Assembly (NCBI GenBank): GCA_910583945.1
Contig: CAJTYF010000005.1
Location: 1,402 to 65,401 of the forward strand
Direction: 5' to 3'
Origin: an uncultured Bacilli bacterium
GTDB lineage: Bacteria; Bacillota_I; Bacilli_A; RF39; UBA660
Length of the DNA: 64,000 bases
Part shown: positions 1 to 64,000 of the stretch, in pieces
How the letters are laid out: the number at the start of each line of letters is the position of its first letter
Position numbering within the stretch: position 1 is the first letter of the stretch
The notes under the pieces: generated by a model
Databases searched by the model: none
Told to the model about the DNA's origin: nothing
What the model saw: the letters and a program-made list of their open reading frames with translations, nothing else
Made by a program: the position numbers and the translations under genes

Positions 1-3
1 TTT

Positions 4-516
4 TTGTCTATTTTTGCTAATTTTTCTTTTTTGAAAAACTTCTTTAATACGACCTCTTCTTATCAATCATTTTTGAAAAAGTTCTTTGATTTGATGAGTT
101 TTCATATTTATCTGAGTTTGAAAGATCTTCAATTTTATAATTTATTATTTGAAAAAGAAAAAGATGAAATTAAATTGGCCCCTATCTATGATTTTGATTT
201 TTCTTTTAATGTGACTTGGAGTCCTTATTATACTTATCATTCCGAATTTGGTCAGTTTATTCTTCCCACTCCTTCCTTTGAGTGCTCGAAAAAGAAGAAT
301 TATGAATATGATGATTTAAAAACCTTTGAAACGCTTCTTCAACTTTATCCGGAATTTAAAGTATCTTTACTAAAAATACTTGATATTTCAATTGAAAAAA
401 TAATAGAAGAAGTTGGATCTTTTTTAGATTATTCTTTTTCAGAGCATTTATTTGAACATTATATTGAACAAGACGAGATTAAAAAGGAATTAATTCGCGG
501 TTTAAAACTAAAATAG
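4..516 (+). CDS. hypothetical protein; frame is open to the window edge, so probably 5'-truncated
   Basis: The frame is open from base 1. No catalytic motif was recognised. A faint 'KLAPIYDFD' resemblance to HipA-C-like kinases is too weak to call. Confidence 0.3.
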   Translation: MSIFANFSFLKNFFNTTSSYQSFLKKFFDLMSFHIYLSLKDLQFYNLLFEKEKDEIKLAPIYDFDFSFNVTWSPYYTYHSEFGQFILPTPSFECSKKKNYEYDDLKTFETLLQLYPEFKVSLLKILDISIEKIIEEVGSFLDYSFSEHLFEHYIEQDEIKKELIRGLKLK

Positions 517-569
517 CATTTTTTTCTTTACTGTTTTAGTGTATAATTAAATTATCTTAGGTGATTTTA

Positions 570-971
570 ATGGACTGGATTGAAGAAATAAAGTATTTAA
601 TGAAAGATATTGTAGTGGAGAGAGAAGAAACTTTAGGCTTTATGATTTATTTTAATTTTATTTTTTTTATAACTTTTTATTACAATAAAAATTGTTTTAA
701 TTTAATAAAATACATTAATTTTTCTTTTCAAAATCTTTTAAGTGAGCTTGAGTTTGAAAATCAAATTAGAATTGATAAAATAGATTTTTTGGAAAATTCT
801 AAAGTAAGAGCCTATAAATTTTCTAAATTTAAACAAAAAATGAATGATTTTATACTTAATTTTTCTTTAACCTCTGATAATTATTTTACTTTATTTTATG
901 AAAATATTGGTCAAAAAGAAGTTGAAATGATTCGAAAGTTGATGTCAAAAGGTGATTCTTATGCAAGTTAA
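570..971 (+). CDS. hypothetical protein
   Basis: ORF with ATG at 570, preceded by a 'taggtga' RBS and an extended -10-like 'tgtataat' near 538-546. No family recognised. Confidence 0.35.
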   Translation: MDWIEEIKYLMKDIVVEREETLGFMIYFNFIFFITFYYNKNCFNLIKYINFSFQNLLSELEFENQIRIDKIDFLENSKVRAYKFSKFKQKMNDFILNFSLTSDNYFTLFYENIGQKEVEMIRKLMSKGDSYAS

Positions 972-1596
972 TTTAGACGGTTATTTAATAGATGTTGTTT
1001 TCGTTCGAAAAAAAAATAAAAATATTTATTTTAGATTTAAAGAAGATGGCAAGCTTTATGCCACTTGTCCAAGACTTTTAAAAGAGGAAGAAGTATTTAA
1101 TCTTATTGAAAACAATAAAAAAAAGATTTTAAAAATGTATTTAAGTGTTACAAAAATGAAAGAAAATAATTTGTTTTTTAATTATTTAGGAAAAAAATAT
1201 ACAATTCTTTATGATGAAACGGTTAAAGCTTGTCGGTTTGATGGTGATATTGTACTTACTAAAAATGAAAAGATGCTTCATCAATTTTATTTGCAAGAAG
1301 TAAAGAGAGTTTTTACAGAAGAAGTAAAGCGTTTACTTCCTTATTTTAAAAATATTCCTGACTTTCAGCTTAAATTTCGTTCTATGAAAACAAGATGGGG
1401 CGTTAATAATCGAGGAAATAATACTATTACCTTAAATACGGAGCTTTTGAAAAAGGATATTGATTTACTCGATTATGTGATTATTCATGAATTGTGTCAT
1501 TTTTACGAAGGCAATCATAGTTATCGTTTTTGGGAACAGGTTTCAAAGTATTATCCAGATTATAAAAGAGCTAGAAAGAGGTTACGAGAAGAATGA
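961..1596 (+). CDS. YgjP/DUF45-type (M48/SprT-like) zinc metallohydrolase
   Basis: C-terminal 'HELCHFYEGNHSYRFWEQVSKYYPDYKRARKRL' is the hallmark HExxH...NHSxxFW...P(D/E)yk block of the DUF45 family. ATG at 961. Confidence 0.85.
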   Translation: MQVNLDGYLIDVVFVRKKNKNIYFRFKEDGKLYATCPRLLKEEEVFNLIENNKKKILKMYLSVTKMKENNLFFNYLGKKYTILYDETVKACRFDGDIVLTKNEKMLHQFYLQEVKRVFTEEVKRLLPYFKNIPDFQLKFRSMKTRWGVNNRGNNTITLNTELLKKDIDLLDYVIIHELCHFYEGNHSYRFWEQVSKYYPDYKRARKRLREE

Positions 1597-2324
1597 GAAT
1601 CGAGTCTTTAGAAAATAAAAAAGTCAAAGAGTGGGCCAAATTAAAAATAAAAAAGTATCGAGATCAAAAAGGGTTATTTTTAATTGAAGGGGATCATTTA
1701 TTAAAAGAAGCTTTAAAGAAAAATTGTGTGCAAGAGATTTTGGCAAACGATGTACGATTTAAAGTAGAAGGCATACTTTTTTTTGAAGTGAGTGAAGCTA
1801 TTTTAAAAAAACTTTCAAGTCAGGACAGTGGAACAAGTGTTTTAGCGGTTTGTAAAAAACAATATTCTCATGAAATTAAAGGAAATGTGTGTATGTTGGA
1901 TGGCGTTCAAGATCCAGGAAATTTAGGGACTATTCTACGAAGTTGTGTTGCTTTTGGTATTGATACACTTGTTAGTAGTTTGGATACAGTTGATTTTTAT
2001 AACGAGAAGGTTATACGTGCTAGTGAAGGAAGCCTTTTTCATTTGAATTTATTAAAAAAAGATTTAAAAGAAATGATAAAAGAGTTAAAGAAACAAGACT
2101 ATTTTATTTATGCAACGAATGTTCATAAGGGAGCCAATATAAAAGAAATGACTCTAAAAAATAAATATGCTATAATAATGGGGAATGAAGGTAATGGTGT
2201 AGAGGAAGCAGTACAGAATTTAGCCGATGAACTTCTCTATATTCCTATGAGTGAAGGCGTAGAAAGTTTAAATGTTGGTGTGGCAACAAGTATTCTTTTA
2301 TATGAATTTTATAAGGAGGATTAG
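1593..2324 (+). CDS. TrmH/SpoU-family RNA 2'-O-methyltransferase
   Basis: SpoU motifs 'LDGVQDPGNLGTILRS', 'IIMGNEGNGV' and 'IPM..GVESLNVGVATSILLYE'. ATGA overlap with the upstream gene. Confidence 0.85.
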   Translation: MRIESLENKKVKEWAKLKIKKYRDQKGLFLIEGDHLLKEALKKNCVQEILANDVRFKVEGILFFEVSEAILKKLSSQDSGTSVLAVCKKQYSHEIKGNVCMLDGVQDPGNLGTILRSCVAFGIDTLVSSLDTVDFYNEKVIRASEGSLFHLNLLKKDLKEMIKELKKQDYFIYATNVHKGANIKEMTLKNKYAIIMGNEGNGVEEAVQNLADELLYIPMSEGVESLNVGVATSILLYEFYKED

Positions 2325-2326
2325 AT

Positions 2327-2557
2327 ATGCATAGGTATGAAAGTCGTCTATATGATCAAATTAAAGAAAGATTGATAGAAACTTATGGTTATTCTGAATT
2401 GATGGAGTTAATGGTTTTTGAGAATGAGTTAGGAAAAAATGAATTCTATATAAAAGATTGTATAAATGGTGAGATAAAAACTTTAACTGTTGTTGATTCT
2501 CAACTTATTTTTAATATAGAAATTGCTTGTTTACTCGTTGTGGAAGATAAAAGATGA
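2327..2557 (+). CDS. hypothetical small protein
   Basis: 76-aa ORF tightly packed between the methyltransferase and rimM (ATGA overlap with rimM). No family recognised. Confidence 0.4.
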   Translation: MHRYESRLYDQIKERLIETYGYSELMELMVFENELGKNEFYIKDCINGEIKTLTVVDSQLIFNIEIACLLVVEDKR

Positions 2558-3048
2558 AACAATATGTATACATAGGAAAAATTGTTAATACTCATGGCAT
2601 TAAAGGTGAAGTTCGAATTCTTTCCCATTTTGAAAAAAAGGAATTAGTTTTTAAAAATGGTATGTCTTTTTATATAGGAGAATTAAAAAATGAATTTAAA
2701 GTTGTAGATTATCGTCCTCATAAAAATTTTGATATGGTAACTTTTGAAGGCATTCAATCTATAAATGATGTACTCGTTTATAAAGGGAAAAAAGTATTTG
2801 TGAAAAGAAAGGATTTAAATCTTTTAAAAAACGATTATTTATATGAGGATTTAATAGGTTTAGCGGTTTATGATGAAGAAAAAGAGATTGGAAAGGTTTT
2901 AGAAGTTTGGAATGCTAAGGGGAACGTTTTACTTGAGGTTCAATATGAAAAAAATTATTATATTCCTTTAAAATCTGACTATATTAAAAAAATTGATTTA
3001 GAGCAGCATAAGATTATAACCTCAAAAGGAAGTGCACTTATTTTATGA
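2554..3048 (+). CDS. rimM: 16S rRNA processing protein RimM
   Basis: N-terminal 'IGKIVNTHGIKGEVRI' is the RimM signature. Lies immediately upstream of trmD, as in most bacteria. Confidence 0.9.
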   Translation: MKQYVYIGKIVNTHGIKGEVRILSHFEKKELVFKNGMSFYIGELKNEFKVVDYRPHKNFDMVTFEGIQSINDVLVYKGKKVFVKRKDLNLLKNDYLYEDLIGLAVYDEEKEIGKVLEVWNAKGNVLLEVQYEKNYYIPLKSDYIKKIDLEQHKIITSKGSALIL

Positions 3049-3707
3049 AAATTGATATTTTAACTTTATTTCCAGCGATGTTTGATGGTTTTTTAAATGA
3101 ATCCATTATTAAAAGAGCACGAGAAAAGAATTTAGTGGAAATTCGTATTATTAATTTTAGAGATTTTTCAGAGCTATCTAATCATCAAGTCGATGATACG
3201 CCTTATGGAGGCGGTGGTGGAATGGTTCTTCGTTGTGAACCTTTAGTCTGTGCCATTGAAAACCTTCGAACTCCAAAAAGTAAGGTTATCCTAATGTGCC
3301 CACAAGGAAAAAGCTTTAAAGAATCTTACGCTCAGTCTTTAGCTTTGGAAAAACATCTTATTTTGGTGTGTGGTCATTATGAAGGCTTTGATGAACGCAT
3401 TCGAGCATTTGTGGATGAAGAAATTTCGATTGGGGATTATGTATTGACGGGAGGAGAACTTCCAGCTATGGTGATTACTGATGCCATTACACGTCTACTT
3501 CCGGGAGTGATAAAAAAAGAATCATGGGAACAGGAATCCTTTCAAGAAAATTTACTAGATTATCCTACGTATACGAAACCAAGTGTGTTTAGAGGGTTAA
3601 AAGTACCAGAAGTTTTATTGAGTGGGGATCATAAAAAGATAAAAGAATGGCGTTATCAAGAGCAAGTCAAAAAAACAAAAGAAAAAAGAAATGATCTTTT
3701 AAAGTAA
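3045..3707 (+). CDS. trmD: tRNA (guanine37-N1)-methyltransferase TrmD
   Basis: 'IDILTLFPAMF', 'DDTPYGGGGGMV', 'CGHYEGFDERI' and 'SIGDYVLTGGELPAMV' are all canonical TrmD blocks. Confidence 0.95.
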   Translation: MKIDILTLFPAMFDGFLNESIIKRAREKNLVEIRIINFRDFSELSNHQVDDTPYGGGGGMVLRCEPLVCAIENLRTPKSKVILMCPQGKSFKESYAQSLALEKHLILVCGHYEGFDERIRAFVDEEISIGDYVLTGGELPAMVITDAITRLLPGVIKKESWEQESFQENLLDYPTYTKPSVFRGLKVPEVLLSGDHKKIKEWRYQEQVKKTKEKRNDLLK

Positions 3708-3709
3708 GG

Positions 3710-4159
3710 GTGAGTGTTTTGAAGAGTTATGTTGTTAAAAAGAAGAATAAAAATAAAAAAATTAGTAAGTTTAAGATAAAAAAAGATGGTTATGAATTTA
3801 AACCAAATGTAAGAAAAGAAAATTTGATTAAAATTGATTCTTTAACCATTTATAATTTAGAAATGATAGAACGTCTTTTAGAAAAAAAGATAGAGATTTC
3901 TTTTCGAAAATTGACTAAACTTGTTTTAAATGAGATAAATGATGAAGATGGCAATCAAGGCGGGATATGCATAGCTTTAAATGAACTAACAAAATTAAAA
4001 AGTGTATTGATGAACGAATTTAAAGCTTTTATTAAAAAAGAGGATTATGATAAGTATATGAAGCGATTAAAATTATATGAAAAAGAATTGAAAAATAAAC
4101 TGATTTTTTTAGAAGAAAAGGAAAAACACAGAGAGGAGGAAGAGGTTAAACATCGATAA
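3710..4159 (+). CDS. hypothetical lysine/glutamate-rich coiled-coil protein
   Basis: 149-aa ORF with a non-ATG start in the position where rplS usually follows trmD. No similarity to L19 is visible. Confidence 0.35.
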   Translation: MSVLKSYVVKKKNKNKKISKFKIKKDGYEFKPNVRKENLIKIDSLTIYNLEMIERLLEKKIEISFRKLTKLVLNEINDEDGNQGGICIALNELTKLKSVLMNEFKAFIKKEDYDKYMKRLKLYEKELKNKLIFLEEKEKHREEEEVKHR

Positions 4160-4163
4160 ATAC

Positions 4164-4192
4164 TAGACAAATGCTTTGAAATGTGATATTAT
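4164..4192 (+). promoter_or_regulatory. sigma-A-like promoter of the polysaccharide locus (TAGACA-17-TGaTATTAT)
   Basis: tagaca at 4164-4169, a 17-nt spacer, tattat at 4187-4192 with TG at 4184-4185. It covers the GTG at 4183 used by the ORF track, which argues for the ATG at 4240 as the true start. Confidence 0.45.
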
Positions 4193-4239
4193 GTAACCAA
4201 TATTTGTTTGGGGCTGTATTTGAAAGGGGTAATTTGGAT

Positions 4240-4914
4240 ATGAATTCGGATAAAGTCTTGGTTAGAGAAAATGTTGAAACTTTGCATTTAAGTCATTCGA
4301 TTTACTTAAAAGTAAAGAGAATATTTGATGTGATGATAGGACTTTTTGGAATAGTAATGGTTTTGCCACTTGCTTTTATCATAAAAGCAATCTCTATTTA
4401 CAATAGAGATTATAATAGTATATTTTTTAAACAACAAAGAATAGGAAAAGATGGAAAATTGTTTTGGATGTATAAATTTAGAACAATGGTTCCTAATGCG
4501 GATGAAATGCTTGAAAATTTAATGAAAAGTGACGCGACTTTTAGAGAGGAATATACTGTCAATAAAAAGGTAAAGAACGATCCGAGAGTGACTAAAGCTG
4601 GAAAGTTTTTACGTAAGACTTCTTTAGATGAAATGCCTCAATTTATTAATGTCTTTTTAGGACAAATGAGTTTAGTAGGTAATCGACCTTATTTACCCCG
4701 TGAAAAGGAAGATATGGGGATTTATTTTAATCAAATTGTTAAAACTAAACCTGGTATTACGGGATTGTGGCAAACGAGTGGTAGAAGTAACGTTACTTTT
4801 AATGAAAGAGTACAAATTGAGTCTAGGTATAGCTCTTTACAAAGTGCAAAGACTGATGTCAAAATTATAAAAAATACCATTGTTCAAGTGGTAAAAAAAG
4901 ATGGAGCTATGTAA
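4240..4914 (+). CDS. initiating sugar-phosphate transferase (bacterial sugar transferase family, EpsL/CpsE/WbaP C-terminal type)
   Basis: 'FKQQRIGKDGKLFWMYKFRTM' and 'DPRVTKAGKFLRKTSLDEMPQFINVFLGQMSLVGNRP' are canonical. One N-terminal TM helix. RBS 'aagggg' before the ATG at 4240. Confidence 0.9.
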   Translation: MNSDKVLVRENVETLHLSHSIYLKVKRIFDVMIGLFGIVMVLPLAFIIKAISIYNRDYNSIFFKQQRIGKDGKLFWMYKFRTMVPNADEMLENLMKSDATFREEYTVNKKVKNDPRVTKAGKFLRKTSLDEMPQFINVFLGQMSLVGNRPYLPREKEDMGIYFNQIVKTKPGITGLWQTSGRSNVTFNERVQIESRYSSLQSAKTDVKIIKNTIVQVVKKDGAM

Positions 4915-5008
4915 AAAGTGAATTAAAAAGGGTATTGAGAGCAAAAGAAAAAGACAGTATGGGATAAGATGCCTAATGCTGTCTTTTTTTGAAAGGAGTA
5001 TGATGTTT

Positions 5009-6268
5009 ATGGAAAAGAAGAAATTGTTAGTTTTTGCAAATTATTTTTATCCAGAAGTGGCTTCTACGGCTCAAATTTTGACTGAATTATGTGATGGCTT
5101 AAAAAAAGACTATGTGATTACTGTCATTTGTTCTGTTCCTTGTTATACTGGAAAAATTGAAGAAAAATATAAAAAAGAAAAATTTTATTATGAAGCGTAT
5201 AACGGGGTTAATATTCTTAGAGTTCGAGTCAAAGAATTTTCAAAAACAAGTAAAAAAAGTAGAATTTTTCATATCTTAAGCTATTTTTTTCATTCGATTG
5301 GAGCGACTTTTAAAGTTGGGAAACAAGATGTTGTTTTTGCCATTTCTCAACCACCAGTATTAGGTGGTATTCTTGGAAATATCGGGCGAATGATTACAAA
5401 AGGAAAATTTATTTATAATATTCAAGATTTTAATCCTGAACAAATTATGGCGGTCAATTATTCTAAAAATAAGTGGCTATTAAAGTTCATGCTGCTGTTT
5501 GATCAACACACATGTAAAAAGGCAAGTTTAGTGATTACTGTTGGAAGAGATATGCAAAAAACGTTAGAACATCGTTTTAAAAATAAAAAGATTCCTAATA
5601 ATAGAGTCATTAATAATTGGACAAATGAAAGTGATATTTATCCTTTAAATAAAGATCATAAAAAAGTAATGGAATTTAAGAAAAAAAACAACTTAGAAAA
5701 TAAATTTATTATTATGTATTCTGGAAATTTAGGACTTTATTATGATTTAGAAAATTTGATTCATTTGTTTTTGAATTTTAAAAATGAAAAAGAAGTTGTA
5801 TTTGCTTTGGTTGGTGAGGGGGCTCTTAAGAAAAAATTAGAGGAAATTGTACGTGAAAATCACGCTGATAATATTACTTTTATACCTTATCAAGATAAAA
5901 AAGATTTGATTTATAGTTTAAATAGTGCGGATGTGCATCTTGTTACCAATGCAAAAGGGATTAAGGGTGTTTCTGTTCCTAGTAAAATCTATGGATGTAT
6001 GGCAACAAATGTTCCGATTTTAGGCATATTAGAAAGGGGTACTGAAGCGTCTCAAATCATTAATGATTCAAAGTGTGGTGTGGTTTGTGAAACCGGTCAC
6101 TATGAAGAAATCGAAAAAAAGTTGAAAATGATTTTAAAAGAAAAAGATTCTTTTATTAAAAAGCATTTGACGGGAAGAAAGTATTTGGAAGAACATTTTA
6201 CAAAAGATAAGTCTATTAAAAAGTACAGTGAAGCGATAGAAAGTGTTTTAAATGGTGATAGAAAATGA
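5009..6268 (+). CDS. GT4-family glycosyltransferase (WcaI/WbuB-like)
   Basis: N-terminal 'KKLLVFANYFYPEVASTAQ' and a C-terminal GT-B block 'MYSGNLG...LVGEG...YGCMATNVPILG'. Confidence 0.85.
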   Translation: MEKKKLLVFANYFYPEVASTAQILTELCDGLKKDYVITVICSVPCYTGKIEEKYKKEKFYYEAYNGVNILRVRVKEFSKTSKKSRIFHILSYFFHSIGATFKVGKQDVVFAISQPPVLGGILGNIGRMITKGKFIYNIQDFNPEQIMAVNYSKNKWLLKFMLLFDQHTCKKASLVITVGRDMQKTLEHRFKNKKIPNNRVINNWTNESDIYPLNKDHKKVMEFKKKNNLENKFIIMYSGNLGLYYDLENLIHLFLNFKNEKEVVFALVGEGALKKKLEEIVRENHADNITFIPYQDKKDLIYSLNSADVHLVTNAKGIKGVSVPSKIYGCMATNVPILGILERGTEASQIINDSKCGVVCETGHYEEIEKKLKMILKEKDSFIKKHLTGRKYLEEHFTKDKSIKKYSEAIESVLNGDRK

Positions 6269-6972
6269 AAAGAGATTATTTTATATCCGTTGCCATGGCT
6301 ACTTATAATGGCGAAAAATATATTAAAGAGCAATTGGAATCTATTTTACTACAATTAGAGAATCAAGACGAAGTAATTGTCTCTGATGATGGTTCTACTG
6401 ATCACACTTTAAAAATTATTGAATCTTTAAATGACCAAAGAATTAAAATTCTTAAAGGGCCACGAAATGGAGTGAAACAAAATTTTGCTCATGCTCTTTC
6501 CTTTTGTAAAGGAAAATATATTTTTTTGTCTGATCAAGATGATATTTGGTTAGAAAATAAAGTTAAGCATGTATTAACTTGTTTTGAAGAAAAAAAATGT
6601 GATTGTATTACCCATAATTGTGATGTTGTCAATTCTAATCATTCTGAAGTATTGATTGAAAGTTTTTTTGATTATAGAAAGTCTACACCTGGCATTTTAT
6701 CTAATATTTATAAAAATAAGTATTTAGGTTGCTGTATGGCTTTTAAAAATGAAATGCTTAAATCTATTTTGCCTATTCCTAATTCAATCGAGATGCATGA
6801 TCAATGGATTGGGCTTATATGTGAAAAGTTTGGTACCTCTATTTTTCTAGATAAAAAGCTTATTCATTATAGAAGACATGATGATAATGTTTCTCAGATG
6901 AAACATTATCCTTTGTTAAAAATGATAAAAAATAGAGTAGTCTTAATTCAACAATTTATAAAAAGAAGGTGA
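6265..6972 (+). CDS. GT2-family glycosyltransferase
   Basis: 'ISVAMATYNGEKYIKEQLESILLQ', 'VIVSDDGSTD' and 'FLSDQDDIW' (DxD) are typical GT-A family 2 motifs. Confidence 0.85.
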   Translation: MKRDYFISVAMATYNGEKYIKEQLESILLQLENQDEVIVSDDGSTDHTLKIIESLNDQRIKILKGPRNGVKQNFAHALSFCKGKYIFLSDQDDIWLENKVKHVLTCFEEKKCDCITHNCDVVNSNHSEVLIESFFDYRKSTPGILSNIYKNKYLGCCMAFKNEMLKSILPIPNSIEMHDQWIGLICEKFGTSIFLDKKLIHYRRHDDNVSQMKHYPLLKMIKNRVVLIQQFIKRR

Positions 6973-6977
6973 ATTTT

Positions 6978-8015
6978 ATGATAGAAATTTCATTTATTAT
7001 TCCAGTTTATAAGAATACTGTAGAAGAAATTGATAAATGTATAGCATCTATAAAAAAGCAAAATATTGAAAAATATGAAATTATTATTGTTAATGATGGG
7101 AGTGATGATGAAAACATTGAAAATTATTTTTTGAAAAAAACTCATCAATGTGATTCTATTATTTACTTGTCGCAAAAAAATAGTGGTTCAGCTGTAGCAA
7201 GAAATAATGGTTTAGAAAAAGCAAAAGGAGAATATGTTTTTTTTGTAGATTCTGATGATCAATTGGCTGATAATTTTTATGGTTATTTTAAAAAAATTGA
7301 GAAACAAGAAACTGATATTATGATTTTTGATTATAGTAATTGGAATCAAGAAGTAGAGAATGTCATTACATTAAATCAAAAAATGAATTTTAATAATAAT
7401 AAAGAACTTCTTTTTTCAAGTGTTATGTTTAATAATAGTATTTATAATGGATTTATGTTTGGAGCAATCTGGGGGAAATGTTTTAAAAGAATTTTCTTAG
7501 AAAAAAATGAATTAAAATTTAGAGATAAATTACGAAAATCACAGGATAGAATGTTTATGCTAGAAAGTTATTTTTATGCTAAAAAAATTGAATACTTTCC
7601 TATTCAAGAGTATCGTTACCGAATTAACGATAATAGTATCTGCCGTCAAATGAATATGAATATGATTGATTATTATTATGAATTATTTATCGAAATGAGT
7701 AATTTTTGTATAAAAAATAGTATTACTATGGATTCCTTTAAATATTTGACTTATGGAATCGTTTCAGAAATGTTGCCATTAACCATTTTTCATATAGATA
7801 ATAAAGAAAAATACAAGGAAAAAAAGAAATTGTATAGAAAAATTTCAATAAAATTTAAATTTGAAAAAGAATTAGAAAATTTATGTTTTAAGGATTTTAA
7901 TACCTTAACTCGAAAAATCAAATTTTTTCTATATAAATATCGCTTGTTTTTTATCCTTTATCTTTATTTTCATTTTAAACAAAAAAAAGAAAGAAAAAAA
8001 TCTTTTAAAAAATAA
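6978..8015 (+). CDS. GT2-family glycosyltransferase
   Basis: 'ISFIIPVYKN', 'IIIVNDGSDD' and 'FVDSDD' motifs. ATG at 6978 after an 'aaggtg' RBS. Confidence 0.85.
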   Translation: MIEISFIIPVYKNTVEEIDKCIASIKKQNIEKYEIIIVNDGSDDENIENYFLKKTHQCDSIIYLSQKNSGSAVARNNGLEKAKGEYVFFVDSDDQLADNFYGYFKKIEKQETDIMIFDYSNWNQEVENVITLNQKMNFNNNKELLFSSVMFNNSIYNGFMFGAIWGKCFKRIFLEKNELKFRDKLRKSQDRMFMLESYFYAKKIEYFPIQEYRYRINDNSICRQMNMNMIDYYYELFIEMSNFCIKNSITMDSFKYLTYGIVSEMLPLTIFHIDNKEKYKEKKKLYRKISIKFKFEKELENLCFKDFNTLTRKIKFFLYKYRLFFILYLYFHFKQKKERKKSFKK

Positions 8016-8027
8016 AGGAGAGTTTTT

Positions 8028-9182
8028 ATGAGAAAGATTTCGATATCTAATGTAATTTTTTATATATCTTATATTATGCTGATTTCTAATGTGATGCTTT
8101 CTAAAGTTACTTTTTTAGAACCTATATTGAATTTTATGCAACTGTTAGCACTATCTTTGATGGGAATTTTGATTGTTTTAAAAAATCAAAGGGTGAAAAA
8201 AAATACTTTTATTCAAATGGTTATTTTTACGATTATTATTATTCTATCTTACATATCTAGCTACCATAGTAGTGTGAGAGATAGTTCTTTGGTAATGATG
8301 TTATTTGTATTATTTTCAGCTAAAAGCATGGAATTTGATAGCCTGATTAAAATGGATTTTAAAATCAAGTGTATTTTATTTATAATGGAATTAATATTTT
8401 ATTTTTTTGATTTGACTAGTGGAAACTCTATTCTATATAGAGAAAATACTATAAGATATACTTTAGGATTTGGTCATCCTAATATTTTAGCTATAACTCT
8501 AGTTTCGATTATATTAGAATATTTTTATTTAAAGAAGGAAAAGATAAAAAAGATTTACTTACTACCTTTAGCCATTTTTATTATTATTATAGATTTATTG
8601 ACTGACAGTAGGAGTAGTTTGATACTTTTAATTTTAGTTTTTATTTTATTCTTATTTAATAATTCATTATTAAGACTGGTTTATAATAAAAAAATGAAAA
8701 AGATAGTTGTTAATAGTTTTTTAATATTTACTTTTGTGTCTTTTCTATTAGTATTTTTATATTCATCGCATACTAAGGTGGGTTTAATATTAAATAAAAT
8801 TTTTTCTAATCGTCTTTATTATATCAGTAAGATTTTAAATTATTATGATGTGAATCTATTAGGCCAAAATTTGATTCTTACTGGAGAAGAAGCAATTTCT
8901 TTGTATGGAAATTATACTCAAACTTTAGATAATTGTTATATTTATTTGCTTTTTCGATTTGGGATTTTTTCATTCTTAGTTATAGGTTATATTTTTAAAA
9001 AAAATTTCGAAATGGCTTATAATGAAAAAAATACTTATTTAATTTGGATTTTATTTTTTTTCACGATTTATGGTTTAATGGAGAAATATACGATTTCAAT
9101 TTTTTATAATGTTTTTATTTTGTATTTTATAAAATCTTTGTACGAGGAAAAATGGAATTTGGAAGTGATATCAGTTGAATAA
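8028..9182 (+). CDS. polytopic membrane protein, probable Wzy-type repeat-unit polymerase (O-antigen ligase-like)
   Basis: About 10 predicted TM segments. Sits between the glycosyltransferases and the flippase. Very low-complexity hydrophobic sequence, as is typical for Wzy. The call rests on context and topology only. Confidence 0.55.
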   Translation: MRKISISNVIFYISYIMLISNVMLSKVTFLEPILNFMQLLALSLMGILIVLKNQRVKKNTFIQMVIFTIIIILSYISSYHSSVRDSSLVMMLFVLFSAKSMEFDSLIKMDFKIKCILFIMELIFYFFDLTSGNSILYRENTIRYTLGFGHPNILAITLVSIILEYFYLKKEKIKKIYLLPLAIFIIIIDLLTDSRSSLILLILVFILFLFNNSLLRLVYNKKMKKIVVNSFLIFTFVSFLLVFLYSSHTKVGLILNKIFSNRLYYISKILNYYDVNLLGQNLILTGEEAISLYGNYTQTLDNCYIYLLFRFGIFSFLVIGYIFKKNFEMAYNEKNTYLIWILFFFTIYGLMEKYTISIFYNVFILYFIKSLYEEKWNLEVISVE

Positions 9183-10587
9183 TATTAAAAAAAATTTTAT
9201 TTATAACTTAATTTATCAATTTCTAATATTATTTATTCCTTTAGTTATTTCTCCTTATATTTCGAGAGTTATGGGCGTTGAAGGCGTTGGAATTTATTCT
9301 TACACTTATTCGGTTGTTTCTTATTTTATGTTATTTGTTTTATTAGGAGTCAATAATTATGGTAATCGTATTATTGCAAAAATTAGAGATGATAAAAAAG
9401 AATTAGCTCGAACTTTTTGGGGAATTTATTTATTCCAACTATTTATGGGTTTATTCATGTTTTTTCTTTATATTGGATATATCTATTTATTCGATGTTGA
9501 ATATAAGATTATAGCTTTAATACAATCTATGTTTATCCTTTCAGCATTAGGAGATATAAATTGGGTTTTTTTTGGATTGGAAGAAATTAAAATTACAATT
9601 TTGCGAAATATTTTAATCAAAGTAGGAACATTAATTTTTATTTTTTTATTTGTTAAAGATTCGAGTGATATAGAAATATATGCAGTTATTATGTCAGGAA
9701 TGGCAATTTTTAGTCAATTATTGTTATGGTCTTTTGTAAAAAAAAAGATTGGATTTATAAAAATAAATATGAAAGAAATATTAAAGCACATAAAACCTAA
9801 TTTGATTTTATTTATTCCAGTTATTGCAATTAGCTTGTATAAAATAATGGATAAAATTATGTTGGGCATTATGTCAAATATTAGTGAAGTCGGTTTTTAT
9901 GAAAATGCTGAAAAAATAATTAATATACCATTAACCTTGATTACAGCTTTAGGAACAGTTATGCTTCCAAGAATATCCAATTTGGTGGTTAAAAGAGAAT
10001 ATAAAAAAATAAATCAATACATTCATAAGTCTATTTTATTGGTTATGTTTATGTCGCTTGCTATGTGTTTTGGTCTTATTTCAATAGGTTATAATTTTGC
10101 TCCGCTTTATTTTGGATATGAATTTCAAAAAACAGGTTTATTGATTATACTTCTTGCACCGACTTTAATTTTTTTATCTTTTGCAAATATTTTAAGGACA
10201 TTATATTTGATTCCTTATGAAAAAGATAAAATATACATTTTGTCTGTTTTTTTAGGAGCATTAGTCAATTTATTGATGAATGTTATTTTTATTCCTAAGC
10301 TTGGAAGTATAGGAGCTTGTTTAGGAACAATTATGGCTGAATTCATAGTTATGTTTTATCAAGCTTTTTTATTGAAAAAGGAACTTGAAATAAATAAGTA
10401 TATTAAAGATATTTTTCCATTTTTTGTTAAAGCTTTAATTATGTTTATTTTAATTTATCCTATTAATTTTTTGAAAATTGAAAATTTTTTGAAAATAATA
10501 ATTCAAATAGTATTTGGAATAATTATTTATTGTTTTTTTAATAAACAATATTTACTGTATTTGTTTTCTTTAAAAAAAAAATCATAA
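9175..10587 (+). CDS. Wzx-type polysaccharide flippase (MOP superfamily)
   Basis: 470 aa, 12-14 TM. N-terminal 'NLIYQFLILFIPLVISPYISRVMGVEGVGIYSY' is typical of the polysaccharide biosynthesis protein family. TTG start. Confidence 0.8.
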   Translation: MNNIKKNFIYNLIYQFLILFIPLVISPYISRVMGVEGVGIYSYTYSVVSYFMLFVLLGVNNYGNRIIAKIRDDKKELARTFWGIYLFQLFMGLFMFFLYIGYIYLFDVEYKIIALIQSMFILSALGDINWVFFGLEEIKITILRNILIKVGTLIFIFLFVKDSSDIEIYAVIMSGMAIFSQLLLWSFVKKKIGFIKINMKEILKHIKPNLILFIPVIAISLYKIMDKIMLGIMSNISEVGFYENAEKIINIPLTLITALGTVMLPRISNLVVKREYKKINQYIHKSILLVMFMSLAMCFGLISIGYNFAPLYFGYEFQKTGLLIILLAPTLIFLSFANILRTLYLIPYEKDKIYILSVFLGALVNLLMNVIFIPKLGSIGACLGTIMAEFIVMFYQAFLLKKELEINKYIKDIFPFFVKALIMFILIYPINFLKIENFLKIIIQIVFGIIIYCFFNKQYLLYLFSLKKKS

Positions 10588-10630
10588 GTAGTTTTTTATA
10601 TGATACAATACAGTTGTTTGGAGGGATTTT

Positions 10631-12070
10631 ATGGATAAAGGAAAAAGTATTTTATTACAGGTTATTAAAATTGTATTAACAGCTTTATTATTGCTTTTAT
10701 TTAGCTTTTTTACCTTTCAAATTTTAAAATTAAACGTGTTACCTGTTAAATATTTATACTTAGGATTTACTATATTCTTTTTAGTATTTCTATTTTTAAT
10801 GTTTCTTTTATATAAAGCTAAAAATAAAATTATCAATCTATTTAGTGTAACACTTATTTTATTTGTTTCTATTGTTTTTTATATAGGAATTAAATATCTT
10901 ATTAGTACTTATTCTTTTATTGAAAATATAAAAGTAGAGTATGATACACTTAGTTATTCTGTTTTAGTTTTAAATAGTAGCGAGCTTACAAGTATAGATA
11001 ATTTGAGAGATAAAACTATTTTATATTTGAAAGATAATTATCAAGAAGAAATTAAAAAGCAATTGAATGAAAAAATTATATATCAAGAAAAATTAAATGA
11101 AGAATTTGGAAGTGTTTTAGACAATTTATTAAATAAAAATGTTCAAGCTATTGTTTTAGAAGAAAGTTATATAACCATCGCTAAAGATGAAGTAGAGGAT
11201 TTTGAAGCAAAAACAAAAGTTATTTATACTTTTGATGTTAAGATAAAAGCACATGAAGAAAATCCAAATGTTTCGATGAATATTACTATGGAACCTTTTA
11301 TTTTTTATATTAGTGGCGTTGATCAATGGGGAAATGTGAAAAGTGTTAGAGGTCGTAGTGATGTAAATATGCTTGTAATTGTTAATCCTAAAACGAATCA
11401 GATATTATTAGTTAATACTCCAAGAGACTATTATATCCAATTAGATGGTACTAAAGGATTAAAAGATAAATTAACGCATGCCGGAATCTATGGCATTGAT
11501 AAAAGTATAAAGACTTTAGAAAATTTTTATGATATTGATATTAGTCATTATTTAAGAGTCAATTTTGATTCGGTGATTAAAATTATAGATGTTATTGGAG
11601 GCATTGATATTAATTCAGACAAAGCTTTCAAGCCTCGAAACGATAGTAGATATATTAATAAAGGATGGAATCATTTTGATGGAAAATTGGCTCTTGCTTA
11701 CGCTCGTGAACGTTATGCTTATACAACGGGCGACCATCATCGGGGTGCGAATCAGCAACAAGTGATTACGGCTATTATTGAAAAACTTACTAGCTCTAGT
11801 GTTTTAATTAGTAAATATAATACGCTTTTAGATTCTTTAAATGGCAGTTTTCAAACGGATATGAGTATGGAAGAAATTACTTCTTTTATTAAATATCAAA
11901 TTGATAAAATGCCTTCTTGGAAAGTGGAATCTATTGCTGTTACTGGAACAGGAGATATGCAACCCACTTATAGCATGGGTTCAAAATTAAAGTTGTATGT
12001 TATGAATCCAGATATGAAAAGTGTAAAAATGGCTCAAGAAAAAATTAAAGAGGTTTTAAATGCAGATTAA
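10631..12070 (+). CDS. LytR-CpsA-Psr (LCP) family glycopolymer-to-wall ligase
   Basis: 'RSDVNMLVIVNPKTNQILLVNTPRDYY', 'GGIDINSD' and 'ALAYARERY...GDHHRGANQQQV' are canonical LCP blocks. Multi-TM N-terminus. Confidence 0.9.
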   Translation: MDKGKSILLQVIKIVLTALLLLLFSFFTFQILKLNVLPVKYLYLGFTIFFLVFLFLMFLLYKAKNKIINLFSVTLILFVSIVFYIGIKYLISTYSFIENIKVEYDTLSYSVLVLNSSELTSIDNLRDKTILYLKDNYQEEIKKQLNEKIIYQEKLNEEFGSVLDNLLNKNVQAIVLEESYITIAKDEVEDFEAKTKVIYTFDVKIKAHEENPNVSMNITMEPFIFYISGVDQWGNVKSVRGRSDVNMLVIVNPKTNQILLVNTPRDYYIQLDGTKGLKDKLTHAGIYGIDKSIKTLENFYDIDISHYLRVNFDSVIKIIDVIGGIDINSDKAFKPRNDSRYINKGWNHFDGKLALAYARERYAYTTGDHHRGANQQQVITAIIEKLTSSSVLISKYNTLLDSLNGSFQTDMSMEEITSFIKYQIDKMPSWKVESIAVTGTGDMQPTYSMGSKLKLYVMNPDMKSVKMAQEKIKEVLNAD

Positions 12071-12569
12071 AAAAATTATTTTTCCTTGCTTTGTTTTTCT
12101 TTGTATGGGAATGATTTTTCTATTTTCTCATCAAAATGGAAATAGGAGTGAGAGTTTAAGTGATGGTTTTGTTCTAAAAATTATAGAAACCGTTACTGAA
12201 GTAAGCAACAAGAAAGTTTCTGATAGCAAAAAAGTTGAAATAGTACAGAAGACTCGTTTTTTAATTCGTAAAAGTGCACATTTTACAATCTATTTTCTAT
12301 TAGGCTTTGTGTCTTATTTAACTTTTAAAGCGTATCAATTTAAACATCCTGTCATTTGGGCTATCCTTTTATGTTTAATTTATGCTTCTAGTGATGAAAT
12401 TCACCAATTATTTGTCAGAGAAAGAACAGGACGAATTGTTGATGTTTGCATTGATATGAGTGGAGCATTAATAGGGATAATGGTTACGCCGCTTTTTTAT
12501 CATCTTTTATTAAAAATAAAAAATAGAAAAACTACGAATAAAATCGAGAGAATGGAAGTGAATTTATGA
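12060..12569 (+). CDS. VanZ-family membrane protein
   Basis: 'RKSAHFTIYFLLG' and 'DEIHQLFVRERTGRIVDVCIDMSGALIG' match the VanZ-like family. Confidence 0.8.
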   Translation: MQIKKIIFPCFVFLCMGMIFLFSHQNGNRSESLSDGFVLKIIETVTEVSNKKVSDSKKVEIVQKTRFLIRKSAHFTIYFLLGFVSYLTFKAYQFKHPVIWAILLCLIYASSDEIHQLFVRERTGRIVDVCIDMSGALIGIMVTPLFYHLLLKIKNRKTTNKIERMEVNL

Positions 12570-12805
12570 GTGTAAGAGTAAATTATGATTTAGTGATAAA
12601 AGATATTGAAAAAAATTTTAATGGAAGATATGAGATTACTCAACATGTAGCAAAAAGAGTAGGTAATGGTGAATTTCCCAAGTCTCTTTTTAATAAATCT
12701 TACATTAATCAGGAGAAAAATGCTTTAGCACGTTATATTAAAGAAAATTATGATTATGAAGTTCAAGAACCTAAAATTATATTGCATTCAAAAGAAAAAA
12801 AGTGA
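12566..12805 (+). CDS. hypothetical small protein
   Basis: 79-aa ORF with ATGA overlap to the VanZ gene. No family recognised. Confidence 0.4.
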   Translation: MSVRVNYDLVIKDIEKNFNGRYEITQHVAKRVGNGEFPKSLFNKSYINQEKNALARYIKENYDYEVQEPKIILHSKEKK

Positions 12806-12822
12806 TTTTCTGTCATGCTTTG

Positions 12823-12850
12823 TTGACTTTTTATTGAATTATGATAGAAT
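12823..12850 (+). promoter_or_regulatory. sigma-A-like promoter (TTGACT-16-TGaTAGAAT) ahead of the first cpsCDB module
   Basis: ttgact at 12823-12828, tagaat at 12845-12850, and a TG extended -10 at 12842-12843. Confidence 0.45.
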
Positions 12851-12877
12851 AGGTGACATTTAAAGGGGAAATGGACG

Positions 12878-13579
12878 ATGTCAGAAGAAATTCATTTAAG
12901 AGAAATAGGCAGTTATTTTTTATCTAAAGTTTTTTTAATTGTTATTTTTACTTTTTCAGTGGTTTTGATAAGTGGTTTGTATTGTTTTTTTCGAAAACCT
13001 ATCTATGAATCTTCAGCTTCGATTATTTTAACAGGGTTTAGTGATGGAAAAGAAGATTCTAAAATTAGTTCAAATGATTTAAGTATAAATCAAAAGCTAG
13101 TTAAAACGTATCAAGAAATTACTAAAAGTAGAAAAGTTTTGACTCAAGTAATTGAAGATTTAAATTTAAAAGTTCGTGTAGAGGATTTGGCTTCTAAAAT
13201 TACTGTAACAGGAAAGAGTGATACTGAAATTATAGTGATAAGTGTTAAAAATTATGATGCTTGGATGGCTTGTAAAATAGCGGAGCGTATTGCAGAAGTT
13301 TTTAGTGAAGAAGTAAAATCTATTTATAATGTTTCCAACGTTAGTTTACTGGATGCACCTATTATTAATAATCGTCCGAGTAATATGAGTACTTTTAAAG
13401 TTTTAGTAATGGCTTTAATTGGTGGTTTTCTTCTATCTTTAGTTGTTGTTTTTATTATTTACTATTTTGATAATACGATAAAAAATGCTAATCAAGTCGA
13501 AGATAAAATAGGTGTCTCTGTTTTAGGAAGTATTCCTGATTTTAATAAGAAAAAAAGAATAGGGGGTAGAAGAAAATGA
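12878..13579 (+). CDS. cpsC: Wzz/CpsC-type chain-length regulator (transmembrane activator of the BY-kinase), copy 1
   Basis: Two TM helices flank a periplasmic Wzz domain ('QKLVKTYQEITKSRKVLTQVIEDLNL'). Basic C-terminal tail. ATGA overlap with the kinase gene. Confidence 0.85.
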   Translation: MSEEIHLREIGSYFLSKVFLIVIFTFSVVLISGLYCFFRKPIYESSASIILTGFSDGKEDSKISSNDLSINQKLVKTYQEITKSRKVLTQVIEDLNLKVRVEDLASKITVTGKSDTEIIVISVKNYDAWMACKIAERIAEVFSEEVKSIYNVSNVSLLDAPIINNRPSNMSTFKVLVMALIGGFLLSLVVVFIIYYFDNTIKNANQVEDKIGVSVLGSIPDFNKKKRIGGRRK

Positions 13580-14253
13580 AGGATGAATTACTTGTAAATA
13601 GCAATCCGAAATCCAGTGTAGCGGAAGCCATTCGTATGGTTCGTACTAATTTAATGTTTTCTTTAAAGGTTAAAAAAGGAAAAGTTGTTTTAATCACTTC
13701 TTCAGTTAAAGGAGAGGGGAAAAGTTTTGTGTCAGCTAATTTAGCGATTTCTTTTGCTCAAAAAGGATTAAAGGTTTTGCTTGTTGACTCTGATTTACGA
13801 TTAGGACGTTTGCATTCTATTTTTAAAATCTCTAATAAAGTAGGTTTTTCTCATTTACTTGCGGATGATGATGGAAAAAACTATAAAAGGTATATTAAAG
13901 AAACTAAAATAGAAAATCTTTATTTTATTCCAAGAGGTATGGTTCCTCCTAATCCTAGTGAACTTCTGGATTCTGTTCATGTTTTAAATTTTTTAGAACA
14001 TGTACGTCAAAAGTTTGATGTTATTTTGTTTGATGGAACGCCTATTAATGGGTTAACGGATTCGCTTGTTTTTACTAAATATGTAGATAAAGTTTTAGTG
14101 GTGAGTGCAGCCAATTATACCAAAGTCAATTTGCTAGAAAATACTATTAAATGCTTAAAAAATTTAGATGTTGACCTTGCTGGGGTTGTGGTGAATAAAA
14201 TTAAAAACCCCATTACGAGTTCTTATTGTGGAGAGTATTATACTAATGATTGA
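13576..14253 (+). CDS. cpsD: BY-kinase (CpsD/YwqD-type tyrosine autokinase), copy 1
   Basis: Walker A 'SSVKGEGKSFVSANLA', Walker A' 'VLLVDSDLR', 'PPNPSELL', and a C-terminal Tyr cluster 'SSYCGEYYTND'. Confidence 0.9.
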   Translation: MKDELLVNSNPKSSVAEAIRMVRTNLMFSLKVKKGKVVLITSSVKGEGKSFVSANLAISFAQKGLKVLLVDSDLRLGRLHSIFKISNKVGFSHLLADDDGKNYKRYIKETKIENLYFIPRGMVPPNPSELLDSVHVLNFLEHVRQKFDVILFDGTPINGLTDSLVFTKYVDKVLVVSAANYTKVNLLENTIKCLKNLDVDLAGVVVNKIKNPITSSYCGEYYTND

Positions 14254-14971
14254 TGTTCATAATCATATTTTATATGGTATCGATGACGGCTGTAAAACGA
14301 AAGAAGAAAGTCTTTCTGTGCTTGAAAAAATGTCTAATTTAGGGTATGAAAAAATTGTTGTTACACCTCATTATATGGAAGAGGCGAATTATACAGCAAA
14401 TCATGAAGAAAAAATGAAACTTTTAAAAGAATTAGAAGCTGAATTAAAACTTAAACATATTCCACTTAAACTTTATTTAGGGCAAGAAATTTATATTCAG
14501 GAATCTATTGAAGAAAAAATAAAAATGAAACAAATCAGTACTATTAATAATCAAAAAGTTCTTCTTGTGGAAATCCCTATGTTTGAAAAAATATGTGAAG
14601 CTTTAGATTTTTTAGATGAATTGATTTTTCAAGGCTATAAAATAATCTTGGCTCATCCTGAAAGGTATTTGATTTTTCAAGAAAATCCGACTTTAATTCA
14701 AGATTATCTTTCTAAAGGTATTTTTTTACAAGGAAATATGGAGTCGATTAATGGAAAATACGGAAAAAAAGCTCAAAAATTAAGTAAGTTTTTGTTGAAA
14801 AATAAAATGTATTTTGTTCTAGCCAGTGATGTTCATCATGAAAACGCCAGTTTTTTTGAAGATTTTTATAAAATAAAAAAGAAACTTCTTAAAGTCATCA
14901 ATGAAGATTATTTTAAAGATCTTTTGTTTATCAATCCTGAAAAAATGTTAAAGGATATCTTTGAAAAATAG
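14246..14971 (+). CDS. cpsB: PHP-family phosphotyrosine phosphatase (CpsB/YwqE-type), copy 1
   Basis: 'MIDVHNHILYGIDDG', 'TPHY', 'AHPERY' and 'ASDVHH' metal-binding motifs. The ATG at 14246 overlaps the cpsD stop. Confidence 0.9.
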   Translation: MIDVHNHILYGIDDGCKTKEESLSVLEKMSNLGYEKIVVTPHYMEEANYTANHEEKMKLLKELEAELKLKHIPLKLYLGQEIYIQESIEEKIKMKQISTINNQKVLLVEIPMFEKICEALDFLDELIFQGYKIILAHPERYLIFQENPTLIQDYLSKGIFLQGNMESINGKYGKKAQKLSKFLLKNKMYFVLASDVHHENASFFEDFYKIKKKLLKVINEDYFKDLLFINPEKMLKDIFEK

Positions 14972-15046
14972 TTTTTTTAAACTATTTTTTTCTATGCAAA
15001 AATAAAAATTAATGATATAATTTGTAGTAGAGTAGGAAGGGTATGC

Positions 15047-15745
15047 ATGGAAGAGTTGGATTTAAAAGATTTAATTTCGTATTTTATGTCAAAAATTATT
15101 TATTTTTTAGCAATCGTTACTTTGGTTGTTACTTTAGGATGTCTTTATCTTATTTTTTTAAAAACACCGGTATTTACTTCTAAAACGAGTGTTATTTTAA
15201 CCGGAAATAATAAAGAATCTTCTTCAACGATTACACAAACGGATTTAAGTGTTAATTCGAAGTTAGTAGGAACGTACCAAGAAATTGTTAAAAGTAAACG
15301 TGTTTTAAGTCAGGTTATTCATGAATTAAATTTAGATTATACCGTAAAAGATTTATCTAAAATGATTCGAGTCGGTGCTATAAATGATACAGAAATTATT
15401 GAAATTTCGGTAACTAATGAAGAAAATCGTACAGCTTATGCTGTGGCTAACAAAGTAGCAGAAATTTTTAGTAAAGAGGCTAAAGATTTGTATAATTTAT
15501 CTAATGTTTCTATTTTAGATAGAGCAGATATAGAAACGGTTCCATCAAATATTAATATTACAAAACAACTTTTGATTTTTTTGGGATTAGGAAGTGTATT
15601 AGGCTTTGCTGTTCTATTCTTATTTTATTATTTTGATACAACGATAAAAAGAGTTTCAGATATTGAAAGAAAATATAATCTACCAATTTTAGGTGCAGTT
15701 CCAGATTATACTAAAAAGAAGAAAAAGGGGGCTAAGAGAAGATGA
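15047..15745 (+). CDS. cpsC: Wzz/CpsC-type chain-length regulator, copy 2
   Basis: Colinear paralogue of 12878-13579 ('SKLVGTYQEIVKSKRVLSQVIHELNL'), with the same two-TM topology and basic tail. Confidence 0.85.
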   Translation: MEELDLKDLISYFMSKIIYFLAIVTLVVTLGCLYLIFLKTPVFTSKTSVILTGNNKESSSTITQTDLSVNSKLVGTYQEIVKSKRVLSQVIHELNLDYTVKDLSKMIRVGAINDTEIIEISVTNEENRTAYAVANKVAEIFSKEAKDLYNLSNVSILDRADIETVPSNINITKQLLIFLGLGSVLGFAVLFLFYYFDTTIKRVSDIERKYNLPILGAVPDYTKKKKKGAKRR

Positions 15746-16410
15746 AAAATGAAATTATAGTCGATAAAAATCCTAAATCAAGTGTTGCTGAAGCCATTCG
15801 AATTATACGAACCAATTTAGAGTTTTCTGGCATTGATAAAAAGGTAAAATCGGTGTTGATTACTTCTTCTATTCCTTCAGAAGGAAAAAGTTTTATTAGT
15901 TCTAATTTAGCGACTTCTTTTGCTCAAAATGGAAGTAAGGTTCTTTTAATGGATTGTGATATGCGTAAAGGAAGGCTACATAAAATATTTGGAATTGAGA
16001 ATGAAAGAGGTTTATCGAATTTGCTTTTAGAAGATATTGAAACCAGCTTTAAAGATTTTATTAAAAAAACAGATATCGATAATCTTTATCTTTTACCCAA
16101 AGGTGTTGTTCCTCCTAATCCAAGTGAACTTTTAAATTCACCTAAAACTAAAGCTTTGATTCATGTTTTATCTGATAAATTTGATTACGTTATTCTTGAT
16201 GGAACTCCTGTAAATGGACTGACGGATTCTTTAATTCTTACTAAATATGTCGATAAAACCGTGATTGTAGCAACTTTAAATTATACTAAAACCAACGAAT
16301 TTGAATTTACTAAGAAAAGTTTAATTAGTGTTGGAGCAGATATCGCTGGTGTTGTTGTCAATAAAACCGCTGATGTTCATAGTGGTTATTATGGCAATTA
16401 TTATGAATAG
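15742..16410 (+). CDS. cpsD: BY-kinase (CpsD-type), copy 2
   Basis: Walker A 'SSIPSEGKSFISSNLA', 'VLLMDCDMR', 'PPNPSELL', and a C-terminal Tyr cluster 'HSGYYGNYYE'. Confidence 0.9.
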   Translation: MKNEIIVDKNPKSSVAEAIRIIRTNLEFSGIDKKVKSVLITSSIPSEGKSFISSNLATSFAQNGSKVLLMDCDMRKGRLHKIFGIENERGLSNLLLEDIETSFKDFIKKTDIDNLYLLPKGVVPPNPSELLNSPKTKALIHVLSDKFDYVILDGTPVNGLTDSLILTKYVDKTVIVATLNYTKTNEFEFTKKSLISVGADIAGVVVNKTADVHSGYYGNYYE

Positions 16411-16418
16411 GAGTCGTT

Positions 16419-17156
16419 ATGATTGATATTCATTCTCATGTCATTTATGCCATTGATGATGGTTCAAGAAGTTATGAAGAGAGTCTTTCTATATTAAAAA
16501 AAATGTCAGAAATGGGCTATCGAGCTATAGTTTGTACACCTCATTATATTACGGGGAGTAAATATGTAGAAAATAATACAAATAAATTAAATAAGATTCA
16601 ATTATTGAGAGAATTTGTGGAAAAAGAAAAATTGAATCTTCATCTGTATCTAGGAAATGAAATTTATATTGATTCAGAGATTGAAAATTTAATTAAAAAA
16701 GGTGAAGTCTATCCGATTAATCATAGTCGTTATTTACTCGTTGAGTTTCCTGTTAGTCGGCTTATGAATGATTTGATGAATTTGTTATTTCTTTTAAGAA
16801 ATAAGGGGTATATACCTATTATTGCCCATCCTGAGCGTTATTTGTATTTACAAGATAATCATGAACTTTTGGATAAATTTTTAGAGATGGGTTGTTTGTT
16901 TCAAGGAAATTTTTCGTGTATTATTGGAAAATATGGGGAACATACTAAAAAGCTTTTTTTGTATATGTTGAAAAATAATTATTATCATTTTTTAGCTACC
17001 GATGTTCATCATGAAACAGACATATTGTTTCAAAAATTTCATAAAATTAAGAAAATGATTATTAAAGAAATAGGAGAAGAAGCGTTTCAAATACTGACTT
17101 ATGAGAATCCTTTAAAGGTGATTCGTAATGACAAAATTGAAATTGTTTTAAAATAA
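16419..17156 (+). CDS. cpsB: PHP-family phosphotyrosine phosphatase (CpsB-type), copy 2
   Basis: 'MIDIHSHVIYAIDDG', 'TPHY', 'AHPERY' and 'ATDVHH'. Confidence 0.9.
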   Translation: MIDIHSHVIYAIDDGSRSYEESLSILKKMSEMGYRAIVCTPHYITGSKYVENNTNKLNKIQLLREFVEKEKLNLHLYLGNEIYIDSEIENLIKKGEVYPINHSRYLLVEFPVSRLMNDLMNLLFLLRNKGYIPIIAHPERYLYLQDNHELLDKFLEMGCLFQGNFSCIIGKYGEHTKKLFLYMLKNNYYHFLATDVHHETDILFQKFHKIKKMIIKEIGEEAFQILTYENPLKVIRNDKIEIVLK

Positions 17157-17370
17157 ACAATTATCGACAAAAAAAGACTAACTGTTTTGATAGACTAAAA
17201 AAAGTTTTAAAGGAGGGTTTTGTTGAAAGTTATTTGTGAAATTTTGTTTCTCTTTTTTACTTTGATTATTTATTCTAGTTGCAAAATAAGTAGTCGGTGT
17301 AGTAAAGTAGAAGAAACAGGAGATTATAAGAACAAATAAAAAATCAATCAATGATTTTTATTCGTTCTTT

Positions 17371-18453
17371 TTATTTGCTTTTATTTATATTTAGAACAAT
17401 GCCTATTCCAATCATGCTTACAAGTAAACTACTTCCTCCGTATGAAAGAAAGGGAAGGGTTACGCCGGTTACTGGAATGATTCCAACGACGACCATTAGA
17501 TTTAAAAGGGCTTGGATGATAATTCCAAAGGAGAGTCCAAAGGAAAGGTATTTTGCAAAAAGGTCTTTTTGTTTTAAAGCTATAGATAAAACTAGATAGA
17601 ACAAAAGGAAAAAGACACTTGTTACAATGAGAACGCCTAGGAAACCAAATTCTTCACTAATGATGGAAAAGATAAAATCGGTTTGAGGTTCAGGAAGATA
17701 AAAATGTTTTTGACGAGATTTCATAAACCCTTGACCTAGCAAACCTCCAGGGCCAATGGCGTACAAACTTTGAATGATTTGAAATCCGCTTCCTAAGGGA
17801 TCCGTCCATGGATTTAGAAAGGACACAATTCTTGCCATTCTGTAAGGGGCAATAATAATTAAAATCACAATTCCAATTAGACCTACTAAACCAATTTTAA
17901 CAAAAAAGTCAATTTTAACACCAGAGGTGAAAATAAGCACAACAAGGGTTAAAACAATAACCATTGCGGTTCCAAAATCGGGTTCTAGCATGATAAGACC
18001 AAAAAATACAAAGATGACACTTAAAATTGGTAAAACACCTTTTTTAATATCAAACATATTTTTTTTGTTGTTGGCTAAGTATTTTGAAACATAAATGATT
18101 AAACCAATTTTGGCGAATTCACTTGGTTGAATGCCTAAAGAACCAATTCCAAACCAACTTCGACTTCCATTTCTAATGGTTCCAATGCCAGGAATTAAAA
18201 CGAGAATTAACAAAATAAAACAAATTAATAAAATGAGGTTCGCTTTTTCATAGTAAATTTTATAATCTGTTTTGGATAAGAAAAGCATAATGAAGATTCC
18301 AATAATAAAAAAGATACCTTGAGCTTTAATAAATTTAAAAGGGTCTTGAAATTTGTATTCCGCCCAGATACAACTTGCCGAATAAATCATAATAATTCCA
18401 AATAATGCAATGCCAATGACTAAGAAAAATAATAAGTGATTTGTTTTTTTCAT
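17371..18453 (-). CDS. ftsW: SEDS-family peptidoglycan polymerase FtsW/SpoVE/RodA
   Basis: 10-TM protein with 'GSRSWFGIGSLGIQPSEFAK', 'EPDFGTA' and 'LPFLSYGGSSL', all canonical SEDS blocks. ATG at 18453 (the track uses an upstream TTG at 18468). Confidence 0.9.
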   Translation of the reverse strand: MKKTNHLLFFLVIGIALFGIIMIYSASCIWAEYKFQDPFKFIKAQGIFFIIGIFIMLFLSKTDYKIYYEKANLILLICFILLILVLIPGIGTIRNGSRSWFGIGSLGIQPSEFAKIGLIIYVSKYLANNKKNMFDIKKGVLPILSVIFVFFGLIMLEPDFGTAMVIVLTLVVLIFTSGVKIDFFVKIGLVGLIGIVILIIIAPYRMARIVSFLNPWTDPLGSGFQIIQSLYAIGPGGLLGQGFMKSRQKHFYLPEPQTDFIFSIISEEFGFLGVLIVTSVFFLLFYLVLSIALKQKDLFAKYLSFGLSFGIIIQALLNLMVVVGIIPVTGVTLPFLSYGGSSLLVSMIGIGIVLNINKSK

Positions 18454-18565
18454 ACGATCCCTCTTCAAATTATATGAAAATCAAATTATTAAATGAATAA
18501 TAAAAAATTGCTGAATTGTTGTGAAATGAGATATAATCATTTTAAGAAAATAAAGGTGAAATGTT

Positions 18566-19321
18566 ATGAATCAAGAACAAAAAGAGAGTTGGAGGGCTTA
18601 TCAAAAAGCGTCTTTAGATTATTATAAAAATCGCAAAAGAAAGCGATTTAAAATTCTTTTTATCTGTCTTTTTCTTTGTTTTTTCATTTTTTTTGTTTTC
18701 AGACCTCTTATTGGTGAAATTGTGATTTTTATCCAGATGTCTTATCCTAATAAACGTTATGAAGTGACTTTAAATCAGCATTTATTTGAAGTTTCAGGTG
18801 AGAGTACGAAAAAAGTACCAATTGTTCCGCTCTTGCTTTATCTTGGAAGTTCTTCAAGTATATGGGGATGGCAATCTAAAGAAGTATTACCTTTTTCCAA
18901 TTTTGAACGATTTATTTTGGAAATCAAAGTGTTCAATTGCTATTATAGTGGGCAAAAAATTGGGTGTCGCCCTTTTAAAAAGGATATTGAAGATATGAAA
19001 GAGGACAAGACAAAAATCACCTATTCTTTAAAAATTTATAAATATAAAAATTATGATACAGCCGTTAATTATGTTGAGTATATAAAAAAAAGGTCTACAA
19101 TGAAACATGAAGAATTTCAAAACTATCAAAAGACCATGCGTGATGAAAATTTTAGATTAATTTATGATGGTCCGTTTGTTTCAGATATTACAGATTATAT
19201 TCATGAAAAAGGTTTATACGGCTTTGTTTTAACAGGAAAATATGGTTGGACAACCGATTATTTTGAAATGGGACTCGTGAATACTGGTAAGGAAGTGGAA
19301 CTTATTAATATTAATGGTTGA
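18566..19321 (+). CDS. hypothetical membrane-anchored protein
   Basis: 251 aa with one N-terminal TM helix. No family recognised. Confidence 0.45.
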   Translation: MNQEQKESWRAYQKASLDYYKNRKRKRFKILFICLFLCFFIFFVFRPLIGEIVIFIQMSYPNKRYEVTLNQHLFEVSGESTKKVPIVPLLLYLGSSSSIWGWQSKEVLPFSNFERFILEIKVFNCYYSGQKIGCRPFKKDIEDMKEDKTKITYSLKIYKYKNYDTAVNYVEYIKKRSTMKHEEFQNYQKTMRDENFRLIYDGPFVSDITDYIHEKGLYGFVLTGKYGWTTDYFEMGLVNTGKEVELINING

Positions 19322-19346
19322 TTTTATGTTATAATATCTTTTCGAG

Positions 19347-20285
19347 GTGATGTGTATGCATTTGTATTATTATTTAAAAGAGGATGCTTATTATGTTATG
19401 GATTGCGATCATAAATTTTATCGTTATCCTAAGAAAAATAATCTTATTCCAATTTTGTATTTAGAAAATGGTCTTCATGAAATAGAGGCTATGAAAAATG
19501 AAGAAGAAATTTTTCCTTTTAAAACTATTGAGGAATGGACAGGTGCTACATGGTTAACTGTTACGAATATCATACAAATGATTACAGTTTTAGAAAATAT
19601 TTATTTAAATGATTCGTCTTTTTCTCTTTATGGTATTGAAGCAATTATTAGTCATTTTGCTTATCATAAATATTCGGATTTTAAGAAAAAGCGTATTCAA
19701 TCAAATGAATTTTATGAAAAACTTTTGGAAGAAGAGCAAACTTTAGTTAAAGAAAAGATTCAACATTTAAAAAGTATTATTGATTACTCCAAAGAGGAAA
19801 TTTCACTTTCAGAATTTGATGTAGCTATGGAAAAGCATTATTTTGATGATGAGTCTTTTATTGAGCCTTTTATTACAAATGCTATCGATAATATGTTTGT
19901 TAATGTTTATCCAGAAAAAGTGTTTTATGATCCTTCTTTTCTAGATTATTTTCGGAGTGAGGAGACATGGCTTGAATTTGAGGATTTTATGAAGCTGGCT
20001 GATGAATTTAAAACCGTTTTTCCAGAGAGAGTTAATCAAAAGATTAAGTATTTAAAATTACTAAAAGAAAAAGATTTTTCATACTTTTTAGGGCATCTTT
20101 TTTTACTTTTACCTTTTTTAAAAAGTTTTATTGGCCAAATTAAAGAAACAAATATTCCTGATATCTTAGTGATTTATAGTTTTTATATTTTTACAGCGCT
20201 TTTCTACATTTTAAGATATCGAAATTATTCTCGAGTTTTAACCATGACAGAAAATCCGACTTTAAAAAGAAAAATTCATTTATAA
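19347..20285 (+). CDS. hypothetical protein with C-terminal TM helices
   Basis: 312-aa ORF; the exact start is ambiguous (GTG/ATG cluster at 19347-19356). No family recognised. Confidence 0.45.
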   Translation: MMCMHLYYYLKEDAYYVMDCDHKFYRYPKKNNLIPILYLENGLHEIEAMKNEEEIFPFKTIEEWTGATWLTVTNIIQMITVLENIYLNDSSFSLYGIEAIISHFAYHKYSDFKKKRIQSNEFYEKLLEEEQTLVKEKIQHLKSIIDYSKEEISLSEFDVAMEKHYFDDESFIEPFITNAIDNMFVNVYPEKVFYDPSFLDYFRSEETWLEFEDFMKLADEFKTVFPERVNQKIKYLKLLKEKDFSYFLGHLFLLLPFLKSFIGQIKETNIPDILVIYSFYIFTALFYILRYRNYSRVLTMTENPTLKRKIHL

Positions 20286-20351
20286 ATTTATTGGAAAGTT
20301 TTAGCATAAAACTTCTTTTTTTTCATAGAAATTAAAGAAGGGAGAGGCACT

Positions 20352-22259
20352 ATGTTCTTTAATCAAATTCATACTCGTATGCGAGTGGTATTACTAATAG
20401 TTTCTATTTGTTTAGTGTTAATTGTTATTCGAGTGTTTTATATTCAAGTTTTTAAATACGATAAACTTTCAAGTCTAGCAGAGAGTTTATGGAGTCGTGA
20501 ACTTCCTATTACCGCTGATCGAGGAGAGATTCGAGATCGTAATGGAAAAGTTTTAGCTACGAATATTACGACGACTTCTCTTGTTGTGATTCCTAATCAA
20601 ATTAAAAATAAGGAAGAAGTGGCAACAAAATTAGCGGAGATTTTAGGGGTTTCTTATGAAGAAATGTATCGTCATATCAGCAAGAAAACATCGATTGAAC
20701 GCGTGCATCCTGAAGGGAGAAGGCTTTCTTATGAAATTGCTGAGAAGATTAATAATTTAAATTATGATGGGGTTTATTTGGTTAAAGAAAGCAAAAGAGA
20801 TTATCCCTATGGTAATGTTTTATCTCATGTTTTGGGTTATGTGGGCATTGATAATCAAGGGTTATCAGGTATTGAACTTGAATTTGATGAATACTTAACT
20901 GGAGAAGGGGGAGCAATTAAATATTTTTCAGATGGAAAAGGGAATCGTCTTTCTTTGACTGAAATTTATGAAGAGCCTCAAAATGGAATTAATGTGGATT
21001 TAACGATTGATATTGATTTACAACTCGCGGTTGAAAATGAACTGGATAATGTCGTTTCCAAATATAATCCTGAACAAGCACTTATATTAGCAATGAATCC
21101 TAAAACAGGAGAAATATTAGCCATGGCTTCAAGACCAAATTTTAATCCTAATAATTATCAAACATCAAGTATTGAAGTCATTAATCGAAATTTACCTATT
21201 TGGATGACCTATGAACCTGGTAGTACTTTTAAGATTGTAACTTTAGCGGCTTCTTTAGAAGAGAATACGATTAATCTTTTTAAAGATAATTATTACGATG
21301 GTGGTTCCATTCATGTGGAAGGGGCGCGTATTAAATGTTGGAAAGCTGGAGGACATGGGGCAGAAACGTTTTTACAAGTAGTTGAAAACTCCTGTAACCC
21401 AGGGTTTGTCGTGATGGGCCAAAAACTTGGAGCGGAAAAATTATTGAGTTATATTAAAAATTTAGGATTTGGTAGTAAAACAGGTATCGATTTGAATGGA
21501 GAAGCCAGTGGCATTTTATTTTCACTTAATCAAATGGGACCTGTAGAACTCGCTACAACAAGTTTTGGTCAAGGAATTAGTGTGACACCTATTCAACAAG
21601 CAACAGCCGTATCAGCTGTTATAAATGGTGGTATTTTACATAAGCCTTATATTGTTTCAAAAATGACTGAACCTGAGACCAACAGTGTCATAAAACTTAA
21701 TAAGACGGATGAGGGAAAAAGAGTGATTAGTGAAGAAACAAGTAAAATGGTTCGTTTTGCACTTGAAAGTGTGGTGGCTAATGGAAGTGGTCGAAACGCT
21801 TATTTAGAGAATTATCGTATTGGAGGAAAAACAGGAACCGCTCAAAAGGTGAATAATGGCGTTTATATGGTTGGAAATTACATTGTGTCTTTTATGGGTT
21901 TTATGCCAGCGGATGATCCTGAAATTGTTGTCTATGTTGCAATTGATAATCCTAAAGGTATTACTCAATATGGCGGAGTGGTTTCAGCACCGATTGCTAA
22001 AAATGTTTTTAAAGCTGCGATTGATTTATACGGGTTTCCTAAGAGTAGTGATGTCATGCCCAAGGAATACACTTGGTTAGATACTAAATATGTAAAATTA
22101 CCTGATGTGACAGGGATGTCTTTAGAAGAAGCTAAACGTCTTTTAAAAGGATTTAAACTGATTACTTCGGGAAGTGGTGAACAAGTCGTGTATCAAAGTC
22201 CAGAAGGAAATTATTATGTGGAAGAAGGAAGTAAAGTGTCTTTAATGTTGTCTAACTGA
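20352..22259 (+). CDS. class B penicillin-binding protein (PBP2B/SpoVD/FtsI type) with a C-terminal PASTA domain
   Basis: Transpeptidase motifs STFK ('EPGSTFKIVT'), SxN ('ENSCNPG') and KTGT ('GGKTGTAQ'). PASTA-like 'VKLPDVTGMSLEEAKRLLKGFKL'. N-terminal TM anchor. Confidence 0.9.
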   Translation: MFFNQIHTRMRVVLLIVSICLVLIVIRVFYIQVFKYDKLSSLAESLWSRELPITADRGEIRDRNGKVLATNITTTSLVVIPNQIKNKEEVATKLAEILGVSYEEMYRHISKKTSIERVHPEGRRLSYEIAEKINNLNYDGVYLVKESKRDYPYGNVLSHVLGYVGIDNQGLSGIELEFDEYLTGEGGAIKYFSDGKGNRLSLTEIYEEPQNGINVDLTIDIDLQLAVENELDNVVSKYNPEQALILAMNPKTGEILAMASRPNFNPNNYQTSSIEVINRNLPIWMTYEPGSTFKIVTLAASLEENTINLFKDNYYDGGSIHVEGARIKCWKAGGHGAETFLQVVENSCNPGFVVMGQKLGAEKLLSYIKNLGFGSKTGIDLNGEASGILFSLNQMGPVELATTSFGQGISVTPIQQATAVSAVINGGILHKPYIVSKMTEPETNSVIKLNKTDEGKRVISEETSKMVRFALESVVANGSGRNAYLENYRIGGKTGTAQKVNNGVYMVGNYIVSFMGFMPADDPEIVVYVAIDNPKGITQYGGVVSAPIAKNVFKAAIDLYGFPKSSDVMPKEYTWLDTKYVKLPDVTGMSLEEAKRLLKGFKLITSGSGEQVVYQSPEGNYYVEEGSKVSLMLSN

Positions 22260-22328
22260 TGTAAATCTTTTTCCTTCTCGAAGTAAAAAATTCAAACATG
22301 TTGTATAATTTTTATACGAGGTGATACG

Positions 22329-23321
22329 ATGTTAATACTTGCTAAAGCAGCAATGGCTATTATGCTTGGTTTTGTTACTAGTATGATTTTCGGATTTTTC
22401 TTTGTTAAATTTGCTTATCGTAATCATATTGGTCAAAATGTTAGTTTAACGTTAGGGGAAAGACATTTGAAAAAAAATGGTATTCCCACTATGGGCGGAT
22501 TCATTTTTATCGTTCCTGTTTTGCTTTGTTTATTTTTACTTTATATTCGAGGGAGCATCCATCTTAGTCATAATTTATTTATTTTAGTGATCGTTTTTGT
22601 TTTGTATGCCTTTTTAGGTTTTTTAGATGATTTTTTAAAAGTTAAATTTAAAAACAATAAGGGCCTTAGTATTACGACCAAATTTTTAATTCAAATGGGA
22701 ATTGCACTTTTGTTTTTCTATATTTTTATGAAAAATGGTGGGGAACCTGTTTTGTGGATTACTAGTATTGGAATTAGTATTGATATGGGATGGATTTTTG
22801 GTATTTTTATTCTTTTTGTGTTAGTGGGAACGAGTAATGGTGTCAATATTACAGATGGTTTGGATGGACTGGCTGGAGGTCTTTCGGCGATTGCCTTTTT
22901 AGCTTTTGGAATTATTGCGTGGAATACGGGTTGGATGCAAGGGTTTGAAGAAGTAGCTATTTTTTGTTTTTTACTCGTTGGAAGTTTGTTAGGCTTTTTA
23001 ATATATAATAGTCATCCAGCTAAAATAATTATGGGGGATTTAGGAAGTTTAGCTTTGGGAGGTGCTTTAGCAACGGTTGCCATTGTTACAAGGCATGAAC
23101 TGTCATTAGTTTTAGTAGGGGGAGTCTTTGTTGTCGAAACAATTTCCAGTTTTATTCAAATTATCGCTATTCGAAAATTTCATAAAAAAATATTTAAGAT
23201 GGCTCCTTTACATCATCATTTTGAACAACTTGGATGGGATGAAAGAGATATTGTAAAACTGTTTTGGGTCGTAGGCTTTTTACTTGCCATGGCAGCTATA
23301 ACTTATGGTGTTTGGATTTAA
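22329..23321 (+). CDS. mraY: phospho-N-acetylmuramoyl-pentapeptide transferase MraY
   Basis: 'TMGG', 'GFLDDFLKV', 'NGVNITDGLDGLA', 'PAKIIMGDLGSLALGG' and 'MAPLHHHFE' are all canonical MraY. Confidence 0.95.
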   Translation: MLILAKAAMAIMLGFVTSMIFGFFFVKFAYRNHIGQNVSLTLGERHLKKNGIPTMGGFIFIVPVLLCLFLLYIRGSIHLSHNLFILVIVFVLYAFLGFLDDFLKVKFKNNKGLSITTKFLIQMGIALLFFYIFMKNGGEPVLWITSIGISIDMGWIFGIFILFVLVGTSNGVNITDGLDGLAGGLSAIAFLAFGIIAWNTGWMQGFEEVAIFCFLLVGSLLGFLIYNSHPAKIIMGDLGSLALGGALATVAIVTRHELSLVLVGGVFVVETISSFIQIIAIRKFHKKIFKMAPLHHHFEQLGWDERDIVKLFWVVGFLLAMAAITYGVWI

Positions 23322-23628
23322 CTTTTTGCTATGAAAGTCTTGTATTTAAATTCTAATTTGGTTATCCATAAATGTAAGCGTTATTTTTTTGATAGTGCCT
23401 ACTTGGTTTGTTTGACGCTATTCCTTGGCAAGTAAAATAATTTGTGTTAGGAAAGCGCTTTTTTATTAGTTTGTTTTACAAATAAGTAGAACAATCATCA
23501 GTAATAAACTAATAATAATGAATTTAAAAAAGCGATTGTCTTTTCTTATCATCTCTTTCATTTTCTTTTGACATGACATAAATCAATTTTTTTGTTATAG
23601 TAATAATCGATTTTGGAGGTGTTAGCGG

Positions 23629-23847
23629 TTGATACAACTGGAAAAAGCTGAGCGTTTATTGAGTATTGAAGCAAGCATTGCTAATCTATATCAAAAAATG
23701 ATGGACTCGGAAAAAGAAAAAAACATTGACCCTATTTACTATATGTATTTAGAAAGATTAAGAATGACGCAAAAATATGAAAGTCAATTAATACAGGATT
23801 TGTATTCTAATTTAGGGTTGGAAAAGATTTTAAAGATATTTATTTAG
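23629..23847 (+). CDS. hypothetical small ORF; possibly the 5' part of a frameshifted gene (see findings)
   Basis: 72-aa ORF with a TTG start. Its last 37 nt overlap the open upstream extension of the next ORF in another frame. Confidence 0.3.
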   Translation: MIQLEKAERLLSIEASIANLYQKMMDSEKEKNIDPIYYMYLERLRMTQKYESQLIQDLYSNLGLEKILKIFI

Positions 23848-23915
23848 AGGAAGAAAAGAAGCCTGAGGAGTTAGAATTTTATTCTGATTTTTCTATTTCT
23901 ACTCGCTTACAACAT

Positions 23916-24581
23916 TTGATATTAGACTATTTGTATTCAGATATTAAAGCTTTGTGGGAAATCCATTCTCTAGATGACGTATTAATTGAAGATGTTTATA
24001 AATTAAGACAAAATAAACTATTACATGAGAAGGCTCGTTTTGCTTATCTTAATGTGGTTTTTCTTTCCTTTTTACAATTGATTCAAAAAAAGATTCAAAT
24101 GAATTTTTATAAAGAAGAATTTTCTTCTCTTAAATATCGTCTTCTTTTTTCTTACCCCTATTTAGAAAGTCAGATGATGATGGGGAAAATGGCTACTTTA
24201 ACCAATTCTCATGTTTTGCTTTATTTTGCTTTTCGATATGGCTTATCTATTCAAAGTGTAATAGGCGAATTAAAAGAAAATAATGAATCAGATATTAAAA
24301 GGGTTATTAATGATTTGGTGTTTTTTACGCATCAAGAAGATTTTTATTTAGAACGTACTTATTTATTATTAAAGGCTCGATTATTAAATGAAAGTGATAC
24401 GACTTGTACTTATTTAGAAAATTTTATTGGGAGCTTAATTTTTAAAAAAAGTAAAGAAGTAAAAAGAGTACTAGAAGATTTTAAAGAAGTAAAGGATTTA
24501 AGAAGTTTTCAAGTTTCTGATTCGACCAATTCTGGGGCTTATTTACGAAGTTTAGAATTAACTAAAGGAGAAGAAAGTTGA
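23916..24581 (+). CDS. hypothetical protein (its frame is open upstream to 23811)
   Basis: 221-aa helical ORF. No ATG or RBS at its annotated TTG start, and the frame stays open back to 23811. Confidence 0.4.
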   Translation: MILDYLYSDIKALWEIHSLDDVLIEDVYKLRQNKLLHEKARFAYLNVVFLSFLQLIQKKIQMNFYKEEFSSLKYRLLFSYPYLESQMMMGKMATLTNSHVLLYFAFRYGLSIQSVIGELKENNESDIKRVINDLVFFTHQEDFYLERTYLLLKARLLNESDTTCTYLENFIGSLIFKKSKEVKRVLEDFKEVKDLRSFQVSDSTNSGAYLRSLELTKGEES

Positions 24582-24651
24582 CATAGTCTTTTCCTTTTTT
24601 TAATAAAATTTTTTTATTTATAGTATAATGATAATGAGAGGAATGATGCTC

Positions 24652-25743
24652 ATGAAGATTATTGTTTCAGCAGGAGGAAGTGGCGGACATATCTATCCAG
24701 CCCTTTCTATTATTGAGTATTTTCAAAAGCAAGAGAAAAATTTAGAAGTTTTATATATTGGTACTCATAATCGGATGGAAAAAGAGATTGTTCCAAAAAA
24801 GGGGATTCCTTATGAAAAACTCGAAATTTACGGATTTAATAAAGATATTAAACGTGATATTAAAAATGTTTTTTTAATTCGTAAAGCGAAAAAAAAATGT
24901 TTAAAAATTATGAAAGACTTTAAACCAGATGTGGTGATTGGTGTTGGGGGGTATGTCACGTATCCTGTTGTTTGGGCCGCTCATCAATTAGGTATTAAAA
25001 CTTTTATTCATGAGCAAAATAGTCGTCCTGGCAAAGTCAATTATTTAGTCAGTCGCTATGCGGATGTTGTGGGGATTACTTTTAAATCTTCTGAAAGTTA
25101 TTTTAAAAAAGCTAAAAAAGTCGTTTATACAGGTCATCCTTCACTGGATACGCACGTTACTGAAAAATTAGATATTCGCACTTTAGGTTTTTCTAAAGAT
25201 CAACCTCTTGTTTTGTATGTTGCGGGTAGTTTAGGGAGTTCTTCATTGAATCAAAAGATGATTGATTTTTTAAACGGACCTCGAGAAGGTTATAGCATTT
25301 TTTATGTAGTAGGAAGTAATGTTCATTTAGAAGATTTTAAAAGTCAAATTACGAATCATAAAGATTTGAAAATTGTTGATTATTTTGAAGATTTACCTAA
25401 AATTATGAGCGAATGTGAGGTTGTTATTTCTAGAGCAGGGGCAGGAACTCTTTTTGAAATTATTGCTTTAGGCAAAAAAAGTATTGTTATCCCAAGCCCA
25501 AATGTTGCCAATAATCATCAGTATTATAATGCTAAAGAATTAGAAGAGAATAATGTAATTACTGTTTTATCAGAGGAAAAACTTTCTAAGGAAATTTTAA
25601 ATGAACGAATTTTTTCCTTGCTAAAAGATAATTATAAAACTCAAGAATTGAAAAAAAATATGAAACGTTATCAAGAAAAGAAACCTTTAGAAGAAATTTA
25701 TAACCTTGTAAAGGACTTAACTTGTTCTAGTAAAAAAAGGTAA
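24652..25743 (+). CDS. murG: lipid II synthase MurG (UDP-GlcNAc:lipid I GlcNAc transferase)
   Basis: 'KIIVSAGGSGGHIYPALSI', 'VIGVGGYV', 'HEQNS.PG' and 'ISRAGAGTLFEI' motifs. ATG at 24652. Confidence 0.9.
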   Translation: MKIIVSAGGSGGHIYPALSIIEYFQKQEKNLEVLYIGTHNRMEKEIVPKKGIPYEKLEIYGFNKDIKRDIKNVFLIRKAKKKCLKIMKDFKPDVVIGVGGYVTYPVVWAAHQLGIKTFIHEQNSRPGKVNYLVSRYADVVGITFKSSESYFKKAKKVVYTGHPSLDTHVTEKLDIRTLGFSKDQPLVLYVAGSLGSSSLNQKMIDFLNGPREGYSIFYVVGSNVHLEDFKSQITNHKDLKIVDYFEDLPKIMSECEVVISRAGAGTLFEIIALGKKSIVIPSPNVANNHQYYNAKELEENNVITVLSEEKLSKEILNERIFSLLKDNYKTQELKKNMKRYQEKKPLEEIYNLVKDLTCSSKKR

Positions 25744-25774
25744 TTTTTGATAGTATTAAATAAAGGTGGATGGA

Positions 25775-26506
25775 ATGAAAAAGGATAAGAGGAAGAACGT
25801 GAAAATTCATTTAAGATTAAAACCGATTTTAGTTTTATCTTTTTTTATTTTAGTGATTAGTGTTTTTTTCTATTATTTGATGAACGTTCCTATTAAGAAC
25901 ATTTATATTGAAGGAACAACTTACTTAAAGGACAAAGAGATTATTGAGCTTTTAGAAATTAAAAATTATCCTAAACTTTTTAAGTTTACAAGTAAATCGC
26001 TAGAAAAAAAATTAGAAAATTTAGAAATGGTTCAGGCTGTAAAAGTCAGTAAGTCTTTAAATGGCGTTTTAAAAATAAAAATACAAGAAGCTCGACCTCT
26101 TTTTTATAATCGAGGTGATTATTGTTATGTTTTATCGACTGGAGCAACAACGAATAGTTATGATTTTTCAGGTATTCCTTTTTTAGTAAATTATGTACCT
26201 AATCATATTATGGAACGATTTATTAAAGAATTAGATCGAGTTTCTAATGAAAATTTAATGTTGATCAGTGAAATTGAATATGCCCCTAGTCGAAGTGAGG
26301 AAGTAGTGATTGATGATACTCGGTTTTTGTTACGTATGAATGATGGTAATGAGGTTTATATTAATTTAATTAATATTGACAGATTAAATACTTATCCTTT
26401 AATCTATTCTTTGTTTGATGAAAAAGGCATTCTAGAACTTGATTCTGATAATGAAAGAGTTGTATTTCGATCCTATAAGAGTATCGAAGAAAATAGAAGA
26501 GAATGA
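25775..26506 (+). CDS. divIB: cell-division protein DivIB/FtsQ (POTRA domain)
   Basis: Basic N-terminus, a single TM helix, then POTRA-like 'IKNIYIEGTTYLKDKEIIELLEI'. Lies after murG, as in dcw clusters. Confidence 0.75.
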   Translation: MKKDKRKNVKIHLRLKPILVLSFFILVISVFFYYLMNVPIKNIYIEGTTYLKDKEIIELLEIKNYPKLFKFTSKSLEKKLENLEMVQAVKVSKSLNGVLKIKIQEARPLFYNRGDYCYVLSTGATTNSYDFSGIPFLVNYVPNHIMERFIKELDRVSNENLMLISEIEYAPSRSEEVVIDDTRFLLRMNDGNEVYINLINIDRLNTYPLIYSLFDEKGILELDSDNERVVFRSYKSIEENRRE

Positions 26507-26512
26507 TGAATA

Positions 26513-27118
26513 ATGAAAGTAAATTATGATGTTTTAATGCAAAAAGAAATTGAAAAATTTCAAGGTAAAAAAAAGCTTTTATTGCATAGTTGTTGTGGAC
26601 CTTGTTCTTCGGCGGTTATTTTGAGATTAAAGGAATATTTTGATATTACGATTCTTTATTACAATCCTAATATCGAACCTGAAGAGGAATATATTAAAAG
26701 AAAAAATGAACAAAAAAAATTACTTGATGCTTTAGATTTGGGGATTACACTTAGAGATATTGATTACGATCATGACTCTTTTTTAAAAGTTTCTAAACAT
26801 TTAGAAACAGAACCTGAAGGTGGAGCAAGATGTCATAAATGTTATTTTTTAAGGTTACAAAAGACAGGAGAAATCGCTAGAAAAGAAGGTTTTGACTATT
26901 TTGGCACGACTTTAACGGTCAGCCCTTATAAAAATAGCGATGTAATTAATTCAATGGGATTATTGATTGAAAAAGATATGAATTTTGATATTCGTTTTTT
27001 GGTTTCAGATTTTAAGAAAAGAGAAGGCTATAAACAAAGTATTGAACTTTCTGAAAAATACCATTTATATCGTCAGGATTATTGTGGTTGTTTATTTGCA
27101 AAAGATGTCGATTCTTAA
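26513..27118 (+). CDS. queH: epoxyqueuosine reductase QueH (DUF208)
   Basis: 'LLLHSCCGPCSS', 'YNPNIEPEEEY', 'RCHKCYFLRL', 'TTLTVSPYKN' and 'YRQDYCGC' are the conserved Cys-containing QueH blocks. Confidence 0.9.
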   Translation: MKVNYDVLMQKEIEKFQGKKKLLLHSCCGPCSSAVILRLKEYFDITILYYNPNIEPEEEYIKRKNEQKKLLDALDLGITLRDIDYDHDSFLKVSKHLETEPEGGARCHKCYFLRLQKTGEIARKEGFDYFGTTLTVSPYKNSDVINSMGLLIEKDMNFDIRFLVSDFKKREGYKQSIELSEKYHLYRQDYCGCLFAKDVDS

Positions 27119-27265
27119 GAAAAGATGTCTTTTTTTAGTGTATTTTGGTATTTATAATTGATATAATTTGACATGACACGACAAAATGGTACATATTATT
27201 CGTGAAATGACTTTCCAAAAAATATTTACTATAATCTAGTTATAGTAGGAGGAGTCATAGGAAAT

Positions 27266-28396
27266 ATGAAATTAGAGAAGTTTACAAAAGGTAGTAAAAA
27301 AAGAAGTCAGGCTGTTATTTTTTTCGCTATAGCGGTTTGTTTGCTAGCGGCAGGATTTATTCTTTATCGAACGTTTGCGTTTTATGAAGAAAAAAGAGAA
27401 TTTAATGTTTTGCAAGGAAGGATTGGAGATTTTGATTATGATGTAAAGCTTGCAATAGTGGTTGATGGAGAAAAAGTAGATAAAGTACCTGAACGTGGTC
27501 TTTATAGTGTAGTAAGTACATGTAATGAAGGAGAAGCTTCAACTTGGGATTATAATGCTTGGGCACTATCTATAGAAAATATTCAAACGAATACAAAGTG
27601 TAAGGTTACTTTTACTTCAGGACTCAGTGATACAGAGTATAATAAATACATCGAAGCTGGAATTGCATTAAGAAGAAATACGTATCGAGGAAAAGATATC
27701 ACTAGTTATTATAATGATGGAAGTCTTTATACCATGATCAGTGATGGAACGTTTAAAGATATTTATGTAGGGGATTTTTTTAATGTCAATGGCGTAACAT
27801 GGCTTGTTGCGGACATCGATAATTATTTGCATAGTGGAGATCAAGATTTAACGAAACATCATGCAACGATTATCCCAGCAAAGCCATTAATGAATTTGGG
27901 AATGAATGAAACAGATACCACAGAAGGTGGGTATTATAATAGTAGAATGGCTCAAGAAACCTTACCGAGTCTAGTGGCGGCTGATGGAACAATTGGAAAA
28001 GCTTTCGGTGCTCATTTAATCGAGTATCGTAATCTGTTATCAAATCGAATTAATAAAGATACCATTAATCAAAGTGGAGGAAGATGGGTTGGAGCAAGTG
28101 ATGAATGGGGATGGTATTCAAGAAAAGCTGATTTAATGAGTGAAGTGAATGTCTATGGAACAACAGTGTGGTCATCAAGTGGCTATGATATAGGAATAGA
28201 TAATCGTCAGTATGCAATTTTTCAACTAAAACCAGAGTATATTAATAGTTATGGGACAGCAAGATTTCATTATTGGTTAAAAAGTGTCTCTGGTGCGACT
28301 AGGTTTGCTCATGTCGCCGGTAACGGGAATTCCGGCTACACCTGGGATGGCGCGTCCAACGCGTATGGTGTTCGCCCCCGCTTCCTGATCGGTTAA
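27266..28396 (+). CDS. DGR target (variable) protein: N-terminal signal-anchor, C-terminal C-type-lectin-like variable region
   Basis: TM helix 'AVIFFAIAVCLLAAGFILY'. The C-terminus 'YWLKSVSGATRFAHVAGNGNSGYTWDGASNAYGVRPRFLIG' is encoded by the VR, which matches the three downstream template repeats. Confidence 0.85.
   Translation: MKLEKFTKGSKKRSQAVIFFAIAVCLLAAGFILYRTFAFYEEKREFNVLQGRIGDFDYDVKLAIVVDGEKVDKVPERGLYSVVSTCNEGEASTWDYNAWALSIENIQTNTKCKVTFTSGLSDTEYNKYIEAGIALRRNTYRGKDITSYYNDGSLYTMISDGTFKDIYVGDFFNVNGVTWLVADIDNYLHSGDQDLTKHHATIIPAKPLMNLGMNETDTTEGGYYNSRMAQETLPSLVAADGTIGKAFGAHLIEYRNLLSNRINKDTINQSGGRWVGASDEWGWYSRKADLMSEVNVYGTTVWSSSGYDIGIDNRQYAIFQLKPEYINSYGTARFHYWLKSVSGATRFAHVAGNGNSGYTWDGASNAYGVRPRFLIG
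28285..28379 (+). repeat. DGR variable repeat (VR)
   Basis: 95 nt align without gaps to 29692-29786 (TR3). There are 12 mismatches, and 10 of them sit at template adenines. The homology core 'tctctggtgcgact...gcgtccaacgcg.atggtgttcgccccc' is shared with all three TR copies. Confidence 0.9.
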
Positions 28397-28434
28397 TCCT
28401 CAAATCTGACCCCCTTGTGGGGTCTTGAGGATTA
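28394..28434 (+). promoter_or_regulatory. nested GC-rich hairpin immediately 3' of VR (candidate DGR target-recognition cruciform and/or attenuating structure)
   Basis: 10-bp outer stem (taatcctcaa at 28394-28403 pairs with ttgaggatta at 28425-28434). 6-bp inner stem (gacccc at 28408-28413 pairs with ggggtc at 28419-28424) with a 5-nt loop. It starts at the stop codon. No T-run follows. Confidence 0.6.
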
Positions 28435-28455
28435 AAAAGAGAAGGAGGAATTTTG

Positions 28456-29016
28456 ATGAGTGTTGTAAAAAGTAAAAGAAAGCTTTCAACAATGGAGTTT
28501 TTTCATAACGCTCTTTTGTTAAGAAAGAGCGTTACGGAACTTTTGATGCGTGATTTCGGTGTAAAAGGATTCAAGCGAAATATCAAATTTGTAGGAAGTG
28601 TTGAACATTTTGAACCAGAAGATAAAATATTGGTGGAAGAAGTGTTTGAAAAATACAATATGGGTAGATGTTTTGAAGATGAATATCCTGAGTGGTTGAT
28701 TGATAAAGAAAGAGTTTATTTTTTGGATATCTTGCGAAGCTTGATAAAAAATATTGTAAAAGCGAATACAATTTATCCGGTTAATATGAATGAATATAAA
28801 GAAAGAAGAAGTTATCAAAATAATGCCATTGGGGATTGTGAAGATCTTCTTCAAGAAATGCAATATATGATTTCAATTGTTCCAGTCGATGCTGAAAAAT
28901 ATATGCAATATGTAGAAATGATTGAAAAAGAAATTGCTCTTTTGAAAGGGTGGCGAAAAGGAGATAATAAAATTGCCAGTCGATTAGAAAAGAAAAAAGA
29001 AGAGTCGAAAGACTAA
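28456..29016 (+). CDS. avd: Avd-like accessory variability determinant (basic four-helix-bundle-type protein), unusually long
   Basis: Lies between the target and the TRs. Lys/Arg-rich, predicted all-helical. Strong RBS 'ggagg' 8 nt before the ATG at 28456. The assignment rests on context plus composition, not on a motif I can name. Confidence 0.6.
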   Translation: MSVVKSKRKLSTMEFFHNALLLRKSVTELLMRDFGVKGFKRNIKFVGSVEHFEPEDKILVEEVFEKYNMGRCFEDEYPEWLIDKERVYFLDILRSLIKNIVKANTIYPVNMNEYKERRSYQNNAIGDCEDLLQEMQYMISIVPVDAEKYMQYVEMIEKEIALLKGWRKGDNKIASRLEKKKEESKD

Positions 29017-29039
29017 AAATTTGTGGTATGTAGTAGTGG

Positions 29040-29095
29040 TAATCCGTTTCAAAAATATATGAATTAAGTATAATTCAATTTGATACGGATTTTTT
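29040..29095 (+). terminator. long AT-rich hairpin plus T5 after avd (possible terminator or 5' structural part of the DGR RNA)
   Basis: aatccgt (29040-29046) pairs with acggatt (29084-29090). An inner tgaatt/aattca stem is present. Followed by ttttt at 29091-29095. Confidence 0.3.
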
Positions 29096-29132
29096 GTGTT
29101 CAAAAATATTGGATAAAATTTGTAATCTTGGT

Positions 29133-29227
29133 TGTCTCTGGTGCGACTAGGTTTGCTAATGTCAGCGATAACGGCAATTCCAACAATGGCTGGAACGCGT
29201 CCAACGCGAATGGTGTTCGCCCCCCCC
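29133..29227 (+). repeat. DGR template repeat copy 1 (TR1)
   Basis: Shares both ends with the VR. AAY-rich core 'aatgtcagcgataacggcaattccaacaatggctggaacgcgtccaacgcgaat'. One codon shorter than VR/TR3. Ends in C8. Confidence 0.8.
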
Positions 29228-29413
29228 TGATTCGATATGTTCATAGATAGTAAGACTACGAGTCGATATGAAAATATGGAAGGAAATTTTATCCATCCGA
29301 AAGGTAAAAATAAATTTTGATGTTACTAGATACGTCTAGGGTAACTAAAAACAAAATTGATGGAAGATATATTAGTTTTTTTATAGATGTTGGGTAAAGC
29401 TTGTATAGCTTAG

Positions 29414-29506
29414 TGTTCTCTGGTGCGACTCAGTTTGCTAATATAGGCGGTTGGGGTGATTCCAATAACAACTGGAGCGCGACCAACGCGAATGGTGTTC
29501 GCCCCC
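29414..29506 (+). repeat. DGR template repeat copy 2 (TR2)
   Basis: Core 'aatataggcggttggggtgattccaataacaactggagcgcgaccaacgcgaat'. The most divergent copy. One codon shorter than VR/TR3. Ends in C5. Confidence 0.75.
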
Positions 29507-29691
29507 TGATTCGATATGTTCATAGATAGTAAGACTACGAGTCGATATGAAAATATGGAAGGAAATTTTATCCGTCCGAAAGGTAAAAATAAATTTTGAT
29601 GTTTTTCTAAATACGTTTAGGAACTGTTTACAAAATAATAAAATGGATTGTTATATTAGATAAATTATGGGTAAAATTTGTAATATTGCTT

Positions 29692-29787
29692 TGTCTCTGG
29701 TGCGACTAGGTTTGCTAATGTCAACAGTAACGGTGATTCCAACAACAACTGGAATGGCGCGTCCAACGCGAATGGTGTTCGCCCCCC
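29692..29787 (+). repeat. DGR template repeat copy 3 (TR3), best cognate of the local VR
   Basis: Same length as the VR. Core 'aatgtcaacagtaacggtgattccaacaacaactggaatggcgcgtccaacgcgaat'. By hand count, 10 of its 22 adenines are substituted in the VR. Ends in C6. Confidence 0.9.
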
Positions 29788-29955
29788 TGATTCGATATGT
29801 TCATAGATAGTAAGACTACGAGTCGATATGAAAATATGGAAGGAAATTTTATCCATCCGAAAGGTAAAAATAAATTTTGATGTTACTAGATACGTCTAAG
29901 GTAACTAAAGACAAAATTAACTTAATAAATTAAGAGTTTTAAGTAGAATAGATGG

Positions 29956-29998
29956 TGAATTAAGATTTCTTTTTCCACGCAAATGAAATCTTAATTCA
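29956..29998 (+). promoter_or_regulatory. perfect 14-bp inverted repeat (15-nt loop) between the last TR cassette and the RT start
   Basis: tgaattaagatttc (29956-29969) pairs with gaaatcttaattca (29985-29998). No T-run follows. Located 62 nt upstream of the RT ATG. Confidence 0.5.
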
Positions 29999-30060
29999 AC
30001 ACCTCATATCTTGACTTTGCCTCTTTTCTACTCAAAAGTTTTAATAAAAGGTGAAAGATT

Positions 30061-31248
30061 ATGAATAAAGAAATGAAAATTTTAAGTGATGCCAATCAAT
30101 TGATTGAAGCTTTTAATCAAACTAAAAAGGAAAGTATATGGAAAGAATCTGTACAAAATTATGAAGCCAATTTACTTCGAAATACTTACTTACTAAGAAC
30201 GAGTTTAAGAGATGGGACCTATAGACAAAGAGCCTTTTATGAGTTTACTTTAAATGAAAGAGGTAAAACAAGATATGTGAAATCTATGCATATTACTGAT
30301 CGAGTTGTTCAAAGGAGTTTATGTGATAATATTTTGATTCCTAGACTTCAAAATTATTTGATTTATGATAATGGAGCGAGTCTTAAAAATAAAGGGATTG
30401 ACTTTTCTAGAAAACGATTGGAGACACATTTGCATCGTTTTTATCGAAAAAATGGAAGTAATGAGGGCTATGTTTTACTAATTGATTATAGTAAATTTTT
30501 TGATAATATTCGACATGATAAATTGGCGGAGCTTTTAGAAAAGAAGATTGATTCTCCTGAATTTATGACATTTGTGAAGCAGCTTCTTAAGACCTTTTCT
30601 ATTGATGTGTCTTATTTATCTGATGAAGAATATAAAAACTGTCTAAATAAGCTCTATAATTCTTTGGAACATTCAAAAATTGACCGAAGTTTATTAGTTG
30701 GAGAAAAAATGATGGAAAAGTCAGTAGGAATTGGAAGTCAAATTTCTCAAATATGTGGTATTTATTATCCAACAAGAATTGATAATTATTGTAAAATTGT
30801 TAAGGGCATGAAATATTATGGAAGGTATATGGATGATGTTTACGTAATTCATAAGGATAAAGAGGTATTAAAACAATTATTAAAAGAAGTGGATGAATTA
30901 TCTAAAGAATTAGGATTGTTTATTAATCAGAAAAAAACACAAATTGTTAAATTAAGACATGGTTTTACTTTTTTTAAAATTAAATATAATTTAACAGAAA
31001 GTGGGAAAGTTTTAAAACGATTAGTACCAAAAACCATTACAAGAGAAAGACGGCGACTTAAAAAGTATAAAAAATTAATGGAAGAAGGGAAAATGAGTTA
31101 TAAAGATATCGAACTTGCTTATAAGTCTTGGCGAGGAAATGCTTTAAGGTATCATGCTTATACGAGTGTTAAAAATTTAGATGCTTTGTTTGACCAACTT
31201 TATGTAAAAGAATGGAAAGGAAAGAATGAAGATGAGCTTACTTTATGA
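30061..31248 (+). CDS. DGR-type reverse transcriptase
   Basis: RT motifs 'LLIDYSKFFDNI', 'SVGIGSQISQICGIYY' (the DGR-specific I/LGxxxSQ block), 'GRYMDDVYVIH' (YxDD) and 'GLFINQKKTQIV'. RBS 'aaaggtga' before the ATG. Confidence 0.95.
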   Translation: MNKEMKILSDANQLIEAFNQTKKESIWKESVQNYEANLLRNTYLLRTSLRDGTYRQRAFYEFTLNERGKTRYVKSMHITDRVVQRSLCDNILIPRLQNYLIYDNGASLKNKGIDFSRKRLETHLHRFYRKNGSNEGYVLLIDYSKFFDNIRHDKLAELLEKKIDSPEFMTFVKQLLKTFSIDVSYLSDEEYKNCLNKLYNSLEHSKIDRSLLVGEKMMEKSVGIGSQISQICGIYYPTRIDNYCKIVKGMKYYGRYMDDVYVIHKDKEVLKQLLKEVDELSKELGLFINQKKTQIVKLRHGFTFFKIKYNLTESGKVLKRLVPKTITRERRRLKKYKKLMEEGKMSYKDIELAYKSWRGNALRYHAYTSVKNLDALFDQLYVKEWKGKNEDELTL

Positions 31249-31591
31249 TCAATATCAAAATTTAAAAGAGAGAGATAAAGACACTTATTATTTGTTTCGA
31301 AGTGGGAATTTTTATATTTTTTTAGGAGAGGATGCAGATCGTATTAACCAGTTTATGGTTTTAAAACGAACACCTTTTTGTAAAGAAACTATAAAATGTG
31401 GTTTTCCAGTAAGAAGTTTAGAGGCCTATTTAAAAGTTTTTAAAAATCATGGTCTTACGATTCGAGTTATTGAAAAGGAGGAAAAAAAGAGTATTGAACC
31501 CATTCTTAAAGATTTAAAAAAGTTGGATATTGAGGCGATTACTCCAATTAAAGCTTTAAATATTTTGAAAGAAATTAAAGATTCGCTTTAA
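31226..31591 (+). CDS. stand-alone MutS domain I-like (mismatch-binding N-terminal domain) protein, DGR accessory candidate
   Basis: 'YDQYQNLKERDKDTYYLFRSGNFYIFLGEDADRINQFM...KCGFPVRSLEAYLKVFKNHGLTIRVIEK' aligns by eye with the MutS N-terminus ('[34 protein letters not shown]...[28 protein letters not shown]'). Overlaps the RT gene by 23 nt. Confidence 0.7.
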   Translation: MKMSLLYDQYQNLKERDKDTYYLFRSGNFYIFLGEDADRINQFMVLKRTPFCKETIKCGFPVRSLEAYLKVFKNHGLTIRVIEKEEKKSIEPILKDLKKLDIEAITPIKALNILKEIKDSL

Positions 31592-31610
31592 TTAAAGGGA
31601 AAGTTTTATA

Positions 31611-31638
31611 AAAAGGCTTGCTCGCAAGTCTTTTTTTT
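31611..31638 (+). terminator. rho-independent terminator closing the DGR operon
   Basis: aaaa-ggcttg-ctcg-caagtc-tttttttt: a 6-bp stem (one G-U pair), a 4-nt loop and a T8 run. Confidence 0.75.
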
Positions 31639-31765
31639 GCTAAAATACAAGTGGCTAAAAAATTAGCAAATAAACATGTGAAAGGGATTAAAGTTATCGA
31701 GTGCCGAAGAGGTGATAGGTTTAAGAAGATCTTTTACAGATGTATAACGAAGGGAGAAATGATTT

Positions 31766-32695
31766 ATGGCCGTTGTTTCTATGGGATATTTATTAGAAGC
31801 AGGAGTTCATTTTGGACATCAAACCAAAAGATGGAATCCAAAAATGAAGCAATATATTTTTGCAGCAAGAGATGAAATACATATTATTGATTTACAAAAA
31901 ACAGTAGAAAAATTAGAAGAGGCGTATGCCGAAGTTAAGTCTATTGCAGATAATGGAGGTACTTTCTTATTTGTAGGGACTAAAAAGCAAGCCAGTGAAG
32001 TATGTAGTGAAGAAGCGATTCGTAGTAATAGTTACTATGTTTGTGAAAGATGGCTTGGTGGAACTTTAACAAATTTTAGAACGATTAGAAGAAGAGTAAA
32101 ACGTCTTGAAGAAATTGAAGCAATGGAAACAAATGGTGTTTTCGAAGTTTTACCGAAAAAAGAAGTTATTGGTTTAAAGAAGGAATATGATAAATTAAAC
32201 CGTGTGTTATGTGGTATAAGAGAAATGAATAAATTACCACAAGCGATTATTATTGTGGATCCTAAAAAAGAAATTAATGCAATAAGAGAAGCTAGAAAAT
32301 TAAATATACCTGTTTTTGGTATAGTGGATACGAATTGTGATCCAGATGATGTTGACTATCCGATTCCAGCAAATGATGATGCAGTTCGAGCTGTAAAAGT
32401 CGTGATTGGTGTTTTAAACAATGCGATTTGTGAGTCAAGAGGACTTGAAATGGTTGATTATGTAACCGAAGATGATAAGAGCAAATCTGTGACTTCTATG
32501 CCAACTGATATATCTGTTAAACCTACTAAAGAAGAAAATGGAGAAAAAAAGGTTCGTAAAGAACAAGAAAATACTTCTAAAGAAAAAGATTATGAAAGTT
32601 TAAATTTATCTGAACTTAAAAATATAGCTCGTGAACAAGGTGTTAAGGGTTATTCTACAATGAAAAAAGAAGAAATTATTAGTCAATTAAAATAA
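31766..32695 (+). CDS. rpsB: 30S ribosomal protein S2 with a C-terminal Rho_N/SAP-like extension
   Basis: '[19 protein letters not shown]', 'FVGTKKQA', '[10 protein letters not shown]' and 'VDTNCDPD' are canonical S2. About 75 extra C-terminal residues end in '[31 protein letters not shown]'. Confidence 0.95.
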
Positions 32696-32712
32696 AGAAA
32701 GGATAATTAAAT

Positions 32713-33591
32713 ATGGAAATTACAGCAAGTTTAGTAAGAGATTTACGTGAAGCAAGTGGCGCTGGAATGATGGATTGTAAAAAAGCGTTAAATGCTTGTG
32801 ATGGGGATTTAGATAAAGCCATGGATTATTTAAGAGAAAATGGTATTGCTAAAGCTGAAAAAAAGAGTGGTCGTATTGCCGCTGAAGGCCTTGCACAAGT
32901 TTTTGTTGAAGGAAATAAAGCCGTTATTTTAGAAGTAAATAGTGAAACGGATTTTGTGAGTAAAAATGAAGAGTTTACCGAAATGATTCAAACCATTGGT
33001 TCAACTGTATTAAAAAGTGATGTACAAGATTTAGAAAGTGCATTAAAAATTCAATTAGAGGAAGGTACAATTGAAGATTTAATCGTTAGTAAGACAGCGA
33101 AGATTGGTGAGAAACTTTCTTTAAGACGTTTAGAAGTTGTTACTAAAAATGAAAGTGAAGTTTTTGGTTCTTATCTTCATTTAGGAGGAAAAATAGCCGT
33201 GTTGACTGTTTTATCAGGAACGGATGAAGGTGTTGCTAAAGATGTAGCAATGCAAGCCGCAGCGATGAAGCCTGATTATGTTCAGATTAGTGATGTTCCA
33301 GAAGATGTCGTTGCTCGTGAAAGGGAAGTTTTAAAAGAACAATCTATGAATGAAGGAAAGCCCGCTGATATTGCTGAAAAGATGGTTGAAGGAAGATTAA
33401 AGAAATTTTATAAAGAAATTTGTTTGGTTGAACAAGCTTTTATTAAAGATGGAGATATAAGTGTTGGAGAATATGTTTCTAAACATAATTGTTCTATAAA
33501 TACCATGATTCGTTATGAAGTTGGCGAAGGTATGGAACATAGAAGTGATAACTTTGCTGAAGAAGTTATGAGTCAAGTAAAAGGAAATTAA
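32713..33591 (+). CDS. tsf: elongation factor Ts
   Basis: 'ITASLVRDLREASGAGMMDCKKAL', 'LRENGIAKAEKKSGRIAAEG' and 'SETDFVSKNEEF'. Confidence 0.95.
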   Translation: MEITASLVRDLREASGAGMMDCKKALNACDGDLDKAMDYLRENGIAKAEKKSGRIAAEGLAQVFVEGNKAVILEVNSETDFVSKNEEFTEMIQTIGSTVLKSDVQDLESALKIQLEEGTIEDLIVSKTAKIGEKLSLRRLEVVTKNESEVFGSYLHLGGKIAVLTVLSGTDEGVAKDVAMQAAAMKPDYVQISDVPEDVVAREREVLKEQSMNEGKPADIAEKMVEGRLKKFYKEICLVEQAFIKDGDISVGEYVSKHNCSINTMIRYEVGEGMEHRSDNFAEEVMSQVKGN

Positions 33592-33639
33592 GACGTTTAG
33601 TCTTTTTTTTCTTTTTTAGAGTTGGTATAATTGGGTTGA

Positions 33640-34224
33640 GTGATGGTTATGAAAAAAAAGAATGTTTTTAAGTTAATTTGTTTCCTTTTAATGATTTATT
33701 TATTTATAATTCTAGGTAAAAAAGATTATCATTTAGAGGTGAGTGATAATATTCGTTTTAGTAATGAATATAAAGATATTCATCGGAATAATGTTTATAA
33801 ATATGTGAATGATGGAGAAGTTTTAGATGTTTTAAATGGAAAATCTGGCGTTATTTTGAATTGTTTTTCTTCAAATATTTGGTGTCATTATTATGCGGAA
33901 TATTTAAATGAAGTGGCTTTAGAAAATCAACTTCAAGAAGTTTATTATTATGATTTTAAAAGAGATCGAAGTCTTAAAAATATGACTTACAATAGTATTG
34001 TTTCTAAATTGAATGATTACATTAGCTATGATGATAATGGCAAAGGCGATTTGTATGCTCCTAGCATTATGATTATTATTAATGGGCAAGTGAGTTACTT
34101 TTTAGATGAAGTGAAAACCATTAAAGGTAAGGTGAATCCAGAAGATTATTTTACGGATTATAAAAAGAATTTGTTAAAAAGTAATTTAGATGTGGCGATT
34201 AAAGAATATTTACAAAAAAAATAA
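33640..34224 (+). CDS. membrane-anchored thioredoxin-fold-like protein lacking the CxxC motif
   Basis: N-terminal TM helix. 'GVILNCFSSNIWCHYYAEYLNEVALEN' resembles the WCxxC region of thioredoxin-like bacteriocin-accessory proteins, but reads WCHYY. The start is ambiguous (33640-33649). Confidence 0.45.
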   Translation: MMVMKKKNVFKLICFLLMIYLFIILGKKDYHLEVSDNIRFSNEYKDIHRNNVYKYVNDGEVLDVLNGKSGVILNCFSSNIWCHYYAEYLNEVALENQLQEVYYYDFKRDRSLKNMTYNSIVSKLNDYISYDDNGKGDLYAPSIMIIINGQVSYFLDEVKTIKGKVNPEDYFTDYKKNLLKSNLDVAIKEYLQKK

Positions 34225-34258
34225 GATATTTTATAATAGAATGAGATAGGGAGAATGT

Positions 34259-34786
34259 ATGAATATAGAACAGAAAATGACTAAAGCGATTGAGTCTTTA
34301 GAAAGTAAATTAATTAATATTAGAGCTGGAAGAGCGAATCCAGCGATGTTAAATGGAATCATGGTGAATTATTACGGAAGCTTGTCACCTATTCAAAGCT
34401 TAGCTAATGTTACGGTGCCTGAGGCTAGACAATTAATGATTAAACCATTTGACAGGAGTACTTTAAAAGATATTGAAAGAGCCATTAATGAAGCTAATAT
34501 TGGTATTACACCAACAAATAATGGTGAAATTATTATATTAACGATACCTGAACTTACTGAAGAGAGAAGACGTGAATATGTAAAACAAGCAAAAGAAGTG
34601 TGTGAGGAAGCAAGAGTGGCTTTAAGAAATATAAGACAAGATGAGAATAATTCAATTAAAAATGGAGAATATACGGAAGACGAACAAAAAAGAATGTTAG
34701 ATGATGTACAAGAAACGATTAATAAATATAATAAAATTGTTGATGAAAAATTAAAAGAAAAAGAAACTGAGTTAATGACTGTTTAA
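34259..34786 (+). CDS. frr: ribosome recycling factor
   Basis: 'L..IRAGRANPAMLNGIMVNYYG...PIQSLANVTVPEARQLMIKPFD' and 'PELTEERRREYVK'. Confidence 0.95.
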   Translation: MNIEQKMTKAIESLESKLINIRAGRANPAMLNGIMVNYYGSLSPIQSLANVTVPEARQLMIKPFDRSTLKDIERAINEANIGITPTNNGEIIILTIPELTEERRREYVKQAKEVCEEARVALRNIRQDENNSIKNGEYTEDEQKRMLDDVQETINKYNKIVDEKLKEKETELMTV

Positions 34787-34799
34787 TTAAGAGGGAAAA

Positions 34800-35207
34800 A
34801 TGGAAGAAACTTTTGAATTTTTAAAAGTAAAAACACAAGTAAATTATGTGGCCACTATAAAAGCAGGGGGGGGACCTAATTTAAGGCCTTTTGGAGACCC
34901 TATATTGTTTGATAATAAAATTTATGTTTTAACCAATAAACAAAAAAATGTTTCCAAAGAAATTGAATTAAATAATCAGGTTTGTATCGTTGCTTATGAT
35001 GGAACAAACTGGATTCGAATATATTGTAAATTAATTGATGATAGTAATAATATAGAAGTAAAAAAGGCGATGATAAACGAATTTAATTGGATGGATGAGG
35101 CCGGTTATACTTTAGAAAATCCTGATTTTCAGGTTTTGTATTTAAATGAAGTGGATGCAAGAATTTGTGACTCAAATGGTATAGAACTTGCTTGTTATAA
35201 ATTTTGA
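34800..35207 (+). CDS. pyridoxamine 5'-phosphate oxidase-fold family protein
   Basis: 'FEFLK......YVATI.....NLRPFGDPILFDNKIYVLTNKQKNVSKEI..NNQVCIVAYDGTNWIRI' follows the small PNPOx-like (FMN-binding split barrel) family pattern. Confidence 0.7.
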   Translation: MEETFEFLKVKTQVNYVATIKAGGGPNLRPFGDPILFDNKIYVLTNKQKNVSKEIELNNQVCIVAYDGTNWIRIYCKLIDDSNNIEVKKAMINEFNWMDEAGYTLENPDFQVLYLNEVDARICDSNGIELACYKF

Positions 35208-35279
35208 CGTATTACGTCTTTTTTTTGTAAATAAATGTGAAATTGTTTAAAAATTGTGAATAGAAAGAGAGAGGATTTT

Positions 35280-35507
35280 ATGGCTAATTTAACAACCGCT
35301 ATCAGTGTTCAAATTGACAGTGAAGATAAAGAAAAAATAACCCCTATACTTCAAAAATTAGGTATTAGTATGAGTGGACTAATTAACATGACAATTAAAC
35401 AAGTAATAATGCGTGAAGCGGTTCCTTTTGCTCTTGAAATACCTAAAAAAGAAGATGATTTACTTAAATATTTTACTAAGGAAGAACTCGAAGAATTATT
35501 AGATTAG
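35280..35507 (+). CDS. RelB/DinJ-family antitoxin-like protein (no cognate toxin adjacent)
   Basis: 'ISVQIDSEDKEKITPILQKLGISMSGLINMTIKQVIMREAVPF' is the DinJ ribbon-helix-helix pattern. ATG at 35280 after a purine-rich RBS. Confidence 0.7.
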   Translation: MANLTTAISVQIDSEDKEKITPILQKLGISMSGLINMTIKQVIMREAVPFALEIPKKEDDLLKYFTKEELEELLD

Positions 35508-35565
35508 AGTTGTTTGAATTTTTAAAAATAACAATAAGAATAGTAGAAAAGTGAGGAATCTTAAT

Positions 35566-36084
35566 ATGAATATAAAATTGGTGAACCCGACATTACAATT
35601 AAAAGAAAAAGCTTTAGAGTACCGTCAAGAACATTTTAATTCTAATGAGTTTGTCATTAATGGAAGCGAAATGCTTGATAAAATGAAGTCCTATGAAGAG
35701 TGGTTAGAGAGAATTACGCGTAATAAAAAGGCTGAGACAGTAGATCCTAATTGGGTGGTTACCGATACTTTCTTTGCTCTACGGGAGAGTGATCAAAAAA
35801 TAATTGGAATGATTGATTTTCGTCATGAGTTAAAGGGAGTTTTAAAATATTTAGGTAACTGTGGCTATAGTGTGAGACCTAGTGAACGAAGAAAAGGATA
35901 TGCGACTGAAATGTTAAAATTATTGCTTCAATATGCTAAAAGTTGTGGTTATAAAAAGATATATTTATCCGTCGAAAAAGAAAATGCTCCTTCTCATCAA
36001 ACGATTTTAAAAAATGGAGGACAATTGGAAAAAAAACTTTTCTATGAAGGACAAGAAATTTATAGTTATAAAATCGAGTTATAA
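35566..36084 (+). CDS. GNAT-family N-acetyltransferase
   Basis: 'RRKGYATEMLKLLLQYAKSCGYKKIYLSVEKENAPSHQTILKNGG' is the acetyl-CoA binding motif A/B region. ATG at 35566. Confidence 0.8.
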   Translation: MNIKLVNPTLQLKEKALEYRQEHFNSNEFVINGSEMLDKMKSYEEWLERITRNKKAETVDPNWVVTDTFFALRESDQKIIGMIDFRHELKGVLKYLGNCGYSVRPSERRKGYATEMLKLLLQYAKSCGYKKIYLSVEKENAPSHQTILKNGGQLEKKLFYEGQEIYSYKIEL

Positions 36085-36167
36085 TTTGTTAAAAAATGTC
36101 GGCAATTTATTGATAAACTTTCATTTTGGTGCTATAATCTAGGTAGTTTTGTGAAAGGAGGGATTGT

Positions 36168-36350
36168 ATGACAAAAGTTGAGGTTAATGGTAACTTAGAA
36201 AAGGCTATGAAAACTTGGAAAGTAAAAGTAGCTAGAAGTGGTGTCCCTTCTGAACTTAAGAAAAAGAAACATTATGAGAAACCAGGAGTAAAAAGAAGAG
36301 AAGCTAAAAAAGAAATGATAAGAAATGCTAGAAAGCATAGAAGTTATTAA
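36168..36350 (+). CDS. rpsU: 30S ribosomal protein S21
   Basis: 60 aa. 'LEKAMKTWKVKVARSGVPSELKKKKHYEKPGVKRREAKKE' follows the S21 pattern. Confidence 0.9.
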   Translation: MTKVEVNGNLEKAMKTWKVKVARSGVPSELKKKKHYEKPGVKRREAKKEMIRNARKHRSY

Positions 36351-36362
36351 AAGGTGAGAATC

Positions 36363-36803
36363 ATGTTTAATCAAATTGGAGAAGATTTAAAAGAAGCTTT
36401 AAAAAATCAAGAAAAGTTAGTTTTATCGGTTCTTAGAATGGTAAAGAGTGCTTTACAGTTAGAAAAAATTAATAAGAAGGATGATTTAACCGATGAGGAA
36501 GTTCTTGCTGTAATAAAAAAACAAATTAAAATGCGTCGTGATTCTATTGTAGAATTTGAAAAATTTGATAAAAAAGAAGAAATTGAAACTTTAAATCAAG
36601 AAATTGAAATATTAAATCGTTATTTGCCAGAAGCATTAAGTGAAGAAGAGATTGATAAAGCTATTGATGACGTTTTTGATACGCTTAAGCCATCAGGAAT
36701 TAAAGATATGGGAGCAATTATGAAAGCTTTACAGTCTATTGCTTCTCAAGTGGACATGAGTGAGGTTTCAAAAAAAGTAAGAAAGAGACTTTCAAACATC
36801 TAA
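36363..36803 (+). CDS. yqeY: GatB/YqeY-domain protein
   Basis: 'DLKEALKNQEK..LSVLRMVKSALQ', 'LTDEEVLAVIKKQIKMRRDSI' and 'EIEILNRYLPEALSEEEI'. Follows rpsU, as in Bacillus. Confidence 0.85.
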   Translation: MFNQIGEDLKEALKNQEKLVLSVLRMVKSALQLEKINKKDDLTDEEVLAVIKKQIKMRRDSIVEFEKFDKKEEIETLNQEIEILNRYLPEALSEEEIDKAIDDVFDTLKPSGIKDMGAIMKALQSIASQVDMSEVSKKVRKRLSNI

Positions 36804-36819
36804 TTTTAGATGTTTTTTC
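36796..36819 (+). terminator. rho-independent terminator after yqeY
   Basis: acatcta-attt-tagatgt followed by a T-run; overlaps the stop codon. Confidence 0.6.
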
Positions 36820-36853
36820 TTTTTTAAAAACATATAGTTATATAGGTGATTCT

Positions 36854-37096
36854 ATGCATCTTTATAAAACAATGAAAAATTTTTTAATTGATAATGATTA
36901 TTATGTCGATTTTTATAAAAATTGTATACATGTTTTTGGTTATATTGATATTGTGAAATTAACGAGTGAAGAAATTGTCTTACAAATGCCTTCGTTTTCT
37001 TTAAATTTAACTGGAAATCATTTTGTGGTGAAAGCTTTAGAGAAACGAGAAATTTTGATTGAAGGAGACGTTTTGAATGTGGGGTTTGTTCGATGA
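36854..37096 (+). CDS. yqfC: sporulation protein YqfC (YabP family)
   Basis: 80 aa. 'IHVFGYIDIVKLTSEEIVLQ......LTGNHFVVKALEKREILIEGDVLNVGF' fits the YabP/YqfC pattern. Synteny with yqfD. Confidence 0.7.
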   Translation: MHLYKTMKNFLIDNDYYVDFYKNCIHVFGYIDIVKLTSEEIVLQMPSFSLNLTGNHFVVKALEKREILIEGDVLNVGFVR

Positions 37097-38232
37097 AACA
37101 TTATATTTATATTCGAGCAAAAGTCATTCATAAAAATAAAATTTTAATGAAGTTTTATAAAAATAGAATCAATGTTTATGATGTTCAAGAAAGAGATTCT
37201 TATTTGTATCTAAAAATTGATATTAACGATTTTAAAAAAGTAAAGAAAACGATTGTTACTTCGAAGTTTTATTATATTGATGACAGTGGTCTGTTTCATT
37301 TAAAACGTGTTTTAACGCCTTTAAAAGTTCTTAGTGTGCTCTTCTTTTTAATTCTGGTTAATTTTTTTAGTCAAGTGATTGTTAGTGTCACTGTGATTCA
37401 TGAAAATAAAGAAATTCGAAATTTAGTGACTAAAGAATTAGAAGAAAAAGGGATTAAAAGTTTTAGCTTAAGAAAAAATTATGAGGCCTTGAATGCCATC
37501 AAAAAAGAAGTTTTAAATCAATATAAAGATCAATTGGAATGGTTGGAAATTGAAAATGTTGGGATGAAATATATTGTTCGAGTAGAAGAAAGAATTATTA
37601 ATCAGCCTAAAGACCCCAAAGGATTTTGTCATATTGTGGCTTCAAAAAGCGGGATTGTGGATCAAGTTAAAGTGAGTCATGGTGAAGCATTGGTTCAAAA
37701 AGGAAAATATGTTGAAGCGGGCGAGGTATTAATCAGTGGGGAGATTAAATTCAATGAAGAAGTGAAAAATAATGTGTGTGCGGAAGGGGAAATTTTAGCG
37801 GAAGTTTGGTATCAAACGAATGTTAGTTTACCCGTTCAGTATCAAGAAAAAGAAAAGACAGGTAAAAAAAGGTATAATTTAGGGATAGGCATGAAAAGTG
37901 GAAATTATAAAATATTTAAACCTCGGCTTCAAAATTATGTCACAGAAGAAAAAGAATGGTTTCGTTTTTTTGATTTTGCTCTTATTAAAATGACCGAATA
38001 TGAAGTTTTAAATCATGAGCGACGTTTAACACTTGAGGAAGGGGTTTCCATTGCTTTAGAGAAAGCGGATTTGAATGTACAAATGAAATTAAAAGAGAAT
38101 GAAAAAATTATGACAAGAAAAGTTTTGAAAAAAAGTATAAATAATAGTACAATAGATGTAGAAATATTTTATTCCGTTTTAGAAAATATTGGAAAAGGGG
38201 AGGAATATTTCGTAACAGAAGAAGAGGGATAG
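37093..38232 (+). CDS. yqfD: sporulation protein YqfD-like
   Basis: 379 aa with one central TM helix. ATGA-coupled to yqfC. Size, topology and synteny match Bacillus yqfD. No strong motif can be quoted. Confidence 0.65.
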   Translation: MKHYIYIRAKVIHKNKILMKFYKNRINVYDVQERDSYLYLKIDINDFKKVKKTIVTSKFYYIDDSGLFHLKRVLTPLKVLSVLFFLILVNFFSQVIVSVTVIHENKEIRNLVTKELEEKGIKSFSLRKNYEALNAIKKEVLNQYKDQLEWLEIENVGMKYIVRVEERIINQPKDPKGFCHIVASKSGIVDQVKVSHGEALVQKGKYVEAGEVLISGEIKFNEEVKNNVCAEGEILAEVWYQTNVSLPVQYQEKEKTGKKRYNLGIGMKSGNYKIFKPRLQNYVTEEKEWFRFFDFALIKMTEYEVLNHERRLTLEEGVSIALEKADLNVQMKLKENEKIMTRKVLKKSINNSTIDVEIFYSVLENIGKGEEYFVTEEEG

Positions 38233-38234
38233 TC

Positions 38235-38861
38235 ATGATTGTAGATACTCTAAGTGATGCCATAAAAAGTGTCTGGCCGATGATGGTCATCTTTTTGGTG
38301 GTGATTGTTGCCATACGTGTTTCTTATATACGTATTAATCATGAGAGATTTGTGTTTTATAAAGAGTTTTGGAATTTAATTTTTGTCGTTTATGCATTAC
38401 TTCTTTTCCAACTTTTAACCAGTACAGAAATGAATACCGCTAGTGGTCTTAATTTGGTGCCATTTACTGAAATTTTTCGCTATAAGATTGGTAGTAAATT
38501 GTTTATGTTTAATGTTGTCGGGAATATTTTAATTTTTGTTCCTTTTGGCTACTTTGTTTCAAGCTATGTGAAGGCTAGTAAGATTTCTCATATTCTTTTT
38601 ATTAGTTGTATAACAAGTTTGACGGTAGAACTCGTGCAGCTTCAAATTGGAAGATCTTTAGATATCGATGATGTTTTTTTAAATGTTATTGGTAGTGTGC
38701 TAGGTTTTATGCTCTTTATTGGTTTAAGTGCTATTAAAAAACATTTGCCTCGTTTTTTACAAAGTGACCTTTTTTATAATGTGATTTGTGTGGTTTTATT
38801 TCTTTTATCTCTTCTTTATTTTGCTAAGGTGATAGGTTTAGGGTGGTTTAATTGGCTATAG
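38235..38861 (+). CDS. VanZ-family membrane protein (second copy in the window)
   Basis: 'NLVPFTEIF', 'NILIFVPFGYF' and 'ELVQLQIGRSLDIDDVFLNVIGSVLGF'. Confidence 0.75.
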   Translation: MIVDTLSDAIKSVWPMMVIFLVVIVAIRVSYIRINHERFVFYKEFWNLIFVVYALLLFQLLTSTEMNTASGLNLVPFTEIFRYKIGSKLFMFNVVGNILIFVPFGYFVSSYVKASKISHILFISCITSLTVELVQLQIGRSLDIDDVFLNVIGSVLGFMLFIGLSAIKKHLPRFLQSDLFYNVICVVLFLLSLLYFAKVIGLGWFNWL

Positions 38862-39295
38862 AAATTGAAAATATTTATGGTTACGATCAAGACTATGATT
38901 ATTTAAATCAGGTTATTGATTTGACGCTAGAGGTGGAAAAAATAGAAAATGCTGTCTTTTCGGTTATTTTTGTCGATGAAGCTAAAATTCAAAAAATCAA
39001 CCGAGAATATCGTGGAGTGGATCGCGTAACGGATGTTATTTCTTTTGCTTTTGAAGACTCTATAGATGTTTCTTATGATTTTCGTTTTTTAGGGGATATT
39101 TATATTTGTATTCCTCGAATGAAAGAACAAGCTTTAGAATATGGTCATTCAGAGAAAAGAGAGTTATCGTTTTTGGTGGTGCATGGTCTTTTACATTTAC
39201 TTGGGTATGATCATCAAACTGAAGAAGAAGAAAAAGAAATGTTTTCAAAACAGGAGGTAATTTTAAATGCAGCAAATATCAAGAGAGAAGCTTAA
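38852..39295 (+). CDS. ybeY: rRNA maturation endoribonuclease YbeY
   Basis: 'VTDVISF', 'LGDIYIC' and 'HGLLHLLGYDH' zinc site. TTG start. Confidence 0.9.
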   Translation: MAIEIENIYGYDQDYDYLNQVIDLTLEVEKIENAVFSVIFVDEAKIQKINREYRGVDRVTDVISFAFEDSIDVSYDFRFLGDIYICIPRMKEQALEYGHSEKRELSFLVVHGLLHLLGYDHQTEEEEKEMFSKQEVILNAANIKREA

Positions 39296-39668
39296 AGAAA
39301 AAGGAATTAAAAGAATTTTTAGAAGCATAAAATGTTCTTTAGATGGTCTTTATTATGCTTATCGTTATGAACAAAGTTTGTGGCTTCATGGTCTTTTATC
39401 CTTTTTATCCATTCTTTTAGGTCTTTTTTTTAGAATTAAATTAAGTGAATGGGCTATTTTATTTATTGCTTTAGGCTCTATTTTAAGTTTAGAACTCTTA
39501 AATACCGCTATCGAAGCCAATGTGGATTTAGTTACTTTAGAATATCATCGTTTGGCTAAAATAGCAAAGGATTGTGGAAGTGCCGCAAGTTTTGTGATGT
39601 CTATTGTAGCTTTTATTATTTTTTTAATGGTTTTTGAACCTTATTTTGTGAAATTTTTAGGAATTTAG
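39267..39668 (+). CDS. dgkA: diacylglycerol/undecaprenol kinase DgkA family
   Basis: Three TM helices. 'EQSLWLHG' and 'ELLNTAIEANVDLV' are DgkA blocks. Confidence 0.85.
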   Translation: MQQISREKLKEKGIKRIFRSIKCSLDGLYYAYRYEQSLWLHGLLSFLSILLGLFFRIKLSEWAILFIALGSILSLELLNTAIEANVDLVTLEYHRLAKIAKDCGSAASFVMSIVAFIIFLMVFEPYFVKFLGI

Positions 39669-39679
39669 AGAGGTGTTTT

Positions 39680-40564
39680 ATGCGAAGTGGATTTGTTAGT
39701 TTAATTGGAAGACCGAATGTTGGAAAGTCAACGCTTTTAAACGCGTTAATTAATGAACATGTGGCGATTATATCGGATAAAGCGGGAACGACCAGAAATA
39801 TTATTCAAGGTATTTATAATGAAGAGGGCGTTCAAATTGTTTTTGTCGATACTCCAGGCATTCATAAACCTAAAAGTAAATTGGGTAAAATTTTAAATAA
39901 ACAAAGCTATGCTCTGATGCAAGAAGTCGACGCGGTTTTGTTTATCGTGGATGCCTCTTCTCCGTTTGGTCCCACTGACCAAAGTATTTTAAATGCCCTT
40001 AAAAACACAACCTCTCCCGTTCTTTTAATTTTAAATAAAATTGATAAAATTGAAGATAAAATGCTCATCAAAGTGATTGATAATTATAAAGATTTATTTC
40101 CTTTTGCGGATATTGTTCCAGTGAGTGGGCTTAAAAAAGATAATTTAAACGTTTTAGTTAAAGTGATTAAAAAATATTTAAGGGATGATGTAAAATATTT
40201 TGATGAAGAGTTGTATACGAGCAATAGTGTTTCCTTTATGATTAGTGAATTTGTAAGAGAAAAGATTCTAAATTCTACAATAGAAGAAGTTCCGCATAGT
40301 ATTACCTGTGTTACAACAAAATATGAAGAACAGGAAACTCTTGTCAAGGTGATGGTGGATATTATTGTTGATCGCGATTCAATTAAAAAAATTGTGATTG
40401 GTAAAAAAGGAGAACGGCTTAAAATGGTTGGGACCGAAGCACGTAAAGATATTGAAAAATTGTTAGGGAAAAAGGTTTATTTGGAGCTTTATGTTAAAAC
40501 GATTAAAAAATGGAGAGAGAAAGAAAAAATGCTTCAAGAACTTGGTTTTAATGAATTTGAATAA
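39680..40564 (+). CDS. era: GTPase Era
   Basis: G1 'GRPNVGKSTLLN', G3 'DTPG', G4 'NKID', and a C-terminal KH domain 'VIGKKGERLK'. Confidence 0.95.
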   Translation: MRSGFVSLIGRPNVGKSTLLNALINEHVAIISDKAGTTRNIIQGIYNEEGVQIVFVDTPGIHKPKSKLGKILNKQSYALMQEVDAVLFIVDASSPFGPTDQSILNALKNTTSPVLLILNKIDKIEDKMLIKVIDNYKDLFPFADIVPVSGLKKDNLNVLVKVIKKYLRDDVKYFDEELYTSNSVSFMISEFVREKILNSTIEEVPHSITCVTTKYEEQETLVKVMVDIIVDRDSIKKIVIGKKGERLKMVGTEARKDIEKLLGKKVYLELYVKTIKKWREKEKMLQELGFNEFE

Positions 40565-40618
40565 AAAGTTTAAAATTTGCTCATTATATTCTTAGAAAGA
40601 AGAAATGAGGCAAAGATT

Positions 40619-40723
40619 ATGAATAAAAAAGAGTTATGGACGGTTTTTAAAAAGACAGGAAAGGTTGAAGATTATTTAGCTTATGTGAAAGTGAAGCGTG
40701 AAGATAGTGATCAAGAAAGTTGA
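40619..40723 (+). CDS. yqzL: YqzL-like small protein (not in the supplied ORF track)
   Basis: 34-aa ORF 'MNKKELWTVFKKTGKVEDYLAYVKVKREDSDQES'. The W..F..TG..E.YL pattern and the era-recO position match Bacillus yqzL. RBS 'gagg' 8 nt upstream. Confidence 0.6.
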   Translation: MNKKELWTVFKKTGKVEDYLAYVKVKREDSDQES

Positions 40724-41444
40724 AGGAATAATTATTAACGAGACGCCTTATGGCGAAACGTCAAAAGTGATGCAAATTTTTACGAAAGAATTAGGAATCA
40801 TAAGTGTGATGGGAAAAGGAGTCAAATCTATTAAGAGTCGTTTACGTCCTCTTACCATGAAATTTACTTATGGTTTTTTTTATCTTTATTATAAAGAGGA
40901 TAAATTATCCATTCTTAAAGAAGTGGATGTGATTGATTCTTTTAAAAAGATTAAAAGCGATATTCTTACTATTAGTTATTTGAGTTATTTAAGCGAATTA
41001 AGTACACAAGTGTATAAACATTTTATGAATGAATCCGTTTACGATTTACTTATTCAAGTTTTAAATAAAATGGAACAAGGAATGAACCCTTTAATTTTAA
41101 CCAATATTTTAGAAATCAAATATTTGGATTTTTTAGGGGTGCAACTTTATTTAGAAGGGTGTGTTCTATGTGGAAGTAAAAATAATATTGTGACTATTGA
41201 TGCGGACAGTGGTGGTTATGTTTGTAAGAAGTGTTATCGAAATCAAATAGTCGTCAGTCAAAAAACAATTAAACTCATTCGTATGTATTATTATGTTGAT
41301 GTCTTTTCAATTAGTAAAATTAGTATTAGTGAGGAAGTGGCTAGAGAGATTAATTTTTTTCTTAATCGTTATTATGAAAAATATACAGGGCTTTATTTAC
41401 AGAGTAAACAGTTTTTAAATCAAATGCTTAAAATTCAAAATTAG
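40698..41444 (+). CDS. recO: DNA repair protein RecO
   Basis: 'EGIIINETPYGETSKVMQIFTKELGIISVMGKGVKS' OB-fold N-terminus and zinc finger 'CVLCGS...YVCKKC'. GTG start at 40698 or 40707. Confidence 0.9.
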   Translation: MKIVIKKVEGIIINETPYGETSKVMQIFTKELGIISVMGKGVKSIKSRLRPLTMKFTYGFFYLYYKEDKLSILKEVDVIDSFKKIKSDILTISYLSYLSELSTQVYKHFMNESVYDLLIQVLNKMEQGMNPLILTNILEIKYLDFLGVQLYLEGCVLCGSKNNIVTIDADSGGYVCKKCYRNQIVVSQKTIKLIRMYYYVDVFSISKISISEEVAREINFFLNRYYEKYTGLYLQSKQFLNQMLKIQN

Positions 41445-41506
41445 TTAGTTCTTGTATCTAAAGGGATATTAATATATAATAGAAGTAAGAATAAACGAGG
41501 TGGCTT

Positions 41507-42328
41507 ATGAAGAAAAAAGATGGTTTTATTGCAATTTCTTTAATTTATTCTTTCTTTTTAGTTTTTTTGGCACTTTTATTTTCAATTGCTATGGATTATT
41601 CAGAAAATAGAATTTTGTTAAATGATGTTAAAAAAGAGACACAGGAATATTTAGATACACTAGGTGAATTTAATCCTATTTTTATTGAGAATCGCAATTA
41701 CACTGTGGGTGAAGAGGTCTCATATGCTTATGAAACTTGGCAAGTACTTGAAGATAATCGTGAACGAGGTGAGGTAAAACTTATTTTGAATCGGATTTTT
41801 ACTCGGGCTGAAATTGAAAGAGCTTTTTTACAAATCAAAGAACAGACACCTAATAAAGAAATACCGATGATAGCTTTAAATTCTCTTACTGGAATGATTC
41901 AAATGTGTTTGAATTTTAATGCTTCATTAACTTCTGCGAATACTTCTTATTGTGGCTATGGAAGCCTTACTAATTATCGTTATTATAATTATGGAAATAG
42001 TGTGGTAAGACATGTTTTGAATTCTTGGTATAATGATAATTCTACTTTAAAAAAAGCTGAAAGAGTGGGCTATTTAAATTTATTAAGTTTTGGAGATGGA
42101 TTAAAAGATTATTCTGGAGCAAATAATCTTTATGAATTGTTTATTCGTCTGCCTTTAGTAAGCGAAGCGGGTGTTATACAATCTTTAACGGGAGAGAAAA
42201 ATATTTGGTATGTTGAAGGGGAACATTTAAATAGTTTAAGTTATATAAAAACAGCAAATGGACGTGATTTGGCTACAAATCAAAAGGGCATACGTCCTGT
42301 TATTGTCGTAAAGAAAAATTTAAGTTAG
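41507..42328 (+). CDS. membrane-anchored hypothetical protein; possible non-diversified relative of the DGR target scaffold
   Basis: N-terminal TM helix. Internal 'TWQVLED' and a C-terminal 'KGIRPVIVVKK', compared with 'TWLVADID' and 'YGVRPRFLIG' in the target 27266-28396. There is no nucleotide match to the TRs. Confidence 0.5.
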   Translation: MKKKDGFIAISLIYSFFLVFLALLFSIAMDYSENRILLNDVKKETQEYLDTLGEFNPIFIENRNYTVGEEVSYAYETWQVLEDNRERGEVKLILNRIFTRAEIERAFLQIKEQTPNKEIPMIALNSLTGMIQMCLNFNASLTSANTSYCGYGSLTNYRYYNYGNSVVRHVLNSWYNDNSTLKKAERVGYLNLLSFGDGLKDYSGANNLYELFIRLPLVSEAGVIQSLTGEKNIWYVEGEHLNSLSYIKTANGRDLATNQKGIRPVIVVKKNLS

Positions 42329-43125
42329 CTGACTTTGTTTAAAAGATAAATGCTTAAATAACTTAATGTTAAAGCTAGACTGTATTTTAAAAGAGGAAGG
42401 GTTTTAAAAATTGGAGACGGAATTAAAACGATAATGCTTCCAATGACCATTCCTAAGATAAGATTCATGAAAGCGTTCGGAGCTTTTTTTAAGAAGTGAT
42501 GAGAAACTTTACTTCCAAAATAGAAGCCTAGAAGGTCTCCAATAAAATAGAAGAGTAAAGGAATAATAAAATAGAAGGTTTGAAGGGTTAAATGGGCAAG
42601 GAATGATTTGTATAAGTAGTAAGGCCCTAATATCATCATAATGAGAGATCCTGAAATACCCGGGATAATGGTAAAGAAGCCATCAATTGCTCCACTAAAC
42701 ATAAAAAGAATTAAAAAAATGAGATTTAGTTTTGGAAATTCTGTCATGACTTTTGAGGACTCGACAGGAATAAAATTTAAGGCAAAAATAATGATTAAGC
42801 CAAGAAGAAAATAATTTTTTTGAAGTTTAATTTTGTTTTCTTTTATTAAATAGGGAACTTGAAATAAAACGAGACCACTAAAGAAAATAAGGGTTTCATT
42901 TGGAATGAAATAAAATAATAATTCAATGATTCTAGAAAATGTAATGGCCCCTAGAAAGATTCCTATAATGACCGAAAAGAGGATTATTTTATTTTTTTTT
43001 GTTCGAAAGTTTGAAATGACCTCTGTTAAAAATTCAAATTTTTTCATTAAAACTAAAATAGTTCCACCACTAATTCCTGGGATAAGACTTACAACACCAA
43101 TTAAAAAACCTGTAAAGAAATTCAT
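42325..43125 (-). CDS. DUF368-family membrane protein (family implicated in undecaprenyl-phosphate translocation)
   Basis: Duplicated 'IPGISGG'/'IPGISGS' motifs ('SLIPGISGGTILVLM', 'TIIPGISGSLIMMILG') and about 8 TM helices. ATG at 43125 (the track starts at a TTG at 43137). Confidence 0.85.
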   Translation of the reverse strand: MNFFTGFLIGVVSLIPGISGGTILVLMKKFEFLTEVISNFRTKKNKIILFSVIIGIFLGAITFSRIIELLFYFIPNETLIFFSGLVLFQVPYLIKENKIKLQKNYFLLGLIIIFALNFIPVESSKVMTEFPKLNLIFLILFMFSGAIDGFFTIIPGISGSLIMMILGPYYLYKSFLAHLTLQTFYFIIPLLFYFIGDLLGFYFGSKVSHHFLKKAPNAFMNLILGMVIGSIIVLIPSPIFKTLPLLKYSLALTLSYLSIYLLNKVS

Positions 43126-43206
43126 ATTTTTCACCAATTTATTTTATGTGTAATTGTGCATTTTTAGAAGTTATGTTATTATAATTATAAGGAGGAGGTC
43201 GTTGTT

Positions 43207-43761
43207 ATGCCAATATGGTTATGGATTGTTCTTGGAATCTTGATTGTTGTTATTCTTTTTGTTGTTACAAGTTATAACCGTTTAGTAGTTTTAAGAAATC
43301 GAGTAAAGGATCAATGGGCCCAAATTGATGTTCAATTAAAAAGAAGGTTTGATTTGATTCCTAATCTGGTTGAAACGGTTAAAGGCTATGCGAAACATGA
43401 GAGTGAAACACTAGAAAATGTTATTAAAGCTAGAAATACATTTTTAAGTGCTACTACCCCTGATACGGAGATGGAAGCGGATGGAGAATTAATGAAAGCC
43501 ATTACAAAGTTATTTGCTTTAACTGAAAGTTATCCTGAATTAAAAGCCAATACCAATTTTATAGAGTTGCAAACAGAGCTTAGACAAACAGAAGAAAAAA
43601 TTGCTAGTAGTCGTCAATTTTATAATGATACAGTTTTAACTTATAATAATAAAATTGAAGTGATTCCTACTAATATTGTTGCATCTTTATTTAACTTTAA
43701 AAGAGAAGCTTTTTTTGAGGCTCAAGAAAAAGAGAGAGAAAATGTACAAGTTAAATTTTAA
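43207..43761 (+). CDS. lemA: LemA-family protein
   Basis: 'YNRLVVLRNRVKDQWAQIDVQLKRRFDLIPNLVETVKGYAKHE', plus an N-terminal TM helix. Confidence 0.9.
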   Translation: MPIWLWIVLGILIVVILFVVTSYNRLVVLRNRVKDQWAQIDVQLKRRFDLIPNLVETVKGYAKHESETLENVIKARNTFLSATTPDTEMEADGELMKAITKLFALTESYPELKANTNFIELQTELRQTEEKIASSRQFYNDTVLTYNNKIEVIPTNIVASLFNFKREAFFEAQEKERENVQVKF

Positions 43762-43797
43762 GCTTCGGCTTAAATTTTTCTTTTTAAGGAGTGGGTT

Positions 43798-45687
43798 ATG
43801 AAAAAAATATGGGTACTCATTATTTGTTTGGTTTTGTGTGTTCCTTGTCTTTGTAGAGCTAGCAAGGTGGATTATGAAATTGAACATTTTTATGTGGAGG
43901 CAACGGTTTTAAATGATGGTGATCTTTTAGTTAAAGAGCTTATTGTTTTAGATGGAACGTTTAATGGTTACACTCGGGATTTAGTTTATAGAAATGATCG
44001 CTTAGATGGAGATGATTTTGCTAATAATGTTTTATATAATGCTCGGGATATTGAAGAAATTGAAGTGGCGGCTAAAAAGGTTTCAACGGTTACTTTTGAT
44101 ACCCTTCATGATACAGATTTTGATGTTTTAAAAAACAATTCTAGTATAAATTATCGTTATGAAAAAAGTTTTTTAGATAATAAAAATGGGTACAGTTATA
44201 AAATGTATTATGGTTCGAATAGAGAAAAAGTTGCTTTTCGTTTGACTTATAAAGTAAAAGATGCTTTAGTTATGCATGAAGATGTTTCTGAACTTTATTG
44301 GACGTTTATAGGAGATGGCTTTTTAGATTCTATTCACGATTTGAAAATAGAAGTTTCTTTACCTTTTGAAGATTCTAGTGATTTATTTAGAGTGTGGGCC
44401 CATGGTGATGTGGCTGGAGAAATCAAAAAAGAAGGGAATCAAAAGATAGTTGCTTCGATTGATTCTTTAGATAAAAGAAGTGCAGTAGATTTAAGAACCA
44501 CATTTAGTTCCTCTTTATTAAATTCTTCTCTTGTTACTAAGAAAAGTCACCAAAAGGCGTTAGATAAAATTATTGAAGTGGAAACAAAAAGAGCGGAGGA
44601 AGCGAATCGTTATCGGTCAAAAATTAAGTTTATTTTTAATTTTATTAAATTTTCGAGTATATTTTATATTATTCTTTTAATTATTATTTGGATAATCGTT
44701 TATCTTAAATACGATAAGGAATATGAGAGTCTTTTTAATCTTCAGTACAATCGGGAATTTATTGATGATTATAATGTAGAAGTGGTGGATTATTTAATGA
44801 ATAAATCCATTACCCCTAATGCTCTTAGTGCTTCTATTTTAAATTTGGTTTATAAAAAGGTTATTAAGTTTGAAGCGATGGAAAGTCAAAAGAAGAAAAA
44901 GGATTATGTTTTTACTTTAATTGGAGAAACAACCCATTTAAACGAAACAGAAAAATATTTGGTTGATTTTTTGTTTAATAAAGTAGGCAATCAAACGACT
45001 TTTACCACGATTGAATTACAAGCCTATGCTAAGGGAGAAAAAACAATGGATTTGTTTTGTTCGAGTTATACAGCATGGAAAAATAAGGTTATAGCGGATG
45101 GCAAACGTGAACATTTTTTTGAAGATGCTATTGCTCCTAAAGTTATTGGTGCTGTATTTTTGATGTTGAGTATTTTAATTCTTGTTTTTGCGTTTACAAA
45201 TGTAGTGATTTCTGTTTATCCCTTTATTAGTCTGTTTTTTGGTTTTATCTTTTTTATTTATACGCTTGTTTTTACTAAAAAAACTAAAAAAGGAATTGAA
45301 CATTATCGAAAATGGAAAGCTTTTAAAAAGTTTTTAGAAGATTTTGGTACGTTTAATACGAAGGAATTGCCAGAATTTATATTATGGGAGCGTTATATGG
45401 TTTATGCAACTGTGTTTGGCATTGCAGAGAAAGTTTCTAAAGTTATGGATGTTAAAATGCAAGAATTGAATCCTAATGCTACTTTAGATGGTTATTCTAT
45501 TTCATATTATGACTTTTACATGTTTCGTTCTATTAATGATATGGTTCATTCTACAATGAATGCAAATACTTCAGCTATTACCGCAGCACGTGTTCAATCT
45601 TCAAATTCCTCTGGATCTGGCTTTGGTGGAGGTTTCTCTTCTGGAGGAGGATTTGGAGGAGGCGGTGGCGGTGGTCATGGCTTTTAA
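43798..45687 (+). CDS. DUF2207-family membrane protein with a glycine-rich C-terminal tail
   Basis: Signal peptide, large extracytoplasmic domain, 3 TM helices and the tail 'SGSGFGGGFSSGGGFGGGGGGGHGF'. The usual partner of LemA. Confidence 0.8.
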   Translation: MKKIWVLIICLVLCVPCLCRASKVDYEIEHFYVEATVLNDGDLLVKELIVLDGTFNGYTRDLVYRNDRLDGDDFANNVLYNARDIEEIEVAAKKVSTVTFDTLHDTDFDVLKNNSSINYRYEKSFLDNKNGYSYKMYYGSNREKVAFRLTYKVKDALVMHEDVSELYWTFIGDGFLDSIHDLKIEVSLPFEDSSDLFRVWAHGDVAGEIKKEGNQKIVASIDSLDKRSAVDLRTTFSSSLLNSSLVTKKSHQKALDKIIEVETKRAEEANRYRSKIKFIFNFIKFSSIFYIILLIIIWIIVYLKYDKEYESLFNLQYNREFIDDYNVEVVDYLMNKSITPNALSASILNLVYKKVIKFEAMESQKKKKDYVFTLIGETTHLNETEKYLVDFLFNKVGNQTTFTTIELQAYAKGEKTMDLFCSSYTAWKNKVIADGKREHFFEDAIAPKVIGAVFLMLSILILVFAFTNVVISVYPFISLFFGFIFFIYTLVFTKKTKKGIEHYRKWKAFKKFLEDFGTFNTKELPEFILWERYMVYATVFGIAEKVSKVMDVKMQELNPNATLDGYSISYYDFYMFRSINDMVHSTMNANTSAITAARVQSSNSSGSGFGGGFSSGGGFGGGGGGGHGF

Positions 45688-45710
45688 TTCATTAAAAATA
45701 GATTGTATTT

Positions 45711-45734
45711 AGAAAAGTGAACTTTTCTTTTTTT
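45711..45734 (+). terminator. rho-independent terminator after the DUF2207 gene
   Basis: agaaaag-tgaa-cttttct followed by T7. Confidence 0.6.
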
Positions 45735-45740
45735 ATGAAA

Positions 45741-45768
45741 TTAGCACTCATATATTGACAAGTGCTAA
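45741..45768 (+). promoter_or_regulatory. CIRCE-like HrcA operator overlapping the -35 box
   Basis: TTAGCACTC-N10-AAGTGCTAA. One arm mismatch, and a spacer of 10 nt rather than the canonical 9. Confidence 0.6.
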
Positions 45769-45783
45769 GCATACTATTATAAT
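45755..45783 (+). promoter_or_regulatory. consensus sigma-A promoter of the hrcA operon
   Basis: TTGACA (45755-45760), a 17-nt spacer, TATAAT (45778-45783). Confidence 0.75.
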
Positions 45784-45787
45784 GGTA

Positions 45788-45814
45788 TTAGCATTTGTTT
45801 AAAAAGAGTGCTAA
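45788..45814 (+). promoter_or_regulatory. CIRCE HrcA operator just downstream of the -10 box
   Basis: TTAGCATTT-N9-GAGTGCTAA. Canonical spacing, with two mismatches in the left arm. Confidence 0.75.
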
Positions 45815-45829
45815 ATCCGAGGTGATCGT

Positions 45830-46843
45830 ATGGGAGAAAGGCAAGAGAATATTTTAAAAGCTATTGTTGAAGCCTATATTAAAACGGCCAAACCAATTGG
45901 TTCTAAGTCTTTATGCAAACGCTTTAAATGTTCCAGTGCAACGATTCGTAATGAAATGGGTGAATTAGAAAATCTAGGGTTGCTCGAAAAAAATCATATT
46001 TCTTCGGGAAGAGTACCTAGTGAAAAAGGTTATAAATATTATGTGCAATATTTAATGAAACCAAAAGAATTAACGGGAGAAGATGTATTAAAACTGCAAA
46101 CTATTTTTCATAATAAAGAATTGCAACTCAATGATTCGATTAATAAAACCGTTGAAATTATAAGTGAACTTACTAATTATACAAGTGTTATTTTAGGAAA
46201 AAGTTCAAAAGAAAATACTTTACAAAAAGTAGAAATTATTCCTCTTGGAGAAAGCAATAAAATTATTGCTATGGTTTGCACAGATAAAGGTATTATGAAA
46301 AATAAACAGTTTTTTGTAGAAGATCAAAAAGAAATAGCGGAAATTGTGAAAACAAGTGAAATGATTAATAAACGACTTGTTGGAACACCAATTGATGAGG
46401 TTTCCGAACGTTTGGAATTCGAAATCAAACCGATTATTAGTAAACAAATGAAACAATATGAAGCGATTTATAATATCTTTGCGGATGCGTTTCAAGATTT
46501 TTTAAATAATAGTCAGAATGTTTATTTTGGTGGAAAAACTAAAATTTTTGATGAACCCGAATATAATGATGCGATGGAGATTAAAAGACTGGCCAGTAAA
46601 TTTGAAGATAAGGCTCTTATAAGAAGAATTGAAGAAGCCAGTGATAGTGAAGATATTAAAATTTATATTGGTAATGAAACTGAGTTTGACCCAAATGTTA
46701 CGATTATAAAAAGTAAATATAAACTGAATGGTGAAGAAGGAACTATTGCGATTATCGGACCTAAAAGAATGGAGTATGACCGAGTGGTTGGACTATTGTC
46801 ATACTTACAAAAGGAATTAAATGGTGAGGAGGAAAATAAGTGA
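45830..46843 (+). CDS. hrcA: heat-inducible transcription repressor HrcA
   Basis: 'RQENILKAIVEAYIKTAKPIGSKSL' winged-helix N-terminus. Operon context with grpE and dnaK. Confidence 0.95.
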   Translation: MGERQENILKAIVEAYIKTAKPIGSKSLCKRFKCSSATIRNEMGELENLGLLEKNHISSGRVPSEKGYKYYVQYLMKPKELTGEDVLKLQTIFHNKELQLNDSINKTVEIISELTNYTSVILGKSSKENTLQKVEIIPLGESNKIIAMVCTDKGIMKNKQFFVEDQKEIAEIVKTSEMINKRLVGTPIDEVSERLEFEIKPIISKQMKQYEAIYNIFADAFQDFLNNSQNVYFGGKTKIFDEPEYNDAMEIKRLASKFEDKALIRRIEEASDSEDIKIYIGNETEFDPNVTIIKSKYKLNGEEGTIAIIGPKRMEYDRVVGLLSYLQKELNGEEENK

Positions 46844-47364
46844 ATGAAGCGATAAAAGAAGAACAAGTAAAAGTAAAAGAGGTTAAGAAGCCTAAAAAAA
46901 ATAAATCAAATCAAGAAATAGAAAAAATAAAAGAAGAAAATAAAACTCTTCATGAACGTGTCTTACGATTAAATGCGGAGATACAAAATATGAGTCGAAG
47001 GTATGAAGAAACCATTTCTAAACTTAGAAAATATGATGGCGAAGAGTTTGCAAAAGAGATTTTACCCGTCTTAGATAATTTTGAAAGAGCGATTAAATTA
47101 GATGATAATGATTTAACTGACGAACTTTCTAAATTCTTAAGTGGTTTTAAAATGATTTATACCAATTTTGTCAATGTTTTAAACGCTAAAGAAGTTAAAG
47201 AAATTGAGTGCTTAGGCAAAGAGTTTGACCCGAACTTTATGGAAGCTGTTTTAACGAGTAAAGAAGAAGGCATTCCAAAGGATCAAGTCATGGAAGTTTT
47301 ACAAAAAGGATATATGTATAAAGATAAATTGCTTCGAGCAGCAATGGTAAGGGTAAGTGAATAA
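46840..47364 (+). CDS. grpE: nucleotide exchange factor GrpE
   Basis: Coiled-coil N-terminus. 'ILPVLDNFERA', 'G..FDPNFMEAV' and 'VLQKGYMYKDKLLRAAMVRVS'. GTG start overlapping the hrcA stop. Confidence 0.9.
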   Translation: MNEAIKEEQVKVKEVKKPKKNKSNQEIEKIKEENKTLHERVLRLNAEIQNMSRRYEETISKLRKYDGEEFAKEILPVLDNFERAIKLDDNDLTDELSKFLSGFKMIYTNFVNVLNAKEVKEIECLGKEFDPNFMEAVLTSKEEGIPKDQVMEVLQKGYMYKDKLLRAAMVRVSE

Positions 47365-47365
47365 T

Positions 47366-47881
47366 ATGGACCCTAATTATTATATTGATAAAGAAACTTA
47401 TGCAGTGTATGAAGAAGCTCCTTATACCTTTAGTTGTGATAAAAAAATTGCTTATGCTGTTTCTGAAATGAATAAAAAAGGTTATAAAACAGAGGCAGCT
47501 TGTAGTGGACATTATAAAGTAGAGTTTCAAGAAGATTTGAATGTTGATAAAAGCTTTTTAAATGAGTGCCAACAAAATCCTAGATGTATCATAAAAGAAG
47601 TTAGAGAAAAGAATTTTGATGTTTGGACAGAAATTGATTATACTATTTTGTATGTTTTGTTTAAGGAAAGATATGATTTTTTAGAGCTACCCGAAAATTT
47701 TACTATGGATGCTTATAATGATCTTTTTCCTAATACACGAATTCAAGCATTTATTTCTTATTATGATGAGACAGGAAAAAGAAAATCGAAAGAAGAAATT
47801 GAACTTGAAATAGATAAAAATTGTGAAAGATTAAATGAATGGGCAAAAAGATTGCCATTGAATGAAGAAAGGATGATTTAA
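47366..47881 (+). CDS. hypothetical protein inserted between grpE and dnaK
   Basis: 171-aa ORF that starts 1 nt after the grpE stop and ends 1 nt before the dnaK ATG. No family recognised. Confidence 0.5.
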
Positions 47882-47882
47882 A

Positions 47883-49703
47883 ATGAGTAAAATTATAGGA
47901 ATAGATTTAGGAACAACCAATTCATGTGTTGCTTATTTAGAAGGAGGAAAACCCGTTGTTATCGCTAATAGTGAAGGTAACAGAACAACTCCAAGTGTAG
48001 TGGCTTTTAAACCAGATGGAGAAAGACTTGTCGGTGAAAATGCCAAAAGACAAGCAGTAACCAATAAAAATACGGTTTCATCTGCTAAAAGAGAGATGGG
48101 AACGAATTTTAAGTTTGATATTGATGGAAAAGAATATACTCCTCAACAAATTAGTGCTGAAGTATTAATGAAATTAAAAAAAGATGCGGAAAGTTTCTTA
48201 GGAGAAACGGTTACTAAAGCCGTTATTACAGTACCAGCTTATTTTAATGATGCACAAAGACAAGCAACGAAAGATGCTGGTAAAATTGCTGGGTTAGAAG
48301 TTGAACGTATTGTTAATGAACCAACTGCTGCAGCGCTTGCTTATGGACTTGATAAACAAGATAAATTACAAACAATTTTGGTTTATGACTTAGGTGGAGG
48401 AACATTCGATGTTTCTATACTAGAACTTGGAGATGGTATTTTTGAAGTAAAAGCAACCAGTGGTAATAACCGTTTAGGTGGCGACGACTTTGATAATCGT
48501 GTTATTGATTATTTAGTAGATGAATTTAAGAAAGAAAACAGTATTGATTTAAGTAAAGATAAAATGGCCATGCAAAGACTTAAAGATGCTGCTGAAAAAG
48601 CAAAAAAAGATTTGTCTGGCATGAGTAGCACACAAATTAGTCTACCATTTATTAGTCAAAATGAGTCTGGACCAGTACATTTAGAAGTGAATTTAACGAA
48701 GGCTAAATTTGAAGATTTATGTCGTGATTTATTTGATTCAACATTAGAACCTGTTCATAAAGCTCTTAAAGATGCTAAATTAGATAAAAATCAAATTGAT
48801 CAAGTTATTTTGGTTGGTGGTTCTACACGTATTCCATATATTCAAGAACTTGTTAAGAAAGAACTTGGAAAAGAACCTAATAAAGGCGTTAATCCAGATG
48901 AAGTTGTTGCGATGGGTGCTGCCATTCAAGGTGGCGTGTTAACTGGAGAAGTTGAAGATTTAGTTTTACTTGATGTTACACCATTATCTTTAGGTATTGA
49001 AACATTAGGTGGCGTGATGACTGTGTTAATTCCAAGAAATACAACCATTCCAACAAGTAAGAGTCAAGTGTTCTCAACGGCTGCAGATAACCAACCTGCT
49101 GTAGATGTCCATGTTTTACAAGGAGAAAGACAAATGGCTGCGGACAATAAGACTTTAGGAAATTTCCAACTTACTGATATTCCACCAGCACCAAGAGGAG
49201 TACCTCAAATTGAAGTTAAATTTGATATTGATGCCAATGGTATCGTAAATGTTACTGCCAAAGATTTAGGAACGAATAAAGAACAAAAAATTACGATTCA
49301 ATCTTCTACTGGTTTAACCGACGAAGAAATTGATAAGATGGTAAAAGAAGCTGAAGCTAATAAAGAAGCGGATGAAAAGAGAAAAGAAGAAGTAGAAATT
49401 AGAAATAATGCCGATTCTTTAGTATTCCAAGCTGAAAAAGCAATTAAAGATTTAGGCGATAAAATAGAAGAAAAAGAAAAAACTGAAGCCGAAGAAAAAA
49501 TTAATGCCTTAAAAGAAGCTTTAAAAGGTAGTGATTTAGAAGATATTAAGAAGAAAACTGAAGAATTAGAAAAATCAGCCATGGATTTAGCAACGAAAGT
49601 CTATCAACAAAATGCGGCGGCTGGAAATACTGAAGCCCCTAATGATAATGCTGATTCAAATAAGAACAGTAATGTAGAAGAAGCAAATTACGAAGAAAAA
49701 TAA
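47883..49703 (+). CDS. dnaK: chaperone DnaK (Hsp70)
   Basis: '[14 protein letters not shown]', '[12 protein letters not shown]' and '[11 protein letters not shown]'. Confidence 0.98.
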
Positions 49704-49713
49704 TAAAGGAATG

Positions 49714-49739
49714 AAGGTTCTAGGGAACTAGAACTTTTT
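49714..49739 (+). terminator. rho-independent terminator after dnaK
   Basis: gttctag-ggaa-ctagaac followed by T5, flanked by A/T pairs that extend the stem. Confidence 0.65.
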
Positions 49740-49763
49740 CATACGTTTTTGAAAGGAATACTT

Positions 49764-51557
49764 ATGGCAAAAAAAAGAGAAGAATATAGTGAGCAATTAA
49801 AATGGAATGTAAAAGATTTGTATGCAAGTGAAAAGGAATACAAAAAAGACTTTGAAGAAGTTGAGAGTCGTTTAAAAGAATTGGCTTTATTTAAAGGCCA
49901 TATTATGGAAAGTGCAAAAAAATTACTTGCTTTACTTGAATTGGATACAGAAGTAGATAAAAAAATAGAGCAAATCTATGTCTATGCCCATATTCAAAAT
50001 GATCAAGATACTACAAATGTAAAGTATCAAGTTCTGTATAAAAAAGCCTATAAATTGTATGAAAGTTATAGAGAAACTACATCTTTTATTGTTCCAGAGA
50101 TTTTAAAATCAACTGAAGAAGTGGTAGAAAATTTTTTAAAAGAGGAAAAAGGTCTTCAAAGTTATGAAAGAATGTTAAAAGATTTGTTTAAAATGAAACC
50201 TTTTATTTTAGATGAAAGTAGAGAACAGTTAATTTCACAGTTTTCAGGGTTAATGGGAGTTCCTGATGAAGTATTTTCTTATTTAACGGATGCAGATTTG
50301 AAATTTGGAACGATTTTAAATGAAAATGATGAAGAAGAGGAATTAACCGAGAAAAGTTATCGTAAGTTTATCGAAAGCCCTAATAGAGAAGTTCGAAAAA
50401 ATGCCTTTTTAAAATTATTTACAACTTATGGTGATTTTAAGAATACCTATGCAGCACTTCTTGCAAGTGAAGTTGCTAAAAATAATAAAATAGCCCTTAT
50501 TCGTAGCTACAAAAGTACTCTTCATTCTTCTCTTTTTGGAAATGACATTCCGGAGTCTGTTTACTTTAATTTAATTGCTACTGTAAAAAAGAATATTGCC
50601 CCTTTATCGAAGTTTTGGAAAATTAAGAAGAAAAATTTAGGAGTAGAAGAACTTCATTTATATGATACATTTGCAAGTGGTATTAAAATACCTACTAAAA
50701 CATATAGTGAAAATGACGCTAAACAAGTTATTTTGGATTCTTTGAATGTTTTAGGGGAGAATTATATTAAAGATTTAACTCAAGCGTTTGATGAAGGTTG
50801 GATTGATTACCCACCGAATGATGGTAAAAGAAATGGGGCTTATTGTACGGCTTGTTATAATGTGCACCCTTATGTGCTCTTGTCTTTTGATGGTACTTTA
50901 AATAATGTGTCCACTTTGGCTCATGAACTTGGGCATGCCATGCATTATTACTATGCTATAAAAAATCAAAGTTATCAAGATTATGGGTATTCCATTTTTG
51001 TTGCAGAAGTAGCCAGTCAAGTGAATCAAATTTTATTAAGCAAGCATTTGATTGAAAAAAGTACGAGTAAAGAAGAAAAGATGTACTTAATTGATGATTT
51101 AATTAGCGATTTTAAATCGACGATTTATCGTCAGACCATGTTTGCAGATTTTGAATTACAAATTCATGAAAAAGAACAAAAAGGCGAAGTTTTAACCCAT
51201 GAACTATTAAGTGATTTGTATTATAAGTTGAATCAAGAATATTTTGGTGAAAACATTACAATTGATGATGAAATTCGTTATGAATGGGAAAGAATACCCC
51301 ATTTCTATATGAAGTTTTATGTGTATCAATATGCAACAGCTTATGCCGCAGCGATTAAAATTGCGATGGATATATTAAATCAAAAAGAAAATGCGTGTGA
51401 GCATTATCTAGAGTTCTTAGGACTCGGTTGTACCAAAACGCCGATTGAATCGTTAAAAGTTGCGGGTGTTGATATGACACGTGAAGAAACTTTACAGGAA
51501 GCATTTACCTATTTTGAAGATTTAGTTCGAGAATTAAAAGAATTAAGTGAGGAGTGA
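49764..51557 (+). CDS. pepF: oligoendopeptidase F (M3B family)
   Basis: Zinc site '[14 protein letters not shown]' with the downstream 'VAEVAS' glutamate. About 598 aa, typical of PepF. Confidence 0.9.
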
Positions 51558-51561
51558 TTTT

Positions 51562-52674
51562 ATGGCGAGTAAACGAGATTATTATGAAATATTAGGGGTA
51601 TCAAAAGGTGCCAGTGATGAAGAAATCAAAAGGGCTTTTCGTAAATTAGCAAAACAATACCACCCTGATGTCAATAAAGAAGCCGATGCAGAGGAGAAAT
51701 TTAAAGAAATAGGGGAAGCGTATTCGGTTTTATCGGACCCACAAAAAAGAAGCCAATATGATCAATTTGGTCATGCAGCCTTTGAAGGTGGTGGGGCTTC
51801 AGGTTTTGGAGGCTTCCAAGATGTTGATTTAAGCGATATTTTAGATGAATTATTTGGGGGATCCTTTAACTTTGGTTTTGGTGGACGTTCGAGAACTAGT
51901 GGGAATCGTGCTACTAAAGGCCGTGACCGTTTGGTAAAAATGAATTTAACTTTTGAAGAAGCTGTTTTTGGCTGTAAAAAAAGTTTAGATATTGAGTTAA
52001 ATGAGGAATGTAGCAAATGCCATGGAGTGGGTGGTTTTAAAGAAAAGACTTGTAAGAAATGTAATGGTCGTGGTTCAATTATCAGTGAACAAAGAAGTTT
52101 ATTTGGCATGTTTCAAACCCAAACCGTTTGTGATGAATGTGGCGGAAAAGGAAAAACTTTTTCTGAAGTATGCAATGTTTGTCGTGGGTCTGGTAAAGTA
52201 AGAAATAATAAAGAAATTGTGGTGACCATTCCTGAGGGTGTTGATACGGGCTATCAACTACGTATTAGTGGTAAAGGAGAAGCCGGAAGTAATGGGGGAC
52301 CTAATGGCGATATTTATATTGAATTTAATGTGATTAAGCATGATTTCTTTGAGCGAGTAGATGAAGATATTTATTTAGAAGTTCCTATTACTATTGCCGA
52401 AGCGGCTTTAGGATGTAAAAAAGAAATTCCGACTTTAGAAAATAACGTCATTTTAGAAATCAAAGCTGGAGCTAATACTGGAGATAAATTAAAACTAAAA
52501 GGAAAAGGAATTAAAGTGCCTAATTCTTTACGAAAAGGCGATTTATTTGTAGTTTTGAATGTGGTAACACCATCCAAATTAGATCGTAAACAAAAGAAAT
52601 TATTAGAAGAATTGCAAGCAAGTGGAATAGATGATAATGCGGTATTTAAAAAATTTGCTAAACACTTGAAATAA
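51562..52674 (+). CDS. dnaJ: co-chaperone DnaJ
   Basis: J domain 'DYYEILGV...YHPD', a G/F-rich linker, and four CxxCxGxG zinc repeats. Confidence 0.95.
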
Positions 52675-52706
52675 AGATTATTGTGATGATAATCTTTTTC
52701 TTTTTA
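52674..52706 (+). terminator. rho-independent terminator after dnaJ
   Basis: aagattat-tgtgatg-ataatctt followed by tttctttttat. Confidence 0.6.
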
Positions 52707-52736
52707 TGATAAAATGATAAAAAGTGAGGAAATTTT

Positions 52737-54395
52737 ATGCGTAATAAAGATTTTTGGCGAAAAATATTTTTTTTGATTTTAATAGGAGTGGTAGTTGGAA
52801 TTGTTTTCTTTTTTCAAACAAAAAAAGAAGGATTTCATGAAGATGAAATTTATTCTTTGGGTTCAGCGGTTAATCCTTATGATGGGCTTTTATCAAGTTA
52901 CGGAGTTAAAGATATTCATACACTTATGATGGAAAAATATGTAAATGATGCCAATTTGTTTCAAGAAACGAAAAATATGATTCATTATGTTGTACATGGG
53001 CAAGATTATCAAAGTGAAATGGATGAATTAAACAATAGACAGATTCCCGTTTGGAAAACGAAAGAAGAAGTAAGAGATTATATTATTTTGAAAAAAGAAA
53101 ATATTTTTAATTTTAAAGCCTTATATATCAATCAAGCAAAAGATAACCATCCGCCTTTGTTTTATACGCTTGTTCATTTTTCTAGTATTTTATTTGGCGG
53201 TTCTTTTTCTAAATATACGGTTTTTGTGGTGAATATCCTTGTTTATATTGGGAGTTGTTTTCTCTTAAAGAAAATATTAAACTTATTAGATAAAAATCAT
53301 TTGCTTTTTCCGGTTTTAATTTTTTATGGGTTATCAATGGGGACCATTAGTATGGTTTTATATCAGCGTATGTATATGCTTTTGACTAGTTTTATTTTGC
53401 TTTATTACTACTTTTGTTTAGTTTTTTATAAAAATGATTTTCAGTTTACAAAATCATTAAAATGGAAAATGGGAATAACCGCTGTTTTAGGATTTTTGAC
53501 CCAGTATTTCTTTGCTATTTTTGCTTTCTTTCTTTTTGGATTCTTGTGTCTTAAAATGATTAAAGAGCATAAATATAAAGAAATGAAAAGTTTTATTATT
53601 TATCATCTTGTTTGGGCAATCTTAGGAATTTTATTGTTTGTACCTAGTATCTATCATTTGTTTTTTACAGACCGAGGGCTTACTAATTTAAATAATCAAG
53701 GGTATTTTAAAAATTTAATTGTTTATATTCATCATTTACTTTATGCTTTTAGTATTTCTTCTTTTGGAGGAATACTTGTTCTTGCTTTTCTTTTGTTTTG
53801 TTTAAAAAAGATCGGAAAGAATTTTATGTTTTGTTTCACTTTTATTCCTGGTATTTTGTATTTTTTTCTTGTAGTCAAAATGACTTCTTTTCAAGAATTA
53901 AGATATATTATGCCTTTAATACCATTTCTTAGTCTGTCTTTATTTTTCTTTTTTGATATTCTTTTTACTTTTAAATATAAAAATATTGTTCTTCTACTTT
54001 TTTCTTGTGTGGCGATTTTGAATGGATTTATATTCTCCAAACCTCAGTTTTTGTATACAGAATATAAAAATTGTTTAACTATTGCTTCTCAAAATAGAGA
54101 AAAATCATTTGTTTATGTTTATGATAATTTTTTTAATCATTTACAAAGTGTTCCAGAAATGCTTTTATACAAGAGAACAATGATTATTAATGTCAACAAA
54201 AATGAAGAAAAATATTTTTTAGAAGATGAAAGTCTAAATCAGGAAAATGATTTTATTTTAGCCATTAAATCCTATTTAGATAATGAAAATATACTTCATA
54301 AAATAAAAGAAAATACAGATTTTAAAACGTGTACATTACTTTATGGGGTAAATTCTAAAGAACTAAATACTAATTTATATTTATGTTCGAAATAA
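52737..54395 (+). CDS. polytopic membrane protein, probable GT-C (ArnT/PMT, GT39-like) glycosyltransferase
   Basis: More than 10 TM helices. An early loop 'FHEDEIYSLGS' and a 'DNHPPLFY' motif resemble GT-C glycosyltransferases. This is a family-level call only. Confidence 0.5.
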   Translation: MRNKDFWRKIFFLILIGVVVGIVFFFQTKKEGFHEDEIYSLGSAVNPYDGLLSSYGVKDIHTLMMEKYVNDANLFQETKNMIHYVVHGQDYQSEMDELNNRQIPVWKTKEEVRDYIILKKENIFNFKALYINQAKDNHPPLFYTLVHFSSILFGGSFSKYTVFVVNILVYIGSCFLLKKILNLLDKNHLLFPVLIFYGLSMGTISMVLYQRMYMLLTSFILLYYYFCLVFYKNDFQFTKSLKWKMGITAVLGFLTQYFFAIFAFFLFGFLCLKMIKEHKYKEMKSFIIYHLVWAILGILLFVPSIYHLFFTDRGLTNLNNQGYFKNLIVYIHHLLYAFSISSFGGILVLAFLLFCLKKIGKNFMFCFTFIPGILYFFLVVKMTSFQELRYIMPLIPFLSLSLFFFFDILFTFKYKNIVLLLFSCVAILNGFIFSKPQFLYTEYKNCLTIASQNREKSFVYVYDNFFNHLQSVPEMLLYKRTMIINVNKNEEKYFLEDESLNQENDFILAIKSYLDNENILHKIKENTDFKTCTLLYGVNSKELNTNLYLCSK

Positions 54396-54520
54396 AAGAA
54401 TTTTTTTCTTCTTGTAGTTATCTAATTAAGAAGGTTAGGAAGTTTGTTTTACGATAAATATGTAAATGCTTTTGTTCACTTTACAGATTTAAGAATTTTG
54501 TGGTAGAATGAAATAAGGAA

Positions 54521-55039
54521 GTGATGCAAATGGGCCGTTTTATGAGTGACGTTCTAGGATTTATAAAAAGCTTGAATCCTATAGATATCTTGCTTTATTT
54601 TGCGGTAGTCATTTTGATTGTATTAATTGTGTCATTGATTTATATAATAAAAACCAGTGATGATGAAGAAAGTGAAGAAGAGAGTCCTTCTTATTATGAT
54701 GAAACCAAAAATGATGATTTAGATTTAAAAGAAGTCATGGCCGATTTAAATAAAACGGCTTCTATTCCTTATGAGGAAACAACTTCTTACGAGGAAGAAC
54801 AAGAAGAAAAAGCCATTATTAGCTATGAAGAGTTATTAAGAAAAAGTAAATTTGGTCGACTTGATTATGAAGAAAATGAAACTAAAAATGATGAGATTAC
54901 AATTAAAAAAGTAAATTTAGAACATTTATCCAAACCGAAATTGAAAGAAGAGCTACCAAAAACGAATAATTTATTTAAGTACGAAAAGGAAGAAGCGTTT
55001 TTAAAAGCATTAAAACAATTAAACGAATTATTGAATTAA
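54521..55039 (+). CDS. hypothetical membrane-anchored acidic protein
   Basis: One TM helix followed by a Glu/Asp-rich tail. The start is ambiguous (54521-54542). Confidence 0.4.
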   Translation: MMQMGRFMSDVLGFIKSLNPIDILLYFAVVILIVLIVSLIYIIKTSDDEESEEESPSYYDETKNDDLDLKEVMADLNKTASIPYEETTSYEEEQEEKAIISYEELLRKSKFGRLDYEENETKNDEITIKKVNLEHLSKPKLKEELPKTNNLFKYEKEEAFLKALKQLNELLN

Positions 55040-55057
55040 AAGAAAAAGAGGGGTTTT

Positions 55058-56338
55058 ATGAAGTTTTATATTATTACCTTAGGGTGTAAAGTCAATACTT
55101 ATGAAAGTGAAGTGATTAAAGAAAAACTACTTAATCGTCATTTTTCTCTTGCTATAAATGAAGAGGAGAGTGATATCGTTATTATTAATACTTGTTCTGT
55201 TACCAATATGGCTGATAATAAATCTAAAAAAATGGTACGTCGTGCTAAGCGAATGAATAAAATTGTTGTTGTTTGTGGATGTAGTAGTGAGAATATTGAA
55301 AAAGATTATAAAGAAATAGGTATTGATGTTTTAATTGGAAATAATGAAAAAAGTAAAATAGACGTCTTAATAGAAAATTATTTAGAAACTAAACGAAGTT
55401 ATGAAAAGTTTTATCATACGCGTGAGCTAGCTTTTGAGGATATGGAAGTTTCTAAATTTACAAGTTTAACTCGAGCCTTTGTGAAGATTCAAGATGGATG
55501 TAATAATTTTTGTAGTTATTGTATTATCCCTTATGTTCGGGGAAATGTTAGAAATAAAGATTTTTTTAAAGCCATAAAGGAAGTGGAAACCCTTGTTTAT
55601 AATGGACATAAAGAAATTGTTTTAACGGGTATTCATACCGGTTCTTATTATGATCATGGCAAAGATTTAGCAGATTTAATACATGAGATTAGTAAAATTA
55701 AAGATTTAAAACGCATTCGTATTTCTTCTATTGAAGTGACAGAACTGAGTGATAAAATGTTGTTAGAAATTGAAGAGAATGAGAAAATTGTGAATCATTT
55801 TCATGTGCCTTTACAAGCGGGAAGTGATGAAATTTTAAAGTCTATGAATCGAAAATACGATCTTTCTTATTTTGAAGAAAAACTAAGGCACTTACGTCAA
55901 ATAAAAAAAGACGTTTCAATTACGACGGATGTTATTGTAGGGTTTCCTGGTGAAACCGAAGCGTTATTTTTAAAAACAATAGAGACTGTAAAAAAATTTG
56001 CATTTTCTAAAATTCATGTTTTCCCTTATTCTATTCGTACAGGAACGCTTGCTAGTCGAATGCCTAATCAAGTTTTAGATTCCGAAAAACATAAGCGTAG
56101 TCAACTTTTAAACCAAGTGAGTTTGGAATTGGAACAACAATTTTTAGAGACTTTTTTAAATCAAGAATTAGAAGTATTGATTGAACAAGTTTTTGAACAT
56201 TATAGTCTAGGAACAACCTCTAATTATATTAAAGTGCGTCTTAACAAAAAAATGAATAAGAATGAATTTGTAAAAGTAAAAATTATTTCTTGTCAAGAAG
56301 CTTATTTAATTGGTGAAGAACTCATTTACATTTCTTGA
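55058..56338 (+). CDS. mtaB: radical-SAM methylthiotransferase, MtaB (YqeV)-type
   Basis: UPF0004 N-domain Cys residues, radical-SAM 'CNNFCSYCIIPYVRG', and a TRAM-like C-terminus. Lies downstream of dnaJ, as Bacillus yqeV does. Confidence 0.8.
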   Translation: MKFYIITLGCKVNTYESEVIKEKLLNRHFSLAINEEESDIVIINTCSVTNMADNKSKKMVRRAKRMNKIVVVCGCSSENIEKDYKEIGIDVLIGNNEKSKIDVLIENYLETKRSYEKFYHTRELAFEDMEVSKFTSLTRAFVKIQDGCNNFCSYCIIPYVRGNVRNKDFFKAIKEVETLVYNGHKEIVLTGIHTGSYYDHGKDLADLIHEISKIKDLKRIRISSIEVTELSDKMLLEIEENEKIVNHFHVPLQAGSDEILKSMNRKYDLSYFEEKLRHLRQIKKDVSITTDVIVGFPGETEALFLKTIETVKKFAFSKIHVFPYSIRTGTLASRMPNQVLDSEKHKRSQLLNQVSLELEQQFLETFLNQELEVLIEQVFEHYSLGTTSNYIKVRLNKKMNKNEFVKVKIISCQEAYLIGEELIYIS

Positions 56339-56362
56339 TTTTAGAGTATAATTATAGATAGG

Positions 56363-56758
56363 GTGAAGACTATGTTTAAGGATACTTATTTTCCAAAGTT
56401 TAAAGTTTTAGAGAACAATACGACCATAGGAGAGTTAGAAGTCAATCAAGATTTTATTAAGCAAAATACCTTTTATCAACCCATGATTCGTGAAAAGGAA
56501 ACAAAAGAAGTTCTTAAAGTGGGAACGCGAGATAATGAAGTCATTCAAAAATTTATTATTGCTTCAATGAATGATTATTATAATCGTTTGTTGAACTCTA
56601 ATGGGAATGAGAGAAATATAATGCTTACTAATTACAATCGCTTGTATGATTTGTGGAAAGAACTTTTTAATTATAAAAGAACTAATAATATAACAGAAAT
56701 CAATAAAACGTATGATATGTTTACGTATGGACTTTATTTAATTGGTTATGAAATGTAA
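56363..56758 (+). CDS. hypothetical protein
   Basis: 131-aa ORF (ATG at 56372 is a possible start). No family recognised. Confidence 0.4.
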   Translation: MKTMFKDTYFPKFKVLENNTTIGELEVNQDFIKQNTFYQPMIREKETKEVLKVGTRDNEVIQKFIIASMNDYYNRLLNSNGNERNIMLTNYNRLYDLWKELFNYKRTNNITEINKTYDMFTYGLYLIGYEM

Positions 56759-56820
56759 GAAACAGATTGTTTCTTTTTTTTATTGTGTTATAATTTTATT
56801 AGAAACGATAGAGGTGTTAT

Positions 56821-57069
56821 ATGGGGTATTTTAGTAGGGCGGATCAGGTACGAAAAAACTCTAAAGGAGAGTTACAACTTCAAATGATTGAATTTATTTT
56901 AAGAGTTTATCCAGATAGGGATTCATTTGAACTGATCAATTTTTCTTTTAATAGGCTTCGTCAACTTTACAATCAAGCGAAGAAAGAGAATGAAAAAAGC
57001 AAATATCTAAATGTTAATACTTTTCTAATGACTTATGATGAATACAATGAGATGAGTTATGGAAGATAA
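56821..57069 (+). CDS. hypothetical small protein
   Basis: 82-aa ORF overlapping the recombinase start by 11 nt. Confidence 0.4.
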   Translation: MGYFSRADQVRKNSKGELQLQMIEFILRVYPDRDSFELINFSFNRLRQLYNQAKKENEKSKYLNVNTFLMTYDEYNEMSYGR

Positions 57070-57958
57070 AATTGAATCTTTTTTAAATGATTTAAGCGTT
57101 GAAAAGAATTATAGTGAAGCTACTATTAAAACGTATCGAAATGAGCTTTATAAATATCAAGAATATATTGAATGGAAAAAGATAGATTATCGTTTAGTTA
57201 ACAAAGAGGTTGTCAGAGATTATTTAAAGTATCTCGATAAACTGAATTATAAAAATCGAAGTATTTCCACTAATATTAGTGCTATTCGAAGTTTTTATGG
57301 TTATTTGGTCATTCACCAAGTTTTAAGTAAAAATATTTTTAATGGGATTCGTAATCCTAAACTAGAAAAAACGCTTCCTAATTTTTTAAGTGAAATTGAT
57401 GTTTCAAAGATTTTGGAGTTTTCTTCACTGCCTAATTATAAAAAAAGTATTTATACGACTCGGGATGAGTTGATTTTAAATTTGCTTTATGATACGGGAT
57501 GTCGTGGTCAAGAATTGGTTTCTATTTGTTTAAAGGATATTGATTTTAAAGAGAAAAGTATTAAAGTTTTAGGAAAAGGGAGTAAAGAAAGAATTGTGTT
57601 TTATGGTGAAAATACCGAAGACGTTTTAAATTGTTATTTAAAGGATAGAGCGACTTTGTTAGGGGAAAAAAATTCGAAGTATTTATTGGTTACGAAAGAA
57701 AGTGGACGGATGACTTCTAGAAGGGTGGCTCAAATTATCGATGAGATTGTTTTATTGGTGGCAGTAAGGCATCATGTAACGCCCCATACGCTTAGACATA
57801 CTTTTGCCACCCATCTTTTAAATAACGGAGCGGATTTAAGAAGTGTCCAAACCTTACTTGGTCATTCTAGTCTTGGGACGACTCAAATTTATACACATGT
57901 TTCAAATGAAAGATTACGGAGTGCGTATTTGAAAGCTCATTTGGATCATAGAAAGTAG
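57059..57958 (+). CDS. tyrosine site-specific recombinase, XerC/XerD-like
   Basis: N-terminal SAM-like core-binding domain ('YSEATIKTYRNELYKY'). Catalytic 'R...HTLRHTFATHLLNNGADLRSVQTLLGHSSLGTTQIYTHV' with R-H-R-H-Y residues. Confidence 0.85.
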   Translation: MEDKIESFLNDLSVEKNYSEATIKTYRNELYKYQEYIEWKKIDYRLVNKEVVRDYLKYLDKLNYKNRSISTNISAIRSFYGYLVIHQVLSKNIFNGIRNPKLEKTLPNFLSEIDVSKILEFSSLPNYKKSIYTTRDELILNLLYDTGCRGQELVSICLKDIDFKEKSIKVLGKGSKERIVFYGENTEDVLNCYLKDRATLLGEKNSKYLLVTKESGRMTSRRVAQIIDEIVLLVAVRHHVTPHTLRHTFATHLLNNGADLRSVQTLLGHSSLGTTQIYTHVSNERLRSAYLKAHLDHRK

Positions 57959-58015
57959 TTGAAACTTTTTTATCTTTTGTGATATAGTAATAAAATTGAA
58001 AAGAGTTGATTTAAA

Positions 58016-58138
58016 ATGTATACAATTGTAAATGAAAAAGGTATTAATAGTGATGGTAAAATGACTTATGATATTTTTGGTGTTGGTTTGGCGAATACTT
58101 CTGATGGAAAACTTGATTTTGATTTGATAAAAGCATAA
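58016..58138 (+). CDS. candidate 40-aa small ORF coupled to the next gene (not in the ORF track)
   Basis: 'MYTIVNEKGINSDGKMTYDIFGVGLANTSDGKLDFDLIKA'. Its stop lies 3 nt before the ATG at 58142. The RBS is weak. Confidence 0.3.
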   Translation: MYTIVNEKGINSDGKMTYDIFGVGLANTSDGKLDFDLIKA

Positions 58139-58141
58139 TTA

Positions 58142-58714
58142 ATGCAATTTAAAAAGAACATGTCTTATATTAGCACAGCTGATTACGCTCTTATAAGAAT
58201 GCTTAATGATAGTGACAAAAAAAGCGTTTTTTCTAATTCTTCAACGATGGTCTTTTTTAAAGGAATGGAAAGTCAGATAGACTTATCTCGTCTTATTAAT
58301 CGAGATAAAAATTATCTTTACTGGAGTCGTTTTATTACTTTATTTTATTTAGAAAAAAAATATCCTCATTTTTTAGAAATGGCAAAAAAATGTTTTGATT
58401 TTTCAAAGGAATCCAATTTTTCAGTATCTTCTGATTTTCTTTATTTGCTTAAAATGACACAGGCTTTAAATTTGCGAATCATAAAAAAAACACAAGTAAA
58501 AGAAATGGTGACATCCGAAGATTCATCAATGAAAATAGATTGGGTCTCTTTGTTTCTTCCTATTTTTAGGGCTAATATATTGTCTTTGATGCTTTTAACT
58601 GGAGAGACTCATTATTATAGTGAAGGATTCAACAAAACTCCAATTATTATCGATGGAGAGAAAAGCGAGATTTTAGATTCCTATCAGTTTAAAAGAACTT
58701 TAAATAAAAAATAA
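58142..58714 (+). CDS. hypothetical protein
   Basis: 190-aa ORF. No family recognised. Confidence 0.45.
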   Translation: MQFKKNMSYISTADYALIRMLNDSDKKSVFSNSSTMVFFKGMESQIDLSRLINRDKNYLYWSRFITLFYLEKKYPHFLEMAKKCFDFSKESNFSVSSDFLYLLKMTQALNLRIIKKTQVKEMVTSEDSSMKIDWVSLFLPIFRANILSLMLLTGETHYYSEGFNKTPIIIDGEKSEILDSYQFKRTLNKK

Positions 58715-58812
58715 TCATTTAATTGTCTATTTTTTGTCAAAAACACGGTGTTGGGTTTACGTGTTTTTTTTTCGTTGTTATAATGATTTTAGATAATATA
58801 GGAGGATTTTTT

Positions 58813-61443
58813 ATGGCAAAGTATGTTTATTTGTTTCGTGAAGGCAATAAAAATATGAAAGATTTGTTAGGAGGAAAAGGAGCGAATTTAGCTGAGATGA
58901 TTAGTATTGGGTTACCTGTTCCTCAAGGTTTTACCGTAACAACTGAAGCGTGTAATGATTATTATGCTAATCAAGAGGTTATTAGAGAAGAAATTAAGAC
59001 TGAAATTATTCAGCAATTAAAGGAATTAGAACGTATTACAGGAAAAGTTTTAGGAAATAAGGAAAATCCGCTTTTGGTGAGTGTTCGAAGTGGAGCACGA
59101 GCTAGCATGCCAGGTATGATGGATACTGTTCTTAATTTAGGATTAAATGATGAAGTAGCGGAAGGTTTTTCTAAAATAACGAATAATAAAAGATTTGTTT
59201 ATGATTCTTATAGAAGATTTATTCAAATGTTTGCGGATGTTGTAAAAGGTTATCCAAAAAGTTCTTTTGAAAGATATTTAGATGATTTCAAAAAGAAAAA
59301 AGGTGTTTCTTACGATATAGAATTAACCGAAGATGATATGATTGTTTTGACGAGTGATTTTAAAAAAATTTATAAAGATTTGGCTGGAGTTGATTTTCCA
59401 AGTGATCCAATTGAACAATTGATTGATGCTATCACAGCTGTTTTTAGAAGCTGGAATAATGAAAGAGCCATTTATTATCGAAGAATGAATGATATCCCAG
59501 CGGATTGGGGAACGGCTGTGAATGTTCAAGAAATGGTTTATGGAAATCGTGGAGAAAATTCTGGAACAGGGGTAGCTTTTACTCGAAATCCCGCAACAGG
59601 AGAAAATGAGCTTTATGGAGAATATTTAATGAATGCTCAAGGCGAAGATGTTGTGGCGGGCATTCGTACCCCAGAACCCATTGATAAGCTTAAAGAAGAA
59701 ATGCCACAAGTCTATCAAGAGTTTTTACAGTATGCTAAAGTATTAGAAAATCATTATAAAGATATGCAAGATATGGAATTTACGATTGAAAATGGGAAAC
59801 TTTATATGTTGCAAACTCGAAATGGAAAAAGAACGGCGACAGCAGCTATTAAAATAGCGGTTTCATTAGTTCAAGAAGGTATGATTCGTGAAAGCGAAGC
59901 TTTATTAAAAGTGGAACCTAAGCAATTGGATGCTTTACTTCATCCAACTTTTAGTGAAGAAGCATTAAAAAATGGCAAAGTTTTAGCTAATGGTTTGGCA
60001 GCAAGTCCAGGAGCTGGAGCGGGTAAAATTTATTTTAATGCTCAAGATGTGATTGCCCATCATAAAAATGGTGAAAAGACGATTTTAGTTCGTTTGGAAA
60101 CGAGTCCTGAAGATATTGAAGGGATGAATCATGCTGAAGGTATTTTAACAATACGTGGTGGGATGACTTCTCATGCAGCAGTGGTTGCTAGAGGTATGGG
60201 AAGATGTTGTGTTAGTGGTTGTGGAGATTTAGTTTTAGATGAAATAAACAAAACAATTACTACGCGTGAAGGTATTATTTTACATGAGGGCGATGAGATT
60301 TCTTTAGACGGAAGTACTGGTAAGATTTATTTAGGTGTTTTAGAGAGTGTTGCTCCTTCTATAAGTGGAGATTTTAAAACTTTTATGGATTGGGCGGATC
60401 AAACAAGACGTTTAAAGATTAGATGTAATGCCGATACACCAAAAGATGCTACCATTGCTCGTGAATTTGGAGCGGAAGGTATTGGGCTCGTTCGAACAGA
60501 ACATATGTTTTTTGAAAGTGAACGAATTTTTAATTTTCGAAAAATGATTGTTAGTGAATCAAAAGAAGAAAGGGAGAAAATGTTAGAGGCTATTTTACCT
60601 TATCAAAGAAGTGATTTTGAAGCTTTGTTTAAGGTTATGGCCCCTTATCCTGTTGTGATTCGTTATTTAGATCCTCCTTTACATGAATTTTTACCTAAAG
60701 AGAGAAATGAAATTGAGGCTTTAGCACATAGTTTAAATCTTACTTATGAGGTGTTACAAAAAAGAATTGATGCTTTAAAAGAATTTAATCCTATGATGGG
60801 ACATAGAGGGTGTCGTCTGGCTGTTACTTATCCTGAAATTGCTAAAATGCAAACTCAAGCGGTTATTGAAGCGGCTATTCAAGTGAATCAAAATGGTTTA
60901 AATGTGGTACCAGAAATTATGATTCCTTTAACTTGCGATATTAAAGAATATAAATATGTAAAAGATATTGTTGTAAAGACCGCTGAGGTCATTATTCAAA
61001 ATTCTGGAGTCGATTTAAAGTATCAAGTGGGGACCATGATTGAACTTCCAAGAGCTACGATTATTGCGGATGAAATTGCTAAAGATGCGGAATTCTTTTC
61101 TTTCGGCTCAAACGATTTAACTCAAATGATTTATGGATTTTCAAGAGATGATGCGGGTAAGTTTTTAGAAGATTATTATAAAAAAGGTTTATTTGAAAGT
61201 GATCCGTTTGCAAGAATAGATGAAATTGGTGTTGGAAGTATGATTAAAATGGCTATTGAAAAAGGAAAAAGCGTTCGAGAAAATCTTGAATTGGGTATTT
61301 GCGGTGAACACGGTGGAGATCCGGCTAGTATAGCTTTTTGTAATAAAATTGGACTTGACTATGTTTCTTGCTCGCCTTTTAGAGTACCAGTTGCCCGTCT
61401 TGCGGCGGCACAAGCGTCCATAAAGGCAAACCAATCAAAATAG
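58813..61443 (+). CDS. ppdK: pyruvate, phosphate dikinase
   Basis: 'LLGGKGANLAEM', phosphohistidine loop 'GGMTSHAAVVARGMG', and PEP-utilising C-domain 'GSNDLTQ'. ATG at 58813 after a 'ggagga' RBS. Confidence 0.95.
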   Translation: MAKYVYLFREGNKNMKDLLGGKGANLAEMISIGLPVPQGFTVTTEACNDYYANQEVIREEIKTEIIQQLKELERITGKVLGNKENPLLVSVRSGARASMPGMMDTVLNLGLNDEVAEGFSKITNNKRFVYDSYRRFIQMFADVVKGYPKSSFERYLDDFKKKKGVSYDIELTEDDMIVLTSDFKKIYKDLAGVDFPSDPIEQLIDAITAVFRSWNNERAIYYRRMNDIPADWGTAVNVQEMVYGNRGENSGTGVAFTRNPATGENELYGEYLMNAQGEDVVAGIRTPEPIDKLKEEMPQVYQEFLQYAKVLENHYKDMQDMEFTIENGKLYMLQTRNGKRTATAAIKIAVSLVQEGMIRESEALLKVEPKQLDALLHPTFSEEALKNGKVLANGLAASPGAGAGKIYFNAQDVIAHHKNGEKTILVRLETSPEDIEGMNHAEGILTIRGGMTSHAAVVARGMGRCCVSGCGDLVLDEINKTITTREGIILHEGDEISLDGSTGKIYLGVLESVAPSISGDFKTFMDWADQTRRLKIRCNADTPKDATIAREFGAEGIGLVRTEHMFFESERIFNFRKMIVSESKEEREKMLEAILPYQRSDFEALFKVMAPYPVVIRYLDPPLHEFLPKERNEIEALAHSLNLTYEVLQKRIDALKEFNPMMGHRGCRLAVTYPEIAKMQTQAVIEAAIQVNQNGLNVVPEIMIPLTCDIKEYKYVKDIVVKTAEVIIQNSGVDLKYQVGTMIELPRATIIADEIAKDAEFFSFGSNDLTQMIYGFSRDDAGKFLEDYYKKGLFESDPFARIDEIGVGSMIKMAIEKGKSVRENLELGICGEHGGDPASIAFCNKIGLDYVSCSPFRVPVARLAAAQASIKANQSK

Positions 61444-61758
61444 AAAATGATTATGATTTGTTTTTATGCTAGTTTTAACAAAAATTGGATTAATATCAAT
61501 ATAAGTATAATGTAAAGCCAGAATATGATATAATTAATTTGGATGTAATATAATCAGCTATCAAAGTTTAATTTATATATAATTTGCCACCCAAAACAGT
61601 AGTACAAGCCTCAATACGCGAAAGTGTGGACAAATAGTCCGTAGTAGAGAGTTACTTGACATTGATAATAGTAATAACTAAATTATAATTGAATATACTA
61701 TAAATTTATACTAATTGGCATTTTCAGAAAAGGATAGTTTCTTGCATAAAAAATGTTT

Positions 61759-61791
61759 GAAAACTCTATCAATTGGTAGAGTTTTCTTTTT
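61759..61791 (+). terminator. strong rho-independent terminator about 315 nt downstream of the ppdK stop
   Basis: gaaaactcta-tcaattgg-tagagttttc (10-bp stem) followed by tttttc. Confidence 0.7.
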
Positions 61792-61904
61792 CTTTATGAT
61801 AAGATTGTCTCAGGAGTTGATAATATGCAAGTACAAACTGGATTTATTTATCATATTAATATAGACAAAATTAAAGAAAAAATGTTAAAAGATAGGTGAT
61901 AATT

Positions 61905-62543
61905 ATGGCTTTTGATTTTAAAAAAGAATATAGGGAATATTATATGCCAAAGAATAAACCAAGTATTATAAAAATACCTAAAATGAATTATATTGCAGTT
62001 AGAGGTAAAGGTGATCCAAATGAAGAAAATGGGGATTATAAAAATACAATAAGTTTATTATATGGCGTAGCGTATACAATAAAAATGAGTTATAAAGGCA
62101 TGCATAAAATAGATGGTTTCTTTAATTATGTCGTTCCACCACTTGAGGGCTTTTGGTGGCAAAATGGCATGAATGGAACTATTGATTATAATAATAAAGA
62201 TGCCATGCATTTTATATCTGTTATTCGATTACCAGACTTTGTAACAAAGAGCGATTTTGATTGGGCTATAGAGGAAGCAACTAAAAAGAAAAAAACAGAT
62301 TTTTCAAGAGTAGAGTTTATTACTTATGATGAGGGGATATGTGTTCAATGTATGCACTTAGGTTCTTATGATGATGAGCCCATGACGGTCGATTTAATGC
62401 ACGATTTTGCAAAAGAAAATGGTTATAGAATTGATATAACTGATACAAGATTACACCATGAAATATATTTAAGTGATCCAAGAAAATGTGATGTGAGTAA
62501 ATTAAAGACAGTTATAAGACATCCAGTTAAGAAGATTAAGTAG
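61905..62543 (+). CDS. GyrI-like small-molecule-binding domain protein
   Basis: 'FDFKKEYREYYMPKNKPSIIKIPKMNYIAVRGKGDPN' and 'PPLEGFWWQ' match the widespread Firmicute GyrI-like family. ATG at 61905. Confidence 0.7.
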   Translation: MAFDFKKEYREYYMPKNKPSIIKIPKMNYIAVRGKGDPNEENGDYKNTISLLYGVAYTIKMSYKGMHKIDGFFNYVVPPLEGFWWQNGMNGTIDYNNKDAMHFISVIRLPDFVTKSDFDWAIEEATKKKKTDFSRVEFITYDEGICVQCMHLGSYDDEPMTVDLMHDFAKENGYRIDITDTRLHHEIYLSDPRKCDVSKLKTVIRHPVKKIK

Positions 62544-62734
62544 TTTATTGTTTTAAAGAAACATTTTATAGTTTTCGTGATTTAAAGCTTACAAATTATA
62601 TGAAAATAAACAGAGAGAATGTTAGCAATAAACTTGCTTTTTTTCTTTGTTTTATTTGATAGAAAAGGTGAAAATTAAAGTTGGTTCGCATACATTTTTA
62701 ATGATTCTTTTAAAATAAATGAGGAGGGATTTAT

Positions 62735-63262
62735 ATAGTTTACAAATGGGTCTATAAAACTCCAGAAGGACTAGATGATCTGTTAATGATTAGTGATGGA
62801 GAGTATTTGACAGGATTATGGTTTATTAATTCAAAAGATGCTTCTAAACATATTACTGATTGCGAAGAAAAAAACTTGCCAATATTTAAAGAAACAAACC
62901 AATGGTTAGATATTTATTTTAGCGGTAAGAATCCAAATTTTATTCCTAAATATAAAATTATAAATTTAACTCCGTTTAGACAGGAAGTCATAGATATAAT
63001 GAACTCTATTCCTTATGGTAAAACTTTAACTTATAATGATATATCAAAGATTATAGCTAAAAATAGAGGCATTGAAAAAATGTCTAGTCAAGCCGTTGGA
63101 GGAGCTGTAGGAGCAAATCCTATTTGTATTATTATTCCTTGTCATCGAGTTGTTGGGATAAATGGAAATTTAACAGGCTATGGTGGTGGGATAAAAAATA
63201 AAGTTGCGCTTTTAACTCATGAACACAATGATATGAAAAATTTCTTTGTTTCTAAAAAATAG
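62735..63262 (+). CDS. ogt: methylated-DNA--protein-cysteine methyltransferase (Ogt/MGMT); start probably non-ATG, upstream of the track call
   Basis: Active site 'IIIPCHRVVG', helix-turn-helix 'GKTLTYNDISKII' and 'YGGGI..K..LL'. The conserved N-terminal strand 'YKTPEGLDDLLMISDGEYLTGLWF' lies upstream of the ATG at 62786. Confidence 0.85.
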   Translation: MVYKWVYKTPEGLDDLLMISDGEYLTGLWFINSKDASKHITDCEEKNLPIFKETNQWLDIYFSGKNPNFIPKYKIINLTPFRQEVIDIMNSIPYGKTLTYNDISKIIAKNRGIEKMSSQAVGGAVGANPICIIIPCHRVVGINGNLTGYGGGIKNKVALLTHEHNDMKNFFVSKK

Positions 63263-63849
63263 GATTGGAATGTTTTAGATGTATTTTAAATAAAAGGAAA
63301 ATATTTAGAATAGGTTATAAAAAGTTTGATCTTGTAAAGTTATCATTTTTACAATTTTTAGATGGCTTAACTAGCCATTGCTAACGGGTTATTGATAATA
63401 AAGTAGTTCTTGAAGGAGAAGTATTTTATATAAGATAAACGAAATTTTGGAAAATATATTGTTGAAAAAAGAAAAGGTCTATCATTTTCTAATTCTATAC
63501 ACCAATGTAAAAGATTTTGATTTAACATTTGGATATAAGCAAAATGTACAAGAATTAGATTTATCTAATTTTAGAATATCTGTTAAAAGTGATTAAGAAA
63601 AGGGACAATTGCAAGTAATTGGAATAGGAGAATTAAAAGATAAAAATATAGTGGTCGAAAAATTATAATATTAATTTCAGCCATAAATTACAAGTTTAGG
63701 CTTTGTAAAGTTTCTTTTAATTTTAACTATTAGTATATAGCTTTTATTTACTATTCATGTTGTGGATATGCTGTTACTTCTTTTAAAATGAATTATTAGT
63801 TTATTTGGGATGTTGCTTTATTAAATAGAATATGGAGGAATTTGATTTT

Positions 63850-64000
63850 ATGTCAAGAGAAATAAAAAATAAAGAATTAGAAAATACAAGATTAGCTACT
63901 CGTTATGGTGGTTGGATGTATTGCAATCAATGCGAAGAAAATATAGGGTATTTGTGTTATTCTACTTATGATTGTTTAGAATTAAAATATAAATGTAATT
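63850..64000 (+). CDS. partial Cys-rich ORF running off the window end
   Basis: ATG at 63850, 11 nt after 'ggagg'. 'MSREIKNKELENTRLATRYGGWMYCNQCEENIGYLCYSTYDCLELKYKCN...' suggests a zinc-ribbon-like protein. 3'-truncated. Confidence 0.35.
   Translation, partial: MSREIKNKELENTRLATRYGGWMYCNQCEENIGYLCYSTYDCLELKYKCN

Follow-up and report, generated by a model that had tools for sequence, protein, structure and literature searches.

Organization of the locus

The window, by which we mean the whole 64-kb stretch of DNA that was analysed, carries at 27266-31638 a target gene with a variable repeat (VR) at its 3' end, a hairpin, an Avd-like gene, three tandem template units, a reverse transcriptase (RT) gene and a MutS-domain-I gene, all on one strand. 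This region is a real chromosomal diversity-generating retroelement (DGR) in a low-GC gut bacterium, and every part of the complete cassette proposed in the first-pass annotation was found where it had been placed or close by. The DGR per se is ordinary; its array of template repeats (TRs), which the first-pass annotation listed without singling it out, is the unusual part. The features are as follows, with the evidence for each in brackets.

27266..28396, + strand: target (variable protein) gene, 376 aa (open reading frame, 482 homologues, AF2 model)
27311..27370, + strand: signal-anchor of the target, residues 16-35, AVIFFAIAVCLLAAGFILYR (sequence, long helix in the AF2 model)
28286..28377, + strand: VR, 92 nt (alignment with TR3, variability of VR peptides)
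28365..28396, + strand: GC-rich VR 3' end common to the TRs (GGTGTTCGCCCCC), then VR-specific flank (GCTTCCTGATCGGTTAA) (VR-TR 3'-end alignment)
28393..28435, + strand: hairpin/cruciform directly 3' of the VR (DNA fold)
28453..29016, + strand: Avd-like gene, 187 aa (PHROG 3206, AF2, Foldseek)
29110..29362, + strand: template unit 1, with leader 29110-29126, TR1 29134-29222 and spacer Sp1 29223-29362 (type A)
29391..29646, + strand: template unit 2, with degenerate leader 29391-29407, TR2 29416-29504 and Sp2 29505-29646 (type B)
29668..29924, + strand: template unit 3 (RT-proximal), with leader 29668-29684, TR3 29693-29784 and Sp3 29785-29924 (type A)
29956..29998, + strand: strong single-copy hairpin downstream of Sp3 and upstream of the RT gene (inverted repeat I2, RNA fold)
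30061..31248, + strand: DGR-type RT, 395 aa (RVT_1, phrog_1423, motifs, PDB relative)
31226..31591, + strand: Msl (MutS-like), 121 aa, stand-alone MutS domain I (PF01624)
31611..31638, + strand: terminator-like hairpin, then T8, after Msl (sequence)

Upstream of the DGR lie murG, an ftsQ-like POTRA gene and queH, and downstream rpsB, tsf and frr, confirming its location between queH and rpsB. A DGR occupies the same site in relatives with an RT identity of only 71-86%, and in L052 the site holds a decayed DGR remnant. The DGR is therefore an old resident, and the earlier word "inserted" is misleading. The GC-rich repeat cores that had been remarked on in an AT-rich region are equally real, with a GC content of 0.46-0.48 in the VR and 0.40-0.42 in the TRs against a background of ~0.28. 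At the proposed terminator, a 6-bp stem (GGCTTG/CAAGTC) followed by T8 is seen in the sequence, but the consensus scan called no terminator at 31611-31638, and the hairpin does not fold more stably than shuffled sequences.

The RT matches RVT_1 (E 1.8e-15) and phrog_1423 (E 3e-67), and it carries the DGR motif IGSQISQ (residues 224-230) and a YMDD box (residues 256-259), in columns that are invariant among the relatives aligned. Among solved structures it is closest to 8ub7 (E 8e-21), a 328-aa chain deposited as 'Reverse transcriptase' that we take to be the Bordetella phage DGR RT (bRT), whereas group II and retron RTs match at E ~1e-9. Both the motif and this difference place the RT in the DGR group, and relatives of the RT carry adenine-biased TR/VR pairs.

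The Avd-like open reading frame has a TTG start at 28453 and an ATG at 28456. Its product matches PHROG 3206 ('Avd protein of DGR', E 1.9e-7) and nothing in Pfam, NCBIfam or PDB sequences, and the sequence-level backing of a putative Avd identity is modest. The AF2 model is helical, with a four-helix-bundle fold (pLDDT 84.6). Its top Foldseek matches, 2gsc and 2rld, have weak E-values, and 4dwl (Bordetella phage Avd) is matched with a Foldseek probability of 0.97 and a TM of 0.68, also with a weak E-value. In all relatives the gene lies between target and TR.

The MutS-I-like open reading frame scores 48 bits against PF01624 (cut-off 20.6) and corresponds to Msl, an already described DGR accessory gene (PMC5758913). 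Its start overlaps the RT stop, and it follows the RT in L001, L002, L004-L006 and L053-L066. In the alignment of Msl with Taq MutS (GDFYECFGEDA vs GNFYIFLGEDA) the Phe is retained and the Glu is replaced by Ile. In Bacteroides, host MutS reduces DGR retrohoming 5-10 fold (bioRxiv 10.1101/2024.11.15.621889).

The target and its variable repeat

In the target protein, for which 482 homologues were found, a basic N-terminal tail leads into one hydrophobic helix, followed by a beta-rich stalk and then by a globular, DUF6273-like domain at the C-terminus that ends in the VR. The N-terminal signal-anchor read from the sequence, which is preceded by the basic tail KGSKKRSQ, corresponds in the AF2 model (pLDDT 81.6) to a long helix at residues 10-42, and from the positive-inside rule we infer an N-in, C-out topology with the tip facing outward. 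Residues 314-375 match DUF6273 weakly. Fold matches in BFVD were to phage receptor-binding and DUF6273 proteins (E 1e-20 to 1e-3), and the fold had no match in PDB. Since others have termed the DUF6273-like fold CLec-like (PMC10743442), the predicted structure supports the suggested C-type-lectin fold of the tip only indirectly.

The VR equals TR3 in length, its substituted window is ~28310-28364, and it fits TR3 only, not TR1 or TR2; unit 3 is the donor of the window's present VR. Ten of the 12 mismatches with TR3 fall at TR adenines, in agreement with the pooled pairs described below. The other two are adjacent non-A mismatches (GGTGAT vs GGGAAT), for which no chimera of TR1-TR3 accounts. 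Region 28365-28396, where the target stop codon occupies 28394-28396, is IMH-like, and in L148 the transfer boundary maps within GGTATT/CG(T/C)CC, at the slash after GGTATT. The hairpin that follows is strong (DNA fold -14.8 kcal/mol, z -6.0, 0/200 shuffles as good) and is retained with altered sequence in L003, L004 and L006.

The template array

The three tandem units span 29108-29925 with a start-to-start spacing of 277-282 nt, and in each a leader motif is followed by the TR and then by a structured ~140-nt spacer. TR3 has 92 nt and 22 A, while TR1 (89 nt, 20 A) and TR2 (19 A) each lack one codon relative to the VR. At its 5' edge TR2 carries one extra nucleotide, and it includes a fixed block, GGCGGTTGGGG, that encodes GGWG. 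The spacer core occurs in three copies in the 64 kb, against 0.04 expected by chance. Covariation shows the predicted RNA structure of the spacers to be conserved: with internal and type-B units included, base pairing holds in 98.9% of cells, and changes on both sides are seen in 13 of the 34 pairs, compared with 5.2 +/- 1.5 in shuffles (0/500) and 2-4 in slid controls. In Sp2 (type B) the hairpin is maintained through compensatory changes. The single-copy hairpin before the RT has an RNA fold z of -3.1.

Arrays of 2-4 units are restricted to this bacterial lineage among ~125 relatives of the RT clade, with no tandem TR array in 45 other genome loci and 80 IMG/VR loci of the same clade. Array composition shifts quickly between strains, and some units are adenine-depleted copies of a neighbouring unit.

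Within the 64 kb there are exactly four copies each of the repeat's conserved 5' end and its conserved 3' end (one VR and three TRs; chance expectation 0.06 and 0.00), and a search with these ends found no second VR there. These counts bear on the suggestion that the extra TRs serve remote VRs, in target genes at other places in the genome, in the manner of multi-target DGRs (Treponema). Our view is limited to 64 kb of the genome, one MAG gives two partial target homologues (P0177, P0209), and both multi-target DGRs and two-TR, several-VR DGRs are known (PMC5758913, PMC6642488). We nevertheless regard this explanation as unlikely: in sister strains the local VR shows the lengths and fixed residues that mark one unit or another, so these units demonstrably act on it whether or not there are other targets.

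Different units write the VR in sister strains

The strain evidence comes from assemblies throughout. L057, L058 and L060, from three different assemblies, share one identical three-unit array; across 10.1 kb their sequences differ at just 30 columns, every one of which lies within the VR. In this comparison, of the kind that the first-pass annotation had proposed, the VR is thus hypervariable against an invariant TR array. Among target proteins at least 90% identical, VR peptides are likewise hypervariable, and they form discrete length and fixed-residue classes that match the array units. Donor assignments, expressed as mismatches at A, at non-A and at gap columns, were clean in several strains. 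The VR of L058, one codon shorter, derives from u2 of three units (12/0/0), that of L055 from u3 (9/0/0), those of L061-L064 from u2 (8/0/0) and that of L056 from internal unit 3 of a four-unit array (6/0/0). The donor in L148 was the distal u1 (D*) of the same two-unit array, with 13 mismatches at A and u1's private ATT marker carried over, and in L055, L061 and L053 the VR is proven to come from a template of the TR2 type. When seven clean TR/VR pairs from the lineage are pooled, changes are seen at 57 of 123 A versus 4 of 497 non-A positions (Fisher p 7e-41). These sequence comparisons show that different units, internal ones included, are used in sister strains, from which we infer that TR1 and TR2 may be active in the window strain as well.

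A canonical single-template DGR, in which only the RT-proximal TR3 functions and TR1 and TR2 are inert, decaying leftovers of tandem duplication, would fit the match of the window's VR to TR3 alone, the 5'-edge insertion in TR2, the 1-nt deletion and mutated GC-rich end of unit D* in L053, and the fast turnover of arrays, as expected of unconstrained tandem repeats. We think this improbable to a somewhat greater degree than remote targets, since the donors in L056, L058 and L148 are unambiguously non-proximal, the last of them being the 'defective' D*, and the internal units retain 19-20 adenines in AAC/AAT codons together with spacer helices that have undergone compensatory changes.

The VRs of L149 and L065 are best explained as chimeras of two units, the 5' part coming from one and the 3' part from another, a model that lowers the non-A mismatches in L149 from 6 to 1 and in L065 from 4 to 2. 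Such mosaics are less secure than the clean single-donor cases, because an assembler may build a consensus or chimeric VR from a mixed population. It is very improbable that the array and VR classes as a whole are artefacts of short-read metagenome assembly, with repeats collapsed or mis-joined. Repeats of 280 nt and hypervariable regions are indeed difficult for short-read assemblers, and the L001 contig breaks within the array. However, arrays of the same structure were recovered repeatedly and independently, in assemblies that differ in sample and pipeline, loci are base-identical outside the VR, contigs differ by exactly 3 nt where the VR class differs by one codon, and the window spans the array with unique flanks.

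Another possibility is that VR classes switch by cassette-type gene conversion, that is, by homologous recombination of the pilE/pilS or vlsE kind, with the TR units as silent cassettes and the RT adding point diversity afterwards. The VR of L057 is 100% identical to u1, with 0/8 adenines changed; the chance of this is ~0.007 at the pooled RT rate, which points to some non-mutagenic transfer. Units and VR also share 15-25 nt of flanking identity, and chimeric VRs are typical of segmental conversion. Even so, we doubt that conversion is the general route. All other switches change 40-60% of donor adenines and essentially nothing else, as in one RT-mediated step; the chimeras always join the 3' part of one unit to the 5' part of another, as expected for 3'-anchored cDNA integration; and the flanking homologies are short for RecA.

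Proposed mechanism

We consider it likely that the locus is a multi-template DGR, drawing on a tandem array of alternative templates to diversify the ligand-binding C-terminal tip of a surface protein anchored in the membrane. Each unit would be a self-contained DGR RNA module of leader motif, TR and structured ~140-nt spacer. The RT and the Avd-like protein would copy one TR RNA into cDNA, misincorporating opposite adenines, and the cDNA would replace the VR beginning at its GC-rich 3' end beside the hairpin. All units are homologous to the VR at both ends, so that any of them could overwrite it. They vary in length by one or two codons and in sequence at non-adenine positions, and the array would thereby multiply the reachable sequence space. 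Partial overwriting or template switching might then yield the chimeric VRs. Msl, with the mismatch-stacking Phe kept and the Glu absent, probably helps the heavily mismatched cDNA:VR heteroduplex to evade mismatch repair. Judging from the sister strains, the cassettes of such arrays serve by turns, and in combination, when the tip of a single surface protein is rewritten.

Comparison with known systems

The locus resembles the prototype DGR of Bordetella phage BPP-1 (mtd-avd-TR-brt) in its order of target/VR, avd, TR and RT, in its adenine-specific TR-to-VR differences, in the GC-rich VR 3' end followed by a hairpin, in the structured spacer RNA between TR and RT, and in an RT whose closest solved relative, 8ub7, is presumably bRT. 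Unlike the phage-borne, single-TR system of BPP-1, it is chromosomal and has three TR-plus-spacer modules and an extra Msl gene. Its target is a membrane-anchored DUF6273-like protein rather than the Mtd tail-fibre tip, and its 187-aa Avd has an N-terminal extension.

With the Msl-containing DGRs of Legionella and Bacteroides (Bfr, Bth, Bun) it shares a stand-alone MutS-domain-I protein alongside avd and RT, a chromosomal location and surface-protein targets (PMC5758913; bioRxiv 10.1101/2024.11.15.621889). Those systems were described with a single TR, whereas here the TR is arrayed and Msl is translationally coupled to the RT through the stop/start overlap.

More than one TR per RT is also found in the DGR of Stenotrophomonas sp. 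SKA14, with two TRs and six VRs (PMC6642488), and in that of the Zeta crAss-like phage Lera, with TR1-3, where the extra pairs were interpreted as decaying (PMC12386605). In both, every TR has one or more VRs of its own, located in separate genes, whereas here 2-4 head-to-tail TR-plus-spacer modules write one VR, with strain-level donor switching and chimeric VRs.

As a functional analogy, one that implies no homology, alternative cassettes beside one expressed locus and mosaic products recall Neisseria pilE/pilS and Borrelia vlsE. In these systems arrays of unexpressed cassettes lie at or near one expressed locus, and segmental replacement gives rise to mosaics. Unlike there, each cassette of the present array would seed a cloud of variants and not a fixed copy, since its transfer carries the signature of adenine mutagenesis by the RT.

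Organization of the locus

The element is flanked by murG, an ftsQ-like gene and queH upstream and by rpsB, tsf and frr downstream. Every feature that the first-pass annotation had placed in 27266-31638 was found there, all on the + strand. For its terminator (31611-31638), a short hairpin followed by T8 can indeed be read, but the terminator scan made no call and the folding is no better than that of shuffled sequences.

Features of the DGR locus, with the basis of each call in brackets
27266-28396, + strand: target ORF, 376 aa (ORF reading)
28286-28377, + strand: variable repeat (VR) of the target gene, same length as TR3 (repeat comparison)
28393-28435, + strand: hairpin/cruciform 3' of the VR (folding, z -6.0)
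28453-29016, + strand: Avd-like ORF, 187 aa (ORF reading)
29110-29126, 29391-29407 and 29668-29684, + strand: leader motif TGG(G/A)TAAAATTTGTAAT (sequence motif)
29693-29784, + strand: TR3, the RT-proximal template repeat (repeat comparison)
30061-31248, + strand: RT ORF, 395 aa (ORF reading)
31226-31591, + strand: Msl ORF, 121 aa, its start overlapping the RT stop (ORF reading)

The interval of ~1 kb between avd and RT is non-coding and holds three head-to-tail units with a spacing of 277-282 nt. Each consists of a GC-rich segment of ~90 nt, the template repeat (TR1 to TR3), followed by a conserved element of ~140 nt, the spacer; one further copy of the 90-nt segment lies at the 3' end of the target ORF. 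By chance, the 64 kb should contain 0.06 and 0.00 copies of the two conserved ends of this segment and 0.04 copies of the core of the 140-nt element; the counts were exactly four for the ends and three for the core. GC content is 0.46-0.48 in the VR copy and 0.40-0.42 in the TR copies, with a background of ~0.28. With three TR+spacer units, the window departs from the canonical architecture of one TR per RT, in which a single TR lies between avd and RT.

Rfam gave no family at gathering score across the whole window and, within the locus, only a chance snoRNA match (E 0.21), while a tRNA/tmRNA search over the 64 kb found none. The promoter/terminator scan called no terminator, and because its promoter-like sites were no commoner than in shuffles, we make no claim of separate promoters for each unit. 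Directly past the avd stop, at 29041-29095, a long imperfect hairpin is followed by a U-run (z -2.6); it may be a terminator of the target-avd transcript, implying a separate start for the TR array. A strong single-copy hairpin with 14 uninterrupted pairs (29956-29998, z -3.1) separates the last spacer from the RT start codon. Sister strains have a counterpart of it, and the version in L001, a related locus from another assembly, is less complementary. Across the 64-kb window nearly all ORFs of at least 150 aa lie on the + strand, and ribosomal protein S2 (31766-32695) carries a C-terminal extension of ~85 aa ending in a Rho_N domain (PF07498, residues 275-307).

The VR differs from TR3 at 12 positions, 10 of them TR3 adenines and two non-A. 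TR1 and TR2 are one codon shorter than the VR and have 5-9 non-adenine mismatches each. By this comparison, TR3 is the only documented donor in the window; a two-unit chimera of the TRs, tried for the two adjacent non-A mismatches of the window VR, gave no fit. When seven clean TR/VR pairs of the lineage were pooled, 57 of 123 adenines were changed compared with 4 of 497 non-adenines (p 7e-41), and the TRs, with their AAC/AAT codons, translate into Asn-rich peptides. The target stop codon comes 17 nt after the end of the VR. GGTGTTCGCCCCC is common to the VR and the TRs, the flanks diverging beyond it, and directly after the VR come a VR-specific flank and then the hairpin (-14.8 kcal/mol, z -6.0), which is kept in relatives despite different sequence. 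The VR is located at the 3' end of the target; its GC-rich 3' end is IMH-like and may act as an IMH, and the hairpin follows. At the extreme 5' repeat edge, TR2 has a 1-nt insertion (29415-29417), and a unit type of sister arrays, D*, has a 1-nt deletion (L053 3152-3165).

The reverse transcriptase and accessory proteins

The RT matches RVT_1 and a phage RT family (E 3e-67). We assigned RTs to the DGR clade by [LIV]GxxxSQ instead of the group II QGxxxSP, plus a YxDD box; here the corresponding motifs are IGSQISQ (residues 224-230) and YMDD, neither of which varies among 14 relatives. In a profile search of the PDB with the RT family, the best solved relative was 8ub7 (E 8e-21), a 328-aa chain named only 'Reverse transcriptase' that we take to be the Bordetella phage DGR RT (bRT). 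Group II intron and retron RTs reached ~1e-9 in the same search, and the NCBIfam group II, retron and DRT models all scored far under their cut-offs. The comparison of RT clades that the first-pass annotation had proposed therefore favors a DGR. A defence-RT reading (DRT or retron) was rejected, as PADLOC gave the RT generic RT matches only, with no specific DRT model winning, and gave the other three proteins no match. Every defining feature of a DGR that could be tested was found, and we conclude from the sequence that the element is a DGR, for which RT-dependent cDNA synthesis and retrohoming are predicted.

The Avd-like ORF, whose position is conserved in all relatives, matches the PHROG 'Avd protein of DGR' (E 1.9e-7); searches of its sequence against Pfam, NCBIfam and the PDB, profile included, gave no match. 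Its AF2 model is a helical bundle (pLDDT 84.6), for which the best Foldseek neighbours were 2gsc and 2rld, then 4dwl, all with weak E-values of 0.1-0.7. The fit to 4dwl, the Avd of the Bordetella phage, has a probability of 0.97, a TM of 0.68 and an rmsd of 2.2, with a weak E-value.

The last ORF of the element is a stand-alone MutS domain I (PF01624, 48 bits against a cut-off of 20.6) that aligns to residues ~14-99 of Taq and E. coli MutS. Wu et al. described the accessory gene Msl, a stand-alone MutS domain I homologue of 112-283 aa in a DGR also having avd (PMC5758913), and Msl is also found in Bacteroides DGRs (bioRxiv 10.1101/2024.11.15.621889). With 121 aa, PF01624 and an accompanying avd, the present ORF agrees with this description and the element belongs to the Msl-containing subset of DGRs; as a DGR it is ordinary. 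Msl reads GNFYIFLGEDA where Taq MutS reads GDFYECFGEDA, so that Phe is kept, Ile stands instead of Glu, and the Phe-X-Glu motif with which MutS contacts mismatches is not preserved. We suggest that Msl could shield the mismatched heteroduplex from MutS, which is consistent with the 5-10 fold rise in DGR retrohoming in a mutS mutant of Bacteroides (bioRxiv 10.1101/2024.11.15.621889).

The target had no match in the PDB by sequence profile or by fold; the CLec fold anticipated by the first-pass annotation is a candidate fold, and the variable tip would face outward. Outside the VR, the body of the target (27266-28280) is only 85.8% identical to that of the related locus L057 (4501-5520), and in the same strains the flanking 4.5 kb and the RT-rpsB region are 99.4-99.7% identical to the window. 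The target gene is an island of allelic divergence extending well beyond the VR, presumably through recombination or diversifying selection.

Related loci and array variation

RT-based scans of one genome per species gave 52 loci, and those of IMG/VR gave 80. In almost every locus the target-avd-TR-RT order is canonical, with a single TR and mismatches biased towards adenines. Outside the lineage of the window, the 45 genome loci and the 80 viral loci of the RT clade were all free of tandem TRs. Low-GC 'Bacilli/Tenericutes' MAGs of mouse- and rabbit-gut origin, with 70-99% RT identity, are the closest relatives, and several of them have the element at the same site between queH and rpsB. At this site a more distant MAG (L052, 2942-7749) holds a decayed DGR, with a target homologue (55%), an avd fragment and a 51-aa RT remnant. 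The site shared among relatives and the remnant in L052 indicate that the element is an old chromosomal resident and not the recent insertion that 'inserted between queH and rpsB' had implied.

Among the related loci from other assemblies (L001-L149), there is one TR unit in L002, L004 and L006, two in L003, L053, L061-L066, L148 and L149, three, as in the window, in L055 and L057-L060, and four in L056; the L001 contig begins within the array and has at least three. Strains with flanks 99.1-99.9% identical to the window have different arrays, and one species contains at least five TR types and at least four array layouts.

Donor switching onto one VR

All of our evidence on VR donors comes from assemblies, in which mixed populations could blur mosaic VRs. 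Fits between a VR and a candidate unit are given as mismatches at A/mismatches at non-A/gap columns, with units numbered from distal (u1) to RT-proximal. Loci L057, L058 and L060 come from three different assemblies. Over 10.1 kb they differ in only 30 alignment columns, every one of which falls within the VR, and they share one identical three-unit array; a hypervariable VR next to an unchanged TR is the pattern that the first-pass annotation had proposed to look for. The L057 VR and unit 1 have the same sequence. The L058 VR, which lacks one codon relative to the others, fits unit 2 (12/0/0), and that of L060 is a mosaic. A fourth locus with the same array, L055, has a VR that fits unit 3 (9/0/0).

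In the two-unit array composed of unit types D* and B, the VR derives from the proximal unit in L053 and L061-L064 (8-10 mismatches at A, 0-2 at non-A) and from the distal unit in L148 (13 at A), where the private ATT marker of the distal unit is present. The L148 VR (1860-1945) is in frame and has neither the 5' 1-nt deletion nor the extreme 3' substitution of the distal unit, a pattern of markers that maps the boundaries of transfer: since this D*-derived VR is without the deletion, the 5' junction lies downstream of it. For the VR of L149 the best explanation is a chimera whose 5' part derives from the distal and whose 3' part derives from the proximal unit, which reduces the non-A mismatches from 6 to 1. 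A similar chimera, with a private marker of its own unit 2, is seen in L065. L056, with its four-unit array, has unit 3 as donor (6/0/0).

Within clusters of target proteins at 90% identity or more, the VR peptides are hypervariable and fall into discrete classes of length and fixed residues that match the array units. Contig size, 30,924 versus 30,927 nt, tracks the one-codon difference in the VR. Two scans of JGI metagenomes, for the VR flank and for the hairpin pattern respectively, gave no matches; further targets may lie outside the 64 kb. As our central result, these assemblies show that different units, including distal and internal ones, serve one VR in sister strains.

By analogy with the Bordetella phage system, we suggest that each unit would be transcribed and would prime a cDNA of its own. 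Chimeras could arise either through partial overwriting from the VR 3' end or through template switching; both routes fit their constant polarity, in which one unit supplies the 3' part and another the 5' part. Compared with the VR, both TR units of L003 (3768-3870, 4678-4772, 4958-5052) have an additional GGT codon and, close to the 3' end, GAT in place of AAT. Either this element has ceased to be active, or the boundary of transfer is upstream of that point.

Template units as RNA modules

The leader motif TGG(G/A)TAAAATTTGTAAT is present immediately 5' of every TR, including those of the single-TR relatives L004 and L006. It does not qualify as a clean extended -10 element and may be an RNA element for RT/Avd or a cDNA stop region. 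The spacer after every TR folds into six helices, with 98.9% of cells paired over 14 units. Both sides have changed in 13 of 34 pairs, compared with 5.2 +/- 1.5 in shuffles (0/500) and 2-4 in slid controls. Compensatory changes also preserve the hairpin in the divergent type B spacer, which internal units carry. Folded as single sequences, the spacers are no better than shuffles (z -0.2 to -0.6), so the structure is argued from covariation only. On that evidence, each TR+spacer unit appears to be a complete RNA module with a conserved spacer structure.

A poly-C tract marks the TR/spacer junction: C8 (29215-29222), C5 (29500-29504) and C6 (29779-29784) in the three units of the window. It also varies among orthologous units of near-identical strains, the TR2 type having C4 in L065. 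Prone to slippage and placed at the expected entry point of cDNA synthesis into the TR, the tract could influence the choice of unit.

Adenine-depleted templates

Several units resemble VRs placed in TR slots. L003 u1 differs from u2 at 18 positions, 16 of which are adenines in u2 and none an adenine in u1, and it retains a TR-type 3' end. L057 u1 has eight adenines left and equals the L057 VR in sequence; at the pooled rate, the probability of the RT writing this VR from u1 with no adenine changed is ~0.007. L001 u2 and L056 u1 and u3 are likewise adenine-depleted, and L056 u3 is still the active donor. TR bodies also change their leader/spacer flanks between strains: the TR2 type occupies a slot with a type B spacer in the window and the RT-proximal type A slot in L053, L055 and L057. 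Together, these patterns suggest that mutagenised cDNA or VR sequence is occasionally installed in a TR slot, through transfer in one direction or the other.

It is possible, if rather doubtful, that the TR array goes beyond a set of spare templates and is an evolving, heritable library edited by the DGR itself. A mutagenised cDNA or a selected VR would land in a TR slot and become an adenine-depleted 'frozen' template, fixing residues that worked and leaving fewer positions open; gain and loss of units by unequal crossing-over, together with chimeric VRs, would complement such templates. Three cases fit a self-edited library, namely L003 u1 as an A-to-N copy of u2, L057 u1, and the partly frozen L056 u3. 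If this is true, the element would perform a hierarchical search, coarse through template choice and fine through adenine mutagenesis, with a memory of past solutions, and the TR would not be fully protected from self-homing.

Implications and comparison with known systems

In the usual picture of a DGR there is one invariant template, and diversity is confined to the adenines of a TR of fixed length. That limit falls away when interchangeable TR+spacer modules form a natural array and all act on one VR: length variants, chimeras and other fixed scaffolds come within reach, and the array illustrates the evolution of the templates themselves. It is also relevant to two questions of mechanism. 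The first is the protection of the TR from mutagenesis by its own cDNA, as adenine-depleted copies occupy TR slots; the second is where information transfer starts and stops, as the private markers of units map its boundaries. DGR-based directed evolution is currently being tried in E. coli, and for such engineering the array offers a precedent, found in nature, for multiplexing TRs. The element occupies a small locus at a fixed chromosomal site and occurs in many mouse- and rabbit-gut assemblies, and its predictions are therefore directly testable on existing reads.

Among mainly open-access papers, the only DGRs with several TRs that our search turned up have two or three of them, every TR with its own VR, and the large DGR surveys contained no discussion of TR arrays. 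A Stenotrophomonas DGR (PMC6642488) and the Zeta crAss-like phage Lera (PMC12386605) have more than one TR, in both cases as separate TR-VR pairs. Whereas the canonical DGR has a single TR, the element described here has an array of TR+spacer modules. We believe that this multi-template array, with its strain-level evidence of donor switching, chimeric VRs and possibly self-edited templates, deserves follow-up.

Follow-up and report, generated by a model that had tools for sequence, protein, structure and literature searches.

Apparent rewriting of one variable region from two to three tandem template cassettes in a chromosomal DGR of an uncultured gut Bacilli bacterium

Results

A chromosomal DGR between queH and rpsB

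We analysed a 64-kb stretch of DNA (the window) from a low-GC uncultured gut Bacilli bacterium. It carries a DGR whose parts follow one another in the order target gene with a 3' variable region (VR), IMH-like boundary, DNA hairpin, Avd-like gene, three template (TR) cassettes, reverse transcriptase (RT) gene and MutS-like gene (Table 1). The element is sited between queH and rpsB: mraY, murG, ftsQ and queH form one flank, and rpsB, tsf and frr the other. A phage origin of the locus was considered and rejected. A blastn search against 50,697 phage records gave no match and the neighbours on both sides are chromosomal genes, and we therefore take the element to be chromosomal. An Rfam scan of positions 27000-32000 returned nothing relevant. 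The host lineage is present in mouse and rabbit MAGs.

Table 1. Features of the DGR, with positions in the window
Feature	Position	Strand	Remarks
Target gene (376 aa)	27266..28396	+	ORF; N-terminal membrane anchor, beta-rich ectodomain, C-terminal variable region
VR	28285..28379	+	95 nt, written from TR3; 12 mismatches to TR3, 10 at TR3 adenines
Putative IMH-like 3' boundary	28366..28396	+	GC-rich TGGTGTTCGCCCCC common to VR and all TRs, then divergence
Inverted repeat (hairpin or cruciform)	28393..28436	+	directly 3' of VR and stop codon
Avd-like accessory gene (186 aa)	28456..29016	+	predicted four-helix bundle with N-terminal extension
Cassette 1	29093..29358	+	leader (helix arm 29111-29121), TR1 29133-29224 (92 nt), spacer (helix arm 29284-29294)
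Cassette 2	29372..29637	+	leader (helix arm 29392-29402), TR2 29417-29506, spacer (helix arm 29563-29573)
Cassette 3	29653..29925	+	leader (helix arm 29669-29679), TR3 29692-29786 (95 nt), spacer (helix arm 29844-29854); cognate template of the window VR
DGR-type RT (395 aa)	30061..31248	+	Pfam RVT_1, E = 1.8e-15
MutS-like (MSL) accessory gene (119 aa)	31232..31591	+	overlaps RT stop; MutS domain I only

Target protein, 3' boundary and hairpin

Sequence searches of the target protein against Pfam, NCBIfam and PDB gave no match. Its 482 homologues all have a variable C-terminus that ends in an invariant RPRFL. The AF2 model of the protein (pLDDT 77.8, with a helix at 9-40) has its matches among predicted proteins of phage receptor-binding and DUF6273 type, with E-values down to 4e-23; a Foldseek search of the model against the PDB gave only noise and matched no solved structure. 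In relatives of the host, each genome encodes from several to dozens of surface proteins paralogous to this one.

The VR is in frame with the target ORF and ends 15 nt before its stop codon. Immediately after TGGTGTTCGCCCCC, the VR has its own GCTTCCTGATCGGTTAA where the TRs have CTGATTCGATATG, which is IMH*-like; compared as IMH and IMH*, the sequences past the GC-rich block are GCTTCCTGATCGG in the VR and CTGATTCGATATG in the TRs. The strain L130 helps to place the edge of the transferred segment. The ATT marker of its template T4, the positional allele of TR1, has been transferred to the VR and the CGT marker, which lies 3 nt beyond it, has not, so the 3' boundary of transfer lies inside the GC-rich block. 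From these sequence comparisons, the segment appears to act as an IMH-like boundary of replacement.

The inverted repeat has a predicted DNA folding energy of -16.2 kcal/mol (z = -4.7), and none of 200 shuffled sequences was as stable. It is kept in all strains and in the sister species L022 and L023, with changes in the loop only. Retrohoming in the Bordetella phage BPP-1 requires a structure at the same position (PMC3240598).

Reverse transcriptase and accessory proteins

The product of the gene that follows the hairpin finds no family match in sequence searches against Pfam, NCBIfam and PDB. Its AF2 model (pLDDT 84.5) has as its top Foldseek matches 2gsc and 2rld, both bundles of the S23/IVP family, and 4dwl, the Avd protein of Bordetella phage BPP-1. 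The probabilities are 0.99-1.00 and the target-normalised TM-scores 0.6-0.8, but the E-values are weak (0.03-0.3). Accessory proteins of the Avd type are basic four-helix bundles; by its predicted fold, and with this weakness in E-value, we call the protein Avd-like.

The RT has as its best solved-structure match 8ub7, a 328-aa reverse transcriptase (E = 2.9e-14) that we take to be bRT of Bordetella phage, and retron and group II RTs rank behind it. In the alignment with 8ub7, IGSQISQ stands over IGSLTSQ and RYMDDV over RYMDDI. The enzyme has the motifs of a DGR-type RT, namely IGxxxSQ in motif 4 (IGSQISQ) and the YxDD box (YMDD), and it is by motif and structure match that we assign it.

The small protein encoded after the RT matches Pfam MutS_I (E = 1.7e-12), and its match to TIGR01070 is confined to residues 7-86. 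It adjoins the RT in every related locus, with a length of 119-121 aa. Such MSL proteins are a known class of DGR accessory (PMC5758913), and the locus has what marks the MSL-containing subclass in that survey, a MutS-domain-I gene beside the RT together with an avd-like gene (PMC5758913).

The window VR differs from TR3 mostly at template adenines

An adenine-specific pattern of mismatches between TR and VR is the textbook signature of a DGR. A sequence-only reading of the window had described such a pattern between the VR and TR3, and the comparison reproduces it in full. In an ungapped alignment of 28285-28379 with 29692-29786, 12 of the 95 positions are mismatched, at the very sites that had been picked out. 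Ten of these lie opposite an adenine of TR3, which confirms a count, made by hand, of 10 altered adenines among the 22 present. The base content of TR3 is 22 A, 25 C, 25 G and 23 T, and the hypergeometric probability that at least 10 of 12 mismatches fall on adenines is 3.2e-6. The changes from TR3 to VR are A>G (five), A>C (three) and A>T (two); an A stands on the VR side in only one mismatch, so the direction from TR to VR is clear. Eight codons, seven of them AAY and one AGT, are altered in the VR, with the replacements N>H, N>A, S>G, N>G, N>Y, N>T, N>D and N>Y, as previously read. The homology between VR and TR3 ends abruptly at both sides, and the VR allele of the window has the same sequence in three samples or assemblies of the strain. 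The proposal that this is a DGR VR, written from TR3 by adenine-specific mutagenesis, is thus backed by the mismatch statistics, the RT, the accessory genes, the IMH-like boundary with its hairpin and the strain data described below. By themselves, adenine-specific mismatches would just identify one more DGR.

Three tandem template cassettes

The cassettes are arranged in tandem, each of about 280 nt and made up of leader, TR and spacer; there are three in the window and two in some strains. The 5' and 3' ends of the VR are common to the TRs of all cassettes. These conserved end motifs occur four times in the window, once in the VR and three times in the TRs, and a search of the 64 kb for further VRs found none with at most three mismatches to either motif. 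TR2 shares 90 nt with the VR and is 3 nt shorter than it. The core of TR2 has the same sequence in all strains.

A helix of 11 bp, with two covarying pairs, can form between leader and spacer in each cassette; that of cassette 2 has one C·A mismatch in the window. Covariation backs this helix only, divergent spacers being too few for a full covariation analysis, and the fold of a whole cassette is not more stable than those of shuffled sequences (z = -1.3). A scan for promoters and terminators gave promoter-like sites before cassettes 1 and 3, no more than in shuffled sequences, and no terminators. The 'core DGR RNA' of BPP-1 consists of about 20 nt upstream, the TR and a spacer of about 140 nt (PMC6182149), a layout that the window cassettes share.

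The spacer is essentially invariant among the cassettes and the TR cores differ. Among the 42 substitutions between the TRs of the window, 30 have an A on one side, and templates in the relatives L022, L023 and L102 look adenine-mutagenised or VR-like. Adenine mutagenesis of this kind may also shape the evolution of the templates.

One VR and several templates in sister strains

We compared the locus with related loci, all of them from short-read metagenome assemblies or MAGs; the comparison is one of assemblies between strains. The tandem array is limited to the species cluster of the window (RT 87-100% identical; L009-L021, L102, L130-L133), and the sister species L023 has one cassette. The three-cassette array is seen in one assembly, and the Logan contigs (L002-L006) end inside the TR array. 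One locus, L014 (P0014), was left out as a probable chimera or paralogue: it lies on a contig of 2.4x coverage, the 3' end of its VR is AT-rich without IMH or hairpin, and unrelated genes come next.

When nine VR alleles are set against the templates of their own loci, 99 of 183 template adenines are changed and 18 of 630 other positions (Fisher P = 1e-56). Four strains (L015, L018, L130 and L131) are identical over the 1020 nt that precede the VR; the downstream comparison covers L015 and L018, which are identical there too, over 650 nt. In strains with identical flanks, 11-30 of 93 VR columns differ, and the great majority of these differences fall on adenines of the template. The VR is neither the same in all isolates nor evenly varied over A and non-A positions; its alleles are strain-stable and differ between strains mostly at template A. 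As judged from sequence, the comparison between strains of identical flanks argues for diversification in vivo. That the mismatches represent chance divergence between ordinary direct repeats has nothing in its favour beyond the existence of the repeats, and it is refuted by the P-values for the window VR (3.2e-6) and for the nine alleles pooled (1e-56), and a full DGR gene set adjoins the repeats; we regard it as practically impossible.

The alleles also differ in the template from which they derive. Four strains whose flanks and TR arrays are identical differ in the cassette behind the VR, which is 89 nt long in one class and 92 nt in the other. On the same array of T4 and T2, L130 has a VR of 89 nt with the T4 markers CGC and ATT, and L018, L131 and L132 have VRs of 92 nt with the T2 markers CAG/CGG, ATA GGC GGT TGG and ACC. 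The VRs of the window and of L012 are 95 nt long and of T3 type. TR2 is the template of the VRs in L015, L018, L131 and L132; in L009 and L013 it is the template of the 3' half only. The VRs of these last two are chimeric: the 5' half in L009 carries the marker (GGC) of the strain's own T3' template and the 5' half in L013 is from T4, each followed by T2 markers. The two junctions lie in GGTGATTCC, where 8-11 nt are shared, and agree with the rule for 5' cDNA integration in BPP-1, which asks for at least 8 bp (PMC3240598). No VR derived from TR1 is among the alleles seen, and T4, its positional allele, is used in L130.

Could these classes and chimeras have arisen otherwise than by reverse transcription of the cassettes, through homologous recombination or gene conversion between VR and TR DNA, exchange between strains or chimeric assembly? 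The VR and TRs share ends of 25-30 nt and internal identities, which makes conversion of a RecA type possible; the VR-like TRs of L023 suggest some flow from VR to TR, and all data come from short-read metagenome assemblies. However, both halves of each chimeric VR show A-specific changes relative to their respective templates, where conversion would copy adenines unaltered. Exchange between strains is countered by the identity of flanks between strains of different VR class. Against chimeric assembly, the junction identities of 8-11 nt are shorter than assembler k-mers, and each VR allele recurs in 2-4 independent assemblies. Taken as a whole, we find an origin by these other routes improbable.

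A second alternative is that TR1 and TR2 serve remote VRs of their own, or are dead duplicates. Described multi-TR DGRs have one VR partner for each TR (PMC6642488, PMC12386605), genomes of relatives contain target paralogues in numbers from several to dozens, and no VR derived from TR1 has turned up. Our view of the host genome is moreover one of 64 kb, and VRs for TR1 or TR2 could lie beyond it. Yet the local VR in sister strains is of TR2, T4 or T3 type or chimeric and carries strain-specific template markers, and the paralogues in the sister genomes L024, L044 and L085 have AT-rich C-termini without a GC-rich IMH or hairpin. The invariance of the spacer across cassettes whose TR cores differ argues against decay. 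Remote VRs or dead duplicates thus seem to us unlikely, if somewhat less so than the recombination routes above.

Two mismatches outside template adenines

The two remaining mismatches of the window VR are adjacent, G and A at 28327 and 28328 where TR3 has T and G (GGG AAT against GGT GAT). It had been noticed that the VR shares its AAT codon with TR1, as it does (TR1 has GGC AAT at this site), and mosaicism with another template copy or drift of the template had been offered as explanations. Mosaicism between template copies does occur, in the sister strains L009 and L013. For the window VR itself a patch of TR1 (GGC AAT) within TR3-derived sequence could be argued from the shared codon and from those natural mosaics, but it brings no gain in parsimony. 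TR3 alone leaves 2 non-A mismatches, and TR1 alone leaves 6 and a gap of 3 nt. When paths through the three TRs are compared by dynamic programming, TR3 by itself comes out, and no mosaic path gives fewer than 2; a 5' part from TR1 joined to a 3' part from TR3 also leaves 2 (AGC>GCC, GGC>GGG). The TR1 patch keeps one non-A mismatch (C>G) and requires two template switches. The natural mosaics, moreover, are joined at one point, with the second template 3' of it, and an internal patch is found in none. A mosaic window VR is accordingly very improbable.

Drift fits better than the mosaic. The sites at 28327-28328 are those that differ between TR alleles (GGT/GGC, GAT/AAT), which favours it. The VR would have been written from an earlier allele of TR3, with TR3 or the VR changing later at these sites, possibly through adenine mutagenesis of a template from an ancestral GGA AAT. 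Exactly these two columns vary among the templates (GGT GAT in T3, GGC GAT in T4, GGC AAT in T1), and all four states, including the GGG AAT of the VR, need no more than A>N changes to arise from GGA AAT. The adenine-mutagenised or VR-like look of the templates of L022, L023 and L102 and the prevalence of A (30 of 42) in substitutions between the window TRs are in line with such a course. On the other side, the allele GGA AAT was never observed, the T3' allele of L009 likewise reads GGT GAT, and a point mutation in the VR or a rare non-A misincorporation by the RT would look alike. We put drift from an earlier allele at about an even chance.

Discussion

A proposed mechanism

We hold it very likely that the locus is a chromosomal DGR in which different cassettes rewrite the same VR. 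The mismatch statistics, the gene content and the strain comparisons are direct observations; our proposals for an RNA intermediate, for priming and for integration draw on analogy with BPP-1. In this scheme, the RT with the Avd-like protein would copy a template RNA, composed of leader, TR and spacer and closed by the leader-spacer helix, into cDNA, misincorporating opposite template adenines. The cDNA would replace the 3' end of the target gene, with the GC-rich IMH-like block next to the DNA hairpin as the 3' boundary of replacement and any short stretch of identity as the 5' boundary. The window VR would be the product of one or several events templated by TR3, affecting 10 of the 22 adenines and eight Asn/Ser codons; later drift, in the template or in the VR, would be the likeliest source of its two non-A mismatches. 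Different cassettes would rewrite the one VR, and partial conversion would give chimeric VRs.

Two to three tandem cassettes thus appear to take turns, or to combine, in rewriting one VR of one surface protein. With less assurance, we lean towards a fuller interpretation: a multi-template DGR with two to three self-contained template RNAs, which have distinct fixed scaffold codons and lengths and all home to one VR. Framework and length (89, 92 or 95 nt) would be switched with the template, and chimeras would form by partial conversion or template switching.

To our knowledge, diversity in every characterised DGR is confined to the adenines of one template, with the other residues and the loop length fixed. 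If the fuller interpretation is true, a template array would add a combinatorial layer, with choice of scaffold, choice of length and chimeras, and would reach sequence space beyond the adenine mutagenesis of a single template. Such a layer would be nearer in concept to cassette-based antigenic variation or the choice of V genes than to plain hypermutation. The array would also offer a natural test system for the site of 5' cDNA integration in the wild and for the question of whether several template RNAs can serve one RT-Avd complex in cis, and the compact 'core RNA' cassettes of about 280 nt could be copied into engineered DGR mutagenesis where several programmable templates are needed. Other DGRs have already been rebuilt in E. 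coli (PMC12875486).

Comparison with known systems

The DGR of BPP-1 (mtd VR, avd, TR, brt) shares with the present one the order of target with VR, accessory gene, TR and RT, the position of the VR at the 3' end of the target ORF and the adenine-specific TR/VR differences in AAY codons. A GC-rich boundary of IMH type followed by a hairpin is likewise common to both (PMC3240598). BPP-1, however, is in a phage and has one template, whereas the element here is chromosomal and has three tandem cassettes. Compared with its Avd, the 186-aa protein here has an N-terminal extension and lacks sequence similarity, and the MutS-like gene is extra. DGR targets are expected to display the VR on a ligand-binding fold, C-type lectin or Ig-like. 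Mtd has a C-type lectin fold; the target here is membrane-anchored, with a fold predicted to be DUF6273-like. By domain and position, the MSL can be likened to that of the Legionella DGR, which also has a small MutS-domain-I protein beside the RT and an avd-type gene (Wu et al. 2018, PMC5758913).

Elements with more than one TR per RT have been described in Stenotrophomonas sp. SKA14, with two TRs and six VRs (PMC6642488), and in the zeta crAss-like phage Lera, where TR1-3 go with VR1-3 (PMC12386605). In both, every TR is matched by a VR, or by several, of its own; here, a single VR in 64 kb is written from different cassettes (89, 92 and 95 nt, and chimeras). One cognate VR per TR is not the pattern of the window: it has one VR-like sequence, and this VR is of T2, T3 or T4 type in different strains. 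The survey of PMC5758913 has no mention of 'two TRs' or 'multiple TRs', and its one passage on 'TRs' concerns remote targets. When the literature was searched for a VR fed by several TRs, all the cases that emerged had one VR per TR. Relative to the literature searched, several templates feeding one VR is new, and the mismatch pattern is already known.

The DGR of Treponema denticola (TvpA; PMC4891356) is also chromosomal and host-associated, with TR types that differ between strains and VRs that vary within the species. Its TR variants, however, are alleles of different strains, with one TR per element and many remote targets, whereas the divergent TRs here stand in tandem in one element. The relatives with a single TR in human-gut metagenomes (L103-L128, RT about 46% identical) are of the same RT lineage and gene order as the window. 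They show 12-23 mismatches from TR to VR, almost all at TR adenines (in 13 of 19 TR/VR pairs every mismatch is at an A), and each has one TR and one VR in place of the tandem array.

Adenine-directed differences between the VR and its template

When the variable region (VR) of the target gene is aligned without gaps to the third template repeat (TR3), 12 of the 95 nt differ, at exactly the coordinates listed in the sequence-only reading. Ten of the 12 mismatches face adenines of TR3, which contains 22 A, 25 C, 25 G, and 23 T. The adenine specificity seen there by eye also holds in the enrichment test that it proposed (probability of at least ten of 12 on A, 3.2e-6), as do the codon changes when the VR is read in frame with the target ORF (N>H, N>A, S>G, N>G, N>Y, N>T, N>D, N>Y). 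The template adenines are replaced by G five times, C three times, and T twice. Because A stands on the VR side in just one mismatch, the asymmetry runs from TR to VR. The homology ends abruptly at both flanks, and both end motifs occur four times in the window (one VR, three TRs). This pattern is in itself the textbook hallmark of a diversity-generating retroelement (DGR), and the observation is correct as written. The positions of all features are collected in the table.

Features of the element and its surroundings in the window
Feature	Position	Description
Target gene	27266-28396	376 aa; N-terminal hydrophobic helix and beta-rich body (predicted structure)
VR	28285-28379	3' end of target gene
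GC-rich block		TGGTGTTCGCCCCC; common to VR and all TRs, whose sequences part after it in the manner of IMH / IMH*
Inverted repeat		Directly 3' of the stop codon; folds far better than shuffles (z = -4.7)
Accessory protein gene		186 aa; predicted C-terminal four-helix bundle
Tandem template units		Three, ~280 nt each; arrangement seen in one assembly
TR1	29133-29224	
TR2	29417-29506	
TR3	29692-29786	
Helix arms, unit 1	29111-29121/29284-29294	Leader/spacer
Helix arms, unit 2	29392-29402/29563-29573	Leader/spacer
Helix arms, unit 3	29669-29679/29844-29854	Leader/spacer
C-run, unit 1	29217-29228	8 C, TR-spacer junction
C-run, unit 2	29499-29507	5 C, TR-spacer junction
C-run, unit 3	29779-29788	6 C, TR-spacer junction
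Reverse transcriptase (RT) gene		395 aa; closest solved structure 8ub7 (328-aa RT), with IGSQISQ and YMDD motifs aligned
MutS-domain-I gene	31232-31591 (+)	119 aa, MutS domain I only; overlaps RT stop codon
Ribosomal protein S2 gene	31766-32695 (+)	309 aa; C-terminal extension of ~80 aa

Are the two remaining mismatches, the adjacent 28327 and 28328 (GGG AAT in the VR, GGT GAT in TR3), traces of a second template or of drift? The sequence-only reading had hinted at both. With differences at adenine sites costing nothing, TR3 leaves two non-A mismatches and no gap, TR1 six with a 3-nt gap, and TR2 eleven with a 3-nt gap. Dynamic programming with template switches allowed returns TR3 alone as the best path, and a 5' part from TR1 joined to a 3' part from TR3 still leaves two non-A mismatches, so mosaicism is unsupported for the window VR. 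The same columns vary among template alleles (T3 GGT GAT, T4 GGC GAT, T1 GGC AAT; T1-T3 are the types of the window's TR1-TR3, T4 a type from other strains). All four states, including that of the VR, are derivable from a hypothetical GGA AAT through adenine changes alone, and this allele was not seen among the template alleles compared. The polymorphism and this reachability favor the drift half of the hint, in which template or VR would have changed here after the last homing event.

Variation across strains

Our comparative data are all short-read metagenome assemblies. An ENA contig of run ERR3199594 matches the window exactly, and the window's VR allele is also found in ERR3199695 and in SRR27143818, the latter with four SNPs in the 6 kb downstream; the allele is thus stable within the strain. 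Members of the target's 90% protein cluster (374, 375, or 376 aa) differ almost only in the VR. Adding the DNA of eight further alleles gives nine VR alleles, in which, relative to the templates of their own loci, 99 of 183 template adenines are changed against 18 of 630 other bases (Fisher P = 1e-56); the non-A differences lie mostly at the extreme 5' edge of the VR. Four strain contigs (L015, L018, L130, L131) have the same template array and agree throughout the 1020 nt upstream of the VR; L015 and L018, the pair compared downstream, also agree throughout 650 nt there. Among the VRs of the four, 11-30 of 93 columns differ. The sequence-only reading had named evenly spread variation, or one VR everywhere, as evidence against itself; across strains, variation exists, is confined to the VR, and falls at template adenines.

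The template's invariant Trp codon is altered at non-A positions in two independent alleles among these (L015 column 58 / L131 column 59, TGG>AGG and TGG>TTG). A GGT>GAT change at VR codon 3 recurs in L015, L130, and L132; it was probably already resident, as a polymorphism 5' of the tract that is usually converted.

Alternative templates and chimeric VRs

The template arrays differ among strains: T1, T2, T3 in the window; T2, T3' in L009; T4, T2 in six loci (L013, L015, L018, L130, L131, L132); and T4 followed by the contig end in L012. T4 occupies the position of T1, is 89 nt long, and carries the distinctive codons CGC, ATT, and CGT. The VRs differ as well. Those of the window and L012 are 95 nt and of T3 type, and those of L018, L131, and L132 are 92 nt with T2 markers. 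The VR of L130, in a background identical to that of L015, L018, and L131, is 89 nt with the T4 markers CGC and ATT. It lacks CGT, only 3 nt beyond ATT, which places the 3' boundary of transfer inside the GC-rich block, as in the Bordetella phage BPP-1. In most strains T4 has also lost 1 nt close to its 5' end (GTCTTTG-TGCG vs GTCTTTGGTGCG in L012; L013 6365-6375, also L015-L021 and L130-L133), a deletion that would shift the target's frame if transferred; the T4-derived VR of L130 is free of it, so 5' integration occurred downstream of the deletion.

Two VRs combine templates. In L009, the 5' half has the marker of the strain's own T3' copy (GGC, not GTC), and the 3' half those of T2; in L013, the 5' half is of T4 type and the 3' half of T2 type. 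One-template fits leave 4-8 non-A mismatches or gaps, a two-template fit 1-2. Both junctions lie within the shared GGTGATTCC, in agreement with BPP-1, where 8 bp of identity or more was found to be enough for cDNA integration at the 5' side (PMC3240598). Adenine-specific changes are present in both halves, which argues for mutagenic retrohoming as the origin of the chimeras rather than plain DNA gene conversion. They could also be artifacts of assembly, but this is unlikely because every allele is present in two to four independent assemblies and the junction identities are shorter than assembler k-mers.

The remaining cluster members were classed by a protein-level reachability test. Class T2 has five in the cluster plus P0043 (neighboring 87%-identical cluster); T3 has three, including P0014, which was set aside; T4 has P0011 and P0044 (neighboring 87%-identical cluster); two are mosaic, P0015 by this test and P0005 from its DNA (L009). 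No cluster member falls in class T1 and no TR1-derived VR was observed; the DGR may serve further targets outside the window. P0014 was left out because its low-coverage contig, L014 (3440-3620), has an AT-rich VR 3' end (GGGGTTCGTCCTAGATTTTTAATTGGATGA) that lacks IMH and hairpin. There the 5' part of the target is identical, and an unrelated 615-aa protein and SNF2 helicase stand downstream in place of the DGR; L014 may be a chimeric assembly, a paralog, or a strain that lost the element. Taken from natural sequences, the evidence points to a tandem multi-template DGR with template alternation and chimeric VRs.

Template cassettes

Each unit consists of a leader, a TR (92, 92, or 95 nt), and a spacer of ~140 nt. 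The first ~98 nt of the spacer hardly vary from unit to unit, in contrast to the TR cores, which have differences at 9-18 positions and one codon indel. Each looks like a complete template RNA, with the layout of the BPP-1 "core DGR RNA" (20 nt upstream, TR, and 140 nt of spacer, all needed for cDNA synthesis; PMC6182149), and by analogy the RNA and cDNA steps would take place at this element as well. A possible 11-bp helix between leader GGRTAAARYTT and spacer AARYTTTATCC brackets each TR. In cassettes of related strains, two pairs of this helix covary (T-A to C-G in L023 and L102; A-T to G-C in L102). Window cassette 2 joins a "GC-type" leader to an "AT-type" spacer, leaving one C.A mismatch, as if the cassette had arisen when two cassettes crossed over unequally.

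The C-run at the TR-spacer junction varies in length; that of L009's T2 has 4 C, and the VR has 5 C, then G. T2 combines the shortest run with the most frequent use as template. As the expected start of cDNA synthesis or 3' integration, the run might by its length tune how often each cassette serves.

Among substitutions between the window TRs, 30 of 42 have A on one side. The sole TR of L023 (6790-6880) is adenine-poor and differs from its VR twice, both at TR adenines; the first TR of L022 (6865-6960) and one of L102 (108-190) resemble adenine-mutagenized T3 and T4. Templates themselves may be rewritten, via self-homing or VR-to-TR conversion.

Independent Logan assemblies of the same strain (L002-L006) always break inside the array, ending in TR1 and resuming 192 nt before the RT gene. 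In assemblies of this kind, an automated search for DGRs would overlook templates or count them wrongly.

Locus anatomy

By every sequence-level criterion testable here, the element is a DGR. The predicted fold of the target matches phage receptor-binding and DUF6273 proteins, with no match among solved structures. BPP-1 targets require both an IMH containing a (GC)14 element and, next to it, a hairpin or cruciform (PMC3240598). No sequence family matches the accessory protein; its predicted bundle resembles the S23/IVP family and BPP-1 Avd (match probability 0.99-1.0, weak E-values). The MutS-domain-I gene adjoins the RT in every related locus and corresponds to the MutS-like (MSL) accessory class of Wu et al. 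(PMC5758913). As a mismatch-binding domain next to a mutagenic retroelement, it might protect or process the cDNA-DNA heteroduplex.

The chromosomal neighborhood is conserved (mraY, murG, ftsQ, queH upstream; rpsB, tsf, frr downstream) in a genome of ~29% GC with strong strand bias, and the locus has no similarity to any deposited phage. The extension of ribosomal protein S2 is Rho_N-like in precomputed Pfam matches of related contigs.

Distribution and paralogs

The species cluster of the window is the one group in which arrays of two or more cassettes were found; it includes L102, whose RT is 94% identical and which has at least three. In the sister species L023, with an RT of 86% identity, there is a single cassette, and RT relatives at ~46% identity from human-gut metagenomes are canonical, with one TR, one VR, and 12-23 mismatches nearly all at adenines. 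Stenotrophomonas SKA14 (PMC6642488) and phage Lera (PMC12386605) carry multi-TR DGRs; there each TR is paired with its own VR, whereas here several TRs accompany one VR. In Treponema, the TR type varies from strain to strain, and each element has a single TR (PMC4891356). We found no mention of multiple TRs in term searches of two large surveys (PMC5758913, PMC8144416) and no report of several TRs serving one VR in the searchable literature, where absence is no proof of novelty. The tandem templates, with the natural evidence for template alternation and chimeric VRs, set the element apart from the textbook DGR.

When species-representative genomes were scanned, the target family turned up in mouse- and rabbit-gut MAGs of uncultured Bacilli and "Tenericutes", some with dozens of paralogs per genome (L025-L101; e.g., CANPZX01 Lapin-002 bin30, CANQDC01 Lapin-005 bin63). 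The paralogs belong either to a DGR system with a massive number of targets or to a large family of fossils. Many lie at contig ends, as if assembly breaks at repeated VR-like sequence, and Avd or RT fragments are near few (L028, L031, L057, L077). One homolog, P0096 (434 aa; alignment A2 columns 470-535), has two tandem variable C-terminal modules, …GVRPRFLIG then …GVHPRFLIG.

Follow-up and report, generated by a model that had tools for sequence, protein, structure and literature searches.

In the textbook DGR one template is held invariant, so that only adenine-encoded positions vary and both scaffold and length stay fixed. In Neisseria pilE/pilS and Borrelia vlsE, silent partial cassettes lie beside one expression site, and segmental mosaic replacement occurs by recombination only. 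DGR cassettes with two or more TRs have been recorded in surveys (PMC6642488), 53 multi-TR cases have been listed, with some VRs hit by more than one TR (PMC11661182), and the crAss-like phage Lera carries TR1-3 paired with VR1-3 (PMC12386605). TR arrays are not discussed by Wu et al. (PMC5758913) or Roux et al. (PMC8144416). The original prediction for the locus described here held that no tandem-TR DGR is known; the multi-TR DGRs in surveys make that claim too broad, but full-text literature searches turned up no account of a single VR being rewritten from a tandem array of TR and spacer.

We analysed the window, a 64-kb stretch of contig CAJTYF010000005.1 (GCA_910583945.1, uncultured Bacilli bacterium of the gut); positions are those of the window unless a relative's locus is named, and all window features listed lie on the + strand. 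We consider it likely that a single-template DGR has expanded here into a tandem array of modules and that different modules rewrite one VR. The DGR is chromosomal and sits amid housekeeping genes, with murG, an ftsQ-like gene and queH upstream and rpsB and tsf downstream. Its order is target gene with VR, avd-like gene, three TRs, RT and MutS-like gene.

The target gene (27266..28396) encodes a putative surface protein of 376 aa with a hydrophobic N-terminal stretch, as judged by eye, and a C-terminal VR; sequence searches with the protein gave no match in Pfam, NCBIfam or PDB. The VR (28286..28379) takes up the last ~30 codons of the target ORF, the variable codons running roughly from 28310 to 28366. 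As expected of a DGR, it lies in a coding target with a GC-rich 3' boundary and is followed by a hairpin that is absent from the TRs. This hairpin (28393..28435; 17 bp, interrupted; DNA fold -15.8 kcal/mol, z = -4.3 against shuffles) lies directly 3' of the VR, overlaps the stop codon and resembles the hairpin/cruciform type of DGR target site. Inspection by eye found its stem arms altered with pairing retained in the relative L003, and found no stem of this type in the TR units, which run on into CTGATTCGATA instead.

The accessory gene that follows (avd-like; 28456..29016; 186 aa) is assigned by position only, on the synteny that places it between VR and TR in all relatives. Its protein had no match in Pfam, NCBIfam or PDB and no detectable likeness to known Avd, whose family consists of four-helix bundles; a scan of JGI metagenome contigs with it gave no matches, and a single-sequence AlphaFold model was all-helical, of low confidence (pLDDT 56) and too poor for a fold search. 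The RT (30061..31248; 395 aa; Pfam RVT_1, 1.8e-15) is of DGR type by motifs and by matches: its translation contains IGSQISQ, an instance of the IGxxxSQ of motif 4, and YMDD, an instance of YxDD, and its best PDB match is 8ub7, a 328-aa 'Reverse transcriptase' (E=2.9e-14) that ranks above retron and group II RTs and that we take to be BPP-1 bRT. At RT codon 305 (30973-30975) the window has a private L305F change, with Phe where 8/8 relatives checked have Leu (GFTF[L/F]K). Given L305F and a VR allele that is identical across 7 contigs, the window copy of the DGR may be slow or inactive. The RT 3' end overlaps by 23 nt an ORF that consists of MutS domain I only (31226..31591; 121 aa; Pfam MutS_I, 1.7e-12), is kept after the RT in all relatives and matches the MSL accessory class, whose members are found together with avd in DGRs (Wu et al. 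2018, PMC5758913).

Where a DGR would be expected to hold a single invariant TR, Tandem Repeats Finder located one tandem array at 29110-29920 (period 281, 2.9 copies, 82% matches), in agreement with the three tandem, non-identical units of ~280 bp that had been predicted. The conserved ends said to be shared with the VR recur as stated: the end motifs TCTCTGGTGCGACT and GGTGTTCGCCCCC each occur four times in 64 kb, in the VR and in each of the three units, against 1.1 and 0.1 occurrences expected by chance. Unit 1 (29111..29391) comprises a leader, TR1 (29134-29224; 375-aa type; 20 adenines, 8 AAY codons and a C8 tract), a spacer block and an A-type tail hairpin. Unit 2 (29392..29668) comprises TR2 (29416-29506; 375-aa type; core IGGWGDS; 19 adenines), a spacer block and a B-type tail hairpin with compensatory changes, and unit 3 (29669..29920) comprises TR3 (29693-29786; 376-aa type; 22 adenines and 9 AAY codons), a spacer block and an A-type tail. 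In frame, TR1 translates to ..ANVSDNGNSNNGWNASNANGVRP, TR2 to ..ANIGGWGDSNNNWSATNANGVRP and TR3 to ..ANVNSNGDSNNNWNGASNANGVRP. All three frames are free of stop codons, and TR3 and the VR exceed TR1 and TR2 in length by one codon, so the predicted translations and lengths were reproduced throughout.

The spacer blocks (29228-29322, 29507-29601 and 29788-29882) are 99-100% identical among units, while TR cores share 72-81% and tails 46-71% identity; the common spacer was correctly foreseen, at a length of ~98 nt that we measured as 95-96 nt. The predicted likeness of the flanks of units 1 and 3 likewise holds, as these share tail type A, and unit 2, with type B, departs after GATGTT. Spacer-tail hairpins lie at 29322-29352, 29601-29632 and 29882-29912, built as GTTAC-TAGA...TCTA-GTAAC in type A and as CTAAA...TTTAG in type B, with an ATACG loop conserved in both; the last unit 5' of the RT always has a type A tail. 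Pairing in the tail hairpin is kept through compensatory changes between A tails, B tails and L003, with pair 140:147 being GC in six sequences and AU in four.

Several smaller elements accompany the array. A slippage-prone poly-C tract marks the 3' boundary of the TR, exactly where homing has its limit, and measures C8, C5 and C6 in the three units (29217-29227, 29499-29506 and 29779-29787), C5 in the VR and C4 in some relatives. After the avd-like stop codon, positions 29041-29095 hold a 7-bp stem (AATCCGT/ACGGATT) with an AT-rich loop of ~37 nt and then a T-run, and a weak promoter-like site (29080-29107) overlaps the 3' arm of this stem just 5' of unit 1; the element may be an avd terminator or an array promoter. 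A scan of 28200-30200 for promoters and terminators found no more sites than in shuffled sequence, so that we neither claim nor exclude promoters for each unit. Rfam returned one sub-threshold match, to RT-2 RNA in the unit 3 spacer (16.9 bits, E=0.36), which is absent in relatives.

Within the window, the VR is as long as TR3 and has 12 mismatches to it, of which 10 fall at template adenines (P=1.6e-5), and it shows 9 non-adenine or indel discrepancies to TR1 and 14 to TR2; this pattern points to TR3 as the current template of the window VR. Treating the window VR as a TR1/TR3 mosaic, as an explanation for its two non-adenine mismatches (GGG AAT against GGT GAT in TR3), did not reduce the mismatches and was rejected.

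One explanation is that each array has a single working template, TR3 in the window, and that the other units are decaying by-products of unequal crossing-over in the spacer. The fit of the window VR to TR3 alone agrees with this, as does the variation in copy number among strains; among the alleles compared, none traces to the window TR1 core, and unit 1 in the arrays of the relatives L008, L020 and L022 has lost 1 nt at its 5' end and is altered at two positions in its 3' end. Against it, no A-rich unit has lost its open frame or the integrity of its spacer, each retains 17-22 adenines and 6-9 AAY codons, and the VRs of one sister strain trace to units 2 and 3 with mismatches that fall almost entirely at adenine sites. 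We accordingly regard a single working template as unlikely and set out the sister-strain alleles in full.

One strain is represented by four assemblies from different ENA samples (L013-L016; ERZ15143728, ERZ14864011, ERZ14863991 and ERZ14864641) on contigs of 30,924 or 30,927 bp. Over 11.1 kb the four sequences match throughout apart from locus positions 6027-6097, where they show 11-26 pairwise differences, all in the VR, and they carry one and the same three-unit array. With VRs and units laid out in 27 codons, the L015 VR differs from unit 2 at 13 adenine sites and at no other position, so that in relatives up to 13/13 mismatches fall at adenines (P=2e-10), and it shows 12-18 non-adenine discrepancies to units 1 and 3. 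The L016 VR likewise traces to unit 2, with 10 adenine-site changes and 1 non-adenine change, and both of these VRs are one codon shorter. By contrast in template, the L013 VR has the length and the GGCGGTTGGGGT core of unit 3, from which it differs at 13 adenine and 4 non-adenine sites, all four of the latter within codons 1-6. For L014, VR and unit 1 are identical (no adenine-site and no non-adenine changes). As flanks and array are the same and the VR alleles trace to different units, these genomes indicate that one strain rewrites its single VR from different units, with VR length shifting by a codon. The prediction that alternative templates feed one VR is in this way supported for the lineage; for the window's own array, use is visible for TR3 only, and the claim does not extend to its TR1 and TR2. 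All comparative data are short-read metagenome assemblies, in which a VR consensus could be chimeric.

Other relatives carry VRs that combine units, with the 5' half from one and the 3' half and length from the other. The L010 VR joins unit 2 over codons 1-13 (with the GGC private to that unit at codon 10) to unit 1 over codons 14-27, which reduces the non-adenine mismatches to 2, from the 7-8 seen with either unit alone; this one allele is present on four contigs. The L020 VR joins unit 1 over codons 1-17 to unit 2 over codons 17-27, with 1 non-adenine mismatch against 6-8 for single units. Four non-adenine markers of unit 1, which looks degenerate, recur in the 5' half of this VR, and the target protein P0130 ends in GIRP rather than GVRP, which corresponds to the ATT marker that the 374-type unit has in its 3' end; both tell against the dismissal of such units as decayed. 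L008 and L022 are one strain: over 6,965 bp they differ at 10 positions, 9 of which belong to the VR, and the template of both VRs is the window TR2 core (first codon GTC there, TTC in the window). Apart from that first codon, the same core is also the template for the VR 3' halves in L010 and L020.

The target proteins give a similar picture. We found 480 target homologues, and within 90%-identity clusters their differences lie mainly in the last ~28 residues; ongoing diversification is confined to the VR among L013-L016, and nearly so between L008 and L022. In four such clusters the VRs are 26, 27 or 28 residues long, with non-adenine signatures that match unit types; cluster 2, for example, holds eight alleles that are 'WxASR' 26-mers and five that are 27-mers.

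Some TR slots are poor in adenines (8 adenines, 0-1 AAY codons) and contain mosaic, VR-like sequence. Unit 1 of L013 (L013:6860-7050) has 8 adenines and no AAY codons, and can be accounted for by joining two A-rich core types, with 14 changes at adenine sites and 2 elsewhere. Unit 2 of L001 (L001:470-560) is of the same kind, with 12 adenine-site and 5 non-adenine changes, and the sole TR of L002 (L002:5715-5815) is A-poor and departs from its own VR at only 2 adenines. Because A-rich units, compared with one another as a control, differ mostly at non-adenine positions, the adenine-site changes in these slots indicate that mutagenised VR-type sequence has entered them, presumably by cDNA homing into a TR or by VR-to-TR conversion. 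Such slots may be damage tolerated through redundancy or a functional archive. A slot that has lost most of its adenines could store a variant, and the L014 VR matches the adenine-poor slot of the L013-type unit 1 exactly. On this basis we raise, as a doubtful though conceivable extension, that the array is read-write: mutagenised mosaic VR-type sequences would occasionally be written back, and a slot would keep a selected variant that could be reinstalled almost unchanged.

The same observations bear on a second explanation, in which scaffold and length switch by RT-independent gene conversion from silent TR cassettes, in the manner of pilS/pilE or vls, and the DGR adds adenine mutagenesis only, templated by whichever unit is like the VR. 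Mosaic junctions do fall in blocks common to units, and VR-like sequences in TR slots mean that information also moves without new mutagenesis. The L014 VR, with 0/8 adenines changed where other alleles have changed 50-70% of template adenines, is what such conversion would produce, but it is the sole faithful case and could reflect assembler mis-threading through the repeat. Elsewhere, transfers carry 10-14 adenine-only substitutions each rather than faithful copies free of base-specific mutagenesis. The whole-length alleles of L015 and L016 join a new scaffold to heavy adenine-only mutagenesis, as a single homing event gives, the halves of the mosaics are each adenine-mutagenised relative to their own unit, and the flanking homology is only about 24 and 22 nt. 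We judge conversion alone to be an improbable source of the switching, somewhat more so than a single working template, though it may contribute to the mosaics.

We therefore return to the reading that several modules rewrite one VR, for which we propose the following course. A single template would have given rise to a tandem array of two to four non-identical modules, each a short leader, an AAY-rich TR of ~90 nt and a structured non-coding spacer. In the BPP-1 prototype, Avd binds to the non-coding segment 3' of the TR, on which processive, template-primed cDNA synthesis depends (PMC6182149). No other part of the unit here is as well conserved as this downstream segment, and since the duplicated unit includes a segment of this Avd-binding type, each module looks like a self-contained DGR RNA. 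We infer that RNA and cDNA are made from every unit: the complex of RT and Avd-like protein would start on any module and yield adenine-mutagenised cDNA, which would home to the one VR through the common GC-rich 3' end and the post-VR hairpin. The 5' junction could form at any block common to the modules, so that homing would replace either the whole VR or only its 3' part; partial replacements with such junctions agree with the tendency of the remaining non-adenine mismatches to cluster at the 5' end of the VR. Successive homing from different modules, in a proposed order of events, would produce the mosaic VRs. Three layers of variation would then meet at one site, namely adenine mutagenesis, choice among non-adenine scaffolds and a length of 26, 27 or 28 residues, and unequal recombination in the near-identical spacer would change copy number and move cores between slots.

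Scanning with the RT protein recovered this locus from gut MAGs that bear the label uncultured Bacilli or Tenericutes. Relatives with RTs at least 94% identical have arrays of two, three or at least three non-identical units; in L001 (RT 94% identical) the sequence begins inside an array of at least three units. A single TR is present in L002 (RT 86%), L003 (70%) and L004-L006 (about 45%). As RT identity of 86% or less goes with one TR, the array is a young, species-level expansion. The IGGWGDS core occupies the B-tail slot in the window and in L010 and the last slot in L013 and L008, and this occurrence in different slots points to unequal recombination within the identical spacer. A search of JGI metagenome contigs with the spacer DNA pattern gave three loci, with L027 set aside as an unrelated satellite-like repeat, and the same pattern had 0 matches in IMG/VR. 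In L021 (L021:2489-8619), the target and upstream genes are kept, avd, TR and RT are absent, and a 615-aa ORF and an SNF2 helicase follow; its VR allele (FLP[S/N]HGQSGNDWGEASYEV) is nearly invariant in three proteins (P0125, P0129 and P0133) and looks as if frozen after loss of the DGR. The Oribacterium relative L005 carries an unrelated group II intron (L005:11437-11662; D1-D4-6, 158.6 bits) ~4 kb 3' of the DGR RT.

Other DGRs are known with remote targets and with TRn-VRn pairings (PMC5758913, PMC12386605), and the original prediction offered as its second option that each TR serves a separate VR elsewhere in the genome. This we hold to be very improbable: neither a second VR nor a further end motif or target paralogue is present in the 64 kb, and the adjacent VR alone accounts for the use of several units in sister strains. 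That the array is an assembly artefact, in which reads of a mixed population with different single TRs were collapsed or expanded, is hardly credible, since despite a 95-nt identical spacer that is long relative to common k-mer sizes and window-strain short-read contigs that break at both array edges, a three-unit array was assembled identically in four samples and two-unit arrays in several MAGs, distinct leaders and tails fix the unit order, and the VR alleles need more than one unit within one strain.

For the window genome, the number of units lacks independent confirmation, as the same-strain short-read contigs break exactly at the array edges; very similar arrays in other assemblies have two, three and at least three units. 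The window-strain contigs L017, L018 and L028-L030, from Logan and other short-read assemblies, end right after the avd-like gene or start 192 nt before the RT, and when the window RT and target proteins were looked up by exact match, every contig obtained stopped at an array edge. Arrays of this kind are systematically lost from short-read assemblies and probably under-counted in DGR surveys.

A natural DGR thus appears to escape the single-template limit by adding scaffold residue choice, loop length and mosaicism to adenine mutagenesis. Estimates of DGR sequence space would need revision, and survey pipelines, which discard 'redundant' TRs, should not do so. DGR-based directed evolution would gain a natural design in which multiplexed templates serve one target. 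Whether TRs are truly protected from homing is a further question posed by the adenine-poor slots, and if the read-write reading were true, the locus would be a mutator and a heritable archive of past solutions at once.

The locus resembles the canonical DGRs of Bordetella phage BPP-1 (mtd/avd/TR/brt), Treponema (TvpA) and Legionella, with which it shares an IGxxxSQ and YMDD RT, a non-coding AAY-rich TR, a VR that lies at the 3' end of the target ORF and departs from the template at adenines, a hairpin beyond a GC-rich 3' boundary, a small accessory gene between target and TR and a functional non-coding segment 3' of the TR (PMC6182149). Whereas those DGRs have one invariant TR, here there are 2-4 non-identical TR-spacer modules, non-adenine positions and VR length vary among alleles of one strain, and some TR slots are not invariant but adenine-mutagenised. 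Multi-TR cassettes (PMC6642488, PMC11661182, PMC12386605) also have more than one TR per RT; where these have been analysed, however, each TR has its own VR or was filtered out as redundant, and none is described as a tandem of TR plus spacer or comes with population evidence that several TRs act on one VR. The DGR subclass with avd and MSL (PMC5758913) shares the MutS-domain-I-only ORF after the RT and the accessory gene before the TR, but no TR arrays are recorded for it, and the avd-like protein here is longer (186 aa) and lacks an Avd family match. The arrangement of partial cassettes beside one expressed site recalls pilE/pilS and vlsE; unlike in those systems, transfer here leaves the adenine-specific mark of reverse transcription, and the cassettes have an RT gene beside them.
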